Assembly (NCBI GenBank): GCA_004213405.1
Contig: SGYR01000003.1
Location: 4,925-68,924, forward strand
Direction of reading: 5' to 3'
Source: Candidatus Actinomarinales bacterium
GTDB taxonomy: Bacteria; Actinomycetota; Acidimicrobiia; Actinomarinales; Actinomarinaceae
DNA length: 64,000 nucleotides
The position numbers were made by a program, and so were the translations under genes. The notes beneath the pieces were generated by a model. It saw only the letters and a list, made by a program, of their open reading frames with translations, was not told the DNA's origin and did not search any database. This document shows, one piece after another, positions 1 to 64,000 of the stretch; positions within the stretch are counted from its first letter, which is position 1, and every line of letters starts with the position of its first letter.

Positions 1-556
1 CTTGTGCTAAAGCTGCTTCTTGATCAAATGATGTAGCCCTCATTGCTACCCCATATTTTGACTTTCTAAAAAATATATTTAGAGCAATAATGATGAAGAT
101 TGCTGTTGCTAATGCAGCAATTTCTAAATATTTAATGGTCACTCCACCAATTTGTGCTGAACCAAAGTTTCCAAATGTTGTAAATGGATCTCCCATATAC
201 CTTGGGTTAAGTCCTATCCAATTATCTAAGGTAGTTCTCAATAATATATCAATACCTATTGTTAATATTGCTACAGAAAATACAGGTTCACCCACCATCG
301 GTCTCAAGAAAGTTCTTTCAACAATAAGTCCCAAAATACCTGTTAATGAAATACCTATAAACAAAGCTATCCAAAAAGGTACACCTCTGTCAACAGCCAG
401 CGAACTTATTAGCCCTGCTCCGACAACTGCTAAGGCTGGTTGTGCAAAACTTAAAACATCCATTGATTTATAAATCAAAACAAAACCAATAGCGACTAAA
501 GAATAAATAGCTGCTAAAGATAGCCCTTCAACAGTAGCTTGCAAAAATATTGTCAA
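1..556 (-). CDS. LIV-type ABC transporter permease (LivH family); N-terminal part only, gene continues past window start
   Basis: Hand translation of the minus strand from TTG at 556 gives MTIFLQATVEGLSLAAIYSLVAIGFVLIYKSMDVLSFAQPALAVVG..., a typical LivH N-terminus. TTGA overlap with the stop of the upstream acyl-CoA synthetase. Absent from the ORF track because it runs off the edge. Confidence 0.8.
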   Translation of the reverse strand, partial: MTIFLQATVEGLSLAAIYSLVAIGFVLIYKSMDVLSFAQPALAVVGAGLISSLAVDRGVPFWIALFIGISLTGILGLIVERTFLRPMVGEPVFSVAILTIGIDILLRTTLDNWIGLNPRYMGDPFTTFGNFGSAQIGGVTIKYLEIAALATAIFIIIALNIFFRKSKYGVAMRATSFDQEAALAQ

Positions 557-2409
557 GAATACATCTCCTCAATCAAATCACTAAACTGTTCAATTAAAAC
601 ATTCCTCTTTACTTTCTGAGTTGCTGTAAGCTCACCTTCTTCATGATCTAATTCTTTTGGAATCATTCGAAACTCCCTTACTTCCAATGATGAAGTCTTT
701 TCATTAGCCTTTGAAATTTCTCTCCATACTAAATCTTTTACCTCTTGCTTTTCAGATAAATCCCTATAGGTTGTGTGTGGAATATTTTTTCTTAAAGCCC
801 AGTTAGATACAGTATCAAATTCTATTCCAATTAGAACAGCAAGAAATTTTCTTCTATCACCAATTACTAATGCTTCTTTAACAAATGGTGATACCTTTAT
901 TTTATTTTCTATTTCAGATGGTGAAACGTTTTTTCCGCCACTTGTGATAATAATATCTCTTTTTCTATCAACAATTTTGACGAAATCATCATCATAAATC
1001 CCAACATCACCTGTGTAGAGCCATCCATCTTTGTCAATAGTTTCATTTGTAGCTTGTTCATCTTTAAAGTACCCCTTAAATACCCCGCCACTCCTAATCA
1101 AAATTTCTCCATCATCTGCAAGCTTTAATTCAACACCATGAGCTGGAACTCCTACTGTACCTATTTTTATATTTTCAGGACTATTACTAGTTGCATAAGC
1201 ACAATTTTCAGTCATTCCATAAGCTTCAAACAAAGGGACACCAATACTCATAAAAAATTTAAGTACTTCAGGTGCAATCGGAGCTGCACCAGATGCAGCA
1301 AATTCTGCTCTTTGCAAACCAAGTTTTTTCCTTAAGGATCTAAAAGATAAAATATAACCAATTGATAAAAGAATCTTTGCCAATAAATCATCAAAATTCT
1401 TGTTTAATTTTCTTTCTACTGCAATATCACCTAAATACATTGAAAAATTAAACAACAGTCTTTTGACAAAAGAAGCATCCTTCATCCTAACAAGTGCGCT
1501 CGAATGCATTTTTTCTAAGATTCTCGGTACAGCGGGAAAAATCGTCGGCTGTATTTCTGCTAAATCTGTTTGCACTGTGTCAATAGATTCCGCAAAATTG
1601 ATAGTTGCCATCAAATGAATTCCTATCAATAAATCAATTAGGCGACCAAATACATGACAAAGTGGTAAATATGATAGAAATTGTGAATCACTCTCACTTA
1701 AATTATTTGATATTGGAAAATATGGAAGTTGAGTGGCTACCCATCGTAAATTACCATGAGTTATCATTGAACCTTTTGGAGGGCCTGTAGTTCCTGAAGT
1801 GTAAACCATGATGGCAACGTCATTGTCATCTAGTTTTTTTATTTCATTTTCAACACATTCAGGAAAAGATTCATATTCACTCTTACCAATATCCAAAAAT
1901 TCAGAAAAAGTCATTAATTTAGGATGGTCATAGCTATACATCCCCTTATTTTCAAAATAAACTATTTTTTCTAACTGGGGAAGTGAATCAATTACTTCCA
2001 ATGCTTTATCAACCTGTTCCTGGTCCTCTGCAAATAAAATTTTGCTTTCAGAGTGTGAAAGCAAATACTTTACTTCAGCAGCTGGGTTTGTTGGGTAAAG
2101 ACCAACACTCACAGCACCAATAGACTGCGTGCCAACATCTGCAAAAAACCACTCTGGTCTATTTTCAGATTGTATGGCTACTGATTCACCTTTTTCTACA
2201 CCAAAAAAACGTAAAGCCATTGATATATAATTTGATTTCAACCAAAAATCTCTATAAGTAGTCTCTTGCCAGATTCCAAACACTTTATACCTCATTGCTA
2301 TTTTTTCTGGATAATCTTTAGAAACCTCCATAACTTTTTCAGAGGGTGTTCTTCCACCTTCATTTTTCAAAATTTCATATATGTCATTCATTGTTAGCGC
2401 CATAATCAC
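553..2409 (-). CDS. long-chain acyl-CoA synthetase (AMP-forming, FadD-like)
   Basis: 618 aa. AMP-binding signature YTSGTTGPPKGSMITHGNL and EAYGMTEN motif. 4-nt overlaps with ABC genes on both sides. Confidence 0.9.
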   Translation of the reverse strand: MIMALTMNDIYEILKNEGGRTPSEKVMEVSKDYPEKIAMRYKVFGIWQETTYRDFWLKSNYISMALRFFGVEKGESVAIQSENRPEWFFADVGTQSIGAVSVGLYPTNPAAEVKYLLSHSESKILFAEDQEQVDKALEVIDSLPQLEKIVYFENKGMYSYDHPKLMTFSEFLDIGKSEYESFPECVENEIKKLDDNDVAIMVYTSGTTGPPKGSMITHGNLRWVATQLPYFPISNNLSESDSQFLSYLPLCHVFGRLIDLLIGIHLMATINFAESIDTVQTDLAEIQPTIFPAVPRILEKMHSSALVRMKDASFVKRLLFNFSMYLGDIAVERKLNKNFDDLLAKILLSIGYILSFRSLRKKLGLQRAEFAASGAAPIAPEVLKFFMSIGVPLFEAYGMTENCAYATSNSPENIKIGTVGVPAHGVELKLADDGEILIRSGGVFKGYFKDEQATNETIDKDGWLYTGDVGIYDDDFVKIVDRKRDIIITSGGKNVSPSEIENKIKVSPFVKEALVIGDRRKFLAVLIGIEFDTVSNWALRKNIPHTTYRDLSEKQEVKDLVWREISKANEKTSSLEVREFRMIPKELDHEEGELTATQKVKRNVLIEQFSDLIEEMYS

Positions 2410-3170
2410 TTACCCCCTAAATATGCTTCTATAACATTTTCATCAACAACTATTTCTTTTGGAGTACCCTCAGCCAGTTTTTCTCCAAAATTTAAAACCA
2501 TTACTCTTTCAGCAATATCCATAACCATATTCATATCGTGATCTACGAGTATTACTGTCTTTTTTCTTTCTTCATGTAAGTCAATTATAAATCGAGCAAT
2601 ATCTTCTGTTTCTTCACTATTCATACCAGCAGCTGGTTCATCAAGTAAAACTATCTCTGGATTCATTGCTAGAGCTCTTCCTAACTCAACTCTTTTTTGA
2701 ACACCGTATGGTAAAGAAAGTATATATGAATATCTGTATTGTTCAATCTCAAGAAAATCAATTATGTCCTCAGCAATTTCTCTTGCTTCTCTTTCACTAT
2801 TTCTTACTTTTCTTGTATAAAAAAGGCTTGAAATTGCTCCATAATTTAATTTGCTATGTGCACCAAATAAAATATTATCAATTACAGTCATGTTCTCAAA
2901 CAGTTCAATATTCTGAAAAGTTCTCGCAATCCCAAGGTTAGCTACTTGATCAGGCCTCAGTTCGGGAATAGAACTTGTACCATAAGTAACATCACCTTCT
3001 GTTGGTTTATAAATCCCACTAATACAATTAAATATTGATGTCTTACCTGCACCATTTGGACCGATTATTGCATAAAGTTCGCCAGGGTTAACATCAAAAC
3101 TTACCGAGTTAAGTGCGGTAATTCCACCAAATTTTAAAGTTACGTCTTTGAAGCTTAATACTTGGCTCAT
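2406..3170 (-). CDS. LIV-type ABC transporter ATP-binding protein (LivG-like)
   Basis: Walker A GPNGAGKTS, LSLPYGVQKRVELGRAL signature region, Walker B VLLDEPAAG. Start placed at the ATG forming an ATGA overlap with the upstream stop; the ORF-track start at 3179 is also possible. Confidence 0.9.
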   Translation of the reverse strand: MSQVLSFKDVTLKFGGITALNSVSFDVNPGELYAIIGPNGAGKTSIFNCISGIYKPTEGDVTYGTSSIPELRPDQVANLGIARTFQNIELFENMTVIDNILFGAHSKLNYGAISSLFYTRKVRNSEREAREIAEDIIDFLEIEQYRYSYILSLPYGVQKRVELGRALAMNPEIVLLDEPAAGMNSEETEDIARFIIDLHEERKKTVILVDHDMNMVMDIAERVMVLNFGEKLAEGTPKEIVVDENVIEAYLGGK

Positions 3171-3955
3171 GACAACCATCTCTTCTTTCTTTTATAATGT
3201 TTAACGTCTTTAAAAGATTTTCTTTTTGTTCCTTCAGCATTTAAACCTAAATAAAATTCTCGAACGTCTTCATCATTAAGTAGTTTTTTACTGTCATTAT
3301 CCATGACGATATTTCCTGTTTCCATTATGTATCCATGATCTGAAATATTTAATGCCATATTTGCATTCTGTTCAACAAGTAAAACAGTAACTCCTTGTTT
3401 GTTGATCTCCTGGATTAATTCAGCAATTTGATCCACTAGCTTGGGCGCTAGACCTAAACTTGGCTCGTCGAGTAGGAGATATTCTGGTTCAGACATGAGT
3501 GCTCTACCTATTGCTAGCATTTGTTGCTCACCTCCAGAAAGATAACCCGCTTCACCTTTTTGTCTGTCTTTTAGAGCCGGAAACATATCAAGAACTCTAT
3601 CTATATTATTCTGAATATTAGCACTATTAGTGTGGCCGCCTAAACGAAGGTTTTCAACTACAGAAAGTTCAGAAAAGATTCTTCTACCCTCCATAACTTG
3701 AGCAATTCCTTTTTCTACAATTTTTGATGGATTCAAATTCGTAATATCGTCACCATCAACAGTTATGTTTCCTTTTGTTATATCTCCATTTTGAACATCC
3801 AAGAGTCCCGTAATAGATCTTATGACAGTTGTTTTCCCGGAACCATTACTTCCAAGCAAGGCTACTATTTTTCCTTTTGGAATTTCAAAAGATATTCCTC
3901 TAAGTACAAGAATTACATCCTGATAAACAACCTCAAGGTTTTGAACAGATAACAT
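3167..3955 (-). CDS. LIV-type ABC transporter ATP-binding protein (LivF-like) with basic C-terminal tail
   Basis: Walker A GSNGSGKTT, LSGGEQQMLAIGRAL, LLLDEPSLGL. Extra Lys/Arg-rich tail KRKSFKDVKHYKRKKRWLS. Confidence 0.9.
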   Translation of the reverse strand: MLSVQNLEVVYQDVILVLRGISFEIPKGKIVALLGSNGSGKTTVIRSITGLLDVQNGDITKGNITVDGDDITNLNPSKIVEKGIAQVMEGRRIFSELSVVENLRLGGHTNSANIQNNIDRVLDMFPALKDRQKGEAGYLSGGEQQMLAIGRALMSEPEYLLLDEPSLGLAPKLVDQIAELIQEINKQGVTVLLVEQNANMALNISDHGYIMETGNIVMDNDSKKLLNDEDVREFYLGLNAEGTKRKSFKDVKHYKRKKRWLS

Positions 3956-4078
3956 TTACCTAATAACTTTAAGTAATCGAATAAATTTTTTCAACCTATA
4001 CGAAATTTAATAAATTTAACTTGAAACCTTGTAAAAATATTGCTTACAAATATTAGTTACAATTATTGCTTATTTATT

Positions 4079-5296
4079 ATGAGATATATGAATGAAGACA
4101 ATTTTTTTCAACAAGAACTATTCGAACAGGAACAATATATCTCTGATTTGATTGAAAAAAAATCTGACAAAAAGAAAAGCTCTATAAATATTGTTTTTGG
4201 AGCATCATTAATTTCAAGTGGAATAGTTTTATCATTTTTATTTCTTTTTGGACTATTCGATGAAGAAGAGATTGTAATTCCAGAACCCATAACAATAACA
4301 GAAACTGTAACTGAAAAAGAATTAGTAATGCCAAGGGTTGATTCTACAGAAATAGTATCGATCGCTGAATTGGCTACAAAAACAATCGTTCAAGTTCAAG
4401 TTGGAAATATGTCAGAAGATGGAGAATTTTTACCTAATGGTGGAGGTTCAGGTGTTGTTATATCTGGTGACGGTTTAATAATGACTAATCACCATGTTAT
4501 TGATAACTCAACTCAAGTAAGAGTTGTTTTTGAAGATGGAAGGATGTATGAAAGTGAGATTATTGGGTCTGATAGGCTAACAGATATTGGATTATTGAAA
4601 ATCTCTGCATCAAATTTAGTTCCTATATCAATCGGTAACAGTGAAGCTCTAAAAGTTGGAGATTTGGCAGTTGCTATTGGCCACCCATTAACTTTAGGTG
4701 CTGCACCTACAGTGACAACTGGTGTTGTTTCAGCATTAGAAAGAAGACTAGATGTTGGTGGTGAGGCTATGAATTCAGGAGTTACCTTATTTGGCTTGAT
4801 TCAGACTGACGCTCCTATCACAAGAGGATCTAGTGGTGGTGCATTAATAAATAGTAATGGAGAATTAATTGGTATAACTACTGCTATTGCTACCGCAGAT
4901 GTTGGGGCAGAAGGATTAGGATTTGCAGTTCCAGTCAATTTAGCACTAGGGATAGCTGATGATTTACTCAAAGACGGACAAATCTTACATGCTTTTCTTG
5001 GAATTTTAGGTGCACAGCATTTTGACACTGCAGAAGATGGAGCAAGAGTGTTCTCTGGAGTCATAATACAAGAACTCTATGGCCCAGGAAATGAAGTCTT
5101 TGCGATTGGAAAAGCTGGTGCATTAGCTGGAGATATTATTAAAAAAATTAATGGAGTAAATGTAAAAACATTAGATGGTCTAATTACAGTGTTAAGACAA
5201 AAAAGAGCTGGTGATACAGTAGAAATTGAAATATTAAGAAACTCACAAGCAATTACACTTGTTTTTGAGTTGGATCTCCGCCCTTCAGATGTCTGA
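4079..5296 (+). CDS. htrA: membrane-anchored HtrA/DegP-family serine protease with C-terminal PDZ domain
   Basis: Catalytic motifs MTNHHVI, DIGLLKI, GSSGGALIN. N-terminal TM segment. Start taken at the ATG (MRYMNED...) rather than the TTG at 4040. Confidence 0.88.
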   Translation: MRYMNEDNFFQQELFEQEQYISDLIEKKSDKKKSSINIVFGASLISSGIVLSFLFLFGLFDEEEIVIPEPITITETVTEKELVMPRVDSTEIVSIAELATKTIVQVQVGNMSEDGEFLPNGGGSGVVISGDGLIMTNHHVIDNSTQVRVVFEDGRMYESEIIGSDRLTDIGLLKISASNLVPISIGNSEALKVGDLAVAIGHPLTLGAAPTVTTGVVSALERRLDVGGEAMNSGVTLFGLIQTDAPITRGSSGGALINSNGELIGITTAIATADVGAEGLGFAVPVNLALGIADDLLKDGQILHAFLGILGAQHFDTAEDGARVFSGVIIQELYGPGNEVFAIGKAGALAGDIIKKINGVNVKTLDGLITVLRQKRAGDTVEIEILRNSQAITLVFELDLRPSDV

Positions 5297-6329
5297 CGAT
5301 ATTTTTTCCCAATTATTTAATTTATTTAATAATGATGATGGTGACGTTAATTGGAACCTAGCATCTCAAATTAATAATCATATCAATAAAGAAGCTGAAG
5401 AGAGTTTTCTATTTTCTAATAGTGAGATGAACTATGAAGAGATTTTTCGAGCGATCCAACTAAACAACCAGACTTTAGATAGTCCATATGAAGATATTGA
5501 AAATTTGCAAATACTAAATTCTAAAGAATATGGGAATTGGTTTTTAGATTCTATAAAACATTTTGATTTTAGTAATTTAAATATAGCAAACTCAAGTCCA
5601 TTTAATTTAGCTGGTGCACAATCATCCATAATTGGTATGCAGCTTGGAAATATTTCTGGTTTCCTGAGTAAGAACACTTGGGGTCTAAGTCATTTTGGAG
5701 TTGTTCTCCCAAAAAGTAAGAGTCTCGCAATCAACAAATTAAATTTTGAGTCTAGAATTACTAAATTTGAAATTGATGATAAAGATGCCACTATGGCTTT
5801 AATGGCTCTGGAATTTATTGCACTTTCTTTAGGAAAATTTAATGTACCTTTTTTGTTCATTCTTGAACAAATGCAAAAGAGTAACGAGAGCTTAATTGAA
5901 AGCTTAGGTGAAATGAAACCTGATTTAGATCCAGCAAGTTTTTCAAATCCAGAAGAAATGTTTTCAAATATGCCGGAACTAAACAACATCAATTTTGATT
6001 CAATATTCGATTCAATGTTTGCTCCATTAAGTTTTTACAGACAAGTAATCAAAAGTACAACTAAAGATTTTTTGAATTTCATCGATCCAAGTGTTATTGA
6101 TCTAGTCACAGATTTAGATCTAGTAGGAACAAACTATACTGTAAGCGATTTCGAAAACAAGATCTCAAACTATGATGTGAAATCAGAAGCTTTCATAAAT
6201 TACCTAATCGAAAGTGAAAGTCGATATTCAACTATAGACATATTGTCGAATATCGATCTTATTCCTTCTTCATCAGAAATTGAAGACCCAATTTCTTGGG
6301 CAGCTAGAACTTCATTACCTCCTATTTAA
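5289..6329 (+). CDS. DUF2342 / zinc-dependent-metalloprotease-like protein, apparently lacking the HExxH motif
   Basis: N-terminal DVNWNLA and C-terminal EIEDPISWAAR resemble my recollection of the actinobacterial DUF2342 family. ATG overlaps the htrA stop (ATGTCTGA). The family assignment is from memory only. Confidence 0.55.
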   Translation: MSDDIFSQLFNLFNNDDGDVNWNLASQINNHINKEAEESFLFSNSEMNYEEIFRAIQLNNQTLDSPYEDIENLQILNSKEYGNWFLDSIKHFDFSNLNIANSSPFNLAGAQSSIIGMQLGNISGFLSKNTWGLSHFGVVLPKSKSLAINKLNFESRITKFEIDDKDATMALMALEFIALSLGKFNVPFLFILEQMQKSNESLIESLGEMKPDLDPASFSNPEEMFSNMPELNNINFDSIFDSMFAPLSFYRQVIKSTTKDFLNFIDPSVIDLVTDLDLVGTNYTVSDFENKISNYDVKSEAFINYLIESESRYSTIDILSNIDLIPSSSEIEDPISWAARTSLPPI

Positions 6330-6373
6330 ATTTAAATTCGCTAATATTGATTTATTAAGAAAGGATATTACAT

Positions 6374-6829
6374 ATGTCATTAAATATCGGAGATCAGGTA
6401 CCTGAATTTGAGTTATACAACCACGATAAAACCAAATACAGCGACAAAGACTTCTTGGGTCAAAAAACAATGTTTGTCTTTATGCCGTTCCCATTTAGCA
6501 GTGTTTGCGATAAAGAAATTTGTGAATTAAGAGATTATCAAGAATCTTTTATGAAAGAAGATACAAATACAGTGCTAGTAACAGTAGGTGCAAGCCCTAC
6601 AAATAGAGCTTGGGCTGAACAATACGATATTGAATTTCCTATTTTATCTGATTTCTGGCCGCATGGTGAAGCAGCTAAAAAATTTGGATGTTTTCATGAT
6701 GGTGCAGGGATATCTCTAAGATATACATTTATTACAAATGAAGAAAACGTAATCACAGAAATAATTAAAAGCGATGAAATAGGTGTTGAAAGAGATTTCA
6801 GCGAATATTCAGAAAGTTTCGGTATTTAA
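6374..6829 (+). CDS. peroxiredoxin (AhpC/TSA family, AhpE/Bcp-like)
   Basis: 151 aa. FMPFPFSSVCDKEICELRD matches the peroxidatic Cys region of AhpE-like 1-Cys peroxiredoxins. Confidence 0.85.
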   Translation: MSLNIGDQVPEFELYNHDKTKYSDKDFLGQKTMFVFMPFPFSSVCDKEICELRDYQESFMKEDTNTVLVTVGASPTNRAWAEQYDIEFPILSDFWPHGEAAKKFGCFHDGAGISLRYTFITNEENVITEIIKSDEIGVERDFSEYSESFGI

Positions 6830-7107
6830 CCTACATCTCTGACGTCAAATTCAGCTGCACGCTGTCTTTTAATACGTCTTCTTTCTCTTTCTGAAAGACC
6901 TCCCCAAATACCGAACTTTTCTGACTGTTCAACTGCATATTCAAGGCATTCATCTTGTACTGTACAAGCTCTGCATATTGCTTTTGCTTTTCTTGTGGAT
7001 GCTCCTCTTTCGGGGAAAAATAGATCTGCGTCTGCCCCTTTACAATTTGCTTCTTCAGTCCAAGAAGGCATTCCGCCAATTAGTTCATCTATTATTTTTA
7101 ACTCCAC
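6826..7107 (-). CDS. whiB: WhiB-family transcriptional regulator (Fe-S cluster protein)
   Basis: Cys pattern C-x24-CRAC-x5-C, GIWGG turn, basic C-terminus RERRRIKRQR. GTG start with AAGGAG 5 nt upstream. Confidence 0.92.
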   Translation of the reverse strand: MELKIIDELIGGMPSWTEEANCKGADADLFFPERGASTRKAKAICRACTVQDECLEYAVEQSEKFGIWGGLSERERRRIKRQRAAEFDVRDVG

Positions 7108-7138
7108 CCCTGCTCCTTACAGTAAATTACATAAGTGT

Positions 7139-7167
7139 AATTTATTACATCAATATCTGATTGTCAA
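7139..7167 (-). promoter_or_regulatory. candidate whiB promoter, TTGACA-N17-TAAATT
   Basis: On the minus strand, consensus -35 TTGACA (7167-7162), a 17-nt spacer, and -10 TAAATT (7144-7139). A 9-bp inverted repeat overlaps the -10. Confidence 0.45.
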
Positions 7168-7222
7168 GAGGTGTTTGTCTAAATAATTATTAGTTATTTT
7201 GGGAATATAGGATAATTAAATA

Positions 7223-7684
7223 ATGCAAAATCAAAACATTGTGTCTACTGGTTCTGTTTATAAAGGAAGAACCGGTATGTGGTTGTACCTCTTCCACAGG
7301 ATTACAGGAGTTGCATTATTTGGTTATCTTTTGCTTCACATTATATCCACAGCACTTATCTTGGCTGGACCCGAAATCTACGAAGGTGCTGAGGCAATAT
7401 ATAAAAACTTTTATTTTAGAATTGGAGAAGTCGGCTTAATGGCTGCTGTCTTAGCTCATGCAATCAACGGCTTAAGAATAATTGCTGTTGATCTTTGGAG
7501 CAAAGGGTCTGATTACCAAAAAGCACTAAACATAACTGCGATGGTTGTATTTATTGCAATATTTGTTCCTACAACATACAAAATGATAGATTCGTATTTT
7601 GAACTCTGCTTAGAAAAAAGTTCTGCTGGAACAACTGTGGTTGACTGCATGGTAAGGCCATTACCAGATTGGAAAACACAGTGA
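7223..7684 (+). CDS. sdhC: succinate dehydrogenase cytochrome b subunit
   Basis: 153 aa multi-TM protein at the head of the sdhCDAB cluster. Confidence 0.85.
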   Translation: MQNQNIVSTGSVYKGRTGMWLYLFHRITGVALFGYLLLHIISTALILAGPEIYEGAEAIYKNFYFRIGEVGLMAAVLAHAINGLRIIAVDLWSKGSDYQKALNITAMVVFIAIFVPTTYKMIDSYFELCLEKSSAGTTVVDCMVRPLPDWKTQ

Positions 7685-8079
7685 AATCGGTAAAGAGGAC
7701 TGACTGGGGAAGAAGAACTCCACCCATTGGTGGAAGTAATTTTGAACTATATGCTTGGTTTTTCATGAGAATAAGTGGTTTATTTCTAGTTCTTTTAGCT
7801 GCTGGGCATATGTTTATAATGCATGTCTTTAATGACACATTGAACCTAGATTACGAATTTGTTGCAGCTAGATGGGATACACCCTACTGGAGAACCTTTG
7901 ATTGGCTTTTATTAACACTTAGTATTCTTCACGGAACCAATGGGCTTAGAATTGTAATGCACGACAATATTGCAAACAAAACATTCAGGCAACTTGCTCT
8001 TTACGGTTTGTACTTCACATCAACTGCATTTTTTGTATTAGGAACTTATGTATTGGTAGCATTTGTGAGGGAAGTATGA
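7681..8079 (+). CDS. sdhD: succinate dehydrogenase hydrophobic membrane anchor subunit
   Basis: TM-rich protein between sdhC and sdhA. GTG start forming a GTGA overlap with the sdhC stop; the TTG at 7669 is an alternative. Confidence 0.8.
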   Translation: MKSVKRTDWGRRTPPIGGSNFELYAWFFMRISGLFLVLLAAGHMFIMHVFNDTLNLDYEFVAARWDTPYWRTFDWLLLTLSILHGTNGLRIVMHDNIANKTFRQLALYGLYFTSTAFFVLGTYVLVAFVREV

Positions 8080-9818
8080 AAGTTGTAAAGCATTCGTTTG
8101 ATGGTGTAATTGTTGGAGCCGGTGGAGCAGGTCTAAGAGCAGCGATTGAAGCGGCCCCTCACATGAAACTCGCAGTAATTACAAAACTCTATCCTACAAG
8201 ATCTCATACTGGTGCTGCTCAAGGTGGTATGAGTGCTGCTTTAGCAAATGTAGAAGAAGACAATTGGAATTGGCATGCTTTTGACACTGTAAAGGGTTCT
8301 GATTACTTAGCAGATCAACCTGCAGTAGATATCCTCTGTAAAGAAGCGATAGATTCTGTTGTTGAGCTAGAGCATTGGGGATTGCCTTTTAGTAGATTAG
8401 AAAATGGAAAGATTGCACAAAGAAGATTTGGTGGACATACTGTAAAAGAAGGTGAGGCACCAGCTTTCAGAGCATGTTATGCTGCCGACAGAACCGGTCA
8501 TATGATTCTGCAAACTTTGTATCAAAAATGTGTGTCAATGGGTGTTACTTTTTTTGATGAGTTTCAAGTTCTGGATATAAAAATCGATGACGGCGTTTGT
8601 AAAGGTGTCATTGCTTATGAAATTGCAACAGGTGATATACATATTTTTGAAGCTAGAGCAGTAACTTTTGCAACAGGAGGGTTTGGGAAGATTTATAAAG
8701 TTAGCTCGAATGCGCATTCACTCACTGGTGATGGTCCTGGAATTTTATATCAAAAAGGAATACCTCTTGAAGATATGGAATTTTATCAATTCCACCCTAC
8801 TGGAATATATAGACTCGGAATATTGTTGTCTGAGGCTGCCCGTGGAGAAGGTGGTATTTTAAGGAATAAAGATGGCGAAAGGTTTATGGAGAGATATGCA
8901 CCATCAATCAAAGACCTAGCACCTAGGGATATGGTTTCTCGTGCAATCGCTACAGAAATTAGTGAAGGAAATGGTGCTGGACCAAATAATGATTTTGTAT
9001 ATTTAGATTTAACTCACCTTGGTGCTGAAACAATCAAGCAAAAACTGCCAGATATTACTGATTTTGTAAGAACTTACGTAAAAATTGAGCCTATTAATGA
9101 ACCTATTCCGGTGCAACCAACTGCACATTACGCTATGGGAGGTATTCCAACAGACGTTAATGCTAGAGTTTTAAGCGATGCTACTGGCACAGTCCTTCCA
9201 GGAGTTTATTCCGCTGGAGAATCAGCGTGTGTAAGTGTGCATGGAGCAAATAGACTAGGTACTAATTCACTCCTAGACATAGTAGTTTTTGGAAAGAGGG
9301 CAGGTCAAAGTATGGTTGACTATGTTTCATCAACTAAACCAATGCCACTATCTGATAATGCTGCAGAAGATCTAACTAATAAAATTGAAAACTTAATGGA
9401 AAAAGATCATAGCCTAGAATTTTCAGTTCCAAGAATTCGAGAAGAGTTACAAGACACTATGGAAGAAAACGCCAAAATATTTAGATCAGAAGAGAGTTTA
9501 GAAAAACAAACAAAAATACTATCCAATCTTCGTGATAGATATCAAAATGTAACTATTTCAGATAAAGGTAAAGTTTTTAATACAGAGCTCTTAGAAGCGA
9601 TTGAGCTTGAGTACTTACTAGACATGTCAGATACAACTGTTGCTAGCGCACTTCACAGAAAAGAAAGTAGAGGTGCACATTCAAGGGTCGATCATGTAGA
9701 GAGGGATGACAAAAATTGGCTTAAGCACTCGTTTGCATTTAAGAATGGAGATTCAGTTAAGCTAGAATATAAAGATGTTGAACTTGGAAACTATGAACCT
9801 AAGGAAAGAAAGTACTAA
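8076..9818 (+). CDS. sdhA: succinate dehydrogenase flavoprotein subunit
   Basis: 580 aa. FAD motif VIVGAGGAGLRAA, SHTGAAQGG covalent-FAD His region, HPTG, RGEGG. Confidence 0.97.
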   Translation: MKVVKHSFDGVIVGAGGAGLRAAIEAAPHMKLAVITKLYPTRSHTGAAQGGMSAALANVEEDNWNWHAFDTVKGSDYLADQPAVDILCKEAIDSVVELEHWGLPFSRLENGKIAQRRFGGHTVKEGEAPAFRACYAADRTGHMILQTLYQKCVSMGVTFFDEFQVLDIKIDDGVCKGVIAYEIATGDIHIFEARAVTFATGGFGKIYKVSSNAHSLTGDGPGILYQKGIPLEDMEFYQFHPTGIYRLGILLSEAARGEGGILRNKDGERFMERYAPSIKDLAPRDMVSRAIATEISEGNGAGPNNDFVYLDLTHLGAETIKQKLPDITDFVRTYVKIEPINEPIPVQPTAHYAMGGIPTDVNARVLSDATGTVLPGVYSAGESACVSVHGANRLGTNSLLDIVVFGKRAGQSMVDYVSSTKPMPLSDNAAEDLTNKIENLMEKDHSLEFSVPRIREELQDTMEENAKIFRSEESLEKQTKILSNLRDRYQNVTISDKGKVFNTELLEAIELEYLLDMSDTTVASALHRKESRGAHSRVDHVERDDKNWLKHSFAFKNGDSVKLEYKDVELGNYEPKERKY

Positions 9819-10513
9819 TGGATGTCAAAGTTAACATTTTAAGATATAACCCTGAGACAGATAGAAAAGGTCATTGGGAAGAATATATCCTCGAAGCTGA
9901 TCCTGATGAGAGAATATTAGATTTACTTCACAAAGTTAAATGGTTTGATGATGGAAGCTTAGCATTTAGAAGATCATGCGCTCACGGAGTTTGTGGATCC
10001 GATGCAATGGTTGTTAATGGGGAAAACATGCTAGCTTGTCAGGTTCTTGTTAAAGAAGTTAGTACACCAATTAAAATCGAACCTATCAGAGGCCTACCAG
10101 TCATAAAAGATTTAGTAGTAAATATGGATTCTTTTTTTGATTCTTATAAAAAAGTAATGCCTTATCTTGTAAATGATGATGAGCCTGGTGAGAGAGAAAG
10201 GCTGCAATCTCCTGAAGATCGAGACAGGTTTGAAGATACTACAAAATGTATTTTGTGTGCTGCTTGTACAACAAGCTGTCCTGTTTTCTGGACTGCTGAT
10301 ACATATGTGGGACCAGCAGCGATTGTAAATGCACACAGATTTGTATTTGATTCACGCGACAATGCTTCAAAACAAAGACTTGAAATTTTAAAAGATGTAG
10401 ATGGAGCATTTAGATGCAGAACCGCATTTAATTGTACTTCTGCATGTCCTCGTGGTATTCAGGTTACTAAAGCCATCGAAGATGTTAAAAGAGAAACCCT
10501 TACCATCAATTGA
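9818..10513 (+). CDS. sdhB: succinate dehydrogenase iron-sulfur subunit
   Basis: 231 aa. Cys clusters CAHGVCGSD, CILCAACTTSCP and CTSACP. Confidence 0.97.
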   Translation: MDVKVNILRYNPETDRKGHWEEYILEADPDERILDLLHKVKWFDDGSLAFRRSCAHGVCGSDAMVVNGENMLACQVLVKEVSTPIKIEPIRGLPVIKDLVVNMDSFFDSYKKVMPYLVNDDEPGERERLQSPEDRDRFEDTTKCILCAACTTSCPVFWTADTYVGPAAIVNAHRFVFDSRDNASKQRLEILKDVDGAFRCRTAFNCTSACPRGIQVTKAIEDVKRETLTIN

Positions 10514-10785
10514 TTGAAGATATCCTTAAACAATTCAAAAGTAATCTGACAGATAAAAATATTGATCTAAGTTCCATTTATTTTGAAATTACAGATATTG
10601 ATAAAACATTTAACCTCGATAGTTGTGTCCAAATAAATTCATCAATTGAAGATGGAAAATTTTTAAAATTTAAAATCTCTACAGAAAACTTATTATTAAT
10701 TGTTAAAGGAAAAAAACATCCAGAAGATCTTCTTTTTAATGAAAAAGTAAAGATTTCTGGGGATATAAGTATTCTTGCTCCATAA
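10510..10785 (+). CDS. SCP2 (sterol-carrier-protein-2-like) domain protein
   Basis: 91 aa. The C-terminal pattern LLLIVKGKKHPEDLLFNEKVKISGDISIL matches the SCP2 G-x-l-p...G-k-l-k-i-x-G-D motif. TTGA overlap with the sdhB stop. Confidence 0.6.
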   Translation: MIEDILKQFKSNLTDKNIDLSSIYFEITDIDKTFNLDSCVQINSSIEDGKFLKFKISTENLLLIVKGKKHPEDLLFNEKVKISGDISILAP

Positions 10786-10789
10786 AAAG

Positions 10790-10813
10790 AAAAGACGACT
10801 TTCGTCGTCTTTT
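10790..10813. terminator. bidirectional intrinsic terminator between the sdh operon and hup
   Basis: AAAAGACGAC-TTTC-GTCGTCTTTT, a perfect 10-bp stem flanked by A and T runs, between convergent genes. Confidence 0.8.
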
Positions 10814-10832
10814 CAAATTTGATTAAAGTGCT

Positions 10833-11105
10833 TTAGTTTAAAGCGTCTTTTAATCCTTTTGCAGCTTTAAAAGCTGGTGCATTCTTCGCAGCAATTTGGA
10901 TTGTTTCTCCTGTTGCTGGATTCCTGCCTTGTCTTGCAGCCCTGTATCTTGACTCAAAAGTACCAAAACCAGCAATACTTACTTTATCACCATTTTTCAT
11001 ACCATTTGTTACGCCATCGAACACGGCTTCTACAGCTTTTTTAGCATCTGATTGTGACAACCCTACTTCTGCTGCAACAACGCTGGCTAATTGATCTTTA
11101 TTCAT
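10833..11105 (-). CDS. hup: HU-family DNA-binding protein
   Basis: 90 aa. GFGTFESRYRAARQGRNPATGETIQI arm motif. Confidence 0.95.
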   Translation of the reverse strand: MNKDQLASVVAAEVGLSQSDAKKAVEAVFDGVTNGMKNGDKVSIAGFGTFESRYRAARQGRNPATGETIQIAAKNAPAFKAAKGLKDALN

Positions 11106-11224
11106 AGCTGTTTAGCCTTTCTATTTTGAGTTTTTGTAAAACTCCTTATCAATAAGTATAGTTTTTTTTAATGATTTGTCTTAAAATCCCAAATTTATTG
11201 ACTTTTTTATAAAAAAGACTGAAT

Positions 11225-12163
11225 TTATTGACTGAATATGCTATTAAGCTCTTGTACTTTTGCTTTAACAGCCTCTGAAGCGCCTTTTAACGCGTTTAGT
11301 TCACTTTCAACAAGGTCAATTTCAACGACCTCGGTAACACCATTTGCTCCAAGCTTTGTTGGAACTCCTAAAAATACATCATTTATTCCAAATTCTCCGT
11401 CTACCCAAGAGCATGCAGGCATTACTTCATTGGAATCTGAAACAATTGACTTAACCATTGCTGCTGCAGCAGACGAAGGTGCAAAATATGCACTTCCAGT
11501 TTTAAGTAATCCAACAATTTCAGCACCTCCATCAGAAGTCTTTTGGACTAATTCTGAAATCTCATCATTACCAAGTAGTTCATTAAGAGGTTTTCCTGCA
11601 ACTCTGCACTGTGAAGGAACTGGAACCATTGTTTCTCCATGACTTCCAAGTGTTAATGCCTCTATTTCATTCATGTTTACATTTAATTTTTCAGAAATAA
11701 AGTATGCAAATCGAGAAGAGTCTAAAACTCCTGCTTGTCCAATTACTTTGTTTTTAGGTAACCCAGAAACTTGAGAAACTAGAGTTGTCATTTGATCTAG
11801 TGGATTTGTAACAACAATTATGATTGGTGATTTAGAATAATTAAGAATATTTTTTGTAACATCACTGACTATGTTTGCATTAACTTCAAGTAAATCCATT
11901 CTGGTCATACCTGGTTTTCTTGGTAAGCCCGCGGTAATTACAACAACATCGCTGTCAGCAGTATCTTCATAATCATTAGTTCCAATTATTTTGCTAGAAA
12001 AATTTTCTACATATCTTGATTGGTTCATATCTAATGCTAATCCTTGTGGAAGGCCATCAACAATGTCAGTCATCACAACTGAATCAACAAGATCATACTC
12101 AGCAACCCTAAGTGCAGTCATGGAACCGTATTTTCCAGCACCAACAACAGTTACTTTTTTCAT
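11225..12163 (-). CDS. mdh: malate dehydrogenase (LDH-like type)
   Basis: 312 aa. NAD motif VTVVGAGKYGS, ITAGLPRKPGMTRMDL. Confidence 0.93.
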   Translation of the reverse strand: MKKVTVVGAGKYGSMTALRVAEYDLVDSVVMTDIVDGLPQGLALDMNQSRYVENFSSKIIGTNDYEDTADSDVVVITAGLPRKPGMTRMDLLEVNANIVSDVTKNILNYSKSPIIIVVTNPLDQMTTLVSQVSGLPKNKVIGQAGVLDSSRFAYFISEKLNVNMNEIEALTLGSHGETMVPVPSQCRVAGKPLNELLGNDEISELVQKTSDGGAEIVGLLKTGSAYFAPSSAAAAMVKSIVSDSNEVMPACSWVDGEFGINDVFLGVPTKLGANGVTEVVEIDLVESELNALKGASEAVKAKVQELNSIFSQ

Positions 12164-12164
12164 A

Positions 12165-13400
12165 TTAAAAACTTTCTATGTTTTCAACGAGACTTGCAGC
12201 AAAATCAGATGATGATAGTGTAGTGGCATTTTTTCGACCTCTAGCAAGATCGTATGTCACATTTCCTTCACTAATTGATTTCTCCATCGCTTTAATGATG
12301 AGATCTGAAGCTTCATTCCACCCCATGTATCTAAACATCATTTCTCCAGACAATATCAATGAACCAGGATTTGCTTTATCTTGACCAGCATGTTTTGGTG
12401 CTGTTCCATGAGTAGCTTCAAAAACTGATTTACCATTTTCATAATTAATGTTTCCTCCAGGACTGATACCAATTCCGCCAATCTGGGCAGCTAATGCATC
12501 TGATGCGTAATCGCCGTTTAAGTTTGTTGTAGCTATAACATCAAATTCCTGAGGTTTAATTAATATTTGCTGCAAGAAGGCGTCTGCAATAACATCTTGT
12601 ACTAAAATCTTATCTCCAGCATCGCCATTACAATCATCCCATGAAACAGCTATATCAGAAAATTCATTTTTGACTAATTCGTATCCCCAGGCTCTAAATG
12701 CTCCTTCTGTAAATTTCATAATGTTTCCTTTATGAACAATGGCCAGATTTTTTTTGTTATTTTCAACAGCATAATTTAATGCAGATCGAATTAGTCTTTC
12801 GGAGGCAGTTTTTAATATTGGTTTTATCCCAATTCCACTATCACTTCTAATTTCCCAATTGAATTCTTCTTTAAGAAATTTATTTAATTTAACAACATCA
12901 TCTGAGTTCATTTCTAACTCTTTCCCTGAATAGACATCTTCAGTATTTTCACGAAATAATGCGATGTCTACATTTCCTGGATTCTTTGTTGGTGTCTCAA
13001 CCCCTTCAAACCATCTAAGAGGTCTCAAACATGCGTATAAATCTAATTTTTGCCTAATTGCAACGTTGATTGACCTAATTCCTCCTCCAACTGGCGTTGT
13101 AAGGGGTCCTTTGATACCAATTCCAAATTCATCAAACATTTCTATTGTCTTTTCTGGTAACCATTCACTTGTATTATCAAATGCTTTTTGACCAGCTAAT
13201 ACTTCTTGCCATTCAATCTTTCTTTCGTTTGAATAAGCTTTTTCAACAGCAGCATCGAAAACTCTCTGTGAAGCAGGCCAAATATCTATGCCTATACCAT
13301 CTCCTTCAATAAAAGGTATAACGGGTTTATCTGTATCGAATGAGTCTCTGGTTTTTTGAATTGCTAATTCTAAATCTTTTCTGTTTAAATTTTCATTCAT
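12165..13400 (-). CDS. icd: NADP-dependent isocitrate dehydrogenase
   Basis: 411 aa. [32 protein letters not shown] and [17 protein letters not shown] motifs. Confidence 0.95.
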
Positions 13401-14266
13401 ACAACATCCATAATGGCCTGACCGATTCTTGTTGGATTTTCAACGACATTTGCACCAGCATCAGTCAGTGCTTCAATTTTAGCACTAGCCGTACCTTTGT
13501 TTCCAGAAACAATTGCTCCTGCATGGCCCATTTTTTTTCCTGGTGGAGCTGTGAGTCCAGCAATGTAAGAAACAACAGGTTTAGTTACATTCTTCTTAAT
13601 AAACTCTGCTGCTTCCTCTTCAGCACTTCCACCTATTTCACCAATCATAACAATAGCTTCAGTCTGTGAATCGTTTTGAAAAGCATCAAGTACATCTATA
13701 AAAGATGTGCCTGGAACTGGGTCTCCTCCAATGCCAATACAAGTTGATTGGCCTATGTTTAAATTTGTTAATTCAAGAACTGCTTGATAAGTTAAAGTTC
13801 CAGACCTAGATACAACACCAACATTTCCTTCCATGGTAATTTCATGTGGCATAATTCCAACATTAGATTTACCTGGAGAAATTAATCCAGGGCAATTTGG
13901 ACCGAGTAATCTTGAAGATGTTTTTTCTTTTAAGAGGTCATACATCTCTGCTTCATCTTTAGCAGGGATTCCTTCAGTAATACATACTATTAAATCACAC
14001 CCAGCATACGCAGCTTCTATAACTGCATCTTTTGCAAATGGTGGTGGGACAAATGTCATAGCTGTATTTGCTCCCGTTGCTTCTACAGCTTCTTCAACTG
14101 TATTAAAAATTGGAATTCCCTCTACAGATTCTCCGCCCTTACCAGGTCTAGTGCCCGCAACAACTTTTGTACCGTAATCCCTATTTCTCAATGCATGAAA
14201 TTTTCCCTGTTCTCCAGTAAGTCCTTGAACTACAACTTTTGTTTTATTATCAATAAAGATAGACAT
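13397..14266 (-). CDS. sucD: succinyl-CoA synthetase alpha subunit
   Basis: 289 aa. [28 protein letters not shown] (catalytic His). Confidence 0.97.
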
Positions 14267-15399
14267 TAAATTGCTCCTTCAACTGCTAACTTAGCTGCTT
14301 CATCCATAGAGCTAGAAATTGTAATTTTTTCATTTGTATTTTGTTCCAAAATAGATAATCCTTCTTTTGAATTAGTTCCATCAAGCCTTACAATTATCGG
14401 CCATTTAAGTTCTTTACCTTTAGTGGCTTCAACTATGCCATTGGCTACAAGGTCGCACCTTGTAATTCCACCAAAGATATTAATTAGTACACTTTTAACA
14501 TTATCTTCTGATTCCAATACTTCTAGTGCTGCTGTAACAGTCTCTGCTTTTGCGCCACCGCCTATATCTAAAAAGTTTGCTGCCATTCCACCATGTTCAG
14601 ATACTACATCAAGCGTGGACATCACTAATCCAGCACCATTACCAATAATTCCAACACTCCCCTCAAGCTTTATAAAATTAAGGTTTTTTTCTTTGGCAAA
14701 TTGCTCAGAAACTGGAATAGGTATTTCATTTTCGAAATCTTTAAAATTTTCGTGTCTATAAATAGCATTCATATCTAGTGAAACTTTTGAATCTAAAGCA
14801 GAAACTCCGTTATCTGTAATTGCTAGTGGGTTAACCTCAACTAAATCACAATCACCTTCTACAAATAATTTGTATAAGTTTGAAATAACATCCCTTAATT
14901 CAGATTTATAACTTTCATTGAGTTTTGCATCCTCTATTGACTTAATGATTGTTTCCGAATCTAACCCTTTGGATGGAGAAATATGAAGCATTATTAAGTC
15001 GTCTGGGTTCTTTTCTGCTACTTCTTCAATATCCATACCTCCTTTTGCACTGAGCATCATTAAGTAGGATTTTGCTGATCTATCAAGTGTGAAAGAAATA
15101 TAATACTCTTCTAATATATTTGAAGCCTCTTCTAATAAAAGACTCTCTACAATATGGCCTTTGATATCCATTCCTAAAATTTCACCTGAAAATTTAGTAA
15201 GTTCATCAAAATCTTTTGCGACTTTGATACCTCCAGCTTTACCTCTTCCTCCTACTTGAACTTGAGCCTTTACTACAACGGGATATGTTAGTCCATGATT
15301 ATCAGAAATTTCAGATGTACTAGATACAAATATAGATTTGGGTGTTGGAATAGAAAAGTCTTGATAAAGTCTTTTACCTTGGTATTCAAAAAGATTCAT
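14266..15399 (-). CDS. sucC: succinyl-CoA synthetase beta subunit
   Basis: 377 aa. [37 protein letters not shown]. Confidence 0.97.
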
Positions 15400-15451
15400 A
15401 ATGTTATAACAAGAATATAGATTACAAAAAAATAAGATTTATGCTGTGTGT

Positions 15452-17593
15452 TTATAGAAATTTTATTGGAGCCCATTCTATGTCCAAATATTTAGTCCCT
15501 ATATCGTCTGAAAATTCAACAGTGATCTCATTTCCTTGAACTTCCTTTATTACCCCTTCTCCGTATTTTTCATGAAGAATTTTTTGTCCAACTGATGACA
15601 TATTATTTTTCTCATTTGACTCTTGAAATTCTGGAGAAAAATCTTTAGTTTCAAAATGTTCTGATCCTTCATCTAAAAATCTACTTGGTAAATTGTATGT
15701 TGTACCACCCCACAGAGTTCTAGACCAAGCATGGGATAGGTAAAGCTTTTTTTCTGCTCTAGTTACACCAACATAACAAAGTCTTCTCTCTTCTTCAATT
15801 TCAGATTGATCACCCTGTGAGCTTCTCTCGTGTGGAAATAAATTTTCTTCCATTCCAGTTATAAATACGTAAGGAAACTCTAAACCTTTAGCATTGTGTA
15901 AAGTCATTAATAAAACTTTATCTGAATCTTTAAGCTCATCAGTTTCTGAAAAAAGCGCTATGGATTCAAGATAATCTCTCAATTTTGCATAGGGTTCATC
16001 AATCTCCTCTTCATAAAGATTTTCAAAATTATAAGCAGAATTTAATAACTCCTCTATATTTTCAAGTCTCATTTGTGATTCCATTGTTCCTTCTTTAATG
16101 AGATTCATTTTATAGCCAGTTAAGTCGATAATTTTTTCGATAGATTTTGATGGTCCTTCCAATGAAAATGTTTTTAAATCTAAAATTAAATTTTTGAATT
16201 CAATCAATTTATTTTTTATTCTTGGAGATATATTCTCAACCTGTTCAATGTTTTGCAACAATTCGAATATCGACATTTCATTTTTGTCGATATGATCTCG
16301 TAGCTTCTTAACACTTGACTCACCAATTCCTCTTTTTGGAACATTGACAATCCTTTCAAAAGACACTACATCATTTTCATTTACTAGAAATTTCAAATAA
16401 GAAATTATATCTTTTATCTCTTTTCTGTCATAAAACCTAACGCTACCAATTAGTTTGTGATTTATATTTAATTTTCTTAATTCTTCTTCAAATAATCTCG
16501 ATTGACTATTTGTTCTGTAGAAAATTGCAACTTCTGCTTCTTTATCATTTTTAATAATTTCCTTAACTTCTTCAGCTACCCACCTGGATTCATCTTTTTC
16601 AGATCTAAATCTCAAAGAACTTATTTCAAGACCATCTTCATTATCGGTCCAAAGATTTTTTTTAATTTTTCTTGGATTATTTGAAATAATTGTGTTTGCT
16701 AAATCTAATATTTTTTTTGTAGATCTGTAATTTTTATCGAGTTGAATTATCTTGGCATTTTTAAAATCTTTTTCAAACTCAATAATATTCCTTATATCTG
16801 CACCTCTAAATGCATAAATACTTTGATCAGAATCACCAACAACACATACATTTTGGTTATTTGAACTCAATAACTCAACAAGCTTATATTGAACATAATT
16901 TGTATCTTGATATTCATCTACCATGACAAATTGAAATTTATTTGACCAATAATGAAGTATCTGATCATTTGTTTGTAAAAGTTCTACAGTTTTGATCAAT
17001 AAATCATCAAAATCCATGGAGTTAGCTAAAATTAATTTCTTTTCATAGCTCGAAAATATTTCTGCAACTTTGACCTCAAAAAATGATTCTGCGTTTTGCA
17101 ATGCCTCTCCTGGTGAAATCATATTATTTTTTAAATTTGAAATATGAGCTTGAAATCTTTTTGGTGAGTACTGTTTTAAATCAACATTATTTTCTGACAT
17201 GCAGTTTCTTACTACTTTGTTTGAATCTGATTGATCATAAATTGAAAAATTATTTCTATAACCAATTTTATCACCATGAATTCTAAGAATTTTTACACAC
17301 AAGCTATGAAAAGTAGAGATCCATTTAGGAGATATTTTTAAGTTCAATAAATTACCAATACGTAATTTCATTTCCTCAGCGGCTTTGTTGGTAAATGTAA
17401 TGGCTAAAATCTGCTCTATATCAACTTTGTGCTGTTCAACCAAATGAGCATATCTATGTGTTAATACTCTTGTTTTACCAGATCCTGCTCCAGCCATAAT
17501 TAAGACGGGACCATTGATAGTAGTTACAGCTTCAATCTGACTTTCATTTAAAATATTTTTCCAGGCTTCAGGAATTTGAGGATCTGACGACAT
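15452..17593 (-). CDS. pcrA: ATP-dependent DNA helicase PcrA/UvrD
   Basis: 713 aa. Helicase motifs AGAGSGKTRVLT, VDEYQDTN, NYRST, TLHNAKGLEF, VGVTRA. Confidence 0.93.
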   Translation of the reverse strand: MSSDPQIPEAWKNILNESQIEAVTTINGPVLIMAGAGSGKTRVLTHRYAHLVEQHKVDIEQILAITFTNKAAEEMKLRIGNLLNLKISPKWISTFHSLCVKILRIHGDKIGYRNNFSIYDQSDSNKVVRNCMSENNVDLKQYSPKRFQAHISNLKNNMISPGEALQNAESFFEVKVAEIFSSYEKKLILANSMDFDDLLIKTVELLQTNDQILHYWSNKFQFVMVDEYQDTNYVQYKLVELLSSNNQNVCVVGDSDQSIYAFRGADIRNIIEFEKDFKNAKIIQLDKNYRSTKKILDLANTIISNNPRKIKKNLWTDNEDGLEISSLRFRSEKDESRWVAEEVKEIIKNDKEAEVAIFYRTNSQSRLFEEELRKLNINHKLIGSVRFYDRKEIKDIISYLKFLVNENDVVSFERIVNVPKRGIGESSVKKLRDHIDKNEMSIFELLQNIEQVENISPRIKNKLIEFKNLILDLKTFSLEGPSKSIEKIIDLTGYKMNLIKEGTMESQMRLENIEELLNSAYNFENLYEEEIDEPYAKLRDYLESIALFSETDELKDSDKVLLMTLHNAKGLEFPYVFITGMEENLFPHERSSQGDQSEIEEERRLCYVGVTRAEKKLYLSHAWSRTLWGGTTYNLPSRFLDEGSEHFETKDFSPEFQESNEKNNMSSVGQKILHEKYGEGVIKEVQGNEITVEFSDDIGTKYLDIEWAPIKFL

Positions 17594-17630
17594 TAAAGAA
17601 AAGACACTACTTGCAAGAATGGAAATATCT

Positions 17631-18605
17631 TCAACTTATACCTAAAGCTTCTTCAACTTCAATAATTGTTTTTTGAGCAGAATCTTTTGCTGATTTTAAA
17701 TTTGATACAACAATATCCTCTAAATTATCACTGGTTAAGTCATCAAAATTCTTTTTTATTGGGTCAAGATAGTCAATTACTGTTTCAGCAACAGCTATTT
17801 TAAATTCCCCATATTGAGAATTTTCAAATTCTTTTTCTGTATCAGATATTTCTTTATCATTAACTGCAGCATAAATTTCAATCAAATTACTAATACCTGG
17901 TTTATTTTTAGGATTGTGCCTAACAATGTTTTCAGAATCAGTAACTGAAGATTTAAATTTTTTTAATATGTTGTCTTTTTCATCATTAAAGTAAATAGTT
18001 CCATTTATATCATCTGAGCTTTTAGACATTTTATTTTCTGGATGTCTTAGAGACATCAAACGAGCACCTGATTTTCCACTTGTTTTTTCAGGGATTGGAA
18101 ATATTGCACCATAGTTTGTATTAAAACGCTCTGCTATATTTCTAGTCAATTCAAGGTGTTGAGTTTGATCATCTCCTACTGGAACTTCATTAGCTTTGTG
18201 TATTAAAATATCTGAAGCCATCAAGATAGGATATGTCAATAAACCTGAATGTGTACCAAAAGAAGAGGCTTTTTCCTTAAACTGTGTCATTCGTTGTAGC
18301 TCTCCTACTTGGCAGAAATTAGACAGTATCCAAGAAAGATAAGCGTGTTCCTGAAGATTACTTTGTGTATATATGACCGAAGTTTTAGTATTAATTCCGG
18401 AAGCTACAAGTACTTTTAAAGTATCATTTATACTTTTTTTAAGATCATTCTTATTTGGCAGTCCTGTTAATGAATGTAGGTCAACTATACAAAAGTAATT
18501 TTTACTGTTTTCATTTGATAGCTTAACCCAATTATTAATTGCACCAAGTAAATTGCCTAGATGCACTAAGCCACTTGGTTGTATACCAGAAAAAACTGTT
18601 TTCAT
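17631..18605 (-). CDS. trpS: tryptophan--tRNA ligase
   Basis: 324 aa. Class I motifs (HLGN variant of HIGH, KMSKS). Confidence 0.95.
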   Translation of the reverse strand: MKTVFSGIQPSGLVHLGNLLGAINNWVKLSNENSKNYFCIVDLHSLTGLPNKNDLKKSINDTLKVLVASGINTKTSVIYTQSNLQEHAYLSWILSNFCQVGELQRMTQFKEKASSFGTHSGLLTYPILMASDILIHKANEVPVGDDQTQHLELTRNIAERFNTNYGAIFPIPEKTSGKSGARLMSLRHPENKMSKSSDDINGTIYFNDEKDNILKKFKSSVTDSENIVRHNPKNKPGISNLIEIYAAVNDKEISDTEKEFENSQYGEFKIAVAETVIDYLDPIKKNFDDLTSDNLEDIVVSNLKSAKDSAQKTIIEVEEALGIS

Positions 18606-18646
18606 ATCTGCTATTCTAATAAACTAAATCAAATTGGAGAGTTTTT

Positions 18647-19552
18647 ATAAAATCCGAATATAAGTTATCAGCAAACGCAGGATTAATAAATATAGTAATA
18701 ATTGGAATTTTATTTGGATTTCATGGTTTGCTAAATAGAAGTTTATTAGTAGATGGTGTAAATGAAATTTTTATTGTTACTACAAGAATATCGCTAGTCA
18801 CTTTTTTACTTACTATTTACTGTGCTAAAGAATTCTTTTCTGAAATCAATAAAGAGTACTTTTTGAAAGGAACTTTAACTGGTTTTTTAGCAATTACTAT
18901 TCCTGGGTGGACTTTTATCTATGCTTTAAAAAGCATCTCTTCAGGTCTTCAAAGTATTTTTATTTCAACAATTCCTATGTTTACAGTCTTCTGGGTTTTT
19001 CTTTTTTATAAAGAAGAAAAAATTACACGACTTAAAGTTATTTCGGTATTTATAGGTCTTAGTGGACTAATTTTACTTTTTGCCTCTGGAGCTACTGGTC
19101 TATCAAATGATGGAGATCTCGTAACTGGAGGATTGCTATCACTTATTGGTGTACAGGGGCTTGCATTAAGCCATATTACAAATAAAAAAGACTCTCAATA
19201 CATTCCTGCGAGAACTTATCTTTTAGCTCAATGGATAGCAAGCACAGCTTTTTCTTTAATTTTGTTTTTAATTCTTGGAGGGGAAGTTGAAATTTTAAAT
19301 CGTTCTCAGACCCTAAGGTTATCTGGCTTAGTTTTTATAGACATCTTTAACTACTCTCTTTTCTTTTATACAATTAAAAGACTTTCGGCTACGTTTACAA
19401 CTCTGGTTGATTATGTTGTGCCAATAGTAGGAATTTATATTGGCTATATTTTTCTGGATGAATTAATTAATAATATCTTTTTTATAACATTATTTTTTAT
19501 ATTTATTTCACTTTACTTAGCAGTTAAGGATGAGGCTCGGAGTCTTGATTAA
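18647..19552 (+). CDS. EamA/DMT-family transporter, probable non-canonical ATA start
   Basis: The ORF-track TTG start (18728) would remove TM1. The frame is open from 18623 and encodes ...KSEYKLSANAGLINIVIIGILFGFHG. GGAGAG lies 5 nt upstream of ATA 18647. The exact start is uncertain. Confidence 0.7.
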   Translation: MKSEYKLSANAGLINIVIIGILFGFHGLLNRSLLVDGVNEIFIVTTRISLVTFLLTIYCAKEFFSEINKEYFLKGTLTGFLAITIPGWTFIYALKSISSGLQSIFISTIPMFTVFWVFLFYKEEKITRLKVISVFIGLSGLILLFASGATGLSNDGDLVTGGLLSLIGVQGLALSHITNKKDSQYIPARTYLLAQWIASTAFSLILFLILGGEVEILNRSQTLRLSGLVFIDIFNYSLFFYTIKRLSATFTTLVDYVVPIVGIYIGYIFLDELINNIFFITLFFIFISLYLAVKDEARSLD

Positions 19553-20075
19553 AATCTAAATCGAGATTTAATATATTTCTAATCATTTTTGCAGTTGCAC
19601 CCCATAAAATTTCGTTATCAATATGAAAAATCCAATCATTTGGATACAGACCTCTGTATACCCAATTTTTTTCTAACTTTAGATCATCAATTGATGCGTA
19701 TAAAACTTTTTGTACTTCATCTTTGTTGAACTTTTTTGGTTTATTTTCTAACAAGCAGAGAATAGGGTGAACTTCAAATTTGTACTCTACTGTGTCAATA
19801 GAGTCTATGTAGCCAAATGGAGTGATCAAATTATCAGATATCAATAATTCCTCCGTGGCTTCACGCACTGCGGTATGAATAATGCTTGTATCATTTTTTT
19901 CTTTTTTTCCACCAGGAAACGCTATATGTCCCTTGTGTGTAGGCATGTTTTCTGATCGCTTTATAAACAGAATTTCAACTTCATCAAAAAATAAAACAGC
20001 TACCGAAGCATAATTATTTTTTGAGTTTTCAACAGTATTATCTAATTTTTTATAAACTAATTTATTTTTTACCAA
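19524..20075 (-). CDS. NUDIX hydrolase, CoA pyrophosphatase-like
   Basis: Nudix box GGKKEKNDTSIIHTAVREATEEL preceded by a LFIKRSENMPTHKGHIAFPGG CoAse-type motif. Confidence 0.85.
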   Translation of the reverse strand: MVKNKLVYKKLDNTVENSKNNYASVAVLFFDEVEILFIKRSENMPTHKGHIAFPGGKKEKNDTSIIHTAVREATEELLISDNLITPFGYIDSIDTVEYKFEVHPILCLLENKPKKFNKDEVQKVLYASIDDLKLEKNWVYRGLYPNDWIFHIDNEILWGATAKMIRNILNLDLDFNQDSEPHP

Positions 20076-20076
20076 T

Positions 20077-20790
20077 TTATTTTTGTTTTGCGACCAAATC
20101 TACTGTCAAACCTATTGGATTTAAAACTTCCCATGCATTAAATTTTGTTGGAGCATCAAAACCAAACCAAGTAGTGTCGATTTCTGAGAACCCTTGAATA
20201 CGTATTTCATCACCCACAAGTGATGCTGTTATAGAAAACGGTGTATCTAACTCTATTTCTCTAATTGACAATTTACCAACTACTGTATCTTCAACTTTAG
20301 AATCAAAATTTTTATTTGGAATAACCAATTCATCTATCTTAAATACAGCCTCTGGAAATAATTTTGATTCAAGCCACTGAGATTTAATTGCTGAATCCCT
20401 AATTGAGTTATTGCTTTTTAGGGTAGAGATATCAACACGAATCAACAAATTTGTTATGTATAGACAAGAATCGGATTGGTCGCATTCAGATAGTTCAAGA
20501 GTGAATTCTCCAATAATCTCACTTGTAACACCTTCTACTGTTTCAAGGCCAGAGTTCAAAAATTGCTTGGGGGCTAAATAGCCTACCTTGCTTTTGTCTT
20601 TTAGAATTTCATAGACTGTACCCTCAAAAGAATCTAATTGTACAATTTCAGTAGTAGTTGTAGATTCCTCTTCTGTAACAACGATTACTTCTGTTGTGTC
20701 AGTACTAATAGCTTCAGGTTGAGGTGTTTCTTCAGAATTATCACCACAAAAAACAAATAGTAGGAATAAAACAATAAAATATTTTTTCAT
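20077..20790 (-). CDS. secreted/lipoprotein-like YceI-family protein
   Basis: Signal peptide MKKYFIVLFLLFVFCG. The central region STLKSNNSIRDSAIKSQWLESKLFPEAVF resembles the YceI motif. Confidence 0.65.
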   Translation of the reverse strand: MKKYFIVLFLLFVFCGDNSEETPQPEAISTDTTEVIVVTEEESTTTTEIVQLDSFEGTVYEILKDKSKVGYLAPKQFLNSGLETVEGVTSEIIGEFTLELSECDQSDSCLYITNLLIRVDISTLKSNNSIRDSAIKSQWLESKLFPEAVFKIDELVIPNKNFDSKVEDTVVGKLSIREIELDTPFSITASLVGDEIRIQGFSEIDTTWFGFDAPTKFNAWEVLNPIGLTVDLVAKQK

Positions 20791-20859
20791 TTTACTAATT
20801 TTAATGATATTTATTTTAATTATTTGATATCAACACAATTCTTTTTTTAAAATACAAAT

Positions 20860-21588
20860 ATGAAAACTAAAGTCACAATTCCTATTTTCATCAGAACATT
20901 TTTGCTATTTCCTATTTTTATGATATTTGTATTAATTCCAATAATGCTTCTAATAATCGTTGCTTCTTTTTTACCTTATGGGAAATTAATAGCAACAAAG
21001 ATTTATGAATTTTTTGGTTGGGTTGGGCTTAAATTTGTAGGTATAAAACTTATTGTTATTGGTGCTGAAAAAATAGATTTAAATAAAAGTTATGTTGTAG
21101 TTTCAAATCATCCCTCTACTTTAGATATTTTTACACATATAACCGCTTTACCCGTCTCAATAAGGTTTCTAACAAAAACTGAGCTATTTAGGATTCCAGT
21201 GTTTGGAAGAGTATTAAAAGTTTTAGGACTACCTCGAATAGATAGAAAAAATGCCAGCGCAAATTTTGAAAAAATTAATGACTCTATATCAAAAGTAATT
21301 AATAACAAGAACTCTATAATGATTTTCCCTGAAGGAAAAAGAAGTAACCAAAAAGATCTCCTCCCCTTTAAAAAAGGAGCTGCTTACATATCAAAAGATT
21401 TTCATTTACCTATTGTTCCAGTAGTTACTCATAATGCACATAATCTTATGAAAAAAGGAGAGGTTTGGTTGAGAAGTGGTGAAATAACTATTGAAATATT
21501 AAACCCAATTGATAACACCGAAGAAATTTCTGTAGAAGAATTAACAACAAAAATTTATAACCTAATCGATGAAAAACTAAAACTCTAA
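20860..21588 (+). CDS. plsC: 1-acyl-sn-glycerol-3-phosphate acyltransferase
   Basis: HX4D motif SNHPSTLD and FPEGKRS motif. N-terminal TM anchor. Confidence 0.88.
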   Translation: MKTKVTIPIFIRTFLLFPIFMIFVLIPIMLLIIVASFLPYGKLIATKIYEFFGWVGLKFVGIKLIVIGAEKIDLNKSYVVVSNHPSTLDIFTHITALPVSIRFLTKTELFRIPVFGRVLKVLGLPRIDRKNASANFEKINDSISKVINNKNSIMIFPEGKRSNQKDLLPFKKGAAYISKDFHLPIVPVVTHNAHNLMKKGEVWLRSGEITIEILNPIDNTEEISVEELTTKIYNLIDEKLKL

Positions 21589-22122
21589 AAATCTATTTAC
21601 ATAATGTGTAATATTTTGAAAAACTGTTTGATTCTCGTCAATTGGGGTATCTTGTTGGTGTTCCTTATTTGTAATCAAATGAAATTCTTCAAAAACTCTT
21701 AATCCATAATTCATTAATTGCGCACTAAGTATGTTAAAAGCATTTTGAGCATTTCCACCACCACCTCTTACTGATGTAATGACACCTACTGTTTTATCTT
21801 TAAACAGTGAATTATATCTATTTTCATCGTAAGCAAGTGATAACCAATCAAGAGTATTTTTTAAATGTGCCAAAAATCCTCCATTGTAAACTGGACTAAA
21901 AATAATAATCTTATCTGCACTTTCTAGAGATTTTCTAATTTCTAATATTTTTTTAGGAACATCTTTTTGGTTGTTTAGCAAAAATGGAATATTTTCATAA
22001 AGATTTTCATGAATTTCATTAGGCACAGCCTTTTCATCTAGAAATTTGTTTAACTTTTTTGCTAATTTGGTATTGTTTGAATCTTCACTAACTCCTGCGC
22101 TAAGAATTAATAATTTTGACAT
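21577..22122 (-). CDS. NAD(P)H-dependent FMN reductase family oxidoreductase
   Basis: 181 aa flavodoxin-like fold. IIFSPVYNGGFLAHLKNTLDWLS is typical of the family. Confidence 0.75.
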   Translation of the reverse strand: MSKLLILSAGVSEDSNNTKLAKKLNKFLDEKAVPNEIHENLYENIPFLLNNQKDVPKKILEIRKSLESADKIIIFSPVYNGGFLAHLKNTLDWLSLAYDENRYNSLFKDKTVGVITSVRGGGGNAQNAFNILSAQLMNYGLRVFEEFHLITNKEHQQDTPIDENQTVFQNITHYVNRFLEF

Positions 22123-22150
22123 GAGATAAGTATGTAATTATGTTTGTTAT

Positions 22151-22486
22151 ATGGAAAGTGATAAATCAACTAATTTTTTTGAATTAGATATTCGTGTCGG
22201 AAAAATAATTAATGCAGAAATTTTCGAAGAAGCTAAAAAACCAGCATACAAACTGACGATTGATTTTGGTGATTTAATTGGCACTAAAAAGACCAGTGCA
22301 CAGATAACAAACTATAAATTAGATGAACTTCATGATAAGCCTTGTATAGCAGTTATAAATCTTGGAAATAAACAAATAGGACCATTTATGAGCGAGTGCT
22401 TAGTTTTAGGATCAATTTCTGAAAATGGAGATGTACTATTGCTTCAGCCATCCGACAAAGCAGAGCTTGGAGACAAGGTTTCCTAA
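22151..22486 (+). CDS. csaA: tRNA-binding domain protein (CsaA/EMAP-like)
   Basis: 111 aa. LDIRVGKIINAE...KKPAYKLTIDFG...GPFMSECLVLG matches CsaA. Confidence 0.85.
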   Translation: MESDKSTNFFELDIRVGKIINAEIFEEAKKPAYKLTIDFGDLIGTKKTSAQITNYKLDELHDKPCIAVINLGNKQIGPFMSECLVLGSISENGDVLLLQPSDKAELGDKVS

Positions 22487-22956
22487 CCTATTTTATTTTC
22501 AAAATACTTAGGATAAAATGTACCAACTCTTCTTCCAAGTTTTTCACCTTCATTATTAATCAATACATATGTTGGAGTATTGTTTAAGTTATATATATCT
22601 ATAAACTCATGATCTTTTTGCTTACTTGCATTTATAGAAACAAAATAGACATCTGGATTTTTCTTTTTAAATTCATCAACTATGAACTTTGAAGCAGTGC
22701 AACCTAGTCAGTAGTCTGAGTAAAACTCAATTATTGAGTATTGGTAATCTGAAATGTTATAAGAGTCATCAACCATACTTCTATTTGATGTATAAAGAAT
22801 AAGGAATCCAAATATACCCAAAACAAATAAACTAAGAAAATAAAGAACAGTTATTGGCTCATAAGCAATAAAAATGATAGCGAGTCCGATAACCCATCCC
22901 GTGGGAAGATAGAGCAAACTATACCTGTTTAATATTCTAAGAAACTTTTTTTTCAT
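22483..22956 (-). CDS. membrane-anchored thioredoxin-fold protein with in-frame TGA at the CXXC position (selenocysteine candidate, or pseudogene)
   Basis: The ORF-track piece ends ...IIEFYSDY-TGA (22710-22708). The same frame continues for 74 codons (LGCTASKF...NNTPTYVLINNEGEKLGRRVG...) to TAG at 22485-22483. Joined, it reads as a Trx fold with U-L-G-C in place of CXXC. Start taken at ATG 22956 (MKKKFLRIL). Confidence 0.6.
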
Positions 22957-22990
22957 ATTTTCGCCCGCCAAACATATAATATACTTGAAT

Positions 22991-23401
22991 ATGGATTTCG
23001 TTAATGAATTACGAAAAAGAGGTAAAAGAATAACTAATGCAAGAGAAGTTGTTTGCAAAATTCTTGAAACATCTGGGCATAAACACTTTACTGTTGAAGA
23101 GCTACATAAACTTTCATTAAAAAAAGATAAAAATATTGACTTAGCTACTGTTTATAGAACTCTAGAACTTTTAGAAAATATAAATCTAATTGAACATTCC
23201 CACCAGGTACACGGGTCAGGATTATATTTTGTAAAAGATGTATATTCAAATATACATATTGTTTGTGAGTCATGTGGAGACATTTCAGATCTTGATATAA
23301 AAACATCCAAAAAAGTAAATGATCTAATAACTAGTAAAACAAATTTTAGAGAGATAACAAATCACTTCGTATACTCGGGATATTGCAAAAAATGTAAATA
23401 A
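22991..23401 (+). CDS. Fur-family metalloregulator (Nur/Zur/Fur-like)
   Basis: Winged-helix motif ATVYRTLELLE, then CESCG and CKKCK zinc-site pairs. TATAAT lies 10 nt upstream of the ATG; the TTG at 22985 is also possible. Confidence 0.88.
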   Translation: MDFVNELRKRGKRITNAREVVCKILETSGHKHFTVEELHKLSLKKDKNIDLATVYRTLELLENINLIEHSHQVHGSGLYFVKDVYSNIHIVCESCGDISDLDIKTSKKVNDLITSKTNFREITNHFVYSGYCKKCK

Positions 23402-23410
23402 ATCTTTTAT

Positions 23411-23425
23411 TGCAAATAATTTGCA
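23411..23425. promoter_or_regulatory. perfect 7-1-7 inverted repeat TGCAAAT-A-ATTTGCA, candidate Fur/Nur-type operator
   Basis: Lies in the 39-nt gap between the Fur-family gene and cbiQ, 15 nt upstream of the cbiQ ATG. Has Fur-box 7-1-7 architecture and can also be read as TTGCAA-N5-TTGCAT. Confidence 0.6.
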
Positions 23426-23440
23426 TTAAGATATAAAAAT

Positions 23441-24205
23441 ATGGAAACATCCCATTCTCATCATTTAGAAACTCATAGCGACTCGTATTTAGTAAAAATT
23501 AAACCTGAAATAAAATTACTTTCCTTTTTTGCAATTATTCTCTCTATTGCCTTTTTGAGTTTAGAAAACAATGTTTCGGTTGTACTTCAAGCAGTAATAG
23601 TTGCGGGTTTATTGATTGTTTCAAGATTACAACTTAAAACATATTTAAAAAGACTTTCAATAGATATACCATTTATATTGTTCGCCTTATTTTTACCATT
23701 TGTGAGTAAAGGGAGTGGAGAAGTCTTAACAAGTTTTTTTAATTTCAGTATTTATAAGACTGGAGTTGATGAAATGATATCAATTCTGATAAAAATTACT
23801 CTTTGTGTTACATTGGCAATTGTTCTTACTGCGACAACGTCAAATATCGAAATAATATATGGATTACAGAAACTTAAAGTATCACCTTTGTTAATTTCTA
23901 TATTTTCTTTTGCAATTAGATATATTGATGTATTCATTGACGAGGTAAAAAGAGTAAAAATATCAATGCGCTCTAGAGGTTATTCTGAAAAAGGAATAAA
24001 AACACTTAAGCCCCTTGCTTTTGCATCTGGTGCCTTATTGATTAGGGGGTATGAAAGAGGAGAAAGGGTTTATAATTCTATGATTTCTAGAGGCTTTAAA
24101 GGAACGTTAAAGCTAGAGGCACGAGAGTTTAATTCATCTAATTTAATTCTTCTAATTTCTATATTTTCAATTGTAATTTGTATTGTAGATAGGTTTGTTT
24201 TATGA
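23441..24205 (+). CDS. cbiQ: ECF transporter transmembrane (T) component, CbiQ-like
   Basis: 254 aa polytopic protein with an SMRSRGY (Ala-Arg-Gly-type) coupling motif. His-rich N-terminus METSHSHHLETH. Confidence 0.85.
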   Translation: METSHSHHLETHSDSYLVKIKPEIKLLSFFAIILSIAFLSLENNVSVVLQAVIVAGLLIVSRLQLKTYLKRLSIDIPFILFALFLPFVSKGSGEVLTSFFNFSIYKTGVDEMISILIKITLCVTLAIVLTATTSNIEIIYGLQKLKVSPLLISIFSFAIRYIDVFIDEVKRVKISMRSRGYSEKGIKTLKPLAFASGALLIRGYERGERVYNSMISRGFKGTLKLEAREFNSSNLILLISIFSIVICIVDRFVL

Positions 24206-24948
24206 ATCAGGAATACCTCAATGTAGATAACTTAAGTTTTGAATATCCAGATGGATTTAAAGCTCTTGAAAATATAAATCTAAGTTTATCAAAAGGTGAA
24301 AGGCTTGCTGTATTAGGCCCTAATGGAGCAGGTAAAACTACCCTTATTCTTCATTTGAACGGGATTCTAGGTGATTTAAAAGGACAAATTACATTAAATA
24401 ATAAAGATTTTTCCGAAGAAAATATTTCAAAAATTAGAAAATCTGTAGGTTTAGTTTTCCAGGATCCTGATGATCAACTATTTATGCCAACCGTGTTAGA
24501 AGATGTAATGTTTGGACCAAAAAATTTTGGATTCAGTGATGAGTTAGTGAAGAAAAATTCAATCAACGCACTCGAACAAGTTAAGATGTTACAGTTTAAA
24601 GACAAACCACCACACCATTTAAGCTTTGGTCAAAAAAGAAAAGTGGCAATAGCAAGTGTTCTGGCTTCAGAGCCTGAATTACTAGTTTTAGATGAACCTA
24701 GTTCAAATTTAGATCCTGCTTCTAGGAGGGAACTAATAGATATACTTAAAAATTTAGATGTATCAATTATCCTTGTTACGCATGATTTACCAATGGCATT
24801 GGAAATTTGTAATAGAAGTGTAATTTTAAACAACGGTAAAATTACTGCAGATGATGACACTTATAAAATTCTTAAAAACGAAAAAATTATGTCAGACAAC
24901 AGGTTGGAATTACCTTTTGGATTTGCCCTTCATCATTTAGAAGAGTGA
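24202..24948 (+). CDS. cbiO: ECF transporter ATPase (A) component, CbiO-like
   Basis: Walker A GPNGAGKTT, LSFGQKRKVAIASVL, LVLDEPSSNLD. ATGA overlap with cbiQ. Confidence 0.9.
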   Translation: MNQEYLNVDNLSFEYPDGFKALENINLSLSKGERLAVLGPNGAGKTTLILHLNGILGDLKGQITLNNKDFSEENISKIRKSVGLVFQDPDDQLFMPTVLEDVMFGPKNFGFSDELVKKNSINALEQVKMLQFKDKPPHHLSFGQKRKVAIASVLASEPELLVLDEPSSNLDPASRRELIDILKNLDVSIILVTHDLPMALEICNRSVILNNGKITADDDTYKILKNEKIMSDNRLELPFGFALHHLEE

Positions 24949-25946
24949 AATTCTGAGGACTTAATATATTCAGCTATGTTATCAATAGCGTCAAATGCTT
25001 CCTTAATTGGAAAAAAGTGCCATGCATGCCAAAGCTTATCCCATGTTTGAAGTTGTACATTTGTATTCTTATCTCTTAATTTTTTCACAAATTCAATTGC
25101 ATCATTGTAAAGTAATTCATCAGAACAGACTTGAATCAAAGTATCTGGAAAATTATTAATATCTGCATAAACTGGTGACAGTATTGGGTTATGAGTACCA
25201 TACTCTCCTGCATAAAACTCTCCAACCTCAAACATTCCATCAATAATTATTGTTACGTCTCTGTTTTTAAGAAATCTTTTGTCTTGGAACCCATCTGACA
25301 AATCAAGCCAAGGTGAGAGCAAAATGAGGTTGTCAGGATTGTATACAAACCCATCATCTACCACAAGGCCTGTAGCTAGGCCTCCCCCAGCTGACTCGCC
25401 CATCCAAATCGATTGTTCGTCTTTGTGAAGGTTGTCAATAATTTCTATAGCTATCTTTGCATCTTCATGGGCAGCAGGAAAATTATGTTCTGGACTGAGC
25501 CTATATTCAAAAAAATAAGTTACTAAATTAGATTTTTGAGAAACGATTGAAACAAAATTTTTATGGGATTTAATACTTCCTGCAAAATAACCTCCTCCAT
25601 GAAAATAAACACCATACTTTCCAGTCTCCGCATTTTTTGGAGTGAATTTATAAATTTTTACAGGAGAGTCTTCTAGTTCCTCCATTAGAACTTCATCATT
25701 AAAAGATAAAATTCTTTCACCTGAATTATTTAGATTTGCTCTTGAATCAATAGCATAATTTAAACGATCTTGAAATGAAGGATTTTTTTTCGTTACATCG
25801 AGCCTAATTCGATCACGGACTTTTCGAAGTTTTAATATGTTTACATATAGTGGTGTTCTTATAAATAGAGGGAGCTTTGGAATGATCTCAATTGTAAATT
25901 TTTCAAGAACTAAAGCTAAAAAACTTGCCATGATTAAATTATACAC
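24933..25946 (-). CDS. alpha/beta hydrolase, HSL-family esterase/lipase
   Basis: Oxyanion motif HGGGY and nucleophile elbow GESAGGG. Confidence 0.8.
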   Translation of the reverse strand: MYNLIMASFLALVLEKFTIEIIPKLPLFIRTPLYVNILKLRKVRDRIRLDVTKKNPSFQDRLNYAIDSRANLNNSGERILSFNDEVLMEELEDSPVKIYKFTPKNAETGKYGVYFHGGGYFAGSIKSHKNFVSIVSQKSNLVTYFFEYRLSPEHNFPAAHEDAKIAIEIIDNLHKDEQSIWMGESAGGGLATGLVVDDGFVYNPDNLILLSPWLDLSDGFQDKRFLKNRDVTIIIDGMFEVGEFYAGEYGTHNPILSPVYADINNFPDTLIQVCSDELLYNDAIEFVKKLRDKNTNVQLQTWDKLWHAWHFFPIKEAFDAIDNIAEYIKSSEFHSSK

Positions 25947-25982
25947 CTTTAGTTGTTTACAAAAAAAATATATAATAGATTC

Positions 25983-27062
25983 ATGAAAAACGCTACAGGT
26001 TCACTAGCTATTTTAGGTTCTGGTGAAACAAGCCCTAACTTAGTTAGTGTGCATAGAGAACTTCTAAATGGACTAGATGATTCTGCAGATATTTTAATGA
26101 TTGATTCACCATTTGGATTCCAAGAAAATGCTAACCAATTGGTCGAAAAAATTATAGATTTTTACAAAGTTAGTTTAAACGTTGACATGAAATTAGCTAC
26201 TTACAGAAAAATTGAAGAATTGCATTCAAAATCATTCTTTAAATCAATTCAATTATTAGAAAATGCTTCATTTATTTTTGCTGGACCTGGAAGCCCTAGC
26301 TATGCAAGCAAGCTTTGGTACGGTAATGAATTTCAACAAACTTTAAAAAATCATCTTATAAATGGTAACAACAGTTTATTTGCAAGTGCAGCGGCATCTA
26401 CTCTCGGAGAGTATACCTTACCTGTCTACGAAATTTATAAAGTAGGTCAAGACCCTTATTGGGAAAAGGGGTTGAATATTTTAGATGTTTATGGTTTGTC
26501 TTGTACGGTAGTTCCTCACTTTAATAATGCAGAGGGTGGAAATCATGATACAAGCTTTAGTTATGTTGGTGAAAATAGAATTAAAACTCTTTTAGATAAC
26601 TCTTACTCAAACATTCTTGGTATCGATGAACATACTGCACTAATAATTTCTGGAAAAAAAGAAACATTCAAAGTTGTTGGATTAGGTAATGTAACTGTTT
26701 TAAACAATGAAGGAACTCATGTTTTTGAAAAAGATTCTGAAGAAAGTTTGAGTACATTACAAAAACTTCTAATTTCTGACAAAAAAAGCTCTGTCGAAAA
26801 AATAGATAGTAGGACAACTGAAGTAAATTCTGCAGATAAAGCTACTTTAAAAGAAATTGCTAATTTAGAAATTCAAATAGAGTCTAATAAAAAAAATAAT
26901 GAGCGTTTCGAAATGTTAGTTGAAAATCTAATATTACTTAGATCAAAGTTAAGAAATGAAAAAAATTATGAGCTTTCTGATCAAGTAAGAGATATATTAG
27001 AATCTTCTGGTTTACAAATAGAAGATTCTGAACAAGGCATTCAATGGAAAGTTACTGAATAG
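25983..27062 (+). CDS. hypothetical protein: class-I-GATase/peptidase-S51-like N-domain plus C-terminal CysRS-C-terminus-like motif
   Basis: N-terminus ILGSGETSP...FAGPGSPSY...SAAAS. C-terminus LSDQVRDILESSGLQIEDSEQGIQWKV resembles the C-terminal helix-strand of cysteinyl-tRNA synthetases. Start at ATG 25983. Confidence 0.6.
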   Translation: MKNATGSLAILGSGETSPNLVSVHRELLNGLDDSADILMIDSPFGFQENANQLVEKIIDFYKVSLNVDMKLATYRKIEELHSKSFFKSIQLLENASFIFAGPGSPSYASKLWYGNEFQQTLKNHLINGNNSLFASAAASTLGEYTLPVYEIYKVGQDPYWEKGLNILDVYGLSCTVVPHFNNAEGGNHDTSFSYVGENRIKTLLDNSYSNILGIDEHTALIISGKKETFKVVGLGNVTVLNNEGTHVFEKDSEESLSTLQKLLISDKKSSVEKIDSRTTEVNSADKATLKEIANLEIQIESNKKNNERFEMLVENLILLRSKLRNEKNYELSDQVRDILESSGLQIEDSEQGIQWKVTE

Positions 27063-27873
27063 CTTTTGGATAATGCCCCAATAACTTAAATTCTTTAGAG
27101 ACTTTATTTATTTTTTCCTCAAGCTCAGATTGTTTTTCCAAGTTTTCTAATTCATAATCTATATAAAATTTGTACTCCCAAGGTCTTCCAAGTATTGGTC
27201 GTGATTCAAGTTTTGTAAGATTTATATCCAGTTCACTAAAAATATTCAAAGACTGCAATAACGAACCTGGCTTATCATCAGATATGAGTACTGATGAAAC
27301 CTTGTTTTTAATTTGTTTCTGATCTAAATCTATATCTCCAATTAAAAGGAATCTTGTATAATTTTCTTCATGATTTGATATATTTTTTTCTAAAATCAAA
27401 AATCTTTCATCGCTTTCAAAATGTTCACCGGCTATAGCAGCTGTAGTGAGGTCATTTTTTTCTAAAATTTCAAATACACTTCCCGCTGTATCAAAGACTG
27501 GAGTAATTCTGAACTTATGCTTTTGTATAAACTTGCTGCACTGCTGTAATGCCTGTGGGTGAGAAATAACATTTGTAATATTTGATATATCTGAACCAAC
27601 TAAGCCAATTAAACTATGGTCAATTCTATGTACATATTCAGCAAATATTTTTAAACCACTGTCTATAAGCTCTTCATATGCTTCATTCACAGTACCTGCA
27701 ATTGAATTTTCAACAGGTAACAACCCAATTCCAGAATCAGATTTTACATAGGAAATTAACTCAGTAAATGTCTCGGTTGGATGATAAAGATAATCTGGAT
27801 ATTCTTTTTTTAAAAGTTCTTCTGAATATGAGCCAGATGAACCTTGGTAAGCAATTATTTTTTTACTGTTCAT
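27052..27873 (-). CDS. pheA: prephenate dehydratase with C-terminal ACT domain
   Basis: IAYQGSSGSYSEE N-terminus. ACT region DKPGSLLQSLNIFSELDINLTKLESRP. Start at MNSKKIIAYQG. Confidence 0.9.
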   Translation of the reverse strand: MNSKKIIAYQGSSGSYSEELLKKEYPDYLYHPTETFTELISYVKSDSGIGLLPVENSIAGTVNEAYEELIDSGLKIFAEYVHRIDHSLIGLVGSDISNITNVISHPQALQQCSKFIQKHKFRITPVFDTAGSVFEILEKNDLTTAAIAGEHFESDERFLILEKNISNHEENYTRFLLIGDIDLDQKQIKNKVSSVLISDDKPGSLLQSLNIFSELDINLTKLESRPILGRPWEYKFYIDYELENLEKQSELEEKINKVSKEFKLLGHYPKAIQ

Positions 27874-28300
27874 TAATATACTCCAGTGCTTCAATATATC
27901 CCTGCACACCTCTTCCAATAATTGATTTATTGCAAATATCAGAAATTAAATTTATTTTTCTAAATTGTTCTCTTTGATTTATATCTGAAATATGAACTTC
28001 AACTATTTCATTGTTTTGTGAGTAAGTCTGCAAAGCGTCTCTTATTGCAATACTTGTATGTGTGTACGCACCAGGGTTAATCACAATCCATGTATTTTCA
28101 TTATTAACTAGATTTTGTATATAATTTACAATTTCGCCTTCAACATTTGATTGAAAAAAATCAGTTTTGATTTTTAACTTTTTAGCTTCAGAATTTACTA
28201 AATTTTTTAACTCATCAAAACTTGTGGAGCCGTATTGTGTAATTTCTCTTATACCTAAAAAATTAAGATTGGGACCATTGATAATGTATATATTTTTAAT
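27863..28300 (-). CDS. aroQ: type II 3-dehydroquinate dehydratase, probable ATT start
   Basis: The ORF track shows only the C-terminal 73 aa. The frame is open upstream to 28306 and encodes (I)KNIYIINGPNLNFLGIREITQYG..., the conserved N-terminus. The only start-like codon is ATT 28300-28298, with GAGGTG 7 nt upstream. That gives 145 aa, the canonical size. Confidence 0.85.
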   Translation of the reverse strand: MKNIYIINGPNLNFLGIREITQYGSTSFDELKNLVNSEAKKLKIKTDFFQSNVEGEIVNYIQNLVNNENTWIVINPGAYTHTSIAIRDALQTYSQNNEIVEVHISDINQREQFRKINLISDICNKSIIGRGVQGYIEALEYINEQ

Positions 28301-29288
28301 TTTGAATCACCTCAATGAATTCATCAAAACTTATACTAATTAAATTAGGTTGTGATATATCTGACAATAAAACAATATCTACAGAATCAGATTTACTTTT
28401 TTTATCATCTTTTAAAATTTCTAATAAGTAATCGATACTGTTTTCAAATTCATATGATTTCTTAAAATCAAGTTTTTCTAGATACGATATATATAAATCA
28501 ATAACCTCTTGTGGTAATCCAAAATGTTTCTTTGATAGTTCAAGTTCATAAATCATTCCTATAGCGACTGCTTCACCGTGTGATAAATTGAACTTTGAAT
28601 CTTGCTCAATTAAGTGGCCTATTGTGTGTCCGAAATTTAAATATTTCCTTTTTCCGGTTTCTAAGTAATCTTCTTTTACGATATCTTCTTTAATTTGTAT
28701 TCCTTTTTTGATTGTCTTAGTATCTATTTTTAAATTTTCTGTAGTAACCAATGTATTAAATATTTCTTTACTTCCAATTAGTCCGTGTTTTAGAAGCTCA
28801 ATTAATCCATCTTTATAATCATTGTCTTTCAATGTGTTGAGAAGTTCAAAACACACAACAACACTCTTAGGCAAATTAAAAGTTCCAATCTGGTTTTTTC
28901 CATGAACATTATTAAAACCGTTTTTCCCTCCATGAGATGCATCAACCATAGCTAATAAAGTAGATGGAACTAATGTGAAGGCAACACCCCTTTTATATGT
29001 ACTTGCAGCAAAAGAGCAGAGATCGAGCATAACCCCACCTCCAATAATTACTACTTCATCTGATCTATTTAAATTTGATAAAAACATTATTTCCCAAATT
29101 TTTTCAATTGTTTCTAAATTTTTTGTTTCTTCAGAAACTTCAAGATAAACATGGCTTGCATTAAAGTCGCTATGTAATTGCAATTGCTCAAGAGCAGAAT
29201 CCAAAATAATTAAGCTCTCATTTGGTAAATTTCCATTAATATGTTTGATTAATTCTTCAGTGCTGTTTAAGTAAATATTTTTAGACAT
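28296..29288 (-). CDS. aroB: 3-dehydroquinate synthase
   Basis: 330 aa. GGGVMLDLCSFAAS, GHTIGHLIE, HGEAVAIGM motifs. Confidence 0.92.
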   Translation of the reverse strand: MSKNIYLNSTEELIKHINGNLPNESLIILDSALEQLQLHSDFNASHVYLEVSEETKNLETIEKIWEIMFLSNLNRSDEVVIIGGGVMLDLCSFAASTYKRGVAFTLVPSTLLAMVDASHGGKNGFNNVHGKNQIGTFNLPKSVVVCFELLNTLKDNDYKDGLIELLKHGLIGSKEIFNTLVTTENLKIDTKTIKKGIQIKEDIVKEDYLETGKRKYLNFGHTIGHLIEQDSKFNLSHGEAVAIGMIYELELSKKHFGLPQEVIDLYISYLEKLDFKKSYEFENSIDYLLEILKDDKKSKSDSVDIVLLSDISQPNLISISFDEFIEVIQN

Positions 29289-29781
29289 TTTGAGTTTCCA
29301 TTATTTCTAATACTTTACTTGTAGTATCTTTTACATTTTCATTGGAGATTTTATATTCCATCATTTCGTATCTTTTTATTCTATTTTTATATCTACTTTC
29401 AAGAACTTCTCTTCCGTTACTAACTAGTGGCCTGTTACTATTTTTAATTCTTTCCCAAAGGGTTTCAAAGTTAAGACTTAAATAAATGGTTTGGTGACTT
29501 TTAAGTAAATTCTCAAAAATATTGTCATTTTCTATCACACCACCACCTAATGAAATTAAATCGAATTTGTTTTGATTTGCAAAAAATTCTTTTTCTTCAA
29601 TTTCTCTAAAAAAAGTCTCTCCTTTTTCTTCAAAAATATTTTCTATTTGACCATACTTATGCTCTATATTTTCATCCAAATCAATACACCTATACTTAGT
29701 TTGTTTTTTAATGTTGTTTAAAATCGTAGTTTTACCAACACCCATAAACCCACATAAATAAAATGAATTATTCATTTTCAT
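29281..29781 (-). CDS. aroK: shikimate kinase
   Basis: 166 aa. P-loop GFMGVGKTT, ISLGGG. Confidence 0.9.
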   Translation of the reverse strand: MKMNNSFYLCGFMGVGKTTILNNIKKQTKYRCIDLDENIEHKYGQIENIFEEKGETFFREIEEKEFFANQNKFDLISLGGGVIENDNIFENLLKSHQTIYLSLNFETLWERIKNSNRPLVSNGREVLESRYKNRIKRYEMMEYKISNENVKDTTSKVLEIMETQNV

Positions 29782-30949
29782 ATTTCATGGACCATGTTTT
29801 ATTTGCCAAATTAAAACTATCAAGAGTTATGTCTTTTATTTCATTAATTCGTTTAAAAATTACTTCTTTGTTATCTCCGCCTGTATTTTCAATCAGGGAA
29901 TTTAAAAGATCTATAGATATTACACTTTCAAAAATAGGTACAGCTCTAGGGACAGCACAGGTGTCAGACCTTTCATAGGTAGTTTCTGTCTCTTTTTGTG
30001 ATGCAAGGTCAACGCTCTTTATAGGAGTCAAAGTTGTACTTATAGGTTTTAAATAAGAAGTTATCATAATAGGCTCTCCAGTTGACATGCCTCCCTCAAA
30101 TCCACCTAAATTATTTGTAATTCGTTCAACATTTTGTTCGTTTAAAACTATTTGATCTTGCACGGCAGTACCAAAATCTTTAGATGCCTCTATACCACTG
30201 CCAACCTCAACTGCTTTAACACTCTGTACAGACATCATTGATGAGGCAAGTTTTGCATCTAGCTTTCTATCAAAATGAACATAGCTACCGCAACCTGCAG
30301 GAAAATTTTTTGCAACTAATGTTATAGAGCCACCTAAAGTGTCTTTTTTCTTTCTTGCATTTAAAATTTCATTTATCATTAATTCACCTGTTTCCTTATC
30401 TGGACAAGACACTTCAGATTCATCAACAAGTTTTTTAATTTGACCTATGTCTTCTAAATTAATATTTTCTAACTTTTGCTCACCAATAGATGAAACATAA
30501 CCAACAACTTCAACTCCAAGTTGATTTAAAATTTGATGACAGATAGCTCCAATTGCACATCTAATTGCAGTTTCACGAGCACTTGCTCTTTCGAGTGAAA
30601 GCCTTATATCATCATGTTGATACTTAAATGTCCCGACTAAGTCAGCATGTCCTGGACGAGGAACTACGAAAGGTTCTATTTCTTTATCCTTCCAATTTTT
30701 CCAGTCTTTATTGATTATCTTTATTGCTATCGGACCACCAGTTGATAAATTATTAATGACACCAGAAGTAATCAAAACCTCATCTTTTTCAATATTCATT
30801 CTTCCGCCAGAACCTAAAGATTTTTGCCTTCTTGCTAGAAACTCGTCAATATAATTTTTACTTACTTCAAAATTTGATGGAATGCCTTCTATAATTGCTG
30901 TTAATTCTGGTCCATGACTCTCACCAGCAGTTAAATATTTAATTTTCAT
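29768..30949 (-). CDS. aroC: chorismate synthase
   Basis: 393 aa. TAGESHGP, RPGHADL and SARETA motifs. Confidence 0.96.
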   Translation of the reverse strand: MKIKYLTAGESHGPELTAIIEGIPSNFEVSKNYIDEFLARRQKSLGSGGRMNIEKDEVLITSGVINNLSTGGPIAIKIINKDWKNWKDKEIEPFVVPRPGHADLVGTFKYQHDDIRLSLERASARETAIRCAIGAICHQILNQLGVEVVGYVSSIGEQKLENINLEDIGQIKKLVDESEVSCPDKETGELMINEILNARKKKDTLGGSITLVAKNFPAGCGSYVHFDRKLDAKLASSMMSVQSVKAVEVGSGIEASKDFGTAVQDQIVLNEQNVERITNNLGGFEGGMSTGEPIMITSYLKPISTTLTPIKSVDLASQKETETTYERSDTCAVPRAVPIFESVISIDLLNSLIENTGGDNKEVIFKRINEIKDITLDSFNLANKTWSMKYENE

Positions 30950-31754
30950 GATCTATCCTTTCTAAAATTTTCTTGTAAGCTTCGTTAAATTTTATACTTT
31001 GTCCTGTCCATATGTTAAACGATGAAATTGCTTGAGCAATTAACATTATTGTTCCATCAATGGATGTTACATTTTTAGGAAGTTCACTTGTTAATTTTTT
31101 TGATACGCCATATCCAAAGTTATAGAACAATTCTAATTTTGAAAAATTTAGAAGACTTATTGGAAGTTTTTCGTTTTCATATGGTGGCATTCCCAGTGGC
31201 GTAGTATTTATAATGACCTCAATATCACCAGCAATCTCATTAAGATCTGAATAAGATAAGTCTCCATCCTTTTTATTTCTAGACACTATGTAAACCTTAT
31301 TATTTTCTGATAACGCATACTGTGCAGTTTGAGCACTTCCTCCACTGCCAAGAATAAGAACATGTTTGTCATTAATATCAAAATTTAAAAATTCAAAAGT
31401 TTGATTAATACCATCCACATCTGTGTTTGATAATGAAACAATATTGTCATCTACTTTTACGGTATTTACAGCTTTAATATTATCAACTGCTGATGACCTC
31501 AAAACATTTTTTAAATCTTTAGATAGGTTATAAATATTTTCTTTATGAGGAATTGTTATGTTATATCCATCAAAATCATTATTTAAACTCTCAAAGATAT
31601 CTAAAGTAAAATTTTCAATTGGTAATTTTTTATAAGTAACATCAACATTAGAAATCTCAGAGAGAGTTTGATGTATATTTGGAGAAAATGTCTTTATTAA
31701 TGGCCAACCTATTATCCCTAATCTAATTGTCATAATTTGCTCCAATTTTTTCAA
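30939..31754 (-). CDS. aroE: shikimate dehydrogenase
   Basis: 271 aa. GIIGWPLIKTFSPNIHQ, NITIPHK, LGSGGSAQ motifs. The start could instead be the internal Met at 31733. Confidence 0.88.
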   Translation of the reverse strand: MKKLEQIMTIRLGIIGWPLIKTFSPNIHQTLSEISNVDVTYKKLPIENFTLDIFESLNNDFDGYNITIPHKENIYNLSKDLKNVLRSSAVDNIKAVNTVKVDDNIVSLSNTDVDGINQTFEFLNFDINDKHVLILGSGGSAQTAQYALSENNKVYIVSRNKKDGDLSYSDLNEIAGDIEVIINTTPLGMPPYENEKLPISLLNFSKLELFYNFGYGVSKKLTSELPKNVTSIDGTIMLIAQAISSFNIWTGQSIKFNEAYKKILERIDHEN

Positions 31755-32991
31755 GATCTGAAAAAAAACTAGGATAAGAATCTGAAATACAATTTATGTT
31801 ATCTGGTTTAATACCGTTATTAATTGCTAGATTTGCAATTACACCAGTCATAGCTATTCTGTGGTCCTCAAAAGTTTCAATTTGTCCTGATTTGAGTTTT
31901 TGAGGGCCGTTAACTTTAAATCCATCAGGGTTAACCTCTATTTCTCCACCAAGAGTTTTAATAAATTTTTCCATAGATTCTATACGGTCTGATTCTTTTA
32001 GTCTCAACTCACCTGCACCACTAACGGTAGTTATTCCATTTGCTTGAGTTGCCAAAAGGGTAAATATTGGAAATTCATCTACCATGTCAGATACATCTTC
32101 TTTACTAACCTTTACAGCAGAGAGATTAGATTTTGAAACATGTATATCTCCTACTGATTCATTATTTTTGACTTTTAAATTTTCGATTGATATTTTTGCG
32201 TTCATTCTCTTTAATATCTTGAGGAAACCAATTCTTCTCTCATTAAGTAAAACATCTTTGATGATTAATTCTTTACTTTTCATTAGCCCAAGAGCTATCA
32301 AAAAAGCTGCTGAAGAAGGATCTCCAGGAACAATATAATCCATACTTCTAAGGCTTTGTACAGGCTCTATTGTTATAGAATTACCAAGTCTAACGGTATT
32401 TACTCCCATTAAATTTAACATTCGTTCAGTGTGATCTCTTGTTGGCAACTCTTCAGTAACAGTCGTAGGAAATTCATCATGATATAGTGATGCAAGAAGA
32501 AATCCACTTTTAACTTGTGCACTTGGTTTATCTGAATGAATACTTTCAAATTTATAATCTTTTGGTTCAAAATTAATTGGTAATTTACCATTGGAATCTT
32601 TTATATCAGCACCCTTTTCATTGAGCGGCTTAACTACTCTGTTCATTGGGCGTTTGATTAATTGAGAACTACCAGTTAATTCAGTGCTGAAATTTTGTTT
32701 TGAAAGTAGACCTATAAGAAGCCTTGCAGTTGTACCAGAATTTACTGCATCAAGTGAATCTATAGGTTGTTTTAAGCCTCGTAATCCTACTCCGTGAATC
32801 TCAACTTCATTGTTGTTTGTTTCATTAATTTCTACGCCTAATTGTCTAAAAATCTGTATCGTAGCTTTAGTATCTCCTGACAATAAAATATTTTTGATTC
32901 TTGAAACTCCAGTTGCTAAAGAGCAGAGTATTACTGCACGATGAGATAGCGATTTGTCACCAATAATACTTAAAGAGCCTTGGATTTTCAC
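31723..32991 (-). CDS. aroA: 3-phosphoshikimate 1-carboxyvinyltransferase (EPSP synthase, class II-like)
   Basis: 422 aa. GDKSLSHRAVIL, NSGTTARLL, DHRIAMT motifs. Confidence 0.95.
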   Translation of the reverse strand: MKIQGSLSIIGDKSLSHRAVILCSLATGVSRIKNILLSGDTKATIQIFRQLGVEINETNNNEVEIHGVGLRGLKQPIDSLDAVNSGTTARLLIGLLSKQNFSTELTGSSQLIKRPMNRVVKPLNEKGADIKDSNGKLPINFEPKDYKFESIHSDKPSAQVKSGFLLASLYHDEFPTTVTEELPTRDHTERMLNLMGVNTVRLGNSITIEPVQSLRSMDYIVPGDPSSAAFLIALGLMKSKELIIKDVLLNERRIGFLKILKRMNAKISIENLKVKNNESVGDIHVSKSNLSAVKVSKEDVSDMVDEFPIFTLLATQANGITTVSGAGELRLKESDRIESMEKFIKTLGGEIEVNPDGFKVNGPQKLKSGQIETFEDHRIAMTGVIANLAINNGIKPDNINCISDSYPSFFSDLEKIGANYDN

Positions 32992-33827
32992 TATGTGAGA
33001 TCTCTTTCTCCAAATTTATCTGCTAACGCCCTACGCCAATCAACAGTATCTGACAAATAATCTAACATAATTTTTTCGTCATTAATTTTTTGAATTTTTT
33101 CAAGTTCTGATATTAATTTATCTATTAAATCTTTGACATTGTCAACATTTGTTAAGTACATATCAGAAATCATATTTGGTGAAGTCCTAGATAGACGAGT
33201 AGCTCCATCAAAACCCCCAGAAGCTAAATTTATCAATTCGTTTAAATCCTGCTCTTTCATAGCAAGCGACACTAAGGCGGAACTTAGAATATGCGGCAAG
33301 TGACTTGTCAAAGAAATTAACTCGTCGTGTTTAGATTGATCAATCCATATCTCTTTAGATTCAATAGCTCGTACAAATTCTGAAACTAGTGCTTTGCTTT
33401 GTTCATCTGTTGATTTTGTTTCACATAGCAAAAATGGTGCACCTTCATACATTTCAGGAGTCGGTACCCACGTACTATTATCAGCAATACCACATAATGG
33501 ATGTCCACCTATTGAAGGAATCGTAGATGTATCCATTTTTTTACATATAAGCTCTTTTGTACCTCCCAGGTCAACAATAGCTTTTGTTTTCAGAGATAAT
33601 TGCGAATCAAAATAGTTGATAATTTCATTTATAGGTGTAGCCAAAACGGTAAGATCATAATTTATTGATTCTTTATGATCCAACGAAATAGCACCAAGAT
33701 CTTTTGCGCGTCCTACATTTTTTTCTGAAATATCAGATCCGCTAACTTTAATGCCATTATTAACCAACTTGATTCCCAAATTAGTTCCCATTAAACCAAG
33801 ACCAATAATATGAACTTTTTTTAGCAT
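32991..33827 (-). CDS. tyrA: prephenate dehydrogenase
   Basis: 278 aa. NAD motif HIIGLGLMG, GGHPLCG, SHLPH motifs. Confidence 0.9.
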   Translation of the reverse strand: MLKKVHIIGLGLMGTNLGIKLVNNGIKVSGSDISEKNVGRAKDLGAISLDHKESINYDLTVLATPINEIINYFDSQLSLKTKAIVDLGGTKELICKKMDTSTIPSIGGHPLCGIADNSTWVPTPEMYEGAPFLLCETKSTDEQSKALVSEFVRAIESKEIWIDQSKHDELISLTSHLPHILSSALVSLAMKEQDLNELINLASGGFDGATRLSRTSPNMISDMYLTNVDNVKDLIDKLISELEKIQKINDEKIMLDYLSDTVDWRRALADKFGERDLT

Positions 33828-34840
33828 TAAAGTGACCTTCCAACCGCCTTTGCGACAATCGATGCTTTGCTTATCAAAGTTTCTAATTCGCTAGGTAGTA
33901 GTGCTTGAGGACCGTCACATAAAGCTTCATCAGGCCTTGGATGAATTTCAATTAATAATCCATCAGCCCCGGCAGCTATTGCTGCTAACGCAACTGGTTC
34001 AACTAAAGTATTGTCGCCTGTCGCATGACTAGGATCAGCAATTACAGGTAAATGACTGTTCTGCTTCAAAAAAGGAATAGCATTTATATCAAATGTATTC
34101 CTTGTGGCTGTCTCGTATGTTCTAATCCCTCTTTCACACAACATTACATTCTCATTTCCTCTGGATAAGATGTATTCACTTGCAAGTAATAACTCATCCA
34201 ATGTTGCAGACATTCCTCGTTTTAACAAAACAGGCAACTCTGATTCACCAACAGCTTCGAGGAGTTTAAAATTTTGCATGTTTCTTGCACCAATTTGTAG
34301 AACGTCTACATATTTTTCCATCATTGACAAATGTTGAGCATCCATAATTTCACTAAAAAGAGGTAATGAAGTAATTTCGGAGGCCTCCTTTAGCATTTTT
34401 AATCCATCTTCGCCCAATCCCTGGAAACTATATGGTGAAGTTCTTGGTTTAAATGCACCACCTCTCAAACCATTTGATCCTGCATCCTTTGCAGCCATTG
34501 CAGTTTCAATTGTTTGTTCCTGTGTCTCTGCACTATCTGGACCAGCAATAATTGCGATTTCATCACCACCAATAGTTAAATTTTGTATTTGAATTATGGA
34601 ATTTTCCTTTTTGTAGTTTTTGCTTGCAAGTTTATATGGTTTTCCTACTGGAATAACTCGACTTACATTTGGTAAAAGCTTCATAACGGCTCTATGATCG
34701 TCATTTACTTTTCCACTAACAGCAACAACACTTCTTTCAACACCGTTAATAACTAGTGGATCGTGTCCCTGCTGTATTGCTTTTTCTTTTACTTTCTTAA
34801 TATCTTCATCTGTATGAGACTGCTTCATTACTACTATCAA
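33827..34840 (-). CDS. aroF: 3-deoxy-7-phosphoheptulonate (DAHP) synthase, type I-beta with N-terminal ferredoxin-like regulatory domain
   Basis: 337 aa. GPDSAE, RGGAFKPRTSPYSFQG, QIGARNMQNF and ADPSHATG motifs. TTG start 7 nt after GAGGAGG. Confidence 0.93.
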   Translation of the reverse strand: MIVVMKQSHTDEDIKKVKEKAIQQGHDPLVINGVERSVVAVSGKVNDDHRAVMKLLPNVSRVIPVGKPYKLASKNYKKENSIIQIQNLTIGGDEIAIIAGPDSAETQEQTIETAMAAKDAGSNGLRGGAFKPRTSPYSFQGLGEDGLKMLKEASEITSLPLFSEIMDAQHLSMMEKYVDVLQIGARNMQNFKLLEAVGESELPVLLKRGMSATLDELLLASEYILSRGNENVMLCERGIRTYETATRNTFDINAIPFLKQNSHLPVIADPSHATGDNTLVEPVALAAIAAGADGLLIEIHPRPDEALCDGPQALLPSELETLISKASIVAKAVGRSL

Positions 34841-34857
34841 TTTTTTTCCTCCTCAAA

Positions 34858-34886
34858 ATAAAAAAATCGGGCTTTTGCCCGATTTC
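34858..34886 (-). terminator. intrinsic terminator abutting the aroF Shine-Dalgarno (attenuator terminator; also ends the aroH unit)
   Basis: Minus strand GAAATCGGGC-AAAA-GCCCGATTT(U) followed by a U-run, then GAGGAGG and the TTG start. Confidence 0.85.
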
Positions 34887-34908
34887 ACACAACGTACTTT
34901 AGGGCAAC

Positions 34909-34953
34909 CTATATGTGCTCTCTAAAGTAAAAGTATGCGTTATTTAATTTCAT
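34909..34953 (-). CDS. candidate attenuation leader peptide MKLNNAYFYFREHI
   Basis: Hand-translated 14-codon ORF, ATG AAA TTA AAT AAC GCA TAC TTT TAC TTT AGA GAG CAC ATA TAG. Four consecutive Tyr/Phe codons, placed 20-25 nt upstream of the terminator arm. Confidence 0.6.
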   Translation of the reverse strand: MKLNNAYFYFREHI

Positions 34954-34961
34954 TAACAAGT

Positions 34962-34988
34962 ATGTTAGCAGACTATTTAGCTTTGCAA
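34962..34988 (-). promoter_or_regulatory. candidate promoter for the aro leader (extended -10 TGCTAACAT, -35-like TTGCAA)
   Basis: Minus strand TTGCAA (34988-34983), a 15-nt spacer, and TGc-TAACAT (34970-34962). The leader ATG is 9 nt downstream, suggesting a leaderless or near-leaderless transcript. Confidence 0.4.
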
Positions 34989-34996
34989 ATAAATTT

Positions 34997-35341
34997 TTAT
35001 CTATCAGGTCTTAACTTTTTGGCATCGTCTAAATAAACATGATTAATTTCTTCTAAATCTTTATTTAGGTAGATCAATATGCGAATGCACCCTGAAAGAT
35101 CACTATTAATATTTGGTGCAAGAGTATCTATAGCGGCAATAGATGTCATTCCAAGCTCTCGAAATGCTTTTGCTGGAAAAGTTTCAGTAATGTCGGAAGT
35201 TACTGTAAAAATAACAAATTCAATATCATTTTCAGTTATTGCATTATTAATTAGAATTTCATTAATAAGTTTTTTTGAAGAAGACATAATGCTTTCTTCA
35301 TTGTTTTCTACAACTGCAATTGCTCCACGTATGCTTTTCAT
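34997..35341 (-). CDS. aroH: chorismate mutase, AroH class
   Basis: 114 aa. IRGAIAV..., FPAKAFRELG, CIRILIYLN, HVYLDDAKKLRPD align with my recollection of B. subtilis AroH. Confidence 0.88.
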   Translation of the reverse strand: MKSIRGAIAVVENNEESIMSSSKKLINEILINNAITENDIEFVIFTVTSDITETFPAKAFRELGMTSIAAIDTLAPNINSDLSGCIRILIYLNKDLEEINHVYLDDAKKLRPDR

Positions 35342-35352
35342 AATATTTGTTT

Positions 35353-35381
35353 ACTATATAAAAAGAGTGGACTGATGTCCA
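35353..35381 (-). promoter_or_regulatory. candidate aroH promoter TGGACA-N17-TATAGT embedded in the groEL terminator
   Basis: Minus strand TGGACA (35381-35376), a 17-nt spacer, and TATAGT (35358-35353). The ATG is 11 nt downstream and has no Shine-Dalgarno. Confidence 0.35.
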
Positions 35382-35389
35382 CTCTTTTT
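35360..35389 (-). terminator. intrinsic terminator after groEL
   Basis: AAAAAGAGTGGAC-TGAT-GTCCACTCTTTTT, a 13-bp stem with flanking A/T runs. Confidence 0.85.
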
Positions 35390-35410
35390 TAATTCTTAGA
35401 TGTAAATTAA

Positions 35411-37051
<1,641 letters not shown>

Positions 37052-37345
37052 TTACTTACTTACTTTTGCAAGAATATCTCTACTTGAAAGAATAAGATAC
37101 TCTGTGCCATCAACTTTAATTTCTGTACCACCATATTTTGAGTAAACGACTTTATCGCCTTTTTCAACATCTGGTTTAATTTTTTCGCCACTATCATTTG
37201 GCTCTCCTGGACCAACTGCTACAACTTCGCCCTCTTGTGGCTTTTCTTTCGCAGTATCAGGTATATAGATCCCTGATGGGGTCTTACTGTCTTCTTCTGA
37301 CAAAGGTTTTACTACAACTCTGTCTCCTAGTGGTTGAAGATTCAT
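37052..37345 (-). CDS. groS: co-chaperonin GroES
   Basis: 97 aa. [11 protein letters not shown] ... [11 protein letters not shown]. Confidence 0.98.
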
Positions 37346-37427
37346 ATATATTTACCTCCTAAATAAATATCTACATTGTGAATTTAATACTGTCTTGTTT
37401 ATATATGTAAATAAATTATTTAAAAAA

Positions 37428-38429
37428 TTAAGTAATTATTGAGCTTAAACGAACATCATCAGCATTTATGTCGTTTGTTATTAAATTATTTTGAGCAGCT
37501 ACACAAATCATTGCAGCATTATCAGTGGATAATTTTGGTGTTGGTAAGTAGATATTAAGGTCATTATTTTCTGCAAAAATATTCATTTTTTCTCTGAGCC
37601 TTGAATTAGCCATCACTCCACCACCCCCAGAAATATTTTTAACACCCGTTTCATTAACTGCTTTGACAAAATTTGATAATAATGAATCAACAATAGCCTC
37701 CTGATAAGATGCAGCAAAGTCAGCTTTTGTTACTTTGTCATTTGGATCCAGATTGTTCAAAAAATTTGTTGCGGCAGTTTTTAAGCCTGAAAATGAATAG
37801 TTATACTCATGCTTTGTTTTTGGTCGAGGAAGCTTTATTTTATTAGGATCTCCACCTTCACCTATTTTTTGAATTGCAGGACCTCCTGGAAAACCGAATC
37901 CACAAAACCTAGATAATTTGTCAAAAGCTTCACCAGCTGCATCATCTATTGTTGTACCTAATAATTGGTAATTACCCCACTCTTCAACTAGTACAATTTG
38001 AGTATGGCCACCTGAAACTAAAAGTGTCATAAATGGTGGTTTCATTGTTCTATTTTCAATTAATGGTGCAGCCAAATGTCCTACCATGTGGTCAACAGTT
38101 AGAAATGGTTTATCTATGGACCAAGCTACTGATTTAGCAAAATTATACCCTACTACAAGACTTCCAACGAGACCGGGGCCATCTGTAGTTGAAACTATGT
38201 CGATATCTGAAATTTGTAAATTTGCACTATTTAATGACGCATGGAATATATTTCTTATCATCTCAGCATGTGCTCTTGATGCAACTTCAGGAACTACTCC
38301 TCCAAATTTTTCATGTATATCTACTTGTGATGAAATTGTATTTACTAACAATTCGTCACCTTTTAATATTGCAATAGCTGTCTCATCGCATGATGTTTCA
38401 AATCCAAGAATTATTTGGTCATCAAGCAT
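37428..38429 (-). CDS. tsaD: tRNA N6-adenosine threonylcarbamoyltransferase
   Basis: ILGFETSCDETAIAI N-terminus, VDHMVGHL and SGGH motifs. Start at MLDDQ; the ORF-track start at 38465 would overlap rimI by 44 nt. Confidence 0.93.
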   Translation of the reverse strand: MLDDQIILGFETSCDETAIAILKGDELLVNTISSQVDIHEKFGGVVPEVASRAHAEMIRNIFHASLNSANLQISDIDIVSTTDGPGLVGSLVVGYNFAKSVAWSIDKPFLTVDHMVGHLAAPLIENRTMKPPFMTLLVSGGHTQIVLVEEWGNYQLLGTTIDDAAGEAFDKLSRFCGFGFPGGPAIQKIGEGGDPNKIKLPRPKTKHEYNYSFSGLKTAATNFLNNLDPNDKVTKADFAASYQEAIVDSLLSNFVKAVNETGVKNISGGGGVMANSRLREKMNIFAENNDLNIYLPTPKLSTDNAAMICVAAQNNLITNDINADDVRLSSIIT

Positions 38430-38865
38430 AAATTTTCTCCAAGTGAAATAAGTTAGCGTCTTCATTTACATAATAATTTTTTCTTACACCATACTGTTTG
38501 AATCCAAAAGACTTATACAAACTCATAGCTATATCATTCGACTGCCTGACTTCCAATAATATTTTGTTAAAATCAGACACCTCAAAATAAGAAATTAGCT
38601 CTTGTGTAAGTTTTTTTGCAATTGAATTGTTTCTATAACTTTCCAAAACTCCAATTCCTAAAATATGAATATCGAAAAACGTTTTTTGAATTGCAAGATA
38701 ACCAACAATTTGATTGTCTTGTTCAAAAACCCAATATACAAACTCTCCATTATTAATTTTGTTGTTAATCACATCACTATCCCAAGCAGTATCAAACAAA
38801 CTTTTTTCTAATATTGACAACTTATCTGCTAATTCAATTGTTGATCTTTCAATTTTCTTAATCAT
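38422..38865 (-). CDS. rimI: ribosomal-protein-alanine N-acetyltransferase (GNAT)
   Basis: 147 aa GNAT fold. Conserved position between tsaB and tsaD. Confidence 0.85.
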   Translation of the reverse strand: MIKKIERSTIELADKLSILEKSLFDTAWDSDVINNKINNGEFVYWVFEQDNQIVGYLAIQKTFFDIHILGIGVLESYRNNSIAKKLTQELISYFEVSDFNKILLEVRQSNDIAMSLYKSFGFKQYGVRKNYYVNEDANLFHLEKIYA

Positions 38866-39562
38866 GGAAATTAACCTTACCTTCTAAACTTTTTGTTGAA
38901 AAAGATACGTCTGGTTCTCGCATATATTCAAGCCTGACTTCGTTAAAATTTGGAAAATCATTATTTTTAAATAATTCTTTTCCAATATTAAAAATATTTT
39001 CAGACGAGACATGTTCTGGAGACCCAAATTTAATATATGAATTTTCACCGAATAAATTTTCATTCAAACTGTGCCAATCCCCTACTACAAGCTTTTTATC
39101 ATTATCTTCTTCTAATTTAATCTTTAGGCTTTCAGCATTTAGAACCTCTGGTTCAGAATCTCTTACAACTCCACCCGGTACTGGCTTATATAAACAAAAA
39201 GCGTATTCTTCTCTCTTAATGTCAATAATTGTACAAATTTTTCTATGACCAGTGTGTGCTGCAAAAGCTAACGCGTCTAGTCCATTTACAGGTACCAATG
39301 GGATTCCCAGGCTGCCACATACTCCCTGTGCTACTGCTAGACCAATTCTTAGACTTGTGTAATAACCAGGACCAATATCAAGATACACTACACTAATGTC
39401 GGACTTTTTTATTCTCGACTTCTTTGTTATTTCATCGATTGATTTCATCAATAAATTCGTAGTACCATTTTCTGATAGAACTGAGCTGGTAGAAATCAAC
39501 TTATCATCGTGAATGGCTACAGAAATATATTTTCCTGAAGTTGAAATGGATAAGCTATACAT
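38858..39562 (-). CDS. tsaB: tRNA threonylcarbamoyladenosine biosynthesis protein TsaB
   Basis: 234 aa YeaZ-like; GPGYYTSLRIGLAVAQG. Confidence 0.88.
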   Translation of the reverse strand: MYSLSISTSGKYISVAIHDDKLISTSSVLSENGTTNLLMKSIDEITKKSRIKKSDISVVYLDIGPGYYTSLRIGLAVAQGVCGSLGIPLVPVNGLDALAFAAHTGHRKICTIIDIKREEYAFCLYKPVPGGVVRDSEPEVLNAESLKIKLEEDNDKKLVVGDWHSLNENLFGENSYIKFGSPEHVSSENIFNIGKELFKNNDFPNFNEVRLEYMREPDVSFSTKSLEGKVNFHD

Positions 39563-39977
39563 TTATAAAAATCTCTCTGGTGTGTTCATCGACTATATTA
39601 ATTTCAATCAAATCCATTATAGGAATATTTGCTTCAGCCATTAAATTTGCCCACTCAATTACTACTAAAGTATTTTCTTCATTTAATGGTAAATCTAAAT
39701 CAATAAACTCGGACCAACTACCAAGGCGATACAAATCTACATGAAATATTTTTATTTCGCCAACTTCATAATTTTTGACAATATTAAAAGTTGGAGAAGT
39801 GACAACATCATTGCATCCAAAGAATTTTATAATTTTTTTTGCAATAGTAGTTTTACCTGCACCCAAAGGACCTGACAAACCAATAATCTTTGGGAGAATC
39901 AAACTTTTTAGATAACTGTCAAGAAAGGTGTCTAAATCATCTTCTTTAATTAAGTTACTCAACTTCAACTCTTTCAA
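39555..39977 (-). CDS. tsaE: tRNA threonylcarbamoyladenosine biosynthesis ATPase TsaE
   Basis: 140 aa. P-loop GPLGAGKTT, SPTFNIVKNY, HVDLYRL. Confidence 0.9.
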   Translation of the reverse strand: MKELKLSNLIKEDDLDTFLDSYLKSLILPKIIGLSGPLGAGKTTIAKKIIKFFGCNDVVTSPTFNIVKNYEVGEIKIFHVDLYRLGSWSEFIDLDLPLNEENTLVVIEWANLMAEANIPIMDLIEINIVDEHTREIFINV

Positions 39978-41034
39978 GTCTTTTAGACATGTTAGTCAAA
40001 ATTTCCCACTCAATTGTTTTATTCCACTGAGCTATGTCAGAGACGGAAATATTCAATTTACCGTCCACAGAACTGCCTAAAACAGTTACTTCATCATCAA
40101 TTTGAACATTTACATCTGTAACATCAAATAATATTTGATCCATTGTGACCCGGCCAATTAAATTACAAAACTGATTATTTACAATGACTTTTCCATCAGG
40201 AAATGAATTCCAAGGATACCCATCACCATATCCAATAGGTGCAGTAGCAATGATTGAGTCTCTGGATAATCTTTGAGCTTTTCCATAAGAAACTGCCTCA
40301 CCTTTTTTTCTTACTTGTAAATTAGAAATTCTTGTCTTGATTTCCATAGTTGGTATCAATTCGTTTTCATTTTCAACTGCTGTAATTTGAACACCATATG
40401 CAGCAATCCCAACTCTTGCCATATTAAAAGAATTATCTAGTTTGTATAAAGTTGATGCTGAATTATCAACATGTAAAAGCATGTTAGTTGAATCTATATC
40501 TGAAATTGTCTTTTCAAATAATTCAATTGATTTTTTTGTCTCGGTTTCATCAGTATCAGCCATAGGAAAGTGAGTACATATTCCTATTAGAGTTAAATTT
40601 GAGTCAACTATTTTTTTATATAAGTCATAAAACTTCTCTGGAGGACAACCTAATCTGTGCATTCCAGTATCAATTTTGAGATGAACACTAAATTCATCTC
40701 CTGTCTCAATCAAGGCATCAATAAAGTTTTCGTTATATACCGTAAGATCGATATTATTTCCCTTTACATTTTCTAGCTGAGTAATTGAAGGTTCAGCAAG
40801 TAATAATACCCGTGATTCTTCGTATACTTTTTTAACTTGCATTCCTTCGTCAACAGAAGCAACAGCAAACCATTTAACACCAGATTCTTTCGCATTTTTT
40901 ACGGCCCAATATAAGCCATGGCCATAGGAATTTGCTTTAACAACTAAACAAAGTTCTTTTCTTGATAAATTTTTAAGTACTTCTATATTATGAAGGAAAC
41001 TTTTTTTATTTAGGTATATATAACCTCTATCCAT
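39955..41034 (-). CDS. alr: alanine racemase
   Basis: 359 aa. PLP-lysine motif VVKANSYGHG. Confidence 0.93.
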   Translation of the reverse strand: MDRGYIYLNKKSFLHNIEVLKNLSRKELCLVVKANSYGHGLYWAVKNAKESGVKWFAVASVDEGMQVKKVYEESRVLLLAEPSITQLENVKGNNIDLTVYNENFIDALIETGDEFSVHLKIDTGMHRLGCPPEKFYDLYKKIVDSNLTLIGICTHFPMADTDETETKKSIELFEKTISDIDSTNMLLHVDNSASTLYKLDNSFNMARVGIAAYGVQITAVENENELIPTMEIKTRISNLQVRKKGEAVSYGKAQRLSRDSIIATAPIGYGDGYPWNSFPDGKVIVNNQFCNLIGRVTMDQILFDVTDVNVQIDDEVTVLGSSVDGKLNISVSDIAQWNKTIEWEILTNMSKRLERVEVE

Positions 41035-41043
41035 TTTTATTTT

Positions 41044-41217
41044 CTATTCTGAATCCTTTTGGCCTTTTAGTTTTTGTGTACCAAGCGCTGCTCCAATTGC
41101 AACCCCTACAGCTATCCATGTTGGTTCATTTGTAGCAGCAAAAAGTGTAGCTCCTGTTGCTGTGCAAACACCAATCCAATTTCCAACGTTATTTGAATTT
41201 GTTGATTTATTATTCAT
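41044..41217 (-). CDS. small (57 aa) predicted membrane protein, Gly/Ala-rich helices
   Basis: Hand-translated as MNNKSTNSNNVGNWIGVCTATGATLFAATNEPTWIAVGVAIGAALGTQKLKGQKDSE. The ATG is 2 nt after the glmS stop. Below the ORF-track size cutoff. Confidence 0.45.
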   Translation of the reverse strand: MNNKSTNSNNVGNWIGVCTATGATLFAATNEPTWIAVGVAIGAALGTQKLKGQKDSE

Positions 41218-41219
41218 TT

Positions 41220-43016
41220 TTATTCCACTGTCACTGATTTTGCTAAATTTCTTGGCTGATCAATTGATTCACCATTAAGGTTAGCGACATGATAAGCAAT
41301 GAACTGGAGTGGAATTATGGATATGACAGTAGTTAAAATTTCATTACTATCTGGAAGGGTGACATATTCGTCAGATATATTTTCTAATTTTTCTGAATGA
41401 TTATCACCAATTGCTATGACATAAGCTCCTCTAGCAATAACCTCTTGTACGTTACTAGTTGTTTTGTCTAACAAGTGATTTTGACTAGCAGTTACAATTA
41501 TCGGAGTTCCGTCTTCAATTAAAGCAAGAGTTCCGTGTTTTAGTTCTCCAGCTGCCAACGCTTCTGCATGTAAGTAAGAAATTTCTTTTAATTTTAAAGC
41601 ACCTTCTGCTGCAAGTGCATAATCTAGCCCTCTCCCAATAAAATAAATATCATTCTTTTTATAAATTTTTTCAGATATATCTTTTATTTGTTTCTCACAA
41701 TCCATAGTCTCTTCAATCAATTTTGGTAGTTTGGCAATCTCATCAAAAGAAACATCTAATTTATTTGCAGAATCCCAATGTTTAGCTAACAGTAATTGCC
41801 CAACTAACATTCCAAGATAAGCTTTAGTTGAAGCTACGCCTATTTCTGGGCCAACGTGTAAGTAAAAAACGCTGTCAGCCATTCTTGCTAACGAGCTACC
41901 CACAACATTCACTAAAGCAAGCACATGAGCACCATTTTCCCTTAAAAGCTCCGTCGCAGCAATGGTGTCCATAGTCTCACCAGATTGTGAAATTACAATG
42001 CCTAAATCGTTTTTGCCAACTATTGGTTCTCTATATCTAAATTCCGAAGCAAGTTCGACACTGACTGGAACTCCTAGAACTTTTTCAAATAGGTCTTTCC
42101 CGAATAAACCAGCATGGTAAGCAGTGCCGCATGCAACTATCCAAATTTTTTCATACTTTGATGCTTCATCTTGTTTAATTGGAATTTCTTTAGAAGTTGT
42201 TTCAAGTCTTCCAGAAATAGTTCGTTCTATTACTTCTGACTGTTCAAGTATTTCCTTATACATAAAGTGGTCATACCCAAGCTTTTCAGCTTCGGAAACC
42301 TCCCAGTCTATTTCTTGAATTTCTCTTTCAATCTCGTTCAATTCTGAATCAAACAACTTATATTGACCATTTTTAATTTCTACAAAATCCCCATTTTCCA
42401 AAAAAATCATTTTATTTGTGTGTTCTAAAATAGCTGCTGAATCAGATGCTAGAAATACTTCGTTTTCTCCAACACCTAAGACAAGAGGGCTCATTAAACG
42501 GCCTGCAACGATTGTTCCTTCTTCTTTTGTAGTAGTTACAACAAGAGCATATGTTCCTTCTAAAGTTTTTGCTACATCAGTTACAGTTTTCAACAATTGA
42601 CCATTCCATTTTCTACTTAATTCAACTGCAACAACCTCTGTGTCAGTATCAGATTTAAATTCAAAACCTTCTTTTAAAAGATCTTTCTTAATTTCTGCAT
42701 AGTTCTCGATTATTCCATTATGAATGATTGCAAATTCTTCACTATTGTCAGAATGTGGATGAGCATTAACATCATTTGGAACTCCATGAGTTGCCCATCT
42801 TGTATGACCAATACCTATATTGCCTTTAATGTTGCTATCTTTTAAATAATTTTTTAAAACGTCGAGTTTACCTTCTTTTTTTTCAACAGTAATTTTGTTA
42901 CCATCAGAAATTGCAATTCCAGCTGAATCGTATCCTCGATACTCTAAACGTGATAAACCATTAATTAGAATTGGTAATGGTTCTTTTGGGCCTGAATACC
43001 CGACTATTCCACACAT
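41220..43016 (-). CDS. glmS: glutamine--fructose-6-phosphate aminotransferase
   Basis: 598 aa. MCGIVGY N-terminal nucleophile and tandem SIS domains. Confidence 0.98.
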   Translation of the reverse strand: MCGIVGYSGPKEPLPILINGLSRLEYRGYDSAGIAISDGNKITVEKKEGKLDVLKNYLKDSNIKGNIGIGHTRWATHGVPNDVNAHPHSDNSEEFAIIHNGIIENYAEIKKDLLKEGFEFKSDTDTEVVAVELSRKWNGQLLKTVTDVAKTLEGTYALVVTTTKEEGTIVAGRLMSPLVLGVGENEVFLASDSAAILEHTNKMIFLENGDFVEIKNGQYKLFDSELNEIEREIQEIDWEVSEAEKLGYDHFMYKEILEQSEVIERTISGRLETTSKEIPIKQDEASKYEKIWIVACGTAYHAGLFGKDLFEKVLGVPVSVELASEFRYREPIVGKNDLGIVISQSGETMDTIAATELLRENGAHVLALVNVVGSSLARMADSVFYLHVGPEIGVASTKAYLGMLVGQLLLAKHWDSANKLDVSFDEIAKLPKLIEETMDCEKQIKDISEKIYKKNDIYFIGRGLDYALAAEGALKLKEISYLHAEALAAGELKHGTLALIEDGTPIIVTASQNHLLDKTTSNVQEVIARGAYVIAIGDNHSEKLENISDEYVTLPDSNEILTTVISIIPLQFIAYHVANLNGESIDQPRNLAKSVTVE

Positions 43017-43049
43017 TATATCTCCATTCCAACGAGCGGGTTAAAATAA

Positions 43050-43190
43050 AGACTGCTGTAAATTGTCTCTGTTCACAGATTTCTCTATGTTTTTAAACAA
43101 TTTATTACGACTGCAGAGCCGAGTATGCATCCGCCGAATGTTTCGATAGCATACTTCCTCGTCACCTTTTTCAAGGCCTGGCGCTAATTG
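43050..43190 (-). promoter_or_regulatory. glmS ribozyme (GlcN6P-dependent self-cleaving riboswitch) in the glmS 5' leader
   Basis: The minus-strand RNA reads A/GCGCCAGGCCUUGAAAAAGGUGACGAGGAAGUAUGCUAUCGAAACAUUCGGCGGAUGCAUACUCGGCUCUGCAGUCG.... It contains the conserved AGCGCC cleavage site, GACGAGGA and UUCGGCGGAUGC core blocks. The region is GC-richer than its surroundings. Confidence 0.85.
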
Positions 43191-43202
43191 CTCGTTATTA
43201 CA

Positions 43203-43230
43203 ATTATAAGAAACTTATTTAAGTTTGTAA
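43203..43230 (-). promoter_or_regulatory. candidate glmS promoter TTACAA-N16-TATAAT
   Basis: Minus strand -35 TTACAA (43230-43225, inside the glmM 3' end) and -10 TATAAT (43208-43203). The predicted TSS is about 11 nt upstream of the ribozyme cleavage site. Confidence 0.5.
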
Positions 43231-44526
43231 GAAGTTTTTAATTTTGTTGGCTAAATTTTCACTGAATTTCTCAACAGAATCTTCCTCACTAGCCTCGACA
43301 AGCACTCTAAGAAGTGGTTCTGTGCCAGAATTTCTTATTAAGTATCTACCGTCTAAATTTTCTTCCTCTGACAATATCCTTGCAATATTATCTAATTCTT
43401 CTAGTTGCTTTATATCCGGCATACTGTTTAGTTCTATATTGATTAGCTTTTGGGGATATTCTTTAATATTGTCCTCACGAAATTGAGATAAAGTAGTTTT
43501 AAAAAATGATAAAGCTTTTAAAGAATATATTAACGTAAGAAGACCATCACCTACTGGAAGCTTATCTGAAATTATAATATGTCCAGATTGCTCTCCACCA
43601 ATAGAAGCGTTGCTTTCTAACATTGCTTCGGCAACATATTTATCTCCAACAGCTGTTTCAATATTTTTAAAATTATTTTTTTCCATTGCTGTTTTAAATC
43701 CAAAATTAGACATAACAGTTGAAACAACAACATCATTGTTAAGTTGATTGGTGGAGGATAAATATTTTGCAATTAATAATATCAAGATATCTCCATTACA
43801 AGTAATACCGTTTTCATCAACCATAATGAGCCTGTCTGCATCTCCATCAAATGCAGCACCAATCTCTCCTTTTTTTAGATTTTTTATTAAATTTTCTGTA
43901 TGCGTAGCTCCACTGGCTAAGTTTATATTTACTCCATTAGGCTCATTTGCAATCATTTTAAATTTAGAGTCATTGTCTTTTAATAACTCATCTATTATTT
44001 TGTAAGCAGAACCATTTGCACTATCAATAAGTAAATTAAAGTTTGTTAAATCAAAATCAAGAATCTGATTAAGAAATTCGAAATAAACTTTAAATCCCTC
44101 TTCAGATTCTTTATAACTGGTGTGTGCACTTGGTAAAGAAATATTTTCAATGTTTGTTTCAATTTCAATTTCAATTTCATCTTGAAGCTTTGAACCATTT
44201 TCATCAATTAATTTAATACCGTTATACTCGCTTGGATTATGTGAAGCTGAAATTATGATACCTAGATTATGTCCAAAAGTTTCAAGCAATACTGGCATAG
44301 ATCCTGAAGGTAATATTCCATAATTAATTACTTCAATATTTTCTGAAAATCCTTCACATATCCAATCTAAAATTTCTAATGAAGAATCACGGGTATCTAA
44401 AATTACGGCAACAGAAGTTGGTTTTAAGATATCCTCAACAGAACAAGTAACATTAGAAACTGTTTCCTTGGTTAAATTTTTATTTGGAATACCTCGGATT
44501 CCATCGGTACCGAAATATTTTTTCAA
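43219..44526 (-). CDS. glmM: phosphoglucosamine mutase
   Basis: 435 aa. Active-site SASHNPSEYNGIK and GDGDADR-like FDGDADR. Confidence 0.95.
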   Translation of the reverse strand: MKKYFGTDGIRGIPNKNLTKETVSNVTCSVEDILKPTSVAVILDTRDSSLEILDWICEGFSENIEVINYGILPSGSMPVLLETFGHNLGIIISASHNPSEYNGIKLIDENGSKLQDEIEIEIETNIENISLPSAHTSYKESEEGFKVYFEFLNQILDFDLTNFNLLIDSANGSAYKIIDELLKDNDSKFKMIANEPNGVNINLASGATHTENLIKNLKKGEIGAAFDGDADRLIMVDENGITCNGDILILLIAKYLSSTNQLNNDVVVSTVMSNFGFKTAMEKNNFKNIETAVGDKYVAEAMLESNASIGGEQSGHIIISDKLPVGDGLLTLIYSLKALSFFKTTLSQFREDNIKEYPQKLINIELNSMPDIKQLEELDNIARILSEEENLDGRYLIRNSGTEPLLRVLVEASEEDSVEKFSENLANKIKNFLQT

Positions 44527-44534
44527 TTTGTTTT

Positions 44535-44933
44535 TTATCTCTTAGTAAACTGTTCAGCTCTTCTAGCTTTTTTAAGACCGTATTTCTTTCGTTCTACCTT
44601 ACGAGCATCTCTTGTAAGAAGTCCTGCCTTCTTAAGCTTTGGCCTTAGTTCAGGGTCCATTTTGATTAATGCTCTGGATATTCCAAGAGCTACAGCATCT
44701 GATTGTGCAGAAAGACCGCTTCCGTTTACGTTGACGGCCATATCAAATTTTCCTTCAAGAGAAACCACCTTAAACGGTTTTTCTATTGTCATTTTCATTG
44801 ATGGGCTTGGAAAATACTGTTCTAGATCTTTTCCATTGAATGTAAACTTACCATTTCCTTCAGTAATAGTTACTCTTGCTGTAGAAGATTTTCTTCTTCC
44901 TGTTCCATAAAAATTATTAGGCATTTTCTTCAA
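44535..44933 (-). CDS. rpsI: 30S ribosomal protein S9
   Basis: 132 aa, canonical uS9 ending ...RRAEQFTKR. Confidence 0.98.
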   Translation of the reverse strand: MKKMPNNFYGTGRRKSSTARVTITEGNGKFTFNGKDLEQYFPSPSMKMTIEKPFKVVSLEGKFDMAVNVNGSGLSAQSDAVALGISRALIKMDPELRPKLKKAGLLTRDARKVERKKYGLKKARRAEQFTKR

Positions 44934-45378
44934 CTTTCTTTATATTAAAAACTAATTCTTTTGGATTTTGGCTTTGGTGAGGATGGTTTGCATCAGGATA
45001 AATATGTAACTTCTTTAATACAGCTCTACCTAGTCGGTTTTTTGGAAGCATGCCCCATACTGCCCTTTCTATTATTTTTTCAGGCTTTCTTTGTCTTAAT
45101 GAATTAAAACTTTCGGACTTGATTCCTCCAGGATAACCAGAATGAGAATGATACATTTTTTGTTCAGGTTTTTTTGAAGTAATTGCAATTTTTCCTGCAT
45201 TTATTACGACAACATGATCACCTACATCTAAATGGGGAGCATACTGTGGTTTGTGCTTACCACGTAATATTTGAGCTATTTCACTTGCTAAGCGACCAAT
45301 TGGTAGTCCGGATGCATCAACTAAGTGCCATTCACGCTCAGAAGCCTCTATGCCATTAAATGTTGTTTTAGTATTCAT
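44917..45378 (-). CDS. rplM: 50S ribosomal protein L13
   Basis: 153 aa, canonical uL13 (WHLVDASG, GKHKPQYAPH). Confidence 0.98.
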   Translation of the reverse strand: MNTKTTFNGIEASEREWHLVDASGLPIGRLASEIAQILRGKHKPQYAPHLDVGDHVVVINAGKIAITSKKPEQKMYHSHSGYPGGIKSESFNSLRQRKPEKIIERAVWGMLPKNRLGRAVLKKLHIYPDANHPHQSQNPKELVFNIKKVEENA

Positions 45379-45439
45379 TTATCAATCTTTTTGAATTGTA
45401 ACGAACTACTAGTATAAAGTGCATTTATATTTATGAAAA

Positions 45440-46165
45440 CTAGTATTTAACATTCCAAAGGACTAAGCCATTTGGAGGAGCTATGAAGTTTAGCCTTTCT
45501 TCTTTAGGGTTAAGAAGATTTTTAGAAACTTCGTCATACGTGACTTTATCCTCACAATAAGCTATTTGTACACCAACTAAATAACGCACCATGTTTCTCA
45601 AAAAAGAGTTACCAGTAATTGTATACTCAAAATAATCACGCTTTTTTACCCAGTTGCTCTTGTATATTTGTCTATTTGGGTTTTTATTTACGTCATGTTT
45701 TGAAAAAGAAGAAAAATTATGTTCACCTACAAATAACTCTGCTAAATAGTTTAGTTTTTTTAAATCTAATTTCTTAGGATAAATATATGATTGACTGCTT
45801 AGATAAGGATATTGCTGGTTCATATCTGACACAAAATATTTATAAGTTCTCTCAAATGCGTCATACCTAGCGTGAAAGCTGTCTTTTACTGTCTTAAAAG
45901 AGTTTATAGAGATTTTGGAACCTAAAATTTTATTTAAAGAATTTATTGTTTTGTTGTTTATAGCTAATTCTGTTTTTATGTTTATTACTTGAGCTTTAGC
46001 ATGGACCCCTGCATCTGTTCTGCCAGAGTAATTTAATTCATATTTTTCAGTAAATATCTCTAATGCTTTTTGGAATTCCCCCTGCACAGTTGTTTTATCT
46101 TTTTGTATTTGAAAACCGTGGAAATTAGTTCCATCATAGGAAATAATTAACTTGTAGTTTTTCAT
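45440..46165 (-). CDS. truA: tRNA pseudouridine(38-40) synthase
   Basis: 241 aa; YDGTNFHGFQIQ, GRTDAGVHA. Confidence 0.93.
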   Translation of the reverse strand: MKNYKLIISYDGTNFHGFQIQKDKTTVQGEFQKALEIFTEKYELNYSGRTDAGVHAKAQVINIKTELAINNKTINSLNKILGSKISINSFKTVKDSFHARYDAFERTYKYFVSDMNQQYPYLSSQSYIYPKKLDLKKLNYLAELFVGEHNFSSFSKHDVNKNPNRQIYKSNWVKKRDYFEYTITGNSFLRNMVRYLVGVQIAYCEDKVTYDEVSKNLLNPKEERLNFIAPPNGLVLWNVKY

Positions 46166-46710
46166 TAAACAAAAATACGAATTGGATCAGAAAAAAATAT
46201 TAAAATAGCTAAAAATGTTACAGAGGCAATACTTGATGTTCTCTTGTCAAGAAGGAAGGCCGTTGCAAGTGCTTTTGTTAATACAAAATACATCCAACCA
46301 AATATAAATAAAGTCAAAAGTTGAAATATATTTTGCGGAATTGAAATGTAATTATTAACAAAAATAATTATTCCAAAAATACCAAGAATCCCATGGGTGT
46401 AACCTGTAAAAATTAATAGGTTAGTAATTTCAATTATCGTATTAAATGCCCTTGTTAATAAAAACCATGAAGCCAGAGTTGCAAACAACCAAGCAAAAAC
46501 ACCATCTACTAATCCATAAAAAACAATATCGCTAATGTTAGTTGAGCTTGCATTTAGGATAAATGGAATATAAATACTTAGAAGGCTTACCAACACGACT
46601 ATAAGGGAATTTCCAGACTCATATCTATCATTACTGAATCTGATAAATACCTCTTGATTTAATCTAATGAATTTTTGAAATTGTGACCAGATATCTTTTA
46701 AAGAATTCAA
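46165..46710 (-). CDS. Yip1-like polytopic membrane protein (function unknown)
   Basis: 181 aa with about 5 TM segments. 1-nt overlap with the truA start. Lies between rplQ and truA. Confidence 0.6.
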   Translation of the reverse strand: MNSLKDIWSQFQKFIRLNQEVFIRFSNDRYESGNSLIVVLVSLLSIYIPFILNASSTNISDIVFYGLVDGVFAWLFATLASWFLLTRAFNTIIEITNLLIFTGYTHGILGIFGIIIFVNNYISIPQNIFQLLTLFIFGWMYFVLTKALATAFLLDKRTSSIASVTFLAILIFFSDPIRIFV

Positions 46711-46712
46711 AT

Positions 46713-47063
46713 TTAAACTAGTTCTAATACAGCTAGCTCTGTGCCATCACCTTGTCTATATGTAGTTCTTGTAATCCTAGTATATCCACCATTTCTGTCT
46801 TCATACTTTGGACCAATTTCATCAAAAAGTTTTGCAACGACAGATTTGTTTTGAATCATTTTTAACACTTGTCTTCTATCATGAAGAGTACCGCTTTTTG
46901 CTTTTGTAATTACTTTTTCTACATAAGGCTTAACAGTTTTAGCTTTTGTAACTGTTGTTTCAATTTTTTCGTGTTCAATTAAAGCACTGATCAAATTACT
47001 AATAATTTGATCCTCATGTGAAGAAGAACCTCCAAGCCTTTTACCTTTAGTAGGTTTAGGCAT
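46713..47063 (-). CDS. rplQ: 50S ribosomal protein L17
   Basis: 116 aa, canonical bL17. Confidence 0.98.
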
Positions 47064-48015
47064 CAGCCATATCTCCTGAGTCTAGGTCAGAACTTGTTGG
47101 AAGACTTAGTCCAAGCTCGTCGAGCTTTGCAACCAACTCATCCAAACTTTTTTGTCCAAAGTTTGTCAAATTGAGCAAATCATCTTCTGTATATTCAAGA
47201 ATTTGTCCAACTGTAGTTATGTTTTCTCTACCAAGACAATTTCTTGGTCTTTCAGATAAATCTAATGCATCAACAGATAACGAAAGGTCTGGAGAACTTC
47301 CTTCAGAGATAGTTAATTCTCCTAGTTCTAATCCAACCCCTTCATCAATATCTGCAAAAAGCTTCCATAATTCACCAAGAGTTTTTCCTACTGATGAAAT
47401 TGCTTCGCTTGGCTCAATTGAACCGTCAGTTTCAACATCTAAAGTTAACTTATCATAGTCGGTTACTTGACCAACCTGTGTCGGTGAAACAGCATAGCTT
47501 ACTTGTACAATTGGAGAAAAAATAGAGTCAATTGGTATGAAATTTGAGTCACTTGTTTTATTTTTATCAGCCAATCTATATCCTACTCCATGTGCTATTG
47601 AAACTTCCATATCAAGAGTGGAACTGTCTGACAATGTACAAACTTTCATATCAGTATTTACAACTTCGACTCCAGCAGGACATTGGATTTGTGCTGCAAG
47701 AACATCTCCTGGGCCTTTGGCCTTAACAGTAAGTGTATGATTTTCTTGATCATCAACCTTTAGTACTAGTCTTTTTAAATTTAGAAGTAAGTCTAAAACA
47801 TCTTCTACAACTCCCGGAATTGATGTAAATTCATGATTTACTCCATCAATTTTGATTCCAGTTACAGCTACTCCTGGAACTCTAGAAAGCAGTGCCCTTC
47901 TCATTGTGTTGCCTAAAGTAAGACCAAATCCTGGTTCTAATGGTTCGATTACAAACTGTGTTCTGTTTTTACCAAGCTCTTCTTGGGTAATTTCTGGTCT
48001 TTGTAGCATTAACAT
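47056..48015 (-). CDS. rpoA: DNA-directed RNA polymerase alpha subunit
   Basis: 319 aa. Has N-terminal and C-terminal domain motifs ([21 protein letters not shown]). Confidence 0.98.
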
Positions 48016-48036
48016 TTTATTTCTCCTCTCAAATGT

Positions 48037-48651
48037 TTACTTCGAATAAAGCTCTACTATTAATTGTTCTTCAATCTGCGAACTTGCATCACCTCTAGAA
48101 GGTTCAGCATTAATTTTTACAGATTTCTTTTTATTATCTACATCTAACCAGCTAGGTATTACATTGTCCTGTCCAGTATCAATCGTATGTTGGATAATAA
48201 TTAAATCTTTACTTGCATCTTTAATTTCAATCACATCACCTGGTTTTACTTTATGCGAAGGAACATCTACAAATTTACCGTTTACCTTAAAGTGCCTATG
48301 AGAAACTAACTGCCTTGCTTGAGGTCTTGTTGAAGCGAATCCAGCTCTGTAAATAACATTATCTAATCTTGATTCAAGAAGTATAAGGAGGTTTTCACCA
48401 GTAATACCAGGCATTCTTGTAGCTTCTTTATAATAATTTCTAAACTGTTTTTCAAGCACACCATACATGTATCGTACTTTTTGTTTTTCTTTTAACTGAG
48501 TTCCATAATCTGTTTCTCTAACTCTTTTTCGACCATTCTCACCTGGTGGATATGGCCTATCCTGAAGAGCTTTATCACCTTTTCTATTCTCAAAAACATT
48601 AAAGCCTATTCTTCTTGAAACTCTTACTCGGGGTCCTGTATACCTTGCCAT
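48037..48651 (-). CDS. rpsD: 30S ribosomal protein S4
   Basis: 204 aa, canonical uS4. Confidence 0.98.
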   Translation of the reverse strand: MARYTGPRVRVSRRIGFNVFENRKGDKALQDRPYPPGENGRKRVRETDYGTQLKEKQKVRYMYGVLEKQFRNYYKEATRMPGITGENLLILLESRLDNVIYRAGFASTRPQARQLVSHRHFKVNGKFVDVPSHKVKPGDVIEIKDASKDLIIIQHTIDTGQDNVIPSWLDVDNKKKSVKINAEPSRGDASSQIEEQLIVELYSK

Positions 48652-49034
48652 TATCCTCTTCTTCTCTTCTTTGGTCTGCAGCCATTATGAGGTGTTGGGG
48701 TTATGTCTTTGATTGTTCCAACATCCATACCCATGTTTTGTAAAGTTCTTACAGCGGTTTCTCTTCCTGCGCCTGTACCACTAATTATTATGTCTAACTT
48801 TTGAACTCCGTACTCAGTAGCTCTTCTAACAGCTTCCTCAGCTGCTACTTGTGCAGCATAAGGAGTAGACTTTCTAGAGCCCTTAAAGCCAACAGAGCCA
48901 CCAGATGTCCAAACTATAGTTTCACCAGAAGGGTTTGATATATTTATAATTGTATTATTAAAACTTGCTTTTATATGTGCTACTCCAGCAGGTACGTTTT
49001 TTTTGACTTTCTTTTTAGTTTTTTGATCAGCCAT
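48651..49034 (-). CDS. rpsK: 30S ribosomal protein S11
   Basis: 127 aa, canonical uS11. Confidence 0.98.
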
Positions 49035-49411
49035 TATTTCAATGCTTTCTTCTTACCTGCTATAGCGAATCTAGGACCTTTTCTTGTTCTTGCATTTGTA
49101 TGAGTTCTTTGACCTCTAACAGGAAGTCCTTTTCTGTGTCTTAAACCTTGGTAAGTACCGATTTCAGTTTTTCTTCTAATATTTTGTGATACGTCTCTTC
49201 TAAGGTCACCCTCGACTCTGAAATTTGCCTCAATATACTTTCTAATTTGTGCAACTTCATCGTTTGTAAGATTGTTGACACGTGTACTTGGATCAATATT
49301 GAGGTCTGTGCATATATCATCTGCTCTTTTTGCGCCGATACCATGTATATAACGCAATGATGCAATTACCCTTTTTTCTCTTGGAATGTCTATGCCTGAA
49401 ATACGCGCCAT
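49034..49411 (-). CDS. rpsM: 30S ribosomal protein S13
   Basis: 125 aa, canonical uS13. Confidence 0.98.
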
Positions 49412-49417
49412 TAAAAC

Positions 49418-49534
49418 TTAACCTTGCCTCTGCTTGTGACGAGGATTTCTTTTGTTTATTACGTAAAGCTTGCCCTTTCTTCTAACGATTTGATCGTTAG
49501 GGCCTCTCTTTTTAACGCTTGATTTAACTTTCAT
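49418..49534 (-). CDS. rpmJ: 50S ribosomal protein L36, cysteine-free (zinc-independent) form
   Basis: Hand-translated as [42 protein letters not shown] overlap with the infA stop. Below the ORF-track cutoff. Confidence 0.92.
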
Positions 49535-49755
49535 TTATGTCTCCAAATAATCCTACCTCTTGTGGGGTCATATGGTGAAACTTCCATTTCAACAGTATCC
49601 CCAGGTAAAATTCTTATGTACCTCATTCTCATTTTTCCAGACACATGAGCTAAAATTTCTGCACCGCTTTCGAGTTGTACCTTAAAAGAGGCGTTTGGCA
49701 GAGTTTCCATAACTGTTCCTTGAACTTTAATTATGTTTTTTTCTTTTTCTACCAA
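49531..49755 (-). CDS. infA: translation initiation factor IF-1
   Basis: 74 aa S1-like fold; [17 protein letters not shown] start. Confidence 0.97.
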
Positions 49756-49821
49756 AATTAGCCTTGATTATGTGACCGATTTACTAGATTAGTGCGATTT
49801 GAAACTATTACAAACACAAAA

Positions 49822-50589
49822 TTAAAATAAGTTTTCTGTAAAAACACGAGTTCCTTCCGCTGTTATTCCTATTGTGTGCTCCCAATGGGCTGAATTTTGG
49901 CCATCTATTGTCTTAACTGTCCATCCGTCTTCATCTACCATAGTTTCTTCAGACCCTAAGTTAAACATAGGTTCTATACAAATAGCCATTCCTGTTTTTA
50001 ACTCAAAGCCTGTATTTTTTTTACCATAATGAGGTACTTGTGGTTCTTCATGCATTTCTTGACCAATGCCGTGTCCAACATAATTTTTTACATTACCAAG
50101 GTTTTTACGTGTTGCTATTTTGTCAATTTTATATCCAATTGTTCCTAATTTTTGCCCATCTTCAACTAGTTTTACTGCTTCGTTTAACGCATGCTTTGTG
50201 GTTTCAATTAGAAACTTATCTTCACTTGAAATCTCTCCAACACCATAAGTAAATGCAGCATCAGCATGAAAACCCTCAAATGATACTCCAACATCTATAG
50301 AAATTAAGTCACCTTCCTTTATGATTGTATCGTTAGGTATCCCATGAACTATTGCGTCATTTGGCGAAGCACAAATGTAAGCAGGATAAGGATCGTGTCC
50401 AGGGGGTGCATAACCAAAAAAACTTGATTGAACATTTGAATTTTCTACAATATTTTTAGCAATACCATCTAGGTCTTTGAGAGTCATTCCAGGTTTAGTT
50501 GAATTGTAAATTTCGTAATGTATATTTGATACAACTTTGCCTGCTTTTGCCATCTTCTCGAAATCTTCAGAAGTTTTATATGTAAGCAT
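49822..50589 (-). CDS. map: type I methionine aminopeptidase
   Basis: 255 aa. Metal-ligand motifs DVGVSFEGFHAD, GHGIG, EPM. Confidence 0.96.
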   Translation of the reverse strand: MLTYKTSEDFEKMAKAGKVVSNIHYEIYNSTKPGMTLKDLDGIAKNIVENSNVQSSFFGYAPPGHDPYPAYICASPNDAIVHGIPNDTIIKEGDLISIDVGVSFEGFHADAAFTYGVGEISSEDKFLIETTKHALNEAVKLVEDGQKLGTIGYKIDKIATRKNLGNVKNYVGHGIGQEMHEEPQVPHYGKKNTGFELKTGMAICIEPMFNLGSEETMVDEDGWTVKTIDGQNSAHWEHTIGITAEGTRVFTENLF

Positions 50590-50592
50590 TGA

Positions 50593-51153
50593 CTATTCAA
50601 ATTCTTTCAGTATTAAGTTGTAAATATTTTCAACTTCACCAACAGCATTTATCTTTGAAACTAAATTTCTTTGTTCATAGTATTCAATTAAAGGAGCTGT
50701 ATCATTTTCATAAACTTCAAGCCTGACGCTTACAGATTCTTCAGTATCATCACTCCTGCCACTAGTTTCACCTCTATTTAAAATTCTTTTTATTAGCTCA
50801 TCTCGGTCAGCTTCAAAAACAATAACTTTAGAAATTTTAAATTCTTCACTGATTTTATCTAGACTTTCTGCTTGAGCAATTGTTCTAGGAAACCCATCTA
50901 GTATTGCTCCGTTAACACAATCATTAGAAAGAAGCCTTTCTTGCAACATTTCAATAACCAAAGAATCTGGAACAAGTTTGCCTTCGTCAAGTAGAGTTTT
51001 TGCAATCTTGCCAAGCTCTGTTTCGTTGCTTACATGCTCACGAAGCATGTCGCCTGTTGATATGTGAGCAAGATTTTTTTCTTTAGCTATTAATACTGCT
51101 TGAGTCCCTTTTCCAGCACCTGGTGGTCCTAGAAAGATTACTAAATTGCTCAA
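50593..51153 (-). CDS. adk: adenylate kinase (short LID, no Cys4 zinc site)
   Basis: 186 aa. GPPGAGKGTQA P-loop; the LID region lacks CxxC pairs. Confidence 0.96.
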   Translation of the reverse strand: MSNLVIFLGPPGAGKGTQAVLIAKEKNLAHISTGDMLREHVSNETELGKIAKTLLDEGKLVPDSLVIEMLQERLLSNDCVNGAILDGFPRTIAQAESLDKISEEFKISKVIVFEADRDELIKRILNRGETSGRSDDTEESVSVRLEVYENDTAPLIEYYEQRNLVSKINAVGEVENIYNLILKEFE

Positions 51154-52463
51154 TCAATGAATCCTTCATAATTTCGCATACTTAATTGGCTCTCAATTTG
51201 CTTCATAGTTTCCAAAGCTACACCAACTGTAATAAGAATTGAAATACCACTAAATCCGAGAGGTATGTCCCATATAACTGATGCTATTGAAGGAAGGACC
51301 GCAACTGACGCTAAAAATACTGATCCCGGAAGAGTTATTCTATTAATAATGTGTGAAAGGTAGTTGGTAGTAGAAATTCCTGGTCTTACTCCAGGTATAA
51401 AGCCACCCTGTCTTCTAATCATGTCTGACTGACGAACAGGATCAAATTGGATTGTTGTATAAAAATATGTAAAGAAAATTATCAATATACCAAGAAAGAA
51501 AACATAAAACCAAGTTGTCCCTTGAGAGTTAGCTAAATTAATGTCAATCCAATTTCTTATAGCGGCTGTAACATTGTTGTCTTGAGGTAAGGAAGTAGCT
51601 ACCAAAGCAGGGAAAAACAAAATACTAGTTGCAAATATAACTGGAATAACTCCAGCACTATTTACTTTTAATGGAATGTATGTGCTTTGTCCGCCCATAA
51701 CTTTTCTTCCTCTAACTCGTTTTGCAAATTGTATAGGAATTCTTCTTTGACCTTGTTCTACATAAATTATTCCAACAATCATAAGTATGAACATAACCAT
51801 AAGAAACACGAATTGACCTAATCTTCCTTGACCAGCTGTTACTTGATAAGAACTTCCAAACTGAGATGGTAATTGACTGACAATACTTGCAAAAATTATT
51901 AAAGACATACCATTTCCAACACCCCTTTGAGAAATAAGCTCGCCGATCCACATAATAAATGCTGTACCAGCAGTCATTGTTAAGACTATTAACCCAACTC
52001 GAGATGGTGTATAGTTTGGAATCAGTGAGATTCCTCCAGTTAAACTTCCTCTAGAAAATAAGTAAGTAAGTGCTGTGGATTGTAATAGAGCTAAAACAAC
52101 TGTTATATATCTTGTCCATTGTGTAATAACTTTTCTGCCAGACTCACCCTCTTCTTGGAGTTTTTGCAACCTTGGAATTACAACAGTTAATAGCTGAAGA
52201 ATAATACTGGCAGTTATGTAAGGCATTATTCCAAGAGCAAATACTGAAAAAGTCTCTAATGCTCCCCCAGAAAATAAATTAAGCAACCCGTAAATACCAG
52301 CCTGTGACCCAGAATCTGTAAGTCTCTGTACAGCATCAAGATCTACTCCTGGTACTGGTACAGCAGCTCCCAATCTATAGACAGCAAACATGAAAAGAGT
52401 AAAAAATATTCTTTTTCTTAAATCTGGAATTTTGAATATATATCTAAAAATAGATAGTTTCAT
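51150..52463 (-). CDS. secY: preprotein translocase subunit SecY
   Basis: 437 aa, 10-TM, canonical SecY motifs. Confidence 0.98.
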   Translation of the reverse strand: MKLSIFRYIFKIPDLRKRIFFTLFMFAVYRLGAAVPVPGVDLDAVQRLTDSGSQAGIYGLLNLFSGGALETFSVFALGIMPYITASIILQLLTVVIPRLQKLQEEGESGRKVITQWTRYITVVLALLQSTALTYLFSRGSLTGGISLIPNYTPSRVGLIVLTMTAGTAFIMWIGELISQRGVGNGMSLIIFASIVSQLPSQFGSSYQVTAGQGRLGQFVFLMVMFILMIVGIIYVEQGQRRIPIQFAKRVRGRKVMGGQSTYIPLKVNSAGVIPVIFATSILFFPALVATSLPQDNNVTAAIRNWIDINLANSQGTTWFYVFFLGILIIFFTYFYTTIQFDPVRQSDMIRRQGGFIPGVRPGISTTNYLSHIINRITLPGSVFLASVAVLPSIASVIWDIPLGFSGISILITVGVALETMKQIESQLSMRNYEGFID

Positions 52464-52465
52464 AA

Positions 52466-52915
52466 TTACTCGTTAATAATCTCTACAGTACCGCCAGCAC
52501 TTTCAATTTTGCTTTTAGCGACTTCACTTATAGCATGAATTTTCAAATCTATTTTTTTGGTTATTTCACCATCACCTAATATTTTTACCAAACCTTTTTT
52601 TCTAGTTAGTCCCATCTCTCTTAAGATATCAGGAGTAACTTCACCTTCTAAATTCTTTTCTTCTAATTCACTGACATTGACAACAACATATGACATTTTT
52701 GCAGCATTGCCAATACCTCTCACTTTAGGAATACGCCTATATAAAGGTATTTGACCTCCTTCAAAATATGCTGGGACAGTTTTTCTTGCACCTGTACCCT
52801 TAGTTCCTCGACCAGCAGTTTTACCTCTTTTACCTGACTCACCTCTACCTTTTCTTAATTTTTGCTTTGTAGATCCAGGTGTTGGTTTCAAATGATGAAA
52901 TCTTAATTTTTTCAT
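52466..52915 (-). CDS. rplO: 50S ribosomal protein L15
   Basis: 149 aa, canonical uL15. Confidence 0.98.
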   Translation of the reverse strand: MKKLRFHHLKPTPGSTKQKLRKGRGESGKRGKTAGRGTKGTGARKTVPAYFEGGQIPLYRRIPKVRGIGNAAKMSYVVVNVSELEEKNLEGEVTPDILREMGLTRKKGLVKILGDGEITKKIDLKIHAISEVAKSKIESAGGTVEIINE

Positions 52916-52916
52916 A

Positions 52917-53096
52917 TTATTTAATCTCTTCTATTTCTACCAAATGTTCAATTTTGCGAAGCATTCCTTCAACCATTGGGTTTAGCTCTCTTTCAGTTGA
53001 AGAATTGATTTTCTTAAGACCTAAACTTCTTACTGTCTCTCGAGCTTTTGGTTTTTGACCAATTAAGCTTCTTTTTAAAGTAATTTTAACTTTCAT
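52917..53096 (-). CDS. rpmD: 50S ribosomal protein L30
   Basis: Hand-translated as [59 protein letters not shown] (59 aa). The start overlaps the rpsE 3' end. Below the ORF-track cutoff. Confidence 0.93.
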
Positions 53097-53637
53097 CTGC
53101 TACCTTTACTTTTTTTTCAGCTTTAGTTTTTTCATATGCTTCAACTAAACCAGCTGGTGCGACCTCGGATGGTTTTTTTCCTCTGAGTCCAGCAACCATG
53201 TCAGGCGTTCTTTGATTTAACAAGCCATTGATTGTTGCTTTAGCAACATTGAGATGAGTAGGTGAACCTAGGGATTTTGCGAGTATATCTTTAACTCCAG
53301 CAACTTCAAGCACCTGCCTTGCTGCACCTCCAGCAATAACTCCTGTACCTGGAGCTGCTGGTTTTAGAAGTACTCTGGAAGATCCATGCTTTCCAATTAT
53401 GGAGTGAACAATTGTTGAACCTGCCATTGGAATGTCTTGAATATTTTTTTTAGCATTTTCTATGGCTTTTTGAATAGCTAGCGGAACTTCAGAACCTTTT
53501 CCATATCCAATTCCAGCCTTTCCATTCCCATCTCCAACTGCTACAAGAGCAGTAAATGCAAAATTTCTGCCGCCCTTTACAACTTTGGCCACTCTATTAA
53601 TGTGTATTACACTTTCTTGAAGTTCTAGCTCAGCCAT
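53086..53637 (-). CDS. rpsE: 30S ribosomal protein S5
   Basis: 183 aa, canonical uS5. Confidence 0.98.
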
Positions 53638-53984
53638 TAAAATTCAATTCCTTTTTCTCTTATTCCATCTGCTAAAGATTTAATTCTGCCGTGATAAACA
53701 TAACCACCTCTATCAAAAACTGCTTTTGAAATTTTAAGATCATTTAACTTTTTACCCATAAGTTCCCCTACCTCTTTTGAGGTGTCAACTGATAGATTTT
53801 TAGATTTAACTTCTTTTGAAAGAGTGCTAGCTGATGCTATTGTTACTTGATTTAAATCATCTATAGCCTGTACATATATATTGTTGTTACTTTTAAAAAC
53901 AGCAATACGCGGAACAGAAGCTGTGCCGTTAATTTTTTTTCTAATTCTTATTTTTCTGTGATGTCTTTTGTCTTTAACTTTCAT
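53637..53984 (-). CDS. rplR: 50S ribosomal protein L18
   Basis: 115 aa, canonical uL18. Confidence 0.98.
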
Positions 53985-53992
53985 AATATTTT

Positions 53993-54544
53993 TTATGCTC
54001 CAGCGGTTACTGCAGCTTTACCTGCTTTTCTTCTAACATATTCACCTTCATACCTAATGCCTTTACCCTTGTATGGCTCAGGTGGTTTTATAGCTCTAAT
54101 ATTTGCTGATACCTGCCCAACAAGTGCCTTGTCTATTCCAGAGACGATTATTGTATTTTGATCTGGGACTTCAAAATTAATACCCTCAACTTTTTTAAAA
54201 ATTACAGGATGTGAAAATCCACAAAGAATCTCAATATCACTGCCCTTCAAAGTTGCTCTGTGTCCAACACCTTGTAATAGTAAAGTCTTCTTATAGCCTT
54301 CCAGAACACCTTGAATATTGTTTGCAATTAAAGATCTGTATAATCCATGAAGGCTTCTGACTTCAGCAACTTCAGAACTTCTAGAAAAATTTAAAATGTT
54401 TTCATTAATCTCATAATTTATTCTGTCATCAACTACTTCTACTGTTAGCTCACCTTTAGGACCTTTAACAGAAATTAAATTGCCCTCGATTTTTAATTCT
54501 ACTTTTTCAGGTATTTCAATTGGTTTGTTGCCAATCCTACTCAT
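53993..54544 (-). CDS. rplF: 50S ribosomal protein L6
   Basis: Canonical uL6. Start at MSRIGNKPI, forming an ATGA overlap with the rpsH stop. Confidence 0.98.
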   Translation of the reverse strand: MSRIGNKPIEIPEKVELKIEGNLISVKGPKGELTVEVVDDRINYEINENILNFSRSSEVAEVRSLHGLYRSLIANNIQGVLEGYKKTLLLQGVGHRATLKGSDIEILCGFSHPVIFKKVEGINFEVPDQNTIIVSGIDKALVGQVSANIRAIKPPEPYKGKGIRYEGEYVRRKAGKAAVTAGA

Positions 54545-54939
54545 GACCAAACCTCACAAATCAATTCTCCACCAAGTTTTCTTTTTCGAGCTTCAGAATC
54601 TGGTAATAAGCCTCTTGAAGTTGAAACTACAACAGTTCCCAACCCACCATTATTTCTTGGGAGTGAGTCAGAGCCTACATAAAGTCTTCTTCCTGGTTTA
54701 CTGAGTCTGTTTAAGCCAGCTAAAACTGGTGAACCATTTTCAGAATATTTTAAATCTATTTCTATCTGTTTACCTGAACCATCTCCAGAAACTTTAACGT
54801 CACTAATATATCCCTCATCCTTTAAAAGTTTTGAAAGTTCTAGTTTGAACTTTGAATGAGGTACCGAAACGGATGGCTTGCTAACCATTGATGCATTTCT
54901 TATTCTTGTTAGAAAATCTGAAATTGGATCTGAATTCAT
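54541..54939 (-). CDS. rpsH: 30S ribosomal protein S8
   Basis: 132 aa, canonical uS8. Confidence 0.98.
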   Translation of the reverse strand: MNSDPISDFLTRIRNASMVSKPSVSVPHSKFKLELSKLLKDEGYISDVKVSGDGSGKQIEIDLKYSENGSPVLAGLNRLSKPGRRLYVGSDSLPRNNGGLGTVVVSTSRGLLPDSEARKRKLGGELICEVWS

Positions 54940-54941
54940 TT

Positions 54942-55247
54942 TTACCAGGAAGCTTTCTTAATACCAGGCAACTCACCTTTTAATGCTAAGTCTCTAAATG
55001 TATTTCTTGACATTCCAAATTTTCTGAGGGTACCTCTTGGTCTACCTGTTACTTCGCAACGGTTTCGATGTCTAGTAGCAGAAGCATCTCTCGGCATTTT
55101 TGCAATCTTTTTTTGAGCTTCACGTTTCTCATCATATGATGTATTAGGATCTTTAATGACCTTAAGCAATTCTTGGCGTCTTTCAGCGTAGACTGAGATT
55201 GCTCTCTTTCTTTGATTGTTTTTTACTATTTTGCTCGTTTTTGCCAT
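54942..55247 (-). CDS. rpsN: 30S ribosomal protein S14, long (101 aa) zinc-independent form
   Basis: 101 aa with a single Cys and no CxxC pairs. Sits in the spc operon between rplE and rpsH. Confidence 0.97.
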
Positions 55248-55249
55248 AA

Positions 55250-55795
55250 TTAATTCTCCCTAAATGGAAATCCTAGCGATTGTAATAATACATAACCTTT
55301 TTCGTTATCGTTAGCAGAAGTACAAATTGTAATATTCATTCCTCTAATGTCTCTAACCTTGTCATATTCAACTTCAGGAAAAACTAACTGTTCATTTAAT
55401 CCAAGTGTGTAATTTCCGTTTCCATCAAACGATTTTTTATTAAAACCTCTAAAGTCACGAATTCTTGGGACAACAACTTGTACAAACCTGTCATAAAATT
55501 CCCACATTCTGTCACCTCTTAAAGTAACAGATGTACCAATTGGCATACCTTCTCTAATTTTAAATCCAGCAATTGATTTTTTTGCTCTTCTGATTACAGG
55601 TTTTTGTCCAGAAATTGCAGTTAATTCATCAACCATAGACTCAAGCGCTCTACCATCTGTAGCTGCTTTTCCATCACCGATATTGATAATTATTTTTTCA
55701 AGACTTGGTATTTCATTTACATTACTCAATTGAAGCTCAGACATAATCTTTTGCTTTAACTCGGTATTAAACTGCTCTTTTAGTCTAGGAATCAT
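55250..55795 (-). CDS. rplE: 50S ribosomal protein L5
   Basis: 181 aa, canonical uL5. Confidence 0.98.
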
Positions 55796-56094
55796 ACTTC
55801 ATCACCTGTCTGGGCTAATATTCTATATTTTTTGCCATTTTTATCAAACTTATAACCAACTCGTCCCGATTTCTTTTTTACAACTAATGCAACATTGGAT
55901 ACGTTTATTGGCATACTTTTATCAATAACTCCACCTTGCATTGTTTGACCCTGTGGTTTTTGATGTTTTTTATTAACATTTACTCCCTCAACTAGGACAG
56001 TACCTTTTTTTGGAAATGCTTGTAAAACTTTTCCTTCTTTACCAGCATCTTTTCCTGATATTACTTTTACTATGTCTCCTTTTTGGATTTTCAT
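55792..56094 (-). CDS. rplX: 50S ribosomal protein L24
   Basis: 100 aa, canonical uL24. Confidence 0.98.
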   Translation of the reverse strand: MKIQKGDIVKVISGKDAGKEGKVLQAFPKKGTVLVEGVNVNKKHQKPQGQTMQGGVIDKSMPINVSNVALVVKKKSGRVGYKFDKNGKKYRILAQTGDEV

Positions 56095-56462
56095 TACAAA
56101 ACCTCTGGAGCTAAAGAAACTATTCTCATAAATTTTTTTTCTCTTAATTCTCTACCTACCGGTCCAAAAATTCTTGTTCCTCGAGGTTGCTCTTGTTCAT
56201 TAATAATTACACATGCATTTTCGTCAAAACGTATATAAGTTCCATCTTTTCTTCTAGTTTCTTTCTTCGTTCTAACAACAACGGCTTGAACGATGTCACC
56301 TTTTTTGATTTGACCACCTGGTATAGCGTCTTTTACTGTAGCAACAAAAGTATCTCCTAGTCCAGCATATCTTATTCGAGAGCTTCCTTTAACTTTGATA
56401 CAAAGTACTTCTTTTGCACCAGAGTTGTCAGCAACTTTAAGTCTAGATTCTTTTTGAATCAT
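56094..56462 (-). CDS. rplN: 50S ribosomal protein L14
   Basis: 122 aa, canonical uL14. Confidence 0.99.
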
Positions 56463-56722
56463 CTTGCCCTCTCCACTACTTCAGTTACACGCCATTTTTT
56501 TGTTTTAGAAAATGGTTTAGTTTCCATTATTTTGACTGTGTCGCCTACTTTTGCTTCAAAACTTTCATCATGAGCATGTAATTTTCTTGTCTTTTTAACA
56601 ATTTTTTTGTATTTTGGATGAGGAAATTGAAGTTCTATTGCAACTGTTACGGTTTTTTCACGGGCATCAGAAACAACTATTCCGGTCCTTACTTTTCTTG
56701 ATGATCTTTCCATACTTTCCAC
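56459..56722 (-). CDS. rpsQ: 30S ribosomal protein S17
   Basis: 87 aa, canonical uS17. Confidence 0.98.
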
Positions 56723-56934
56723 TATTCAGCTACCTCATTATTCAATTCGTTTAGTTTTTCAGTTAAGACTGTGTTTGCTTGTGCAATCTCTTTTTTAATT
56801 TTTCTAAAAACGGATGTGTCTTCTATCTGGCTTGTTGCAAGTGCAAATCTAGAGTCCATAAGTTCTTTTTTCAAATCAACTATTTTATTTTCTAATTCTT
56901 GAACAGAAAGTTCTCTTAAATCATTTACACTCAT
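56722..56934 (-). CDS. rpmC: 50S ribosomal protein L29
   Basis: 70 aa, canonical uL29. Confidence 0.97.
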
Positions 56935-57344
56935 ACGTTATCCCTCATAACAAATTTAGTTTTCATAGGTAGCTTGTGACCAGCTTTTCTCATTGCTTCA
57001 CGAGCAACATCCTCCGGCACACCAGATATTTCGAATAGTATACGACCCGGCTTAACTACTGCCACATAATATTCAACATTTCCTTTACCAGACCCCATTC
57101 TTACTTCTGCAGGCTTTTTTGTAATTGGTTTGTGAGGAAAGATATTAATCCATACTTTACCGCCACGTTTCATGGTTCGTGTAATAGTAATTCTTGCAGC
57201 TTCTATTTGTCTACCAGTGACATATGAGGTTTCAACTGCTTGTATACCAAAGTCACCAAATGAAACAACGTTACCACCTTTTGAATTACCTTTTCGTCTT
57301 CCTCGAAAAGACTTTCTATATTTTGTTTTCTTTGGCATTAACAT
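56931..57344 (-). CDS. rplP: 50S ribosomal protein L16
   Basis: 137 aa, canonical uL16. Confidence 0.98.
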
Positions 57345-57348
57345 ATTT

Positions 57349-58248
57349 TTACTCTTCTTCTAAAATTGATTTTTCTTCTTCAAACTTTGCTTGAGCGTCT
57401 TCTTTGGTAATTTTTTTACCACCACCAGCTTCAACTATTTTTGATGCTTGTTCCTCATTAGTTTTTTTACCACCACCAGCTTCTAGAATTTTTGATTCTT
57501 TCTTTTCTCCAACAGCAGCTTCCGCTCTTGATTTAACTGATTTAACTCTTCCAGCTGCTGGACCACCACTAGCTAAGTTTGCTTCCGCAGATATTTTTTC
57601 TTGTCTAAGCTTGTTTGAACCAACAACATCACCTTTATAAACCCAAACTTTTACACCGATTGCTCCGACTGTTGTGTGTGCTGCTGCTCTTCCAAAATCT
57701 ATGTCGGCGCGTAATGTATGGAGAGGCACTCTTCCTTCTCTGTACCATTCTCTTCTTCCCATTTCTGCTCCACCAAGTCTTCCAGAACATTCAACTCTGA
57801 CGCCTTCAGCACCAGCTTTTAATGCAGCAGTAACAGCTCTCTTCATAGCTCTTCTAAAAGCTACTCTGTTTTCTAATTGGTCTGCTATTCCTCTAGCCAA
57901 AAGTTGGGCGTCTAGTTCTGCTTCTCTGATTTCTATAATATTCAGCTTTACTGGCTGCTTAGATAGCTTTTCAATTCCTTTTCTTAACCTGTCTGCTTCA
58001 ACACCTTTACGGCCGATTACTACTCCTGGTCTGGCTGTATGTATGTCTACAGTCAATGTTCCACCTTTGTCTCTTCTTTCAATGTCTATACGAGAAACAG
58101 CAGCCTTAGGAAGCTGTCGTGATAGAAAATCTCTAATTTGATAATCTTGATTAACTAAGTCTTTGTAATCTTTACTGTTAAACCAACGAGATTTCCAGTC
58201 GTTTACAATACCGATTCTAAATGCATATGGATGTGTTTTTTGACCCAT
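57349..58248 (-). CDS. rpsC: 30S ribosomal protein S3 with repeat-containing C-terminal extension
   Basis: 299 aa. Canonical uS3 core plus the tail ...[47 protein letters not shown]. Confidence 0.98.
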
Positions 58249-58595
58249 TATTCACTCACACTTTCTAACTCAATTAGTAAATGGGTAGTTCTTTTATTAA
58301 TTCTTCCAGCCCTACCTCTTGCACGTGGTCTAAATCTTTTTAGTGTTGGTCCTTCATTAGCAATTGCTTTTGAAATATATAAATCAGAAGAGTCTAAATT
58401 GTAGTTTGCTTCAGCATTTGCAATAGCACTTTCGAGGAGCTGTTTTATTTCAGTTGCCGCTTTTCTTTTTGTAAAAGTTAATACATTTAAAGCATCTTGT
58501 ACGTCAAGTCCTCTAATGAGATTTAAAACAAGTCTCATTTTATATGGAGATTGCCTTAAATATTTACTTTGTGCTTTTACGGTTGTTTTTTCCAT
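58248..58595 (-). CDS. rplV: 50S ribosomal protein L22
   Basis: 115 aa, canonical uL22. Confidence 0.98.
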
Positions 58596-58858
58596 TAGCT
58601 TTGTCCTGGGTGTCCTTTAAATGTTCTTGTTGGTGAAAACTCTCCGAGTTTGTGTCCAACCATTGCTTCTGTTATGAATACTGGTAAGTGCTGTTTTCCA
58701 TTATGTACAGCTATTGTTAAACCAACCATTTCAGGGACAACAGTTGAGCGACGACTCCAAGTCTTTATGACTCCCTTGTTGCCAGTATTTTGAGCTTCTT
58801 CTACTTTTTTTAGAAGATGCTCATCAACAAATGGTCCTTTTCTTAAACTTCTTGACAT
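58595..58858 (-). CDS. rpsS: 30S ribosomal protein S19
   Basis: Canonical uS19. Start at [10 protein letters not shown]; the ORF-track start at 58894 would overlap rplB. Confidence 0.98.
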
Positions 58859-58859
58859 A

Positions 58860-59693
58860 TTAGTTTCTTCCCTTTTGTGATCTACGTCTAACAATTGACT
58901 TAGTACTATATTTATTTTTCTTTCTAGTCTTTTTCTCAGGTTTTCCCCATGGGCTTACAGGAACACGACCTCCAGAAGATTTACCCTCTCCACCACCAAG
59001 TGGGTGGTCAACAGGGTTCATAGCAACACCTCTAGTCTGTGGCCTGACACCTTTCCATCTATTTCTTCCAGCTTTTCCTAACTTTGTTAATTCTGCCTCT
59101 GCATTACCGACAGTTCCGACAGTTGCTCTACAGTCCATAGGAACATTTCTCATCTCACCAGATGGAAGTCTTAATAATGCTGTGTCGCCTTCTTTGCTCA
59201 TTAACTGCACTGAAGATCCTGCAGATCGAGCCATTTTGGCTCCTCCACCAGGTCTTAACTCTACAGCATGAACAAATGTACCAGCAGGAATGTTTCTTAG
59301 CGGAAGACAGTTTCCATCTTTTATGTCTGCTTTAGAACCAGACTCAATAATTGAATCTACTTCAACTCCATCCGGAGCAATGATGTAAGCTTTTTCACCA
59401 TCAACATAATGAAGTAGTGCTATTCTTGCATTTCTGTTTGGATCATATTCTATTCCAGCTACTCTTGCTGGAATTCCATCCTTAATTCTCTTAAAATCTA
59501 TAACTCTATATTTTTGTTTATGTCCGCCGCCTCTATGGCGAGATGTTATTCGACCCTTATTATTTCTTCCACCAGAAGATTTTTTGGACTGTAACAATGA
59601 CTTTTCAGGTTTCTTTTTTGTAATATCTTTAAAGTCAGTTGAAACCTGACCTCTCATGCCTGGAGTTACTGGTCTAATTTTTTTTGAACCCAT
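58860..59693 (-). CDS. rplB: 50S ribosomal protein L2
   Basis: 277 aa, canonical uL2. Confidence 0.99.
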
Positions 59694-59695
59694 AA

Positions 59696-59983
59696 TTAAA
59701 CTCCAAAAGCCTCAATCGTTTCACCTTCAGAAAGTGTAACTATTGCTATTTTTCTATTACTTTGCTGGCCAAATACATATCCGAATCTTTTCTTCTTGCC
59801 TTTGCGGTACATTGTGTTAACTCTGAGTACATTAACACCAAACATTTGTTCAACGGCTTTTTTGATTTGAGGCTTATCAGTTTTTGGGTGGACAAAAAAT
59901 GTATAAGAATTTGAGTCAGCAATTCTGTCATAAGATTTTTCAGAAATAACAGGTGCAATCAATACGTCTTCAAGATATTTCAT
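59696..59983 (-). CDS. rplW: 50S ribosomal protein L23
   Basis: 95 aa, canonical uL23. Confidence 0.98.
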
Positions 59984-60603
59984 TATTCATCCCCTAAATA
60001 TTTTGAGATAGCGCTTGTAGAAAAAATTGTATAATCGGTTGATATGATATCAATTGCAGCAACTTTGCTTACAGAGACTAATTTTGAGTCTTCTAAGTTT
60101 CTGAATGACTTGAATAAAACTTCGTCTTCATCGGAATAAACAAATGTAAAGCTTCTTTTGATATCAAATTCTTTTACAGATGAGGCAGCTAATTTAGTAG
60201 AGGGAGATTCTATACCATTCCCATCAATCACAAACACTGATTCTTCTGAAATTCTTTGAGAAATCGCCATGGCTAATGCCTTGCTTTTCATTTTTTTTGG
60301 TGTCCTATCTTTATATACCCTAGTTCCAGGACCGTGAGCAACACCACCACCAACAAATTGCGGGGACCTTAAAGAACCTTGACGTGCTCGTCCTGTTCCT
60401 TTTTGAGCCCAAGGTTTTGCACCAGTACCAGAAACTTGAGCCCTTGTTTTAACCGATGCAGTATTATTTCTAAAATTTGTTCTACTTCCCTTTACAACTT
60501 GATGCAAAAGACCAACATTTATATCTTCAATTGGTTCAAATTTGTATTGTTTTTTTGAAACTTTGTTTTCTTTTGTATTTAAGGTATCTAATTTAACACT
60601 CAT
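59983..60603 (-). CDS. rplD: 50S ribosomal protein L4
   Basis: 206 aa, canonical uL4. Confidence 0.98.
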   Translation of the reverse strand: MSVKLDTLNTKENKVSKKQYKFEPIEDINVGLLHQVVKGSRTNFRNNTASVKTRAQVSGTGAKPWAQKGTGRARQGSLRSPQFVGGGVAHGPGTRVYKDRTPKKMKSKALAMAISQRISEESVFVIDGNGIESPSTKLAASSVKEFDIKRSFTFVYSDEDEVLFKSFRNLEDSKLVSVSKVAAIDIISTDYTIFSTSAISKYLGDE

Positions 60604-61232
60604 TGCTTAACCTTTACAGCCTTTTGAACTTTTACAATGTTTCCCTTGTTGCCAGGTACAGAACCGTTTACCAATAAGTAATTTTTTTCTTCGTTTAGAC
60701 CAACAATGGTGACTGATTGTATTGTTGACTTTTCATTTCCCATTCTTCCAGCCATTTTTTGACCTTTAAATACATGTCCTGGATATGAAGCATTACCAAT
60801 AGAACCTCCTGCTCTATGCACTTTATGAACACCGTGGCTAGCTTTTTGGCCTGAAAAATTATGTCTTTTCATTACTCCAGCAAATCCTTTTCCTTTTGAA
60901 ATTCCTGAAATGTCTACTTTTTGTCCAACTTCGAAAACATCTGAAACTTTCACTACAGCACCAGGATTTAATTCGAAACTTTCATCTACTTCAACTTCGA
61001 AAACAATTTCCCCTGGTTCAGAATTATATTTTTTAAAATGATTTTGGAGAGGTTTAGTAGAGTTTTTTTTGGTTCCTATTGTAAGTTGGACTGCACTATA
61101 TCCATCAACTTCGTTGTTTTTTATCTGAACTACTCTACAATCTGAAACATCTAGAACAGTAACTCCACGGGCTTTGTAGTTCTCATCAAATATCTGAGTC
61201 ATACCAACTTTTCTCGCTATTAAAGTGTTCAT
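60600..61232 (-). CDS. rplC: 50S ribosomal protein L3
   Basis: 210 aa, canonical uL3. Confidence 0.98.
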
Positions 61233-61540
61233 AATTTAATCTCTACTTCAACGCCTGCTGGTAGATCGAGTCTCATAAGTGAATCAACTGTTTTTGGGGT
61301 TGGTTCAACTATATCAATCAATCGCTTATGAATTCTCATTTCAAAATGTTCACGAGACTTTTTATCTACGTGAGGTGACCTGATTACACAGTATCTATGT
61401 ATTTGAGTTGGTAACGGCACAGGACCTTTAACTTTTGCTTGTGTTTTTAGAACTGTTTCAGCAATTTTACGTGCAGATTCATCAACAACATAGTTGTCGT
61501 AAGCTTTAAGCTTTATTCTAATTTGTTGTCCTTTTGCCAT
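61229..61540 (-). CDS. rpsJ: 30S ribosomal protein S10
   Basis: 103 aa, canonical uS10. Confidence 0.99.
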
Positions 61541-61548
61541 TTTTTCCT

Positions 61549-61584
61549 CAAAAAAAACCGGGAGTATGAATTCTACTCCCGGTT
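61549..61584 (-). terminator. intrinsic terminator between tuf and rpsJ
   Basis: Minus strand AACCGGGAGTA-GAATTCA-TACTCCCGGTT followed by an 8-U run, then GAGGA and the rpsJ ATG. Confidence 0.8.
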
Positions 61585-61592
61585 AGTTTTTA

Positions 61593-62777
61593 TTACTCGA
61601 TAACTTTTGTCACCTGACCAGCTCCAACAGTTCTACCACCTTCTCTAATTGCGAACTTCACTCCCTCTTCCATTGCAATTGGAGATATGAGTTCTACAGA
61701 AATAGAAACGTTGTCACCAGGCATAACCATTTCAGTACCTTCACTAAGAGTTACTTCACCAGTAACGTCAGTAGTTCTGAAATAGAATTGCGGTCTATAT
61801 CCTTTGAAAAATGGATTGTGTCTTCCACCTTCTTCTTTAGTAAGAACATAAACTTCTGCTTCAAACTTTGTATGAGGTGTAATTGAGCCAGGTTTTGCAA
61901 TAACCTGTCCTCTTTCAACATCATCTTTATCAACTCCACGTAAGAGAAGACCGACGTTGTCACCTGCTCTACCTTCATCAAGAAGTTTTCTGAACATCTC
62001 AACACCAGTACAGACTGATTTAGATGTTTCTCTAATTCCAACAATCTCAACTTCTTCGTTTACGTTAACGATACCTTGTTCAATTCTTCCTGTTACAACA
62101 GTACCTCTACCAGTAATAGAGAATACGTCTTCAACAGGCATCAAAAATGGTTTATCAACAATTCTTGTTGGTTCTTCAATATAAGCATCAACTTGGTCCA
62201 TTAATTCCTTAACAGCATTAATACCTTCTTCTTTGCCTTCAAGAGCAGCGAGTGCTGAACCTTTAACTACAGGAACATCATCACCTGGAAAGTCATATTC
62301 GTTTAATAATTCTCTAACTTCCATTTCTACAAGATCTAAAAGTTCATCATCATCAACTTGATCGACTTTGTTTAGGAATACAGCAATAGCTGGTACACCA
62401 ACTTGCCTTGCTAGAAGTACGTGTTCTCTAGTTTGTGGCATAGGACCATCTGCTGCAGAAACTACCAAAATTGCTCCATCAACCTGAGCTGCACCCGTAA
62501 TCATGTTTTTAACATAATCAGCGTGACCAGGCATGTCTACGTGAGCATAATGTCTGTTTTCAGTTTCATACTCAACGTGAGCAATCTGAATTGTGATTCC
62601 TCTTTCCCTCTCTTCAGGGGCTTTGTCAATATCTTCAAAAGCTGTAACATCGCCTGAACCAGCCTCAGCTAAAACTTTTGTAATAGCGGCCGTCAATGTG
62701 GTTTTACCGTGGTCAATGTGTCCCATTGTACCAACGTTCACATGAGGCTTGCTACGGTCAAATTTTTCCTTTGACAT
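61593..62777 (-). CDS. tuf: elongation factor Tu
   Basis: 394 aa; [22 protein letters not shown]. Confidence 0.99.
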
Positions 62778-62814
62778 ATTTTCTCCTTTTTTTTAAATCT
62801 AAACCTATTAAGGT

Positions 62815-64000
62815 TTAAACTTCTACCTCTACTCCACGAATACTCGCAGTTATTTCTTTAGTTATGCTGTCTGGTACGTCCTCATAACTATCAAACTGCA
62901 TCGTAAATGTTGCACGGCCTTGTGTTCGAGAACGCAAATCAGTTGCGTATCCAAACATTTCTGATAATGGTACTTTTGCATTGACGACCTTTGCAGATCC
63001 TCTTTGCTCCATTTCAGCTATCTTTCCTCTTCTTGAGGAAAGATCTCCGACAACATCTCCCATGAAATCTTCAGGTGTTACCACCTCTACAGTCATAACT
63101 GGTTCGAGCAATTTAACACCAGCTTTTTTTGCACCATCTTTAAGTGCCATTGATCCAGCAATTTTAAATGCCATTTCTGAAGAGTCAACATCATGGTAAG
63201 TTCCATCCTTAAGGGTTGCCCTTATATTTACTAATGGATATCCAGCTAAAACTCCTGTTTCCATTGCGGCCTCAACTCCAGCATTTACAGATGGTATATA
63301 TTCTCTTGGTATTCTTCCACTTTTGATTAAGTCTACAAATTCATACCCATCATCTATAGGTTCTAATTCCATTATTACATGACCATATTGTCCACGACCA
63401 CCACTTTGTCTTATATATTTTGCTTCAACATCTGTTTTCTTCTTTAAAGCTTCTCGATAAGCTACTTGAGGTTTTCCAATATTTGCTTCAACTTTAAATT
63501 CTCTCTTTAACCTATCAACTAATATGTCAAGGTGTAATTCACCCATTCCAGATATTATTGTTTGTCCAGTTTCTTCATCAGATTGCACACGGAATGTTGG
63601 ATCTTCTTCAGCTAGTTTTTGTAAACCTTCTGATAATTTCTCTTCATCAGCTTTTGATTTTGGCTCAATAGCTACAGAAATAACAGGCTCAGGAAAAGTC
63701 ATTGATTCTAATTGAATAAGCTGCGATGAGTCTGATAAAGTGTCTCCAGTTTTTGCATTCTTTAAGCCGACACCCGCAACAATATCTCCTGCGCAAATAA
63801 AATCTATGTCTTCCCTTGAGTTGGAGTGCATTCTTAGGATTCTTCCCAGTCTTTCTTCTTTTCCAGTTGTAGTATTGGTTACTTTGTCACCTTTATTTAA
63901 TGTTCCTGAATAAACTCTAAAGTATGTAAGCTTACCAACATGCGGATCGCTCACTACTTTGAAAGCTAATGCAGAAAATGGTTCCTCATCACTGTGAGAT
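62815..64000 (-). CDS. fusA: elongation factor G, C-terminal about 395 aa; N-terminus lies beyond the window end
   Basis: Domains II-V of EF-G ([29 protein letters not shown]). The frame stays open to the window edge. Confidence 0.97.

Follow-up and report, generated by a model that had tools for sequence, protein, structure and literature searches.

Selenocysteine (Sec) is the classical replacement of a catalytic cysteine. Thioredoxin-like Sec proteins are predicted in the 2005 Sargasso Sea selenoproteome, in which the family treated here appears under the 'Thioredoxin' selenoproteins with the supplement entries AACY01037136, AACY01000927 and AACY01011298 (Zhang, Fomenko & Gladyshev, Genome Biol 6:R37; PMC1088965); the same supplement includes a selD selenoprotein with an 'MRLT' prefix (PMC1088965). 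A preprint from 2026 reports selC, selA, selD and a divergent selB, the last scoring below its profile threshold, in every one of 84 complete Actinomarina genomes, together with about five deep-Sep selenoprotein candidates per genome; the selenoproteins that it names are a 78-aa family, selD and a K07090 family, with no thioredoxin-like one among them, no SECIS was found with Rfam models, and the supplement holds no selenoprotein list (bioRxiv 10.64898/2026.04.03.716425). The bacterial SECIS (bSECIS) model describes an apical loop of 3 to 9 nt on an upper stem of 4 to 16 bp (PMC13188914, Fig. 2A); it asks for a G among the first two nucleotides of the loop, after which G or U is usual, and for a minimum free energy that does not exceed -7.5 kcal/mol (PMC13188914).

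Here, we describe a member of this family from Candidatus Actinomarina, encoded in a window of 64,000 nt (the whole stretch of DNA that was analyzed; G+C = 33.6%). Comparison of sequences indicates, with a probability of about 0.88, that the UGA at codon 83 specifies Sec in a membrane-tethered thioredoxin-like redox protein. The finding is real; as a predicted selenoprotein the protein has been known since 2005, and Actinomarina is also reported to use Sec. A first-pass annotation of the locus had raised two options, a UxxC selenoprotein and a very recent pseudogene, and had stated that thioredoxin-like selenoproteins occur in marine metagenomes; the 2005 Sargasso set contains the same family (PMC1088965).

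Results

The gene lies on the minus strand (Table 1) and its frame reads MKKKFLRILNRYS..., then ...IIEFYSDY, the TGA, LGCTASKFIVDEF... and finally the TAG, the residues encoded directly before the TGA being ...YQYSIIEFYSDY and those directly after it LGCTASKFIVDEF. An in-frame TGA ahead of L-G-C, followed by 74 open codons, was thus confirmed on the minus strand. The ORF track had placed the start too far upstream: the TTG at 23058 only extends the frame, and the start that homologs conserve is the ATG at 22956, present in 99 of 112 distinct homologous genes, with TTG in its place in the remaining 13. Full-length homologs all measure 157 aa. The part 3' of the TGA has no ATG, and its sole alternative start, a TTG at codon 132, would yield 26 aa, which upholds the earlier statement that the downstream half has no start of its own. 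Use of TGA as an ordinary stop in the window was likewise borne out, since 19 of the 79 long open reading frames (ORFs) end in TGA, with short and unremarkable frames beyond those stops; the genetic code is therefore standard, and a reassigned code was rejected. When the window was scanned for other ORF pairs joined by a TGA and free of overlap with another long ORF, no further credible case was found.

Table 1. Coordinates of the candidate selenoprotein gene, its predicted features and its neighbors in the window
Feature	Position	Strand	Basis or remark
Complete candidate selenoprotein gene	22483..22956	-	157 codons + TAG; ATG 22956-22954, TAG 22485-22483
In-frame TGA, codon 83, putatively read as Sec	22708..22710	-	135/135 motif loci + L054
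Redox motif U-L-G-C, residues 83-86	22699..22710	-	Ends beta-strand 1, opens helix 1
Predicted membrane helix 1, residues 13-31	22864..22920	-	AF2; Kyte-Doolittle 19-residue means >1.6
Predicted membrane helix 2, residues 36-57	22786..22851	-	AF2; hydropathy peak 2.5
Minimal thioredoxin-fold domain, residues 71-157	22486..22746	-	Pfam PF00085, AF2, Foldseek
cis-Pro loop T127-P128-T129	22570-22578	-	P128 invariant across wide family
SECIS-like hairpin	22669..22689	-	8-bp stem 22689-22682 with 22676-22669; loop AGUUG 22681-22677
Fur-family regulator, divergent neighbor	22991..23401	+	Pfam FUR 1.2e-22
CbiQ, same direction after Fur gene	23441-24205	+	Pfam CbiQ 2.2e-32
ABC ATPase, after CbiQ	24202-24948	+	Pfam ABC_tran 7.7e-32
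CsaA-like tRNA_bind protein, convergent neighbor	22151..22486	+	Pfam tRNA_bind 4.3e-12

The Fur-family gene, previously said to stand back to back with this one, is in fact arranged head to head (divergently), with about 34 nt between the two ATGs (22956 and 22991), an adjacency kept in two related loci (L001 and L145). At the other end, the 3' end of the CsaA-like gene overlaps the stop of the candidate selenoprotein gene by 4 nt, and the two genes also adjoin in L002, L006 and L145.

Searching with the protein gave 43 relatives from marine metagenomes (47-97% identity), of which the full-length ones print 'W' at column 83. Their listed products disagree with the bacterial-code translation, and the DNA codon at the 'W' is TGA; the gene callers had applied a TGA=Trp model to short low-GC contigs. 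To avoid the ambiguous column, related loci were collected by scanning with the aligned last 74 residues of the protein; this yielded 80 metagenome loci and 49 species-level (GTDB) genomes, almost all of which bear the label Candidatus Actinomarina, Actinomarinales or OCS155. Codon 83 was TGA in all 136 related loci that cover it (135 with the motif, plus L054, where the TGA is kept and Phe replaces Cys86), TGT or TGC occurred in none, and in the 135 motif loci the TGA was always followed by exactly 74 codons; one further locus lacking the motif (L109) is cut by its contig end. With that single exception at Cys86, Actinomarinales show no variation at residues L84, G85 and C86. The TGA-bearing loci come from single-cell genomes, metagenome-assembled genomes (MAGs) and many metagenomes, and extend down to about 52% protein identity.

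Apart from codon 83, none of the 112 distinct full-length genes contains a stop. Ahead of the TGA, variability at the three codon positions was 0.22/0.12/0.35, and beyond it 0.18/0.11/0.33; by this measure both halves evolve under equal coding constraint (purifying selection). A TGA is one base away from TGT or TGC, so that recent decay of the gene, or a TGC/TGT-to-TGA error made in sequencing or assembly, would need a single change at this site; nothing else speaks for such an origin. Decay of the downstream frame was looked for in sister genomes, and the frame was intact throughout; an error or polymorphism was checked for in the relatives, and the codon never varied. Recurrence of the same TGA in 136 of 136 independent loci, combined with the codon-position pattern expected of purifying selection, excludes the very recent pseudogene, and the chance that either defect accounts for the codon is negligible.

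The thioredoxin fold that had been read from the sequence was supported. Pfam PF00085 (Thioredoxin, CL0172) matched residues 71-143, with U read as C, at a borderline 24.1 bits (cut-off 23.5). An AlphaFold2 (AF2) model, built from a 24-sequence alignment (mean pLDDT 83), has a strand at residues 73-79, a helix at 84-99, a strand at 103-109, a helix at 117-121, strands at 129-134 and 139-144, and a helix at 149-156, giving the order beta-alpha-beta-alpha-beta-beta-alpha. Residue 83 stands directly ahead of helix 84-99, in the place of the nucleophilic Cys of thioredoxins, and thioredoxins head the list of Foldseek hits against the PDB (E about 3e-6; target TM about 0.7). Together with the invariant P128, these results identify a thioredoxin-fold protein. 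By its score against the TrxA model (see Discussion) it is not a TrxA; among NCBIfam models it found sub-threshold thioredoxin matches only and no family-level name. The N-terminal 82 residues, which carry conserved positions N10, Y12, S13, P18 and W21, contain the two transmembrane helices that had been predicted, now found both in the AF2 model and by hydropathy. The N-terminal tail bears a charge of +5 and the inter-helix loop one of -1, which under the positive-inside rule suggests a cytoplasmic thioredoxin domain in the Actinomarina form. Arg-rich inter-helix loops occur in several relatives of the Cys form (see below), and in these the domain would lie outside.

A profile search over 1.8 billion representative proteins placed the gene in a wider family of proteins of about 160 aa that are 17-25% identical, combine two hydrophobic helices with a thioredoxin domain and share a conserved N-x-Y-S motif and the invariant cis-Pro (P128). 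Homologs were inspected for Cys or TGA at column 83 and both were found: the column holds either the first Cys of a CxxC (in P0054, P0058, P0068, P0078 and others) or a 'W' in WxxC position. All 'W' forms whose DNA was examined have TGA (L137-L143 and L148-L150), and the Cys forms use TGT (L145) or TGC (L144 and L147). The TGT-bearing locus (L145, protein P0054) has the neighborhood of the window, with Fur, this gene, tRNA_bind, FMN_red and an acyltransferase, continuing with YceI, NUDIX, a tRNA synthetase and UvrD, its neighbors being 40-63% identical to their counterparts in the window. By synteny, the window gene and this locus are a positional Sec/Cys ortholog pair, if the TGA is read as proposed. 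Within Actinomarinales, no Cys form occurs among the 136 loci, Cys being found only in the more distant syntenic relative. In high-GC relatives, Cys forms lie directly upstream of TPMT/TehB-type methyltransferases.

The hairpin that had been noted downstream of the TGA (AAGUUCAU-AGUUG-AUGAAUUU; Table 1) was found at the coordinates first given, with a G/U-containing loop. It spans 19-39 nt downstream of the UGA, at a UGA-to-loop distance of 26 nt. In Actinomarinales the loop is A-G-U-U-G/A, of which the G and both U's are invariant, and 93% of the stem cells pair in 60 distinct sequences; a single pair within the order covaries (U-A / U-G / C-G) and is never mismatched. Codons 91-94 are always TTC-ATA-GTT-GAT/AAT in the 112 distinct genes, with no synonymous variation, in amino acids that use synonymous codons freely elsewhere in the gene. 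The mean synonymous entropy of codons 90-96 was low (0.32 bits vs 1.21 elsewhere; Mann-Whitney p = 6e-4). In six lineages of TGA forms the stem keeps its register with its sequence replaced (AAAUUCAU/AUGAAUUU; AGCCUAU/AUAGGUU; AGCCUG/CAGGCU; CCUGU/ACAGG), 94.8% of cells pair, and both-side (compensatory) changes occur in 6 of 7 pairs. None of 500 shuffles reached the observed pairing, and slid controls paired at 16-44%; this covariation sample amounts to about six lineages, and the stem changes in it are coupled to amino-acid changes. Judged by these patterns, the hairpin is under RNA-level constraint. The lower stem of the window fold (CUU with AAG) was dropped, as it is not conserved in relatives.

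Whether the hairpin is conserved in TGA forms only had been suggested as a check. Every TGA form examined has it, with GUU, or GUG in one lineage, at the loop position in the distant ones. Among the Cys forms, L145 is without it (3 of 7 pairs) and L147 has none that folds, whereas L144 keeps 6 of 7 pairs in register. The complementarity may therefore follow in part from the conserved K-P-x-V-D-R peptide, and the association between hairpin and TGA, drawn from three Cys and six TGA lineages, appears good but not perfect.

Folding energies were -3.7 kcal/mol for the hairpin alone, -6.0 for the segment from the UGA to +45 and -7.0 for 70 nt, and the stability was no better than chance when compared with shuffled sequence (z = +1.06). 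The significance of the hairpin thus comes from its conservation and covariation. Set beside the bSECIS model, the loop (5 nt), the stem (7-8 bp), the G then U at loop positions 2-3 and the 26-nt spacing all agree with it; the window hairpin misses the energy limit of -7.5 kcal/mol, which 12 of the 60 distinct Actinomarinales sequences pass. When the hairpin is taken by itself in the distant TGA forms, L137 (-10.0) and L138 (-7.8) pass this limit and L141 (-6.2), L148 (-4.2) and L149 (-5.3) fail it. A scan of the window at Rfam gathering thresholds detected the glmS ribozyme only, and a permissive scan of 22560-22800 gave no match.

In the 64-kb window, as in the flanking DNA of 46 genome loci, neither a tRNA-Sec (ARAGORN) nor a sel gene was found, and the Sec machinery of Actinomarina is reported in one 2026 preprint. 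Starting from the 'MRLT' selD of the 2005 supplement, we found relatives on marine contigs with a GC of 33-34% whose in-frame TGA (MRLTQYSHGSG-U-ACKL) is followed by hairpins; no accession or sequence overlap tied these contigs to an Actinomarina genome, and a search of seven selD loci for tRNA-Sec (ARAGORN) found none.

Discussion

Several lines of evidence converge on the UxxC selenoprotein: homologs with Cys or TGA at the same column, a hairpin in the TGA forms, the reported machinery and the 2005 listing. The UGA at codon 83 would be decoded as Sec, and the mRNA hairpin downstream of it, with a loop of the form A-G-U-U-R, would act as a bacterial SECIS that recruits SelB-GTP-Sec-tRNA(Sec) to the ribosome. 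In the product, the N-terminal two-helix membrane hairpin would tether a minimal thioredoxin-fold domain with the active site Sec83-Leu-Gly-Cys86, and the protein would probably serve as a membrane-bound oxidoreductase of the thiol/disulfide type, passing through a selenenylsulfide cycle between U83 and C86.

A second reading dispenses with selenium. A near-cognate or suppressor tRNA could insert Trp, Cys or another standard residue at the UGA, with the hairpin as a stimulator of read-through and a WxxC or CxxC thioredoxin-like protein as the product. The lack of a tRNA-Sec or sel gene in the window and around the 46 genome loci is in keeping with this, and so are the weakness of the hairpin, which falls short of the bSECIS energy limit, and the W that public gene callers print at the column. 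However, the database W is a gene-caller artefact in a genome where TGA is a normal stop, and the column in question holds, in homologs, the first and catalytic Cys of the CxxC. The loop G-U and the spacing are those of a SelB-type SECIS model (PMC13188914), and machinery together with about five selenoproteins per genome is reported from all 84 genomes (bioRxiv 10.64898/2026.04.03.716425). Insertion of plain Cys is, moreover, hard to square with a TGA at every one of the 136 loci and no TGT or TGC at any. We consider read-through of this kind improbable.

It is also conceivable that the UGA acts as a regulatory switch, the usual product being an 82-residue two-helix peptide and the full-length protein a minor, selenium-dependent one. 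Sec insertion in bacteria competes with release factor 2, which would provide a basis for such a switch, and the conserved positions among the N-terminal 82 residues would be consistent with a peptide that matters on its own. The 74 codons downstream are nevertheless constrained as strongly as the upstream part, and Cys-form relatives always make both parts as one protein, so a switch seems improbable to us. As it would still need Sec insertion, it would refine the selenoprotein reading, not replace it.

A bolder extension of the selenoprotein reading, rather unlikely on present sequence evidence, would make this a distinct, unnamed redox family in which Sec is obligate throughout the order, a core Sec client whose low-stability SECIS is read by the divergent SelB. 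If true, the family would be among the core clients that justify the upkeep of Sec decoding at a genome size of about 1.1 Mb, and the AU-rich, sub-threshold hairpin would represent a SECIS variant missed by standard SECIS finders. The TPMT/TehB-type adjacency could then point to the handling of chalcogen or thiol compounds, not to general disulfide reduction.

Few free-living marine bacteria are as small and as abundant as the host, and the Sec pathway is costly; a selenoprotein retained universally in such a bacterium bears on how the pathway survives genome streamlining. To what was known, the present analysis adds the host assignment, the full-length architecture with its predicted membrane hairpin, the syntenic Cys ortholog, the order-wide presence with no Cys form found, and a weak, covariation-supported candidate SECIS below the usual energy cut-off. 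These additions leave the kind of protein unchanged; its function and topology we infer. There are also correctable consequences for annotation: standard gene callers split or truncate the gene (the ORF track ends at codon 82), and public metagenome protein sets carry a false Trp at the active site.

Compared with TrxA (WCGPC), the protein has the same fold order, the same placement of the catalytic residue before helix 1 and the same cis-Pro loop. It differs in lacking the first strand and helix of TrxA, in its predicted membrane tether and in its motif (Y-U-L-G-C vs W-C-G-P-C), and the two are 17-20% identical; the TrxA equivalog model TIGR01068 gave 20.6 bits, far from its cut-off of 96.8. 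TlpA, ResA and CcmG (DsbE) resemble it in joining a thioredoxin-fold domain with an xxC redox motif to an N-terminal hydrophobic membrane tether. They have one such helix where this protein has two, and their extra insert is absent here; the window protein had no match to the TlpA/ResA/DsbE NCBIfam models, and distant relatives reached E values of 2e-3 to 9e-3, far below the cut-offs. Theirs is a single signal-anchor with an exported domain, whereas the charge bias of the Actinomarina form suggests a domain inside.

The hairpin, like the E. coli fdhF-type SECIS and the bSECISearch consensus, lies within the coding sequence directly 3' of the UGA and combines a small G-U apical loop, an upper stem of 7-8 bp and a 26-nt spacing. 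It differs from these in having a very weak, AU-rich stem (-3.7 kcal/mol) and neither a conserved lower stem nor a bulged U.

Closest of all is AACY01037136 of the 2005 set, which has the same UxxC and the same TGA (MVDESYKISEHQYSIIEFYSDYuLGCTASKFIVDEF...KYFENKIG) and differs from residues 61-157 of the window protein at 5 of 97 positions (95% identical); AACY01000927 and AACY01011298 are more divergent clades. The 2005 ORFs begin at internal Met or Val codons and so missed the N-terminal two-helix anchor. Those entries were filed with classical thioredoxin, from which the TrxA score of the window protein (20.6 bits vs 96.8) sets the family apart, and their host organism, then unknown, can now be placed in Ca. 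Actinomarina/Actinomarinales. The Actinomarina preprint (bioRxiv 10.64898/2026.04.03.716425) concerns the same group of organisms; to it the present analysis adds a description of the hairpin and of its covariation.

Probable selenocysteine codons hidden in public annotations

In public metagenome protein sets (P0001-P0041, P0057, P0059, P0071, P0093 and P0145), the selenocysteine column was printed as Trp, although the codon in the underlying DNA was TGA. The contigs concerned are short and low in GC, and gene callers had translated them under a model in which TGA encodes Trp. This gene-calling artefact means that selenoproteins are concealed in these sets as “W” proteins. An in-frame TGA was also found in selD (MRLTQYSHGSG-U-ACKL) on marine contigs of 33-34% GC (L151-L170), where the gene was annotated as a 317-aa protein without its N-terminus. 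The selD prefix on these contigs agrees with that given for Actinomarina selD (bioRxiv 10.64898/2026.04.03.716425).

Variation at the redox motif and hairpin

Among the 136 related loci covering codon 83, all with TGA, a single one, from an Actinomarina MAG (L054, contig JBEROH010000022.1), carried U-L-G-F instead of U-L-G-C. Its TGA is retained, and the substitution of Phe for the resolving Cys86 could be genuine or could stem from an error in the consensus. A distant Cys-form member (L144; codon TGC, 55% GC) still has the hairpin, CCUAUC-GUG-GAUAGG, in the same register with 6/7 pairs, which may be a remnant of a former SECIS or a consequence of the K-P-x-V-D-R peptide.

Genomic neighborhood

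The selenoprotein gene is very tightly packed on both sides, its stop codon overlapping the 3′ end of a convergent gene and its ATG lying ∼34 nt from the start of the divergent Fur gene. Elsewhere in the window, a glmS ribozyme lies immediately 5′ of a glmS-sized ORF.

Coordinates of features in the window and at related loci (L numbers)
Feature	Sequence	Position	Strand	Remark
Stop-codon overlap with tRNA_bind (CsaA-like) gene	window	22483-22486		4 nt
Fur, CbiQ, ABC ATPase	window	22991-24948	+	without CbiM
glmS-sized ORF	window	41220-43016
glmS ribozyme (RF00234)	window	43050-43196	-	86.6 bits, full length
Fur, CbiM, CbiQ, CbiO	L145	2019-4957		Cys-form relative
Cys-form gene	L144	651-1139
TPMT/TehB-type methyltransferase	L144	1136-1705		directly after Cys-form gene, 4-nt overlap
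TPMT/TehB-type methyltransferase	L147	2737-3318		directly after Cys-form gene, 4-nt overlap
U-L-G-F motif	L054	9997-10010
selD with in-frame TGA	L151	9929-10954

The methyltransferase adjacency in two high-GC relatives (L144 and L147) may reflect a functional link for the wider thioredoxin-fold family. The Cys-form locus L145 is syntenic with the window, but differs from it in the presence of CbiM.

Follow-up and report, generated by a model that had tools for sequence, protein, structure and literature searches.

In a 64,000-nt stretch of Candidatus Actinomarina DNA (the window, that is, the whole stretch that was analysed; GC 34%), a cluster of genes for aromatic amino acid synthesis lies on the minus strand, on which all features of the putative attenuator described below are read. 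NCBIfam annotation placed aroH first, followed by a nine-gene operon running from aroF, encoding DAHP synthase (DAHPS), to pheA, which is the order given in an initial annotation of this DNA, and every feature that it had placed between the aroH stop codon and the DAHPS TTG was found again at the same position (Table 1). Neighbouring genes of the aroH-DAHPS-tyrA-aroA-aroE-aroC-aroK-aroB-aroQ-pheA cluster overlap or abut, the aroQ frame is open in the operon, and no terminator-like site was found on the same strand within the DAHPS-pheA operon. The DAHPS encoded here carries an N-terminal ferredoxin-like regulatory domain (PF18152). The operon includes the common shikimate pathway and both the Tyr and the Phe branches, while trp genes are absent; its content matches a leader with Tyr and Phe codons only. 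The upstream gene aroH has its own -10-like box just past the groEL terminator, and its start, like that of the leader ORF, seems to lack a Shine-Dalgarno sequence and to be near its promoter. The terminator scan found no terminator between the aroH stop codon and the leader, and aroH transcripts probably also end at the attenuator terminator.

Table 1 Features of the aroH-DAHPS intergenic region and the flanking genes (window positions).
Feature	Position	Strand	Remarks
aroH, monofunctional chorismate mutase, upstream of the putative attenuator and outside its control	34997..35341	-	TIGR01796, 101 bits
aroH stop codon	34999-34997	-	
-35-like hexamer TTGCAA	34983..34988	-	TTGCAA, TTGTAA or TTGGCA in relatives
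Extended -10 box TGCTAACAT	34962..34970	-	consensus TGnTAnnAT; in 47/47 sequences
Leader ORF MKLNNAYFYFREHI + stop, 14 codons	34909..34953	-	ATG at 34953, stop 34911-34909
Putative regulatory codons UAC UUU UAC UUU (Tyr-Phe-Tyr-Phe)	34924..34935	-	
Region 1, 5' arm of hairpin P1, UACUUUAGAGAGC	34917..34929	-	overlaps last two aromatic codons; MFE and consensus folds
Region 2, 3' arm of P1, UUGCCCUAAAGUA	34895..34907	-	GCCC 34905-34902 is the predicted antiterminator strand
Variable G/U-rich spacer	34887..34894	-	distal P1 extension with N-terminal codons 34940-34933; per-species MFE folds
Intrinsic terminator (regions 3 and 4), GAAAUCGGGC-AAAA-GCCCGAUUUU + U-run	34858..34886	-	GGGC 34880-34877 is the predicted antiterminator target
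Shine-Dalgarno GAGGAGG and DAHPS TTG start	34838..34854	-	34854-34848 and 34840-34838
Putatively regulated operon: DAHPS, tyrA, aroA, aroE, aroC, aroK, aroB, aroQ, pheA	27052..34840	-	NCBIfam assignments

The intergenic region was compared among 47 Actinomarinales sequences (DAHPS identity 70–99%). The leader lies between aroH and the DAHPS gene in all 46 related species genomes in which this could be checked, and in the alignment of the orthologous intergenic regions the mini-ORF and its aromatic codon run are conserved in all relatives checked. In a distant subset of 17 relatives, with DAHPS amino-acid identities below 82%, identity is 0.89 for the leader core and 0.98 for the terminator, as compared to 0.47 at codon position 3 and 0.87 at codon position 2 of the DAHPS gene. 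The leader and the terminator are under purifying selection. A covariance model found the element only at the site upstream of DAHPS in each genome region searched. Two weak matches in the window, 10770-10858 and 35343-35428, were considered as second copies of the leader and rejected as ordinary terminators, located after an HU-like gene and groEL, respectively. With the DAHPS of the divergent sequence L042 as bait, a metagenome collection yielded only three Actinomarina-type leaders and ~77 DAHPS genes of other phyla, and L042 was the only truly divergent leader after this search. Rfam leader, T-box and riboswitch families gave no match in the window at gathering thresholds or in positions 34700-35100 at E ≤ 10; weak matches to ES173, snoRNAs and a CRISPR repeat were far below their thresholds and were rejected. 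A literature search for Actinomarina and attenuation found only papers on light attenuation and ecology.

Upstream of the leader ORF, the initial annotation had pointed to an extended -10-like box preceded by TTGCAA. Both boxes are conserved: among 32 distinct promoter sequences they exhibit a high information content relative to a variable spacer, and the distance from the end of the -10 box to the leader ATG is 6–8 nt in all 47 sequences. The leader ORF has no Shine-Dalgarno sequence. Because the -10 box ends 6–8 nt before the ATG, the leader mRNA is probably leaderless, with a start at, or 1–2 nt before, the A of the ATG. Leaderless initiation as a general habit received no support from a survey of this spacing in the window, in which an extended -10 box 6–8 nt before a start codon occurred 10 times versus ~21 in shuffled sequences (no enrichment) and no long ORF was opened by such a box; a Shine-Dalgarno sequence was seen for only ~22 of 60 crude long ORFs. 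In short Logan assemblies the contigs end at arbitrary positions and give no 5'-end or transcript-end information. On the other side of the terminator, the sequence TATTTT within the U-run of the window was rejected as a promoter, having no -35 partner and being missing in most orthologues. In many orthologues the U-run directly adjoins the Shine-Dalgarno AGGAGG, so that there is no space for a conserved downstream promoter, in agreement with the earlier claim that the gap from the terminator to the DAHPS start is too short for a promoter. In the orthologues the Shine-Dalgarno reads AGGAGG or AGGAGA, and the column that aligns with the TTG of the window holds TTG, GTG or ATG.

The 14-codon ORF with its TAC TTT TAC TTT run, which had been proposed from the window, is retained together with its run in 47/47 sequences. 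Across relatives the ORF is 13–15 codons long and includes four or five consecutive Tyr/Phe codons, five being found in L042. In 36 distinct leaders the run varies only among UAC, UAU and UUU, i.e. by Tyr-synonymous or Tyr-Phe exchanges; indels in the ORF are exclusively 3 nt long, and the stop codon is UAG in some leaders and UAA in others. There is free variation among the N-terminal residues, which leaves the Tyr/Phe run as the only invariant coding feature, and the first two codons of the run remain aromatic although they are not part of the core helix. The stop codon is located 0–3 nt before region 2 and 3 nt before its GCCC, which it overlaps in L042. From these sequence features we infer that the leader ORF is translated. 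Mini-ORFs with four aromatic codons occur in the window at chance level (3 versus 3.1 ± 1.7 in shuffled sequences); it is the conservation of the whole arrangement in 47 sequences that places it far above chance, though the mini-ORF alone is not.

When no ribosome is present, the leader is predicted to fold into a 1:2 hairpin, P1, and the terminator. The fold has a z score of -4.7, with none of 200 shuffled sequences folding as well, and the consensus fold consists of the same P1 and terminator with 98.6% of cells paired. P1 is the predicted anti-antiterminator hairpin and overlaps the putative regulatory codons: UACUUUAG.G.GC pairs with GCCCUAAAGUA, and the complementarity of TACTTTAG (34929-34922) to CTAAAGTA (34902-34895), on which the initial annotation had relied, is confirmed. 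P1 is kept in the MFE fold of each of the 36 variants and shows five two-sided changes in two lineages, three in L042 and two in L013/L019. L013 and L019 include CUUUAG in place of CUAAAG, which breaks the standard P1 register, and an alternative register restores the pairing. Pairings between the spacer and the N-terminal codons have a cognate energy of -5.83 versus -5.2 kcal/mol when permuted, 124 of 10,000 permutations being as good.

The hairpin that had been read as a strong terminator, GAAATCGGGC-AAAA-GCCCGATTTT plus a U-run (34886-34858), was independently detected by a terminator scanner as a stem of 10 pairs, five of them G-C, followed by seven or more U. All variants have a hairpin energy between -13 and -16 kcal/mol, and 99.7% of the hairpin is paired, with one compensatory change from U:A to G:C. 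The initial annotation had further paired TTGCCC (34907-34902) with GGGCAA (34880-34875). The two are complementary, and the GCCC:GGGC part of the pairing is conserved, but the outer U:A pairs are not; the predicted antiterminator thus comprises 4–6 bp, its two outer U:A pairs being lost uncompensated in 11 and 3 of the 36 variants. The GCCC of region 2 is invariant across the alignment. Covariation in the stems, in which support for the structures had been sought, was found in part: P1 has its two-sided changes and the terminator its compensatory one, whereas the antiterminator core never varies, so that covariation is uninformative for GCCC:GGGC.

Constrained folding reproduced the proposed switch between mutually exclusive structures, P1 with the terminator versus GCCC:GGGC, in 36/36 variants. 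With a ribosome footprint on the aromatic codons, the MFE structure of the nascent RNA is the GCCC:GGGC antiterminator in every variant (-5.8 to -10.7 kcal/mol), as expected for read-through with a stalled ribosome; with the footprint at the stop codon, GCCC is covered and the antiterminator is lost, as expected for termination. Shuffling of the free segment in the window sequence gave an equally good antiterminator in 58 of 2000 cases. Once the full transcript is present, the terminator is the most stable structure even if the ribosome is stalled, and the model therefore rests on kinetics. The barrier for refolding of the antiterminator into the terminator was computed as 9.7–11.6 kcal/mol, and the antiterminator would have to be kinetically competent to hold off termination.

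The anatomy of the element, its conservation, its coding signature and its alternative folds were obtained by computation, and on this basis we consider it likely that the element attenuates transcription by a ribosome-mediated, leader-peptide mechanism and is a sensor of charged tRNA-Tyr and tRNA-Phe. Transcription would start at or beside the A of the leader ATG and yield a leaderless mRNA, like other Actinobacterial attenuators. If no ribosome engages it, region 1 (the last two aromatic codons and AGAGAGC) would pair with region 2 (GCCCUAAAGUA) as P1, and the terminator would then fold and stop transcription after ~95 nt, immediately ahead of the Shine-Dalgarno of DAHPS. With an ample supply of Tyr and Phe, the ribosome would reach the stop codon and cover region 2, because the stop codon lies 3 nt before GCCC, and again the terminator would form and transcription would stop. 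A shortage of Tyr-tRNA or Phe-tRNA would stall the ribosome on UAC UUU UAC UUU, where it would hold region 1 and leave region 2 free. The free GCCC would pair with GGGC atop the 5' arm of the terminator, terminator nucleation would be blocked, and RNA polymerase would enter the nine-gene operon, whose expression would in this way respond to the physiological supply of Tyr and Phe.

The attenuator model gives no explanation for the almost invariant His-Ile-stop tail of the leader peptide and P1 loop, ACAUAUA[A/G]G; in L042, Ala-His-Ile is retained despite three synonymous changes. This near-invariance could reflect an additional function, either an effect of the nascent peptide or the termination context on ribosome release, or an action in trans of the abundant terminated ~95-nt RNA, for which rnTrpL of Sinorhizobium is a reported example. 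We give such a second layer a small chance; if true, the leader would be a minimal dual-function riboregulator in a ~1-Mb streamlined genome with few regulators.

The hairpin may also be read as a leaky constitutive terminator of aroH, the operon being fed by unregulated partial read-through and the small ORF being a separate gene or incidental. In this compact genome, two other junctions, from tuf to the next ORF and from groEL to aroH, do have strong terminators 15–22 nt ahead of the following gene, no other terminator follows aroH, and aromatic mini-ORFs are at chance frequency in the window. However, the terminators at other junctions follow closely behind the upstream stop codon (26 nt after groEL), whereas here the distance is 111 nt, and this interval holds a conserved promoter and an ORF whose invariant Tyr/Phe run matches the products of the operon. 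GCCC is invariant, as is the placement of the stop codon, and a constitutive terminator would not account for a leader core that is more conserved than codon position 2 of DAHPS. We regard this explanation as improbable.

Alternatively, a trans-acting factor (an RNA-binding protein, an uncharged tRNA or a small ligand) might bind P1 or its loop with the ORF not being read. The nucleotides of the P1 loop and of the codons that follow the run hardly vary, a constraint beyond coding needs, and covariation does not discriminate between the models. In Firmicutes, RNA control of aromatic genes is usually by T-boxes, but the element matches no Rfam family, T-box included, even at E ≤ 10, and comprises only ~95 nt with one simple hairpin ahead of the terminator. 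Moreover, the 3-nt indels, the UAG/UAA switch, the Tyr-Phe swaps and the constant spacing of -10 box and ATG are signatures of coding and initiation that an aptamer or a protein site does not need, and the two codons of the run outside the core helix stay aromatic; such a factor seems very unlikely. It is equally hard to believe that the leader mainly controls DAHPS translation, or that the ~95-nt RNA or the 14-aa peptide acts in trans, with attenuation as a secondary effect. In favour of such a role, one paper names the C. glutamicum aroR a 'translational regulatory leader peptide' (PMC7356990), in Sinorhizobium the trp attenuator RNA is described as acting in trans once liberated (PMC6614838), and the His-Ile C-terminus is invariant. 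Against it, the Shine-Dalgarno lies 3' of the U-run and is not sequestered by the terminator hairpin, and a 10-bp G+C-rich stem that runs into seven or more U has the canonical form of a transcription terminator. The sequence searched contained no second target or copy, and a function in trans would supplement attenuation rather than substitute for it.

As an attenuator, the Actinomarina leader resembles the E. coli pheL-pheA and trpL-trp systems in its 14–15-codon leader ORF with a regulatory codon run, in its stop codon just before region 2, in its predicted, mutually exclusive 1:2, 2:3 and 3:4 pairings and in an intrinsic terminator ahead of the first structural gene. In classical trp values, too, the antiterminator is less stable than the terminator. 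It has no sequence or structure homology to the E. coli leaders (no match to Rfam Phe_leader or Trp_leader), and while these are Shine-Dalgarno-driven, the Actinomarina leader is probably leaderless and mixes Tyr and Phe codons. It is also more compact, with ~95 nt to the end of the terminator and an antiterminator of only 4–6 bp that would target just the nucleating GGGC.

The closest functional parallel named in the initial annotation, aroR of C. glutamicum, is borne out: in that species aroF is preceded by a leader with the codon run Phe-Tyr-Phe (Neshat et al. 2014, as described in PMC11802643 and PMC4046766), and read-through is described as increasing upon ribosome stalling under aromatic amino-acid limitation (PMC11802643, PMC4046766), the effect being ascribed to Phe limitation only (PMC11802643). 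Both are Actinobacterial short ORFs with consecutive Phe/Tyr codons directly upstream of a DAHP-synthase operon. Compared with aroR by functional description only, the Actinomarina peptide is YFYF or FFYF in 13–15 aa; its unit comprises nine genes, with the whole common pathway, tyrA and pheA; its DAHPS is of the type with an N-terminal ferredoxin-like domain; and its host belongs to an uncultured, AT-rich, streamlined marine lineage of Acidimicrobiia. The two leaders are probably of independent origin. Leaderless leader peptides have been reported in S. lividans, including trpL, leuL and ilvL (PMC8079986), and for C. glutamicum ilvBNC a leader peptide that forms with no ribosome-binding site has been described (Morbach 2000, cited in PMC4046766). 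As is proposed for the Actinomarina leader, their ORF begins where transcription starts and lacks a ribosome-binding site; one or more hairpins and a U-rich stretch come next, upstream of amino-acid genes. They sense Trp, Leu, Ile/Val, Thr, Ala or Met, not Tyr/Phe, and unlike theirs the leaderless start proposed here is deduced from how closely the -10 box precedes the ATG. A comparative survey of Actinobacteria from 2005 did not find any conserved regulatory RNA structure ahead of Phe/Tyr operons (PMC1262725).

Two groups of unrelated metagenomic lineages (L122/L124/L143 and L088/L090/L092/L148) also carry a mini-ORF with an aromatic run and a terminator upstream of DAHPS. They share with the Actinomarina element four to five consecutive Tyr/Phe codons, a strong intrinsic terminator and a DAHPS of ~50% identity, but their leaders are unrelated in sequence and longer, their ORFs are Shine-Dalgarno-driven and comprise 22–38 codons, and no Rfam match was found for them. 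Judging from their sequences, these leaders look like independent inventions of the same logic.

Candidatus Actinomarina, which is uncultured, ranks with the smallest and most abundant of the free-living Actinobacteria in the sea. To our knowledge, little has been established about how such streamlined cells regulate costly biosynthesis. The putative attenuator is unusually compact, with a predicted 4–6-bp antiterminator at the terminator nucleation site, and may interest designers of synthetic attenuators; in surface-ocean metatranscriptomes, the ratio of terminated to read-through transcripts could in principle report Tyr/Phe limitation in situ. The element would extend aromatic leader-peptide attenuation past Corynebacterium to the class Acidimicrobiia. 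Most likely it represents a classic attenuation mechanism in a new organism, by which the Actinomarina aromatic pathway is switched on only when Tyr or Phe is short. This suggests that one cis-acting switch of ~95 nt governs DAHPS-to-pheA transcription and that a dedicated regulator protein is not needed, while the regulatory domain of DAHPS would supply allosteric control in addition.

The gene order, assigned with NCBIfam, is groES, groEL, an aroH-type chorismate mutase, the leader, and then DAHP synthase (DAHPS, with the N-terminal ferredoxin-like domain PF18152), tyrA, aroA, aroE, aroC, aroK, aroB, aroQ and pheA, the nine-gene aromatic operon claimed in the initial annotation. These nine genes overlap or abut, and no terminator-like site was found within them on the same strand. 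At the aroB/aroQ junction (28300-28298, minus strand) the aroQ frame opens directly after a TGA and contains no ATG, GTG or TTG upstream of residue ~72. An ATT overlapping the aroB stop (ATTAA) is the sole plausible start, giving (M)KNIYIINGPN, which suggests a non-canonical start codon or tight translational coupling. At the groEL/aroH junction (35389-35341, minus strand; likewise in the related genomes L001-L046), the groEL terminator hairpin AAAAAGAGTGGAC...GTCCACTCTTTTT includes a conserved TGGACA and is directly followed by a conserved -10-like box (TATAGT, TATCAT or TATTAT), with the aroH ATG, lacking a Shine-Dalgarno (SD), 6-11 nt beyond. Terminator and promoter here seem to overlap on the same DNA, with aroH nearly leaderless.

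Reading the minus strand placed every leader feature listed in the initial annotation where it had been put, and a pattern scanner recovered the same terminator hairpin.

Features of the leader region between aroH and the DAHPS gene
Feature	Window position	Strand	Basis
aroH stop	34999-34997	-	read from sequence
TTGCAA (-35-like hexamer)	34988-34983	-	read from sequence
Extended -10 box TGCTAACAT	34970-34962	-	read from sequence
Leader ORF MKLNNAYFYFREHI	ATG 34953, stop 34911-34909	-	read from sequence
Four aromatic codons UAC UUU UAC UUU	34935-34924	-	read from sequence
UACUUUAG, complementary to CUAAAGUA	34929-34922 and 34902-34895	-	read from sequence
UUGCCC, complementary to GGGCAA	34907-34902 and 34880-34875	-	read from sequence
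Terminator GAAAUCGGGC-AAAA-GCCCGAUUUU with U-run	34886-34858	-	sequence and independent pattern scanner
GAGGAGG	34854-34848	-	read from sequence
TTG start of DAHP synthase	34840	-	read from sequence

By itself the aromatic mini-ORF is unremarkable in a window of 34% GC, which holds three mini-ORFs with four aromatic codons (3.1 +/- 1.7 in shuffles). It is the comparison of sequences that is decisive for the leader being more than chance. A DAHPS protein search retrieved 46 species-representative Candidatus Actinomarina/Actinomarinales genomes (70-99% protein identity), which assigns the window to this group, and the same leader occupies the aroH-DAHPS interval in every one of them having upstream sequence. 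The sequences L050 and L081-L083 likewise carry it, and in the sequence regions examined only the DAHPS-upstream site matches. Alignment of the orthologous intergenic regions showed the aromatic codon run to be conserved in all 47 sequences with the leader ORF. In the 17 most distant relatives (DAHPS amino-acid identity <82%), identity to the window sequence is 0.89 in the leader core (aromatic run to CUAAAG) and 0.98 in the terminator, against 0.87 and 0.47 (saturated) at DAHPS codon positions 2 and 3, 0.63 in the spacer and 0.76 in the leader N-terminal codons. Constraint on the leader core and terminator is thus no weaker than that on the protein-determining positions of DAHPS.

Variation among the aligned leader ORFs follows a coding pattern. 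The ORFs run to 13-15 codons, their length differences being indels of 3 nt; the stop is either UAG or UAA, and the N-terminal residues are free to vary (K/N, L/M/T/I, N/V/M, N/T/K, A/T/S/V). The aromatic run is confined to UAC, UAU and UUU in all variants, with five aromatic codons in one relative (L042); its first two codons lie outside the core helix, yet are always aromatic. In 47/47 sequences the ATG lies 6-8 nt downstream of an extended -10 box (TGnTAnnAT), and conservation of the -35 and -10 boxes contrasts with a variable spacer between them. No SD precedes the leader ATG, which together with the -10-to-ATG spacing points to a leaderless mRNA. Such mRNAs are the documented norm for actinobacterial attenuator leader peptides, including trpL, leuL, ilvL, thrL and metL of S. 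lividans (PMC8079986). As a caveat, the window shows no enrichment of extended -10 boxes placed 6-8 nt ahead of start codons, and none of them opens a long gene. On the other side, neighbouring aroH also has a conserved -10-like box shortly before its SD-less ATG, and window-wide a recognisable SD lies no more than 18 nt from a candidate start in only ~22 of 60 crude long ORFs, a set that includes spurious frames; this count suggests widespread SD-independent initiation in the genome. As no terminator was found after the aroH stop and ahead of the leader, the leader hairpin probably ends aroH transcripts too, and in these the leader AUG would sit internally and lack an SD.

The leader folds at -32 kcal/mol (z = -4.7), and none of 200 shuffles was as stable. 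In the absence of a ribosome, every one of the 36 distinct variants is predicted to form a long hairpin, P1 (regions 1 and 2), together with the terminator (regions 3 and 4). P1 would pair the last two aromatic codons and AG.G.GC with GCCCUAAAGUA, and a distal helix between the N-terminal codons and the G/U-rich spacer would lengthen it. Pairing across the alignment reaches 98.6% in P1 and the terminator, though both are nearly invariant. When each sequence was folded on its own, anchored on GCCC, P1 was kept in 36/36. The distal helix varies by clade (UUGAACA/UGUUCAA, ACAAUAC/GUAUUGU, CAACGUA/UACGUUG), and its cognate pairings exceed permuted ones in stability (124 of 10000 permutations did equally well). 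The terminator has one compensatory change (U:A to G:C) and P1 has two-sided changes, three in L042 and two more in L013/L019 through a register shift; the antiterminator core never varies and so gives no covariation signal. In L013 and L019, CUUUAG replaces CUAAAG (leader nt 53-55). This double change falls in region 2 and disrupts the usual P1 register; the minimum free energy (MFE) structure re-pairs in a shifted one (AGAG with CUUU; ACAUACU with AGUAUGU). The UUU thereby created could also prolong pairing into the AAA of the terminator 5' arm, in which case the set-point may be shifted toward read-through.

When a ribosome footprint was set over any of the aromatic codons and the RNA was extended only as far as the terminator loop, the MFE structure was the GCCC:GGGC antiterminator in 36/36 variants (-5.8 to -10.7 kcal/mol). 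Moving the ribosome to the stop codon abolishes it, because GCCC sits 0-3 nt past the stop. Folding under these constraints is consistent with the switch that had been predicted. The antiterminator is nevertheless the least secure element of the model. Conservation of the 6-bp TTGCCC:GGGCAA pairing first proposed is limited to the GCCC:GGGC core, invariant in 36 variants, while the two outer U:A pairs are lost uncompensated in 11 and 3 of them, and shuffling the free segment of the window's own leader gives an equally good antiterminator 58 times in 2000. With region 4 present, the most stable structure is the terminator (about -13 to -16 kcal/mol), even when a ribosome is stalled, and the model must therefore be kinetic. 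The antiterminator covers exactly the four nucleotides nucleating the loop-closing pairs of the terminator, and to refold from it every variant would have to cross a barrier estimated at 9.7-11.6 kcal/mol. Taken with an assumed rate prefactor of 10^6-10^7 per second, this barrier suggests refolding in about a second or longer, and polymerase would clear the U-tract in a similar or shorter time.

The proposed mechanism is classical ribosome-mediated attenuation acting on a leaderless transcript. Stalling at the Tyr/Phe codons would leave region 2 free to sequester GGGC, and polymerase would read through; a ribosome at the stop codon would mask region 2, so that the terminator forms; with no ribosome, P1 and the terminator would both form. 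The in silico and comparative evidence supports the attenuator reading of the initial annotation, refined by a shorter antiterminator, a probably leaderless mRNA and probable aroH termination, and we regard a ribosome-mediated Tyr/Phe attenuator as likely. This simple model does not account for the invariant His-Ile-stop that ends the ORF after the aromatic run (34923-34909, minus strand; columns 31-48 of the leader alignment A1), nor for the almost invariant P1 loop nucleotides ACAUAUA[A/G]G, third codon positions included; L042 retains Ala-His-Ile via three synonymous changes (GCA CAU AUU vs GCG CAC AUA).

A less likely reading is a constitutive, leaky aroH terminator. This compact genome commonly places terminators against the next gene, but the extra 111 nt with a conserved promoter and a pathway-matched ORF would then be left unexplained. 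A strong bidirectional terminator hairpin of 11 bp, AACCGGGAGTA...TACTCCCGGTT (61556-61584, both strands), lies 15 nt ahead of a minus-strand ORF (start 61540, 103 aa) and after a 394-aa ORF running off the window end, perhaps the tuf to rpsJ junction. A leader RNA sensing a trans-acting factor would not need coding and initiation signatures at an aptamer or protein site, and Rfam scans, T-box included, gave no match for the leader. If the leader acted through translational control, or in trans as RNA or peptide, this would supplement attenuation rather than replace it, and the DAHPS SD is not sequestered.

In architecture the element is closest to E. coli pheL and trpL, and in initiation mode to the leaderless leader peptides of Streptomyces and Corynebacterium (PMC8079986; Morbach 2000). 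Its closest functional relative among known systems is C. glutamicum aroR, a precedent named in the initial annotation and confirmed as a Phe-Tyr-Phe leader upstream of aroF (Neshat 2014, as relayed in PMC11802643 and PMC4046766). In a 2005 comparative survey of Actinobacteria, conserved RNA regulatory structures were not found ahead of Phe/Tyr operons (PMC1262725); our literature search found no published account of attenuation in Actinomarina, and Rfam holds no family for the element. The window contains a second cis-regulatory RNA, identified by its full-length Rfam match as a glmS glucosamine-6-phosphate ribozyme (43050-43196, minus strand; 86.6 bits vs a gathering score of 37).

Unrelated metagenomic lineages (DAHPS identity ~50%), some from human gut, have aromatic-run mini-ORFs of their own, ~240-90 nt upstream of DAHPS in L122, L124 and L143 and ~250-100 nt upstream in L088, L090, L092 and L148. 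These are SD-preceded, e.g. MKQNQIFATAYFYFYRVFRDSK and MNNCTFYYFSFQGYYFYPDYF..., and are followed by a strong hairpin with a U-run and then DAHPS; they too have no Rfam family, and are probably independent Tyr/Phe attenuators. The logic of an aromatic-run mini-ORF and terminator upstream of DAHPS thus recurs. The mechanism itself is no surprise, and the Actinomarina leader would be a clean and unusually compact attenuator from an ecologically important uncultured lineage.
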